This document shows, piece after piece, positions 1-13,037 of a DNA stretch of 13,037 nucleotides. This stretch comes from Candidatus Altarchaeum sp. (lineage in GTDB: Archaea; Altiarchaeota; Altiarchaeia; Altiarchaeales; Altiarchaeaceae). Each line of letters begins with the position of its first letter. The stretch's first letter is position 1. The notes below the pieces were generated by a model that was not told where the DNA came from, did not search any database, and was given only the letters and a program-made list of their open reading frames with translations. Location of the stretch: the NCBI GenBank assembly GCA_018260615.1, contig JAGWDQ010000022.1, forward strand, positions 1 to 13,037. Reading direction: 5' to 3'. The position numbers and the translations under genes were made by a program.

Positions 1-57
1 CACCAAGACACAGAGACACAAAGGAGTTATATTCTGTAACCTGGTGACTTTGTGGCT
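1..57. repeat. 8-bp-periodic imperfect inverted repeat (REP-like), truncated by the window start
   Basis: Units CACCAAGA/CACAGAGA/CACAAAGG at 1-24. The reverse complement of 41-57 is AGCCACAAAGTCACCAG, the same periodic unit on the other strand. CACAAAG (17-23) pairs with CTTTGTG (48-54). Confidence 0.6.
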
Positions 58-107
58 TTTTCAAAACCCAAAGGTTTTGAAAATATCCGAGCAACAGCGA
101 GGTTATT
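58..107. repeat. Dispersed hairpin + conserved tail repeat (second copy at 6478..6526)
   Basis: 11-bp stem TTTTCAAAACC-caaa-GGTTTTGAAAA followed by TATCCGAGCAACAGCGAGGTTATT. 80-107 matches 6499-6526 at 26/28 positions, and the second copy is also preceded by an 11-bp stem with a 4-nt loop. Confidence 0.8.
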
Positions 108-168
108 GTGTGAATATTCTTCTGATTTTTTTAAAATTACTTTAAAATTTGTTTTTAAACATTAAATT

Positions 169-2964
169 TTACTCAGCTTTTTTAAATTTCCTCCTTAAAA
201 ATTTCTCAATTTCAACCGCAACGAAAGCAGAAAGAAGGGTCATGAGCAAAATCGGCCACCATTCCAGAGGAAATGCCGCTGTTCTGAAAATTTCCTGAAG
301 CGGTTGAATATAGGTTATCATCAATTGTGCCCCGAAGGCAATTGCCACTCCGATAATTATCCATTTATTTGAAAACGGGCTGAAAGTGAACGCCGACTTA
401 TAGATCGAACGGGCAGTAAATAAAAATCCGATATGGACGAGTTTAACTGCCATAAAGGCCGCTGTTTGCGCCTGAGTTAGTAACAGCAAATCAGCAGTTC
501 CGTCAATATTTCCGTTTAAAGCAAAATTTCCAAAATAATAATAGACCCCGAAAGCAGAAACAATCATCATTATTGAAACAATTGCAAGCCGTGTAATGAA
601 CAATTCATTAATTAGTTTTTCTCCCTGATCTCTTGGCCTGGCTTTCAGCAGACCTTTTTCTTTCTGTTCCATTATTAAAGGCAGAGTGAGAAAGACAGCA
701 TCCGTTAAATTTATCCATAAAATATGTATCGGCTCTAACGGAAGCCGCAAGGCAAAAAGAGGGATGAAGGGAGCAAGTAATATTGCAAAAAATATAATAA
801 ATCCCTGAGCGGTATTTGTCGGAATAGTAAATAGCATGGTTTTCTGGAAATTTTTCCATACATGTCTTCCTTCTTCAACTGCATTAACAATCGTCGCAAA
901 ATTATCATCTGCCAGAACCATATCCGATGCCTCTTTACTAACTTCCGTTCCGCTTATACCCATCGCAATTCCGATATCTGCATTTTTCAAAGCCGGCGCA
1001 TCATTCACACCATCCCCTGTAACTGCCACAACATGCCCTTTCTTTTGAATTTGTGTTACTATTCTGAATTTATCTTCCGGAGAAGTTCTCGCATAAACCG
1101 AAATTTCATCTGCAATTTTATATAACGCCTCATCACTGAGCTTTGCTAAGTCTTCTCCGCTTAAAAATTGAGCCCCTTCTTTGTAAAAGCCAATTTGTTT
1201 TGCGATCGCTTTTGCCGTTTCAGTATGGTCTCCGGTTATCATAACTACTTTTATTCCCGCACTTTTGCATTTTTCAATTGCGTCAATAACCTCTTCTCTC
1301 GGAGGGTCTATCATTCCCTGAGTTCCTGAAAATGTTAAACCCCGTAAGTCAGCCACATCAAGATTTGTTTTTTCTTTATCTACAACTTTATAAGCGATGG
1401 CAATCAGCCGTAAAGCGCCTTTTGCCATTTCATGCGCACTTTTCAAAATTTCCTCTCTTTCAATATCGGCAAGGTTTATAATCTTTCCGTCAGTTAACTG
1501 ATATTTGCACATTTCTAAAATTTTTTCAGGAGAACCCTTAACATATATTATCCTGCCATCTTCTTTGGAATGTAAAGTTGCCATATATTGCAGTTCCGAT
1601 TCAAAAGGAATCTCGTCTGTTTTCTGAAATTTTTCAGCGTTTATGTGTATGTTGGCTTTTGTTGCCGAGACAATTAATGCTCCTTCTGTCGGGTCTCCAA
1701 CTATGCTGTATTCTCCTTTTTCCTCCGCAAGATGTGCGTTATTGCATAAATATCCTCCCTGCAAGGTCTCCATAAGTTCCATCGGTTGTGTTGATGGATT
1801 TATTTCTTTATCTTTCAGAATAAATTTCCCCTCCGGTTTATAGCCCACTCCACTCACAACATAAAATTTTTTCCCGGAATAAATTTTAACCACAGTCATC
1901 TGGTTTTTTGTCAGGGTTCCTGTTTTGTCCGTGCATATAACTGTCGTACATCCCAGTGTTTCTGCCGCAGGTAAATTTCTTATAATTGCATTTTTCTTTG
2001 CCATTGCTACCGAGGCAATTGCGAGAAGTGCTATTACTATAACCGGCAGTGCTTCGGGAATAACCGCAACGGCAAATGAGACGGATGCCAAAAAAGAATA
2101 AATTAAAGAAAACCCCATCACCACTCCCAATATAAAATTTATGAGGGTAAATACCAGCGTTGCAATTATTATAAGTTTTATGAATTCCTCTATCTTTTTT
2201 GTCAGGGGGGTTGAAATTTTATGTGTCGCTTCAACAAGTTTAGCTATTTTTCCGAATTCTGTTTTCATAGATGTTGCCACTACAACGCCATTTCCAATTC
2301 CCCTTGTAACATAAGTTCCGCTAAATGCTATGCATCTCTGGTCGGATAAAGATAAATTTTGTCCGTTGATTATTTCATCGTTTTTATGTGAGGGGATGGA
2401 TTCTCCGGTTAATATTGATTCATCTATTTCTAAATTTTTAACATAAAATAGTCGCAAATCAGCGGGAACTTTTTTTCCGCTTTCAATCTCCACTATATCT
2501 CCAATTACTAAATTTTTTGCATCTATATTTTTCTTTTTTCCATCCCTGATGACGGTGCATTCATGAACTGTCATCCTTCTCAGCGCTTCTATTGCTGATT
2601 CTGCTTTTCCTTCCAGAATAAACCCGACGATTGCATTCAGAAAAACGCACAGCAAGATAACTATAACCTCGCTCCGCATATCTATCTTCTCTCCCCATAT
2701 ACCTTCTCCCCAGATAGTTAGAAATGCGCATATTATCGCAGAGGCAAGCAAAACATATATCAGAGGATTGTGAAACTGAAGCAGAAATCTTATAAGCGGA
2801 CTGCGTTTTTTGATTTTTAATTCATTATATCCGTATTTCTTTAGCCGTAATTTTGCCTCTTCATCGCTGAGTCCTTTGCTATCTGTGGATAACTCTGAAA
2901 AAATTTCTTCTGTGGGTTTGTTATAGTAATTATTTGTGCTATTATTATTCTTATTATTTTTCAT
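169..2964 (-). CDS. P-type cation-transporting ATPase, P2 type (PacL/CtpF-like); substrate uncertain
   Basis: 931 aa. Motifs GLSDEEAKLRLKKYGYN, LTGES, IPEALP, DKTGTLT (phosphorylated Asp), KGSPE, MITGD and TGDGVNDAPALK, plus hydrophobic segments consistent with about 10 TM helices. Confidence 0.96.
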   Translation of the reverse strand: MKNNKNNNSTNNYYNKPTEEIFSELSTDSKGLSDEEAKLRLKKYGYNELKIKKRSPLIRFLLQFHNPLIYVLLASAIICAFLTIWGEGIWGEKIDMRSEVIVILLCVFLNAIVGFILEGKAESAIEALRRMTVHECTVIRDGKKKNIDAKNLVIGDIVEIESGKKVPADLRLFYVKNLEIDESILTGESIPSHKNDEIINGQNLSLSDQRCIAFSGTYVTRGIGNGVVVATSMKTEFGKIAKLVEATHKISTPLTKKIEEFIKLIIIATLVFTLINFILGVVMGFSLIYSFLASVSFAVAVIPEALPVIVIALLAIASVAMAKKNAIIRNLPAAETLGCTTVICTDKTGTLTKNQMTVVKIYSGKKFYVVSGVGYKPEGKFILKDKEINPSTQPMELMETLQGGYLCNNAHLAEEKGEYSIVGDPTEGALIVSATKANIHINAEKFQKTDEIPFESELQYMATLHSKEDGRIIYVKGSPEKILEMCKYQLTDGKIINLADIEREEILKSAHEMAKGALRLIAIAYKVVDKEKTNLDVADLRGLTFSGTQGMIDPPREEVIDAIEKCKSAGIKVVMITGDHTETAKAIAKQIGFYKEGAQFLSGEDLAKLSDEALYKIADEISVYARTSPEDKFRIVTQIQKKGHVVAVTGDGVNDAPALKNADIGIAMGISGTEVSKEASDMVLADDNFATIVNAVEEGRHVWKNFQKTMLFTIPTNTAQGFIIFFAILLAPFIPLFALRLPLEPIHILWINLTDAVFLTLPLIMEQKEKGLLKARPRDQGEKLINELFITRLAIVSIMMIVSAFGVYYYFGNFALNGNIDGTADLLLLTQAQTAAFMAVKLVHIGFLFTARSIYKSAFTFSPFSNKWIIIGVAIAFGAQLMITYIQPLQEIFRTAAFPLEWWPILLMTLLSAFVAVEIEKFLRRKFKKAE

Positions 2965-3248
2965 TTTGGAAATAAATTAATAATTGAATGTATGAATTAA
3001 ATTTTGATAAAATGTTTATCTCTATTTTAGAAACAATTTCCAAAGAAATTTAACACATCAATGTATCAGTTCCTTTAACTCAGAATTCCCTGACTCCCTT
3101 TTTTATTTAAATTCATTCTTAATACATAATCACTAAATCACAAACTTTTTTAAAATGTTTGTGAAAATAAGATATGAAAAACCGCAGAGATTAAAAGAGT
3201 TAGGTTCTTATTCAATAATGAGTGATTATTTAAATTAAATTTCAAAAA

Positions 3249-4217
3249 ATGAATGCCATTGCAGTAACAACACCGAGCAGATTGCACTTTTCACTGCTCG
3301 ATTTAAATGGAGAAATCGGAAGGATTGACGGCGGATTTGGCGTTGCACTTCAGAATCCGAATTTTAAAATTCTCGTTGAAAAGGCAAAACAAACAGGAAT
3401 TTTTGGAACAACTGATACAAAGACCTGTGAAGAAATTTTAAAAATTTTAAGCACAATAAAGAAAAAATATGACCTTAAAAACGAGTACAAAATTTCCCTT
3501 AAATCCGAAATTCCGAGACACAGCGGATTCGGCTCAACAACGCAGTTAAATTTGGCAATAACCAGTGCTGTGTTGAAATTGGAGGAAATTTTTCTTTCTC
3601 CGTCTGAAATTGCGATGACTGTTAAAAGAGGCGGAACGAGCGGGATTGGAGTTAAGGCGTTTGAAAGCGGCGGATTTATTGTTGATGTCGGGCATAAATT
3701 TGGAAAAGGCAAAGAAAAGGCAGCATTTCTTCCTTCATCTGTTTCAGATGCAAAGCCGGCTAAAATTTTATTCAGGCAGGACTTTCCGGATGACTGGATT
3801 TTTGTCTGTGCCGTTCGGAAAATCAGGAAAATTTATGCGGAAAGCGAGGTTGAAATTTTTAAAAAATATTGTCCTGTGAACAGAAGGGATGTTGAAATGT
3901 TATCGCACTTATTACTTATGAAGATTTTACCTGCGGTAATTGAGCAGGATATAGAAAATTTTGGTGACGGCTTAAAGGAAGTGCAAAATCTGGGATTCAA
4001 AAAGATTGAGGTTGAAATTTCGGGTCTGAAAAATTTTATGGATGAATTAAGCAAAATTTCTTACGGGGCGGGGTTAAGTTCATTCGGGCCTTGCGTTTAT
4101 GCTTTGACGAAAGGTAAAAAGCATGCGGAGGAAGTAAGGAGTTATCTGAATGAAAAAGGGATAAAAAATTTTGTATGCATGCCAAATAATAAAGGGGCGT
4201 ATTTTGAATATTTCTGA
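3249..4217 (+). CDS. mptG: Beta-ribofuranosylaminobenzene 5'-phosphate (beta-RFAP) synthase, GHMP-kinase fold, first step of methanopterin biosynthesis
   Basis: 322 aa. N-terminal TPSRLHFSLLDLNG..GRIDGG.G, IPRHSGFGSTTQ, RGGTSGIGV.AF..GGFIVD.GH and C-terminal GLSSFGP are characteristic of the archaeal RFAP synthase family (recognised by eye). Confidence 0.88.
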   Translation: MNAIAVTTPSRLHFSLLDLNGEIGRIDGGFGVALQNPNFKILVEKAKQTGIFGTTDTKTCEEILKILSTIKKKYDLKNEYKISLKSEIPRHSGFGSTTQLNLAITSAVLKLEEIFLSPSEIAMTVKRGGTSGIGVKAFESGGFIVDVGHKFGKGKEKAAFLPSSVSDAKPAKILFRQDFPDDWIFVCAVRKIRKIYAESEVEIFKKYCPVNRRDVEMLSHLLLMKILPAVIEQDIENFGDGLKEVQNLGFKKIEVEISGLKNFMDELSKISYGAGLSSFGPCVYALTKGKKHAEEVRSYLNEKGIKNFVCMPNNKGAYFEYF

Positions 4218-4245
4218 GTAAAACAAAACAAAATTTAAAGCACAT

Positions 4246-6315
4246 TCAATCTTGATTTCCGGCAATTTTTTCTAATACATCTATAACATCAAAAATATCA
4301 ATATTGCCACCTATATTTACATCCATGCATTCCCATTTTTCAAATCCGAGAATGCCTTGAATTATGTAAAAAGCGTCGGAAATTTCTATTTTTCCATTTC
4401 CGTCGGCATCTTTTCCATTACATTCACATCTATGTGCTAACAGATTGCATATTTTCTTGTTTTCACACTCGTATATTGAAGAAATACATTTATGGTCACA
4501 CACAAATTGATTTGACTGCGGGCAGGTAAATATACAATTGTTGTTCTGGCAGAAGGCATCCAATGGGCAATGAGCATCGGAAGAACACGGAATATTTGTG
4601 GATGTATTTGAGATAGTAGCATTTGTGGGGTGCGAGTATTTTCCCAAAGCATTGAAATGTAAATATTGCAATGAGTTTGGAATACTTACAACAATTAAAT
4701 CATATTCTTCATCTGTGTTTGTATGTTCCAAATCCAAAAACATGGAAAAATTTATCTTTTTTGTCTCATTTGCATCTAAATGTATGCTTTTTTGTTGTTC
4801 TATCACACCCGAAAAATAAGTATGTCCGTAAGCATGTTTTATCTTTCTAATATAAACAGAAACATTAACATCTTTTTCATCTCCATAATTAACAACACTT
4901 GCAATTATTGAATAATTGCTTTCATTATTTAAATAACTTAAATTCGTTAGTATTGTTTCAGATATTCCCAACGCACAAATTTCATTATCAAATCCGATTA
5001 AAATTTTATCATTGACAATCATTGCTTTCATCCATTCACTATTCCTTTCTCCCAACACAAACTGCTCCACAATTTTTCCGTCGCTTTCGTTTATTAATAA
5101 TCCATCAATCGTTGTGTTAGTTTCACTTTCAACAAATAAAAAGCTGCCAAAAAAGTTAAGGGAGGAAATCGTCTCATTCTCCATTGAAATATTCCATAGC
5201 ACTTCGTCAAAATTTGTTGAATAGATATGACTTTCATTAAATGCAAATAGTTTATTATTTTTCAATTCAAAGTCCTTTGCCGAAAAATCTGATGTTTTTA
5301 TAATATCTCCGTTGCTTTCATTTATTTTGCTAATTTTTCCATCATGAAGAATAAATAAATCATCTGAAAATTTCACTTCGGTTATATTTACAAATGTTTT
5401 ATTCCATAAAATATCTCCATTTGTGCTATTCAATGCAAATATTGTGTTATTATCAAAAGAGATAATAAAAATTTTATCTTCTGAAACAATAATTTTCTCA
5501 ACGCTTAAATTTTCTGGAATTGTAATGCTCCACACAACACTTCCATTTGAGGAATTTAAGGCATAAACATTTTTAGAAGCAAATAATAAATCTTCTCTTG
5601 AAACATTATATGTTCCATTACTTACAAAACAACTCCCTTTTACTAAAGGCAGATTTGTCGCAGAATAAAATGTAAAAATATACTGGTCTTTATACTTTGT
5701 TGGTTTTGATATTATTAAATTAGGCGCAGTAGCAGAATGACCGGGACCACAACCATAAACTTCAGGATTTTTTATTTCATTTTTTAATTCCTCTATCACT
5801 TGAGACATATTGAATAAAGCATTAAAATAAGATATTGAAATGTTGCGTTCCCATAAAATTTCACCGTTTGATATGTTTATTGCTACAATATGCTTGAAAT
5901 AATTAATATGAGGCAGTTGAAAAATTCCTATAACAATTTCTTCATTCTCGGCAGAATCGGATATCTTTGTTAATCTTTTAGTTCCATAATTGCCAATTTT
6001 TTGTATTTTTCCATCAGATACATTCACAACTACCAATAAAGAATGGGGAACATACCATACAGGATAATTCGTAAGGGAAATTATTTTATCATCTTTACGT
6101 ATAACACTTTCTGTATCAATATCTTCATAAACATATTCAGTATTGTTATAAGGATAAAAATCGCACCATAAAATACTATTTATCAAGGACTGGTTTTCAG
6201 GAGTAGAATTTATCAACGAACTTCTATTCACATTGCCTGGGTGTCCGATACAACCACAAATAACACCAATTACAATTACTGCTAACAGTACCAATAACAA
6301 AGATTTTGATTCCAT
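4246..6315 (-). CDS. Cell-surface lipoprotein: PQQ-like beta-propeller, Ig/CARDB-like domain, Cys-rich module and C-terminal dockerin
   Basis: Start placed at MESK (ATG 6315) because the ORF-track ATG at 6336 lies inside a terminal inverted repeat. Signal MESKSLLLVLLAVIVIGVICG-C is lipobox-like. Propeller repeats include VYALNSSNGSVVW, IFALNSTNGDILW and IVAINISNGEILW. Cys module starts CSSDAHCPLDAFCQNNNC. Two EF-hand-like repeats DADGNGKIEISD and DVNIGGNIDIFD. About 30 N-x-S/T sequons. Confidence 0.8.
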   Translation of the reverse strand: MESKSLLLVLLAVIVIGVICGCIGHPGNVNRSSLINSTPENQSLINSILWCDFYPYNNTEYVYEDIDTESVIRKDDKIISLTNYPVWYVPHSLLVVVNVSDGKIQKIGNYGTKRLTKISDSAENEEIVIGIFQLPHINYFKHIVAINISNGEILWERNISISYFNALFNMSQVIEELKNEIKNPEVYGCGPGHSATAPNLIISKPTKYKDQYIFTFYSATNLPLVKGSCFVSNGTYNVSREDLLFASKNVYALNSSNGSVVWSITIPENLSVEKIIVSEDKIFIISFDNNTIFALNSTNGDILWNKTFVNITEVKFSDDLFILHDGKISKINESNGDIIKTSDFSAKDFELKNNKLFAFNESHIYSTNFDEVLWNISMENETISSLNFFGSFLFVESETNTTIDGLLINESDGKIVEQFVLGERNSEWMKAMIVNDKILIGFDNEICALGISETILTNLSYLNNESNYSIIASVVNYGDEKDVNVSVYIRKIKHAYGHTYFSGVIEQQKSIHLDANETKKINFSMFLDLEHTNTDEEYDLIVVSIPNSLQYLHFNALGKYSHPTNATISNTSTNIPCSSDAHCPLDAFCQNNNCIFTCPQSNQFVCDHKCISSIYECENKKICNLLAHRCECNGKDADGNGKIEISDAFYIIQGILGFEKWECMDVNIGGNIDIFDVIDVLEKIAGNQD

Positions 6316-6404
6316 ATACATACAAAAGTTTCCCATTTCGCAAAAATTGGTTAATTATTTGTTTTAAATTTAGAAATATTTGATAAAAAAATCTCAAAAA
6401 TTTA

Positions 6405-6898
6405 GGTAGTGTCCCCAAATTATTAACAATGTCTTGATTCCGTCAAGACACCATTAAATAATTATCCTGATAAGGCCATTTTAAAATCACGAGATTTTAA
6501 AATATCCGGGCATCAGCGAGGTTATTTAAAAAATCTCATAGATTTTTTAAAGATTGAAAATTCTCAAAGAATTTTCAGTATTTCAAAAACGCAGAGTTTT
6601 TGAAATCTCAGAATGATAATGAAGTTATTTCAAAATTTATTTTGAAATCTCCGAATGAAATCCGCTCACTCTCGTTCGCGGATTTTTCAAACTTCACCTC
6701 ACTTTGTTCGGAGATTTACAAAATGCTTTGCATTTTGTAAGATTGAAAATCTTACAGATTTTCAGTATTTCAAATCTCTGTGATTTGAAAATCGTTTGAA
6801 AAATGAGATGAAATTAAAAATTATCATTTTAAAAATCTAAATTTATTGTTCGTGGGATAATCCCATCAGAATTTAATTAACGAGTTGGGGACACCACC
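6405..6898. mobile_element. 494-bp non-autonomous element (MITE) with IS1-like GGnnnTG termini
   Basis: Left end GGTAGTGTCCCCAAATTATTAA (6405-6426). Right end (6877-6898) reverse-complements to GGTGGTGTCCCCAACTCGTTAA, 18/22 identical. TTA flanks both ends (6402-6404, 6899-6901). No transposase ORF inside. Confidence 0.78.
6430..6790. repeat. Array of about ten adjacent hairpins/palindromes (BIME/REP-like) with a duplicated three-hairpin module
   Basis: Perfect stems of 8-12 bp at 6430-6450, 6478-6503, 6525-6551, 6555-6577, 6580-6606, 6627-6648, 6658-6685, 6716-6740, 6744-6764 and 6768-6790. An outer stem pairs 6645-6655 with 6707-6717. Confidence 0.9.
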
Positions 6899-7069
6899 TT
6901 ATTTTTTGATAAAAACAAAATGTTTTTTGATAAAAAACAAATTTTAAATAAAAAATAGCAAAATCAAATTAAAAATGGATAAATTTTTGATAAAAACTCT
7001 ATTTCACCAACAGAGTTTTAAACGGTCTCATTCATTTTAACTTGATACATAATAAATTATTAATTATAA

Positions 7070-7303
7070 CAAAAGTTTCCCATTTCAGAAAACAAATGTG
7101 TTGAAATGGGACAGTTACTAAATTACATCAATTTACCTCCAAAAATCAGATTATGTTTGGTAATAAATCTGCAAAAAATCCCATATTTTGGCAAATTTTT
7201 GCATCATTTTAAACTTTTGATATAATTTTCCCCGTTACAAGCCATATTGTTTTGTGATAAAACGATATTCGTAGGTGTTGTAATTCCAAATGGGAAACTT
7301 TTG
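7070..7303. mobile_element. 234-bp MITE with perfect 16-bp TIRs and a 7-bp target-site duplication
   Basis: CAAAAGTTTCCCATTT (7070-7085) and AAATGGGAAACTTTTG (7288-7303). Direct repeat ATTATAA at 7063-7069 and 7304-7310. No long ORF inside. Confidence 0.88.
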
Positions 7304-7356
7304 ATTATAAGATAAATTATAAAATTATAAAATAAAATAGTATAAAGTTTATAATA

Positions 7357-7428
7357 CAGGACTTACGCAAAAGCAATACAAATTTTTGGTTTTTAAGATT
7401 TTTCACAATGTAAAATGCGTAAGTCCTA
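7357..7428. mobile_element. 72-bp micro-MITE with 13-bp TIRs and a 5-bp target-site duplication
   Basis: CAGGACTTACGCA (7357-7369) and TGCGTAAGTCCTA (7416-7428), 12/13 inverted match. TAATA is duplicated at 7352-7356 and 7429-7433. Confidence 0.82.
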
Positions 7429-7439
7429 TAATATTTAAA

Positions 7440-9500
7440 ATGGATAAACCAAAGGAAAAAATTTTAATAACCTCTGCTCTGCCTTATGTAAATAACATCC
7501 CGCACATCGGAAACATCGTCGGAAGCCATCTTCCCGCAGACATATTTGCAAGATTTATGAGAACGCTAAATTACGATGTAACCTTTGTCGGAGGTGCGGA
7601 TGAACACGGAACTCCGATTGAAATTGCCGCCCAAAAGAAAAATTTAAATCCTAAGGAATTATGCGATTATTACTACAATATTCACAAAAAAATTTACGAA
7701 TGGCTAAATATAAGTTATGATATATTTTCAAGAACATCAAATGAAATCCACCATCGCACAACACAGGAATTTTTTACGGAAATTTACAAAAACGGATATA
7801 TTAAAGAAGGAAAAATTTCACTTCCCTACTGCGAAAAATGCAACAGGGTCTTGCCGGACAGATATGTTGAGGGAACCTGCCCTCACTGCGGATATGAAAA
7901 GGCAAGAGGTGACCAGTGCGAGATGTGCGGAAATATGCTAAATCCTACGGAACTGAAAAATCCGAGATGTGCAATCTGCGGTTCTAAGCCGGAGATTGTT
8001 GAAAGAACTCATTTGTTTTTTGAATTAAATAAGTTAAGCGCTCAATTAGAGGACTGGATTAAAAGCAAAAAAGGAATCTGGTCGTCTAATGTAATTGCAG
8101 AATCACTCGGCTGGATTAAAGAAGGACTAAAAGAAAGGTGCATAACGAGGAATATAAGATGGGGAGTTAAGGTTCCGCTTGAAAAATTTAAAGACAATGT
8201 TTTTTATGTGTGGTTTGATGCTCCGATTGGATATATTTCTTTTACTAATGAATTAAAAAAGGAAAATTTATGGAAAAAGGACAGCAATAATGCAGGCAAT
8301 GTCAAAATTTATCATTTCATTGGAAAGGACAACATAATATTTCATACGATTTTCTGGCCTGCGATGCTACTTGCGAACAATAAATTTAATCTGCCTTACA
8401 ATGTCGTCGGACTGCAGTATCTGAATTATGAAGGCGGAAAAATTTCAAAGTCGCAGAACAGAGGGATATTCTGTGAAAATTTGTCTGACAGCGGGATTGA
8501 TAGCGATGTGTGGAGATTTTATCTAACTTTCCTGATTCCTGAAAACAGCGATGCCGAATGGAAATGGGACGAATTTCTGAATAAAACGAACAGTGAATTA
8601 ATCGGAAATTTCGGAAATTTTGTAAACCGGACATTATTGTTCATTCAGAAAAATTTTAACGGAAAAATAAATTTTAAGGAGCTCAATTTTGGCGATGATG
8701 AAGTAGAAGTACTGGGCAAAGTCAGGAGAAAAGCAGAAGAACATAAGCAAACAATGTTAAATGGACACCTTCGTGATGGACTGAAAAAAATTCTGGAAAT
8801 CAGCGATATTGGCAATGAGTATATGCAAAAAAAGGCGCCGTGGAAAAATTTAAAAGAAAATTTTGAGGAGAGCAGGAAGACAATGTATTGCTGTGCATTA
8901 ATTTGTTATGAGCTGGCAAATATTTGTCATCCGTTTTTGCCAAATTCATCGGGAAAAATTTTTGGGATGTTAAATTTAAAAGTTGAACCGAAATTTGAAA
9001 ATGTTTATAAAGAGGATATTGAATTTGAAATTAAAAATGTTGTTACTCTATTTAAGAAAATGGATGAAAAAATTATTGATGAAATAAAAGGAAATGTCTC
9101 AAAAATCGGGGTTGAAACAAAGGAAGGTAAAAAAGCGGAAGAAAAGGAAGAAATAAAGATGGAAAATGAAGAAAATAAAGAAATTACTTATGAGGACTTT
9201 AAAAAGCTCAATTTAAAGATCGGAACAATTGAGCAGGCAGAAGAAATTCCAAAATCGGACCGGCTGCTAAAACTCACGGTAAATTTGGGACCGGAAAAAC
9301 GAATCATCCTCGCGGGAATAAAGAAATTTTATGATGCAGGGGATTTGATAAATAAGCAGGTGATTGTACTTACAAATTTAAAACCGAGAAAGATGCTCAA
9401 TATTGAATCGCAGGGAATGATTCTGGCTGCTGAGGATGAGGAAGGAATAAAACTGCTGATTCCTGATAAAAAGGCAAAAGAGGGAAGCGAAATCGGGTAA
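7440..9500 (+). CDS. metG: Methionine--tRNA ligase with C-terminal tRNA-binding (OB-fold) domain
   Basis: ITSALPYVNNIPHIGN (HIGH), four CxxC zinc-knuckle motifs, YVWFDA, GKDNI.FH, KISKS (KMSKS) and a C-terminal Trbp111-like domain. Start set to ATG 7440 (MDKPK, 686 aa) because the ORF-track TTG at 7386 lies inside the micro-MITE. Confidence 0.97.
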   Translation: MDKPKEKILITSALPYVNNIPHIGNIVGSHLPADIFARFMRTLNYDVTFVGGADEHGTPIEIAAQKKNLNPKELCDYYYNIHKKIYEWLNISYDIFSRTSNEIHHRTTQEFFTEIYKNGYIKEGKISLPYCEKCNRVLPDRYVEGTCPHCGYEKARGDQCEMCGNMLNPTELKNPRCAICGSKPEIVERTHLFFELNKLSAQLEDWIKSKKGIWSSNVIAESLGWIKEGLKERCITRNIRWGVKVPLEKFKDNVFYVWFDAPIGYISFTNELKKENLWKKDSNNAGNVKIYHFIGKDNIIFHTIFWPAMLLANNKFNLPYNVVGLQYLNYEGGKISKSQNRGIFCENLSDSGIDSDVWRFYLTFLIPENSDAEWKWDEFLNKTNSELIGNFGNFVNRTLLFIQKNFNGKINFKELNFGDDEVEVLGKVRRKAEEHKQTMLNGHLRDGLKKILEISDIGNEYMQKKAPWKNLKENFEESRKTMYCCALICYELANICHPFLPNSSGKIFGMLNLKVEPKFENVYKEDIEFEIKNVVTLFKKMDEKIIDEIKGNVSKIGVETKEGKKAEEKEEIKMENEENKEITYEDFKKLNLKIGTIEQAEEIPKSDRLLKLTVNLGPEKRIILAGIKKFYDAGDLINKQVIVLTNLKPRKMLNIESQGMILAAEDEEGIKLLIPDKKAKEGSEIG

Positions 9501-9529
9501 ATTTATGTAAGAAATTTTATCACAGATAC

Positions 9530-9563
9530 GGAAATTTTCCAAAACTGCAGACACTGTCTGCAG
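9530..9563. repeat. Two small palindromes downstream of metG (possible terminator or REP-like unit)
   Basis: GGAAA-T-TTTCC (9530-9540) and CTGCAGAC-act-GTCTGCAG (9545-9563), 30-60 bp after the metG stop. No clear T-tract follows. Confidence 0.45.
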
Positions 9564-9612
9564 AAATTATTTAAGATAAAAGGTAATATATTTACTATAT
9601 TATCAAAACAGC

Positions 9613-11028
9613 ATGGATCTTGACGAACTTATTAAAAAAGGAGAATCAGAAGAGATTGAATTTAAAAAATCATTAGCGGAGAGAAAGGAAATCCTTGAAA
9701 CAATTTCAGCGTTTGCGAATTCCAGAGGAGGGACTATCTTTGTCGGAATAGAGGAAAACAGGAATGGCTCCGTAAAGGATATTCCTGGAATTGTGATTAA
9801 GGGAAAGGAAATTGAGGATTTAAGTAATGAAATCAGGCAAAATACCGATCCTGTAATATTTCCCTCTATTGAAGTAAAGGATATTAAAGGAAAGCCGGTT
9901 CTGGTTATTAAAGTAAATAAAAATCCGCTCACTGTATTTGCAACGCTCAATAAAATTCCCGTAGCATTTAAAAGAGTCGGGAAGACAAACCCGAAAATAG
10001 ATGTGAATGAATTAAGAAGGATTTTTTCGGAAAGCAAAGAATTTATATGGGATTTCCGGATTTGTGAGGAAGCAACATTAACAGATATTGATTGGGAATT
10101 TGTAGAAAAATTTTTCATGCCTTTATATGAAACAATTTCAGAAAAAAATATCATTAGCGGATTAGAAAACCTGCTTGAGTCATTACATTGTCTAAAAGAA
10201 AATAAACCAACAAATGCGGGAATTTTGTTGTTTGGAAAAGATCCGCAGAAATTTTTTATGAATTCTTATGTTGCACTGGCCAGATACAGAGGGAATGAAA
10301 TCGGCATCGAGCGATTGGACTACAAAGAATTCTCAGGAAATTTATTTCAGCAGATAGATAACTGCGATAAATACATAAAAGAACATATTGCGATAATGTC
10401 AAGATTGCTGCCATACAGAGTGAGAAGAGAGGATATTCCTGAATATGGATTGTTCTCAATAAGGGAATTGATAACAAACGCCGTCTGTCACAGAGATTAC
10501 AGCAATCCTCACACCAAAGTAATAATCAAGATGTTTTCAAACAGGATTGAACTCTATAATCCGGGTTGTCTGCCCGGGGAAGTAACTCCTGATAATATAA
10601 CTGAAAAGCAATATTCCAGAAATTCCGTTATTGCGAGGGTTCTTGCAAAGGTAGATTACATTGAAGATATGGGTGAGGGATGGAATAAAATAATTGATGA
10701 ACATAAGAAACATATCTTAAAGCCGGAATTGCCATCAATAAAAGCTGACAGGGATAGTGTATTAATAACCTTATTTTCCACAAAAGATAAATTTGAGGAA
10801 GAGAAATTTGAGGTAGAATTAAATCACAGACAAAAAAGGGCTATAGAGCATATAAAAAAGTATGGGAAAATAACCAATAAGGACTACAGAAAGCTATTTT
10901 TGGAGATAAGTGACAGGACGGTTTTAGGAGATCTAACGGATTTAGTTAGAAAGGAAATTTTAACAAAGAAAGGGAGAACGAAAGGGGCGTATTATATAAT
11001 ACATAATTCCGAAATAATTCCGAAATAA
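9613..11028 (+). CDS. AlbA_2 (Schlafen-like) domain + HATPase_c_4 (often annotated RecG C-terminal) + winged-helix HTH protein
   Basis: 471 aa. N-terminal GESEEIEFKKS...SAFANSRGGTIFVGI. Middle RELITNAVCHRDYS, LYNPG, SRNSVIA and IEDMGEG. C-terminal LNHRQ...KITNKDYRKL...SDRTV..DL..LV....L...G..KGAYY. Confidence 0.88.
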   Translation: MDLDELIKKGESEEIEFKKSLAERKEILETISAFANSRGGTIFVGIEENRNGSVKDIPGIVIKGKEIEDLSNEIRQNTDPVIFPSIEVKDIKGKPVLVIKVNKNPLTVFATLNKIPVAFKRVGKTNPKIDVNELRRIFSESKEFIWDFRICEEATLTDIDWEFVEKFFMPLYETISEKNIISGLENLLESLHCLKENKPTNAGILLFGKDPQKFFMNSYVALARYRGNEIGIERLDYKEFSGNLFQQIDNCDKYIKEHIAIMSRLLPYRVRREDIPEYGLFSIRELITNAVCHRDYSNPHTKVIIKMFSNRIELYNPGCLPGEVTPDNITEKQYSRNSVIARVLAKVDYIEDMGEGWNKIIDEHKKHILKPELPSIKADRDSVLITLFSTKDKFEEEKFEVELNHRQKRAIEHIKKYGKITNKDYRKLFLEISDRTVLGDLTDLVRKEILTKKGRTKGAYYIIHNSEIIPK

Positions 11029-11035
11029 TTCCGAA
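11003..11035. repeat. Perfect 11-bp tandem repeat (ATAATTCCGAA)x3 spanning the stop codon of the AlbA_2 gene
   Basis: Copies at 11003-11013, 11014-11024 and 11025-11035. The TAA stop (11026-11028) is in the third copy. Confidence 0.93.
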
Positions 11036-11162
11036 ATGAAAAATGGGACACAAATGCGACGCAAAAAAGAAAGAACTGGAAAATATGAACTTCGGCAAGA
11101 ATATATAAAACGGGTAAGATAATTTTAGTTTCAAAATAATTTCAAAATTTTAAAATACAAAA

Positions 11163-13037
11163 ATGGATATAAAAAACATATTTAAAAATAGTTTAAAAAA
11201 GGCAGCAGAAATAACAAAGTATGTAAAAGGAAAGGATGTTGCCAAGCTGGCATTAAAATCCGCATCAGGTATTCTGACTATGTGCGGCATACCTGTTGGC
11301 ATACCTGTTGAAATAATACTTGGAATAGATTCATCAATTGAAAAACAAAAAGATAAAGAAGAAGTCGGCAAGTGGATGAAATTGCTGGAAAATATAGAAA
11401 AAAATACAAAAAACACAAAAGAATTTGAAGAAACTCTAAAAGAAAACATAACGAAAAACAAAGATGTTTTAGAAACTCTTAAAAATATTGCTGATGAAAT
11501 CAAATCTTATGATGAATATCAGATAAAGCAAATAAGCAAAGAAACAGAATATCCTTATGAAGATCTGCAAAAATTTCAAACAGAGGTTACAAAAAATTTT
11601 GATGAAATTAATAAAAAATTAGACAAATTAATAAACTTAATAGAGTCCCCGCTTCTTACGCCAGATGAGTTTGAACGAAGACAAAAAATCAAAATTTTAT
11701 TAAAATATAGATTTATTGGCAGAACTGATGAACTTCAAGAACTTCGCAAGTTTTTAGATGGCAATGAAAAGATAAAACTCATTACCGGAGGTGGAGGAGT
11801 GGGAAAAACAAGATTTGTCATAGAATTTGCAAAGCAAGTTGAAAAGAGGGATAACCAGGATGTTTATTTTATACATCCCTACAATAATTTTAATTTTGGT
11901 TTAGTGCCGACAGAAAAAAAGGTCTTACTTATCTTAGATGACTCATCAAGATATACTGGCAGAGATAAACTTATTGATGCTGTTTTAAATCCGCATTCAA
12001 AAGAAAGAGATACAAAACTTTTGCTTATTGACAGACCTATTTTTAAAAATTCAATTGAAGCTGAATTAAAAAGGCAGGAAGCAACGGAGAATATTTTTTC
12101 ATCTCTTCAAATTAAAAAAGGAGACATACTTGGATTTTTAAAGGAGAATTTTCCAGAGATTGATGAAGATACAGATAAAAAAATAGAAAGTGAGTGTAAA
12201 AATAGTTTTATATATGCTGTATTTTATGCGGAATATTATAATAAGAAAAAAGAGATTGGTAATTTAAACGATATATTATCAGTCAGGTGTGAAAATTACA
12301 TAAAAGACATTGCAATGAGAAAAAACCAGAAAGAAGAGGACACTAAAAAAATTATTTCTCTGATTTCGTTAATCAGACCTGTGAAGTGGGATAGTGATAA
12401 AATCTACCTTGAAGACAATTTAACTTTAAAAAACTACGAAATTTTGGAAGAAATTAAAGATGTTGCACAACTTGAAAACAACGACATCTTACTTTTTTCT
12501 GATAATAGTGAACTTGAAATTAAACCAGACCCAATTGCAGATTATATATTGTCTGAATTTTTAAGAGATGAGAAATTTGATAACTGGCTAAAAAAGGTAC
12601 TCCCTTACATGCCACGAAGAATTGCATATAATCTTTTTGTCACTCCGAGATTTAATGAAAAAATTCAGGATGAAATTTCCGGATTGCTTGGTAAAATATG
12701 GGAGAAATTAAATACTTCTGAATTTAAGAGTCCGGAATACTTTGAGGCGATCATAATGTTCACTGGCGATTTTCGTTCTTTTAAATTTTTTGATATTGAA
12801 AAGATAAATGCAAAACAGTGGATAGAAAATTATAATGGCATCTCTGTTGATTATAAAGATGATGAAGGGGTGAGAGGAGAACTTGCCAAGGGTTTGTATA
12901 ATGCAGCAACTTATTACGGAACAGAAAAGAAATTTGATGAAATGGAGAAATGCCTGAATGAATTAAGAAAACTTCATGAAAGTTATAAAGATGATGAAGG
13001 GGTGAGAGGAGAACTTGCCAAGGGTTTGTATAATGCA
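11163..13037 (+). CDS. NLR-like STAND P-loop NTPase with N-terminal helical domain and C-terminal TPR-like repeats; 3'-truncated by the window end
   Basis: Manual translation gives 625 codons with no stop from ATG 11163. FIGRTDEL (11712), Walker A GGGGVGKT (11787-11810), Walker B VLLILDD (11922-11942), KLLLIDR (sensor-1-like), KPDPIADY (about 12522, at the MHD-like position), then 44-aa helical repeats. Confidence 0.85.
   Translation, partial: MDIKNIFKNSLKKAAEITKYVKGKDVAKLALKSASGILTMCGIPVGIPVEIILGIDSSIEKQKDKEEVGKWMKLLENIEKNTKNTKEFEETLKENITKNKDVLETLKNIADEIKSYDEYQIKQISKETEYPYEDLQKFQTEVTKNFDEINKKLDKLINLIESPLLTPDEFERRQKIKILLKYRFIGRTDELQELRKFLDGNEKIKLITGGGGVGKTRFVIEFAKQVEKRDNQDVYFIHPYNNFNFGLVPTEKKVLLILDDSSRYTGRDKLIDAVLNPHSKERDTKLLLIDRPIFKNSIEAELKRQEATENIFSSLQIKKGDILGFLKENFPEIDEDTDKKIESECKNSFIYAVFYAEYYNKKKEIGNLNDILSVRCENYIKDIAMRKNQKEEDTKKIISLISLIRPVKWDSDKIYLEDNLTLKNYEILEEIKDVAQLENNDILLFSDNSELEIKPDPIADYILSEFLRDEKFDNWLKKVLPYMPRRIAYNLFVTPRFNEKIQDEISGLLGKIWEKLNTSEFKSPEYFEAIIMFTGDFRSFKFFDIEKINAKQWIENYNGISVDYKDDEGVRGELAKGLYNAATYYGTEKKFDEMEKCLNELRKLHESYKDDEGVRGELAKGLYNA
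11286..11309. repeat. In-frame 12-bp tandem duplication (GGCATACCTGTT)x2 encoding GIPV-GIPV
   Basis: Exact copies at 11286-11297 and 11298-11309. Confidence 0.9.
12851..13037 (+). repeat. 132-bp (44-aa) intragenic tandem repeat, nucleotide-identical over the visible overlap
   Basis: 12851-12905 equals 12983-13037 (55/55 bp). Unit: YKDDEGVRGELAKGLYNAATYYGTEKKFDEMEKCLNELRKLHES. Confidence 0.93.

What the first reader, a model, noticed from the sequence alone, without database searches (positions are those of the whole stretch)
11163..13037. Unlisted archaeal NLR-like STAND NTPase with a tripartite effector-switch-sensor layout
Seen: a 625-codon frame missed by the ORF track, made of a helical N-terminal region of about 165 aa, a STAND module (FIGR, GGGGVGKT, VLLILDD, PDPIADY) and helical repeats. 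Established: STAND ATPases with repeat sensors act as innate-immune receptors, e.g. Avs, bacterial NACHT and fungal HET-E-type NLRs. Inference: this is an archaeal pattern-recognition receptor whose N-terminal region has no enzyme motif I can recognise, so its effector may be uncharacterised.
Basis: partly seen in the sequence, partly recalled or inferred. Interest (0 to 1): 0.72.

Follow-up and report, generated by a model that had tools for sequence, protein, structure and literature searches.

The report
Archaeal NLR-like STAND ATPase gene
The frame is a real, assembly-truncated gene for an NLR-like (STAND) switch ATPase in an uncultivated archaeon; it is an accessory gene, absent from the relatives searched and changing fast between two strains, so it is probably an innate-immune sensor, but it belongs to an already well-known kind and its N-terminal output part remains unidentified.

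Summary
Window 11163-13037 (+) is an open 625-codon frame carrying all four quoted motifs. It was unlisted only because it runs off the contig inside an exact 132-nt repeat. Its 3' end lies on contig C57, giving at least 775 aa.

A confident AlphaFold model matches Avs5, a Pyrococcus STAND-TPR protein, NLRC4, NLRP3, MalT and Apaf-1 over the NBD, helical and winged-helix domains, so it is a STAND NTPase. No curated Pfam, NCBIfam or PADLOC model covers it.

The family has about 56 clusters, mostly from archaea. Members swap the N-terminal slot for TIR, caspase, trypsin-like, PNP and Schlafen domains, and carry 2-10 repeat units.

The gene was not found in 40 related genomes, and one same-genus genome shows an empty site. 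Against a 95%-identical allele it has 28 nonsynonymous and 1 synonymous difference (pN/pS 6.7; flanking genes 0.13-0.15), plus one more repeat unit.

An immune-receptor reading is well supported but indirect. The N-terminal 165 aa has no detectable relative. A related module sits behind a TIR domain in one member, so "novel effector" is unproven.

Verdict: new member of a known kind, moderate interest.

The parts
11163..13037 (+). STAND (NLR-like) NTPase gene, 5' 625 codons; 3' end cut by the contig end. The continuation is G000:C57:3-446 (147 aa plus stop).
   Evidence: same gene order on L007
11163..11252 (+). aa 1-30: basic amphipathic helix of the N-terminal module (K+R 8, D+E 3; helical hydrophobic moment 1.5-1.7)
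   Evidence: helix in the models, at low confidence
11253..11333 (+). aa 31-57: Gly/Pro-rich hydrophobic segment (Kyte-Doolittle 19-residue maximum 2.04), not confidently modelled
   Evidence: pLDDT < 50
11334..11642 (+). aa 58-160: highly charged helical stalk (K+R 20, D+E 25), coiled-coil-like
11643..11732 (+). aa 161-190: family-conserved pre-NOD linker (SPLLTPDEFERR..LLKYRFIGR), where family conservation starts
   Evidence: the profile matches of effector-swapped relatives begin here
11712..12122 (+). aa 184-320: nucleotide-binding domain. Walker A GGGGVGKT at 11787-11810, Walker B VLLILDD at 11922-11942, sensor-1-like R291 at 12033-12035.
12126..12323 (+). aa 322-387: helical domain 1 of the NOD
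   Evidence: model secondary structure and alignments to NLRC4, NLRP3 and MalT
12333..12572 (+). aa 391-470: winged-helix domain, with LISLISLIRPVKW and the KPDPIADY motif (invariant D456) at the place of the NB-ARC MHD motif
   Evidence: the MHD equivalence is an inference
12318..12479 (+). aa 386-439: hypervariable patch, with 14 nonsynonymous and 0 synonymous differences to the 95%-identical allele
12576..12842 (+). aa 472-560: second helical (arm / HD2-like) region that links the NOD to the repeats
   Evidence: the NLRC4 alignment reaches model residue 539
12852..12983 (+). repeat unit 1 (44 aa, two helices), carrying 6 nonsynonymous and 0 synonymous between-strain differences
12984..13037 (+). 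repeat unit 2, first 54 nt, identical to unit 1 at all 54 nt; cause of the assembly break
11029..11162 (+). 134-nt A/T-rich intergenic region with TATA-like runs; differs at 1 base from L007; presumed own promoter (not tested)
9613..11028 (+). upstream Schlafen AlbA_2 + HATPase_c_4 gene; possible partner. Present together with the STAND gene in L007, and both are missing from the MetRS-GT4 junction of G003.

Best explanation
The gene encodes a stand-alone NLR-like STAND ATPase of an uncurated, mainly archaeal clade, and it most likely works as an intracellular sensor in a conflict with viruses or other mobile elements. Shown: it has a STAND-type NBD, helical domain and winged-helix switch with intact Walker A, Walker B and sensor-1 residues, followed by a helical arm, 44-aa two-helix repeats of variable number and a conserved helical tail. 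It is an accessory gene. Its winged-helix patch and repeats change almost only by amino-acid replacements between two near-identical strains. Inferred: the repeats, with the variable winged-helix patch, bind a foreign ligand. Binding releases autoinhibition, ATP-dependent oligomerisation follows, and this brings the N-terminal modules together. Least certain: what the N-terminal module does. It consists of a basic amphipathic helix, a Gly/Pro-rich hydrophobic segment and a charged stalk. My preferred guess is that clustered copies act on the membrane and cause abortive infection (about 30%). The alternatives are an adaptor that recruits a separate effector, such as the adjacent Schlafen-like protein, or only a stalk or anchor. 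The confidence given is for the immune-type STAND sensor reading as a whole; STAND identity alone is about 0.95.

For: Modularity. Relatives with the same core carry Trypsin_2, PNP_UDP_1, Peptidase_C14, TIR_2 or SLFN_AlbA_2 in the N-terminal slot, and two carry two-TM N-termini.

Accessory status. The gene was found in 0 of 40 related genomes. In same-genus genome G003, MetRS is followed directly by GT4.

Diversification. Against L007, the STAND gene has Nd 28 and Sd 1, pN/pS 6.7, Fisher p 0.015. The differences are concentrated at aa 386-439 and in the repeat. The comparison genes give AlbA_2 0N/2S, MetRS 0.13 and GT4 0.15. The two strains also differ by at least one repeat unit, and the family has 2-10 units.

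Context of relatives. One copy lies next to a Type I R-M system and a KAP NTPase. A Methanoperedens copy, whose protein record is named 'plasmid', lies two genes from an integrase. The caspase form lies next to PolB and PriX.
Against: There is no functional test. In this window the gene sits among housekeeping genes, not in a recognisable defence island. No PADLOC defence model matches the NTPase. The sensor is short, about 210 aa after residue 560; the 2026 STAND survey clustered only defence-associated sensors of 400 or more aa (PMC13581612). The pN/pS value rests on two metagenome-assembled alleles and a single synonymous change. Overlap of the repeat substitutions with the family's hypervariable repeat positions is weak, 3 of 6. 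The N-terminal module has no fold or sequence match. The related type-A module occurs behind a TIR domain in P0052. A hydrophobic segment of this strength occurs in the first 165 aa of 23% of long ORFs in this genome.
Confidence: 0.6

Rival explanations
1. Two-gene module. The STAND protein is the sensor, and the adjacent Schlafen AlbA_2 + HATPase_c_4 protein is its effector or co-factor. The N-terminal module would serve as the adaptor that recruits or activates it.
For: The AlbA_2 gene lies 134 nt upstream on the same strand. The pair has the same order and is nearly identical in L007. Neither gene is present at the MetRS-GT4 junction of G003. The distant family member P0039 has AlbA_2 fused in the N-terminal slot, plus a separate AlbA_2 gene 45 nt upstream whose domain is 37% identical to the fused one (2e-31).
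Against: The AlbA_2/HATPase_c_4 family is greatly expanded in this genome, with 24 matches, so chance adjacency is plausible. No AlbA_2 neighbour is present at the other loci examined: L004, L005/L014, L006 where scanned, L016 and L018. No motif is shared between the STAND N-terminus and the AlbA_2 protein. Binding was not tested.
Confidence: 0.2
2. Non-immune STAND. The protein is a regulatory or scaffolding switch ATPase, as MalT, AfsR-type regulators or NPHP3 are, that senses an endogenous signal.
For: Neighbours in the window and at several homologue loci are housekeeping genes. There is no recognisable effector domain and the sensor is short. [quoted passage not shown] MalT is among the structural matches.
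Against: No DNA-binding or other output domain was found. The distribution is patchy and an empty site exists. Replacement changes are in strong excess. Death- or immunity-type enzymatic domains occupy the N-terminal slot in relatives. Relatives lie in mobile-element and R-M contexts.
Confidence: 0.15
3. Membrane-tethered sensor. The N-terminal hydrophobic segment only anchors the protein at the membrane, where it would monitor entry or envelope events, and killing or signalling is done by something else.
For: The hydrophobic segment has KD19 2.04 and is preceded by a basic amphipathic helix. Two family members carry two clear TM helices directly before the NOD. In P0052 a type-A module sits behind a TIR domain.
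Against: The segment is Gly/Pro-rich, contains a Glu, and was not modelled as a helix. In most type-A relatives the hydrophobic stretch is only ~15 residues, too short to span a membrane.
Confidence: 0.1

Closest known systems
Antiviral STANDs (Avs1-5 and the Avs7-21 families of Lee et al. 2026, PMC13581612)
   Same: Single-gene layout: N-terminal effector slot, STAND NTPase, alpha-helical repeat sensor. EfAvs5 is the best Foldseek match (8.6e-9), and Avs3 and Avs4 also match. Patchy distribution. Relatives carry typical Avs-type effectors (TIR, protease, nucleosidase-like PNP).
   Different: No PADLOC Avs or NLR model matches. The sensor is much shorter (~210 aa) and made of near-identical 43/44-aa units. 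The N-terminal module is unidentified. The hosts are archaea. No phage trigger or protection is known.
PH0952-type archaeal STAND-TPR protein (PDB 6mfv) and archaeal ATPase_2 proteins (PDB 2qen, Pfam PF01637)
   Same: Archaeal STAND NTPase followed by TPR-like repeats. It is the second-best Foldseek hit (2.2e-7), aligned over 617 columns. There are sub-threshold ATPase_2 hits in 7 of 13 family members.
   Different: Only 12% identity, and the Pfam scores are below the curated cut-off (23-26 bits against 33). Unlike the PDB proteins, the family here has a swappable N-terminal module and signs of diversifying selection.
Fungal and bacterial NLRs with highly conserved TPR/WD/ANK repeats (HET-E/NWD2 type; NB-ARC-TPR proteins of Dyrka et al., bioRxiv 10.1101/2020.01.06.895854)
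   Same: Repeats identical at DNA level, repeat-number polymorphism between strains and replacement changes within the repeats. Death-type N-terminal domains such as PNP_UDP, TIR and caspase occur in the family. In L020 there is a paired free and fused domain arrangement.
   Different: The NTPase does not reach the NB-ARC or NACHT thresholds. No amyloid-motif pairing with the neighbour was detected. Hosts are Altiarchaeum and Halobacteriota lineages, not the Methanosarcinales reported in that paper.
Membrane-targeting N-terminal modules of NLRs: plant CC domains (ZAR1), fungal HeLo/HELL and the prokaryotic Bell domain
   Same: The position is the same, N-terminal to the NOD. The module is helical with a hydrophobic element. 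The family's type-B N-termini start with a hydrophobic helix carrying an acidic residue at position 4, as described for Bell and HeLo.
   Different: In the window's protein the first helix is basic and amphipathic, and the hydrophobic segment is internal (aa 31-57). No sequence or fold similarity to any of these modules was detected. The resemblance is in logic only.

Membership tests
STAND NTPase superfamily | P-loop NTPase with Walker A GxxxxGK[ST] and Walker B hhhhD[DE] | tested here: met
   GGGGVGKT (209-216) and VLLILDD (254-260); K215 is invariant and D259 nearly invariant across 35 sequences
STAND NTPase superfamily | NBD followed by a helical domain and a winged-helix domain (NOD architecture), as opposed to a plain AAA+ NBD plus lid | tested here: met
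STAND NTPase superfamily | Conserved sensor-1-type arginine after the strand that follows Walker B | tested here: met
   KLLLIDRPIF, with R291 invariant in A1 and A2 and nearly invariant in A3. The positional equivalence to NB-ARC RNBS-B is an inference.
STAND NTPase superfamily | Conserved histidine in the winged helix (MHD-like) that contacts the nucleotide | tested here: inconclusive
   The likely equivalent motif is KPDPIADY, or KYDLIAEY in relatives. D456 is invariant but no His is present. The structural equivalence was not verified residue by residue.
STAND NTPase superfamily | C-terminal superstructure-forming repeats as the sensor | tested here: met
   43/44-aa two-helix units, 2-10 copies across the family
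NB-ARC (PF00931), NACHT (PF05729) and nSTAND (PF25199, PF20720) Pfam families | Score above the curated gathering threshold of the family model | tested here: not met
   All hits are sub-threshold. For P0001: AAA_16 26 bits (cut-off 32.6), ATPase_2 23.2 (33.2), nSTAND5 18.6 (34). Sub-threshold hits to NACHT occur in 5 of 13 members and to NB-ARC in 1 of 13.
Avs / known defence STANDs as modelled in PADLOC-DB 2.0 | Match to a curated defence-system HMM | tested here: not met
   For P0001 only mad8 (1.1e-3) and PDC-M09A (0.15). Relatives match PADLOC models only through their TIR, caspase, PNP or trypsin domains.
Avs7-21 and the 589 STAND clades of Lee et al. 2026 | Placement in one of the published clades or sensor clusters | not testable with these tools
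   No supplementary tables are held for PMC13581612.
Defence-associated STAND (criteria of Lee et al. 2026) | Immune-type effector domains in the clade, and/or proximity to known defence genes | tested here: met
   TIR_2 5e-30, Peptidase_C14 8e-21, PNP_UDP_1 6.8e-18, Trypsin_2 1.8e-12 and SLFN_AlbA_2 2.2e-14 in members that share the core. One member lies next to a Type I R-M system and a KAP NTPase. This holds for the family, not for the window's own locus, and the paper's frequencies and thresholds were not computed.
Anti-viral immune receptor (functional class) | Protection against a virus, or trigger-dependent toxicity that requires the NTPase | not testable with these tools
   An experiment is required.

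The most novel reading that the evidence does not exclude
The N-terminal module, present as the widespread type-A form and as its expanded version here, is a new kind of NLR output domain. Either it is a membrane-inserting suicide module triggered by oligomerisation, or it is an adaptor that couples an archaeal NLR to a Schlafen-like (AlbA_2) protein. The second case would be an NLR-Schlafen innate-immune pathway in archaea.
Probability: 0.15. Interest if true: 0.7.

Novelty: new member of a known kind. Interest (0 to 1): 0.45.

Why it matters
Nearly all tested prokaryotic NLR-like receptors come from bacteria. Archaeal ones, especially from uncultivated groundwater and methane-cycling lineages, are known only as sequences. 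This locus is a compact example (at least 775 aa) with unusually clear population-level signs of an arms race: replacement-only divergence and a repeat-number change between near-identical strains. It also belongs to a family in which the output slot can be read off from relatives (TIR, caspase, protease, PNP, Schlafen). That makes it a tractable test case for how archaeal STAND sensors signal, and a route to assigning a function to an N-terminal module that is widespread in the family but unrecognised. It does not change the general picture of STAND immunity.

Tried and rejected
1. Housekeeping ATPase: rejected on the fold evidence and the patchy distribution.
2. Paralogues in the genome: none found by tblastn.
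3. Sequence search of the PDB with a family profile: only P-loop-level matches (ClpC; NB-ARC 3.5e-3).
4. NCBIfam: only far-sub-threshold P-loop hits.
5. N-terminal module: the N-terminal-only AF2 model was poor (pLDDT 65, pTM 0.29), and its Foldseek search gave nothing (best E 4.6). ESM Atlas feature searches of aa 1-165 and of the type-A module of P0005 gave no usable hit. hhalign against the type-A and type-B profiles gave probability below 1%. Word-based searches of 5.8 billion proteins found only the gene itself and P0003. Pfam on 16 type-A modules gave nothing.
6. Self-association of aa 1-165 as four copies with complex prediction: no verdict (score 0.00, partner fold uncertain). This counts neither for nor against binding.
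7. Shared motif between the STAND N-terminus and the upstream AlbA_2 protein: none.
8. A 'cassette with a separate history' inferred from lower synonymous divergence of AlbA_2 plus the STAND 5' half: dropped, because the differences in the flanks are themselves clustered.
9. Coincidence of the strain substitutions with hypervariable repeat positions: only 3 of 6, not significant.
11. Looking up named family members in the supplements of PMC13581612: no supplements are held.
12. My first estimate of a 42-aa repeat was wrong; the unit is 44 aa.
Full report
OBSERVATION. The window is a whole contig (G000:C22, 13,037 nt) of a 2.23-Mb, 148-contig assembly that is 87% complete. A frame starting at ATG 11163 stays open to the last base, 625 codons. 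It appears in the ORF list only when open-ended frames are requested, which explains why it was 'unlisted'. It ends in a repeated helical unit.

COMPLETING THE GENE. The last bases of the window recur at the start of contig C57. C57:3-446 encodes a further 147 aa and a stop, followed by a GT4 glycosyltransferase gene. The repeat unit is 44 aa / 132 nt. Unit 1 is 12852-12983. Unit 2 (12984-13037) is identical to unit 1 at all 54 nt up to the contig end, and the first 71 nt of C57 are identical to the rest of the unit. So the assembler broke on an exact repeat. The shortest join gives two full units plus a degenerate terminal unit, 775 aa; more units cannot be excluded. A 95%-identical full-length protein from another metagenome (P0003, 731 aa, one full unit) lies on a contig with the same order: MetRS end, AlbA_2/HATPase_c_4, STAND, then a downstream gene that aligns at 98.5% nucleotide identity with the GT4 start on C57. 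This supports the C22-C57 join. It also shows that the two strains differ by at least one repeat unit. There is no paralogue in the genome.

THE FAMILY AND ITS N-TERMINAL SLOT. A profile of residues 1-560 finds 56 representative clusters at E <= 1e-30, 344 at <= 1e-10 and 4,871 at <= 1e-3. Named members come from Methanophagales, Candidatus Methanoperedens (one protein record named 'plasmid'), a Halobacteriota archaeon and one MAG labelled Zixiibacteriota. The window's genome is archaeal: ribosomal protein S28e and TBP are present, and these markers hit only the four archaea among the 14 control genomes. Earlier scan notes call it Candidatus Altiarchaeum, which I did not verify.

Several members match the profile only from the conserved linker (PL.P.EEFERR..LLKY.F.GR) onward, and upstream of it they carry other domains: Trypsin_2 (P0023), PNP_UDP_1 (P0027), Peptidase_C14 (P0034) and SLFN_AlbA_2 (P0039). 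P0052 has a TIR_2 domain N-terminal to a type-A module. Two members have two-TM N-termini, and there are at least four further unidentified types. In a maximum-likelihood tree of the NOD these forms sit on separate branches. The N-terminal position is thus a swappable output slot, as in Avs proteins and in fungal and plant NLRs.

THE WINDOW'S OWN N-TERMINUS. Residues 1-165 consist of three parts:
- aa 1-30: a basic amphipathic helix.
- aa 31-57: a Gly/Pro-rich hydrophobic segment (KD19 2.04).
- aa 58-165: a highly charged helical stalk.

Both models are unconfident in this region. No fold, Pfam, Atlas or sequence relative was found beyond P0003. Profile comparison with the family's common ~110-aa 'type-A' module or with the 'type-B' module is not significant. 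Even so, the NOD of the window's protein nests within a supported clade (95/97) that otherwise carries type-A N-termini. The order of features is also the same: short basic helix ending in LKK, hydrophobic stretch, a KEFEE.LKE.I helix, coiled coil, linker. I therefore read it as a diverged, expanded type-A derivative, which is an inference.

Type A is itself unidentified. In P0052 a full type-A module lies between a TIR domain and the NTPase. So 'this region is the effector' is not established; it may be an adaptor, stalk or membrane element. A four-copy complex prediction gave no verdict.

SENSOR AND SELECTION. The repeats are two-helix units of 43 aa (44 here), with 2-10 copies per protein. 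A scaffold is conserved (V-R..LA..L.NA..Y.....ME..L..L..LH), with variable positions between. I compared the window with L007 by Nei-Gojobori counts over codons 1-619, which excludes the out-of-register last unit. The STAND gene has 28 nonsynonymous and 1 synonymous difference (pN/pS 6.7, Fisher p 0.015). All changes are single-nucleotide changes. There are none in aa 1-165, 14N/0S in aa 371-470 (all within 386-439, in the winged-helix helices) and 6N/0S in the first repeat. The neighbours behave as ordinary genes: AlbA_2 0N/2S, MetRS C-terminus pN/pS 0.13 and GT4 0.15. This is the pattern expected of a receptor surface under diversifying selection. It rests on two assembled alleles, and the overlap with the family's hypervariable repeat positions is only 3 of 6.

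DISTRIBUTION AND CONTEXT. The protein was not found in 40 related genomes, 3 of the same genus and the rest of the same class, many of them incomplete. In same-genus genome G003, MetRS is followed directly by the GT4 gene, an empty site for the AlbA_2 + STAND pair. In G001 and G002 other genes follow MetRS. Homologue loci share no operon partner, but several lie in mobile or defence settings:
- The Methanoperedens copy lies two genes from a tyrosine integrase, on a 77-kb record.
- The caspase form lies next to PolB and PriX.
- The PNP form lies near Nmad3 and HD_3 genes.
- The AlbA_2-fused form lies directly upstream of a complete Type I R-M system, with a KAP NTPase nearby.

THE AlbA_2 NEIGHBOUR. 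The gene 134 nt upstream (9613-11028) encodes Schlafen AlbA_2 + HATPase_c_4. The same pairing recurs independently at L020. There, a free AlbA_2 gene 45 nt upstream of P0039 is 37% identical (2e-31) to the AlbA_2 domain fused on P0039. That paired arrangement recalls NLR/effector gene pairs. Against a functional link, this AlbA_2 family has 24 matches in the genome, most family loci lack such a neighbour, and no motif is shared. I keep it as a rival at about 20%.

MECHANISM. Shown: a STAND switch with intact catalytic residues, a repeat array, accessory status, and replacement-driven divergence in the winged helix and repeats. Inferred from how solved STANDs work (Avs, Apaf-1, NLRC4, ZAR1): ligand binding to the repeats and winged-helix patch releases autoinhibition, nucleotide-dependent oligomerisation follows, and the N-terminal modules are clustered. 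The output step is open. My ranking is membrane action by the amphipathic and hydrophobic head (about 30%), recruitment of a separate effector such as the AlbA_2 protein (about 20%), or anchor or stalk only.

COMPARISON AND NOVELTY. Prokaryotic STANDs with an N-terminal effector and TPR-like sensors are a well-described kind. A 2026 survey lists 589 STAND clades, 198 of them defence-associated, in bacteria and archaea (PMC13581612). NLRs with DNA-identical repeats and death-type N-terminal domains have also been described in fungi, bacteria and some archaea (10.1101/2020.01.06.895854). This gene is therefore a new member of a known kind. Whether its clade is already in the published tree could not be checked. 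What is specific here is the host lineage, the short array of identical repeats, the clear strain-level selection signature, and an unidentified N-terminal module shared in type-A form by much of the family.

LIMITS. There is no experiment. The repeat number is unresolved. The selection test uses two alleles. The N-terminal module was modelled poorly. The context survey covers about seven independent loci.

Noticed in passing
window 9613-11028, and G000 contigs C86, C99, C70, C134, C82, C79, C23, C76 and others: The Schlafen AlbA_2 + HATPase_c_4 family is strongly expanded in this 2.2-Mb genome: 24 matches, about 15 near full length, some with internal stops. The three same-genus genomes have 4-11 matches each. 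The window's copy has no close orthologue in them (best 36% identity).
   Followed up: partly
window 11006-11038: An 11-nt unit (ttccgaaataa) occurs three times in tandem across the stop codon of the AlbA_2 gene. It is conserved in L007.
   Followed up: no
L020:3328-13882 (GCA_025960485.1, JAHLEJ010000087.1): A small defence island with, in order, a free AlbA_2 gene, an AlbA_2-STAND fusion (P0039) and a complete Type I R-M system (HsdM/S/R). On the sister contig L021 a KAP NTPase follows. The free and fused AlbA_2 domains are 37% identical.
   Followed up: partly
L018:3149-10792 (Logan SRR34572458): The caspase-STAND family member lies next to PriX, a family-B DNA polymerase and unknown genes. 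This looks like a self-replicating mobile element or virus.
   Followed up: no
L014/L015 (Methanoperedens; CP113843.1, 76,870 nt): A family member whose protein record is named 'plasmid' lies two genes from a tyrosine integrase. Nearby are a DEAD/Helicase_C/MZB helicase pair and a DDE transposase.
   Followed up: no
window 9207-9304: Eleven of the 15 window-versus-L007 differences in the MetRS C-terminal (tRNA_bind) region fall within ~100 nt, while the next 2.6 kb has about 6. This may be a recombination tract.
   Followed up: no
window 6337-7385: A stretch of about 1 kb with 26-29% G+C and no ORF of 80 aa or more lies between the divergent PQQ beta-propeller gene and the MetRS gene.
   Followed up: no
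P0010, P0025, P0059 (family type-B N-termini): These N-termini begin with a Gly-rich hydrophobic helix carrying an acidic residue at position 4 (for example MIIDPLFASLAGGLLASALSGVVGNR). This matches the published description of Bell/HeLo-type membrane-targeting heads.
   Followed up: partly
P0042, P0049, P0055 (family type-D N-termini, about 220-260 aa): These members share an unidentified N-terminal domain with a G-x-x-F-E ... L-L-x-x-L-L start. It has no Pfam hit and sits in the same slot as the enzymatic effectors.
   Followed up: no
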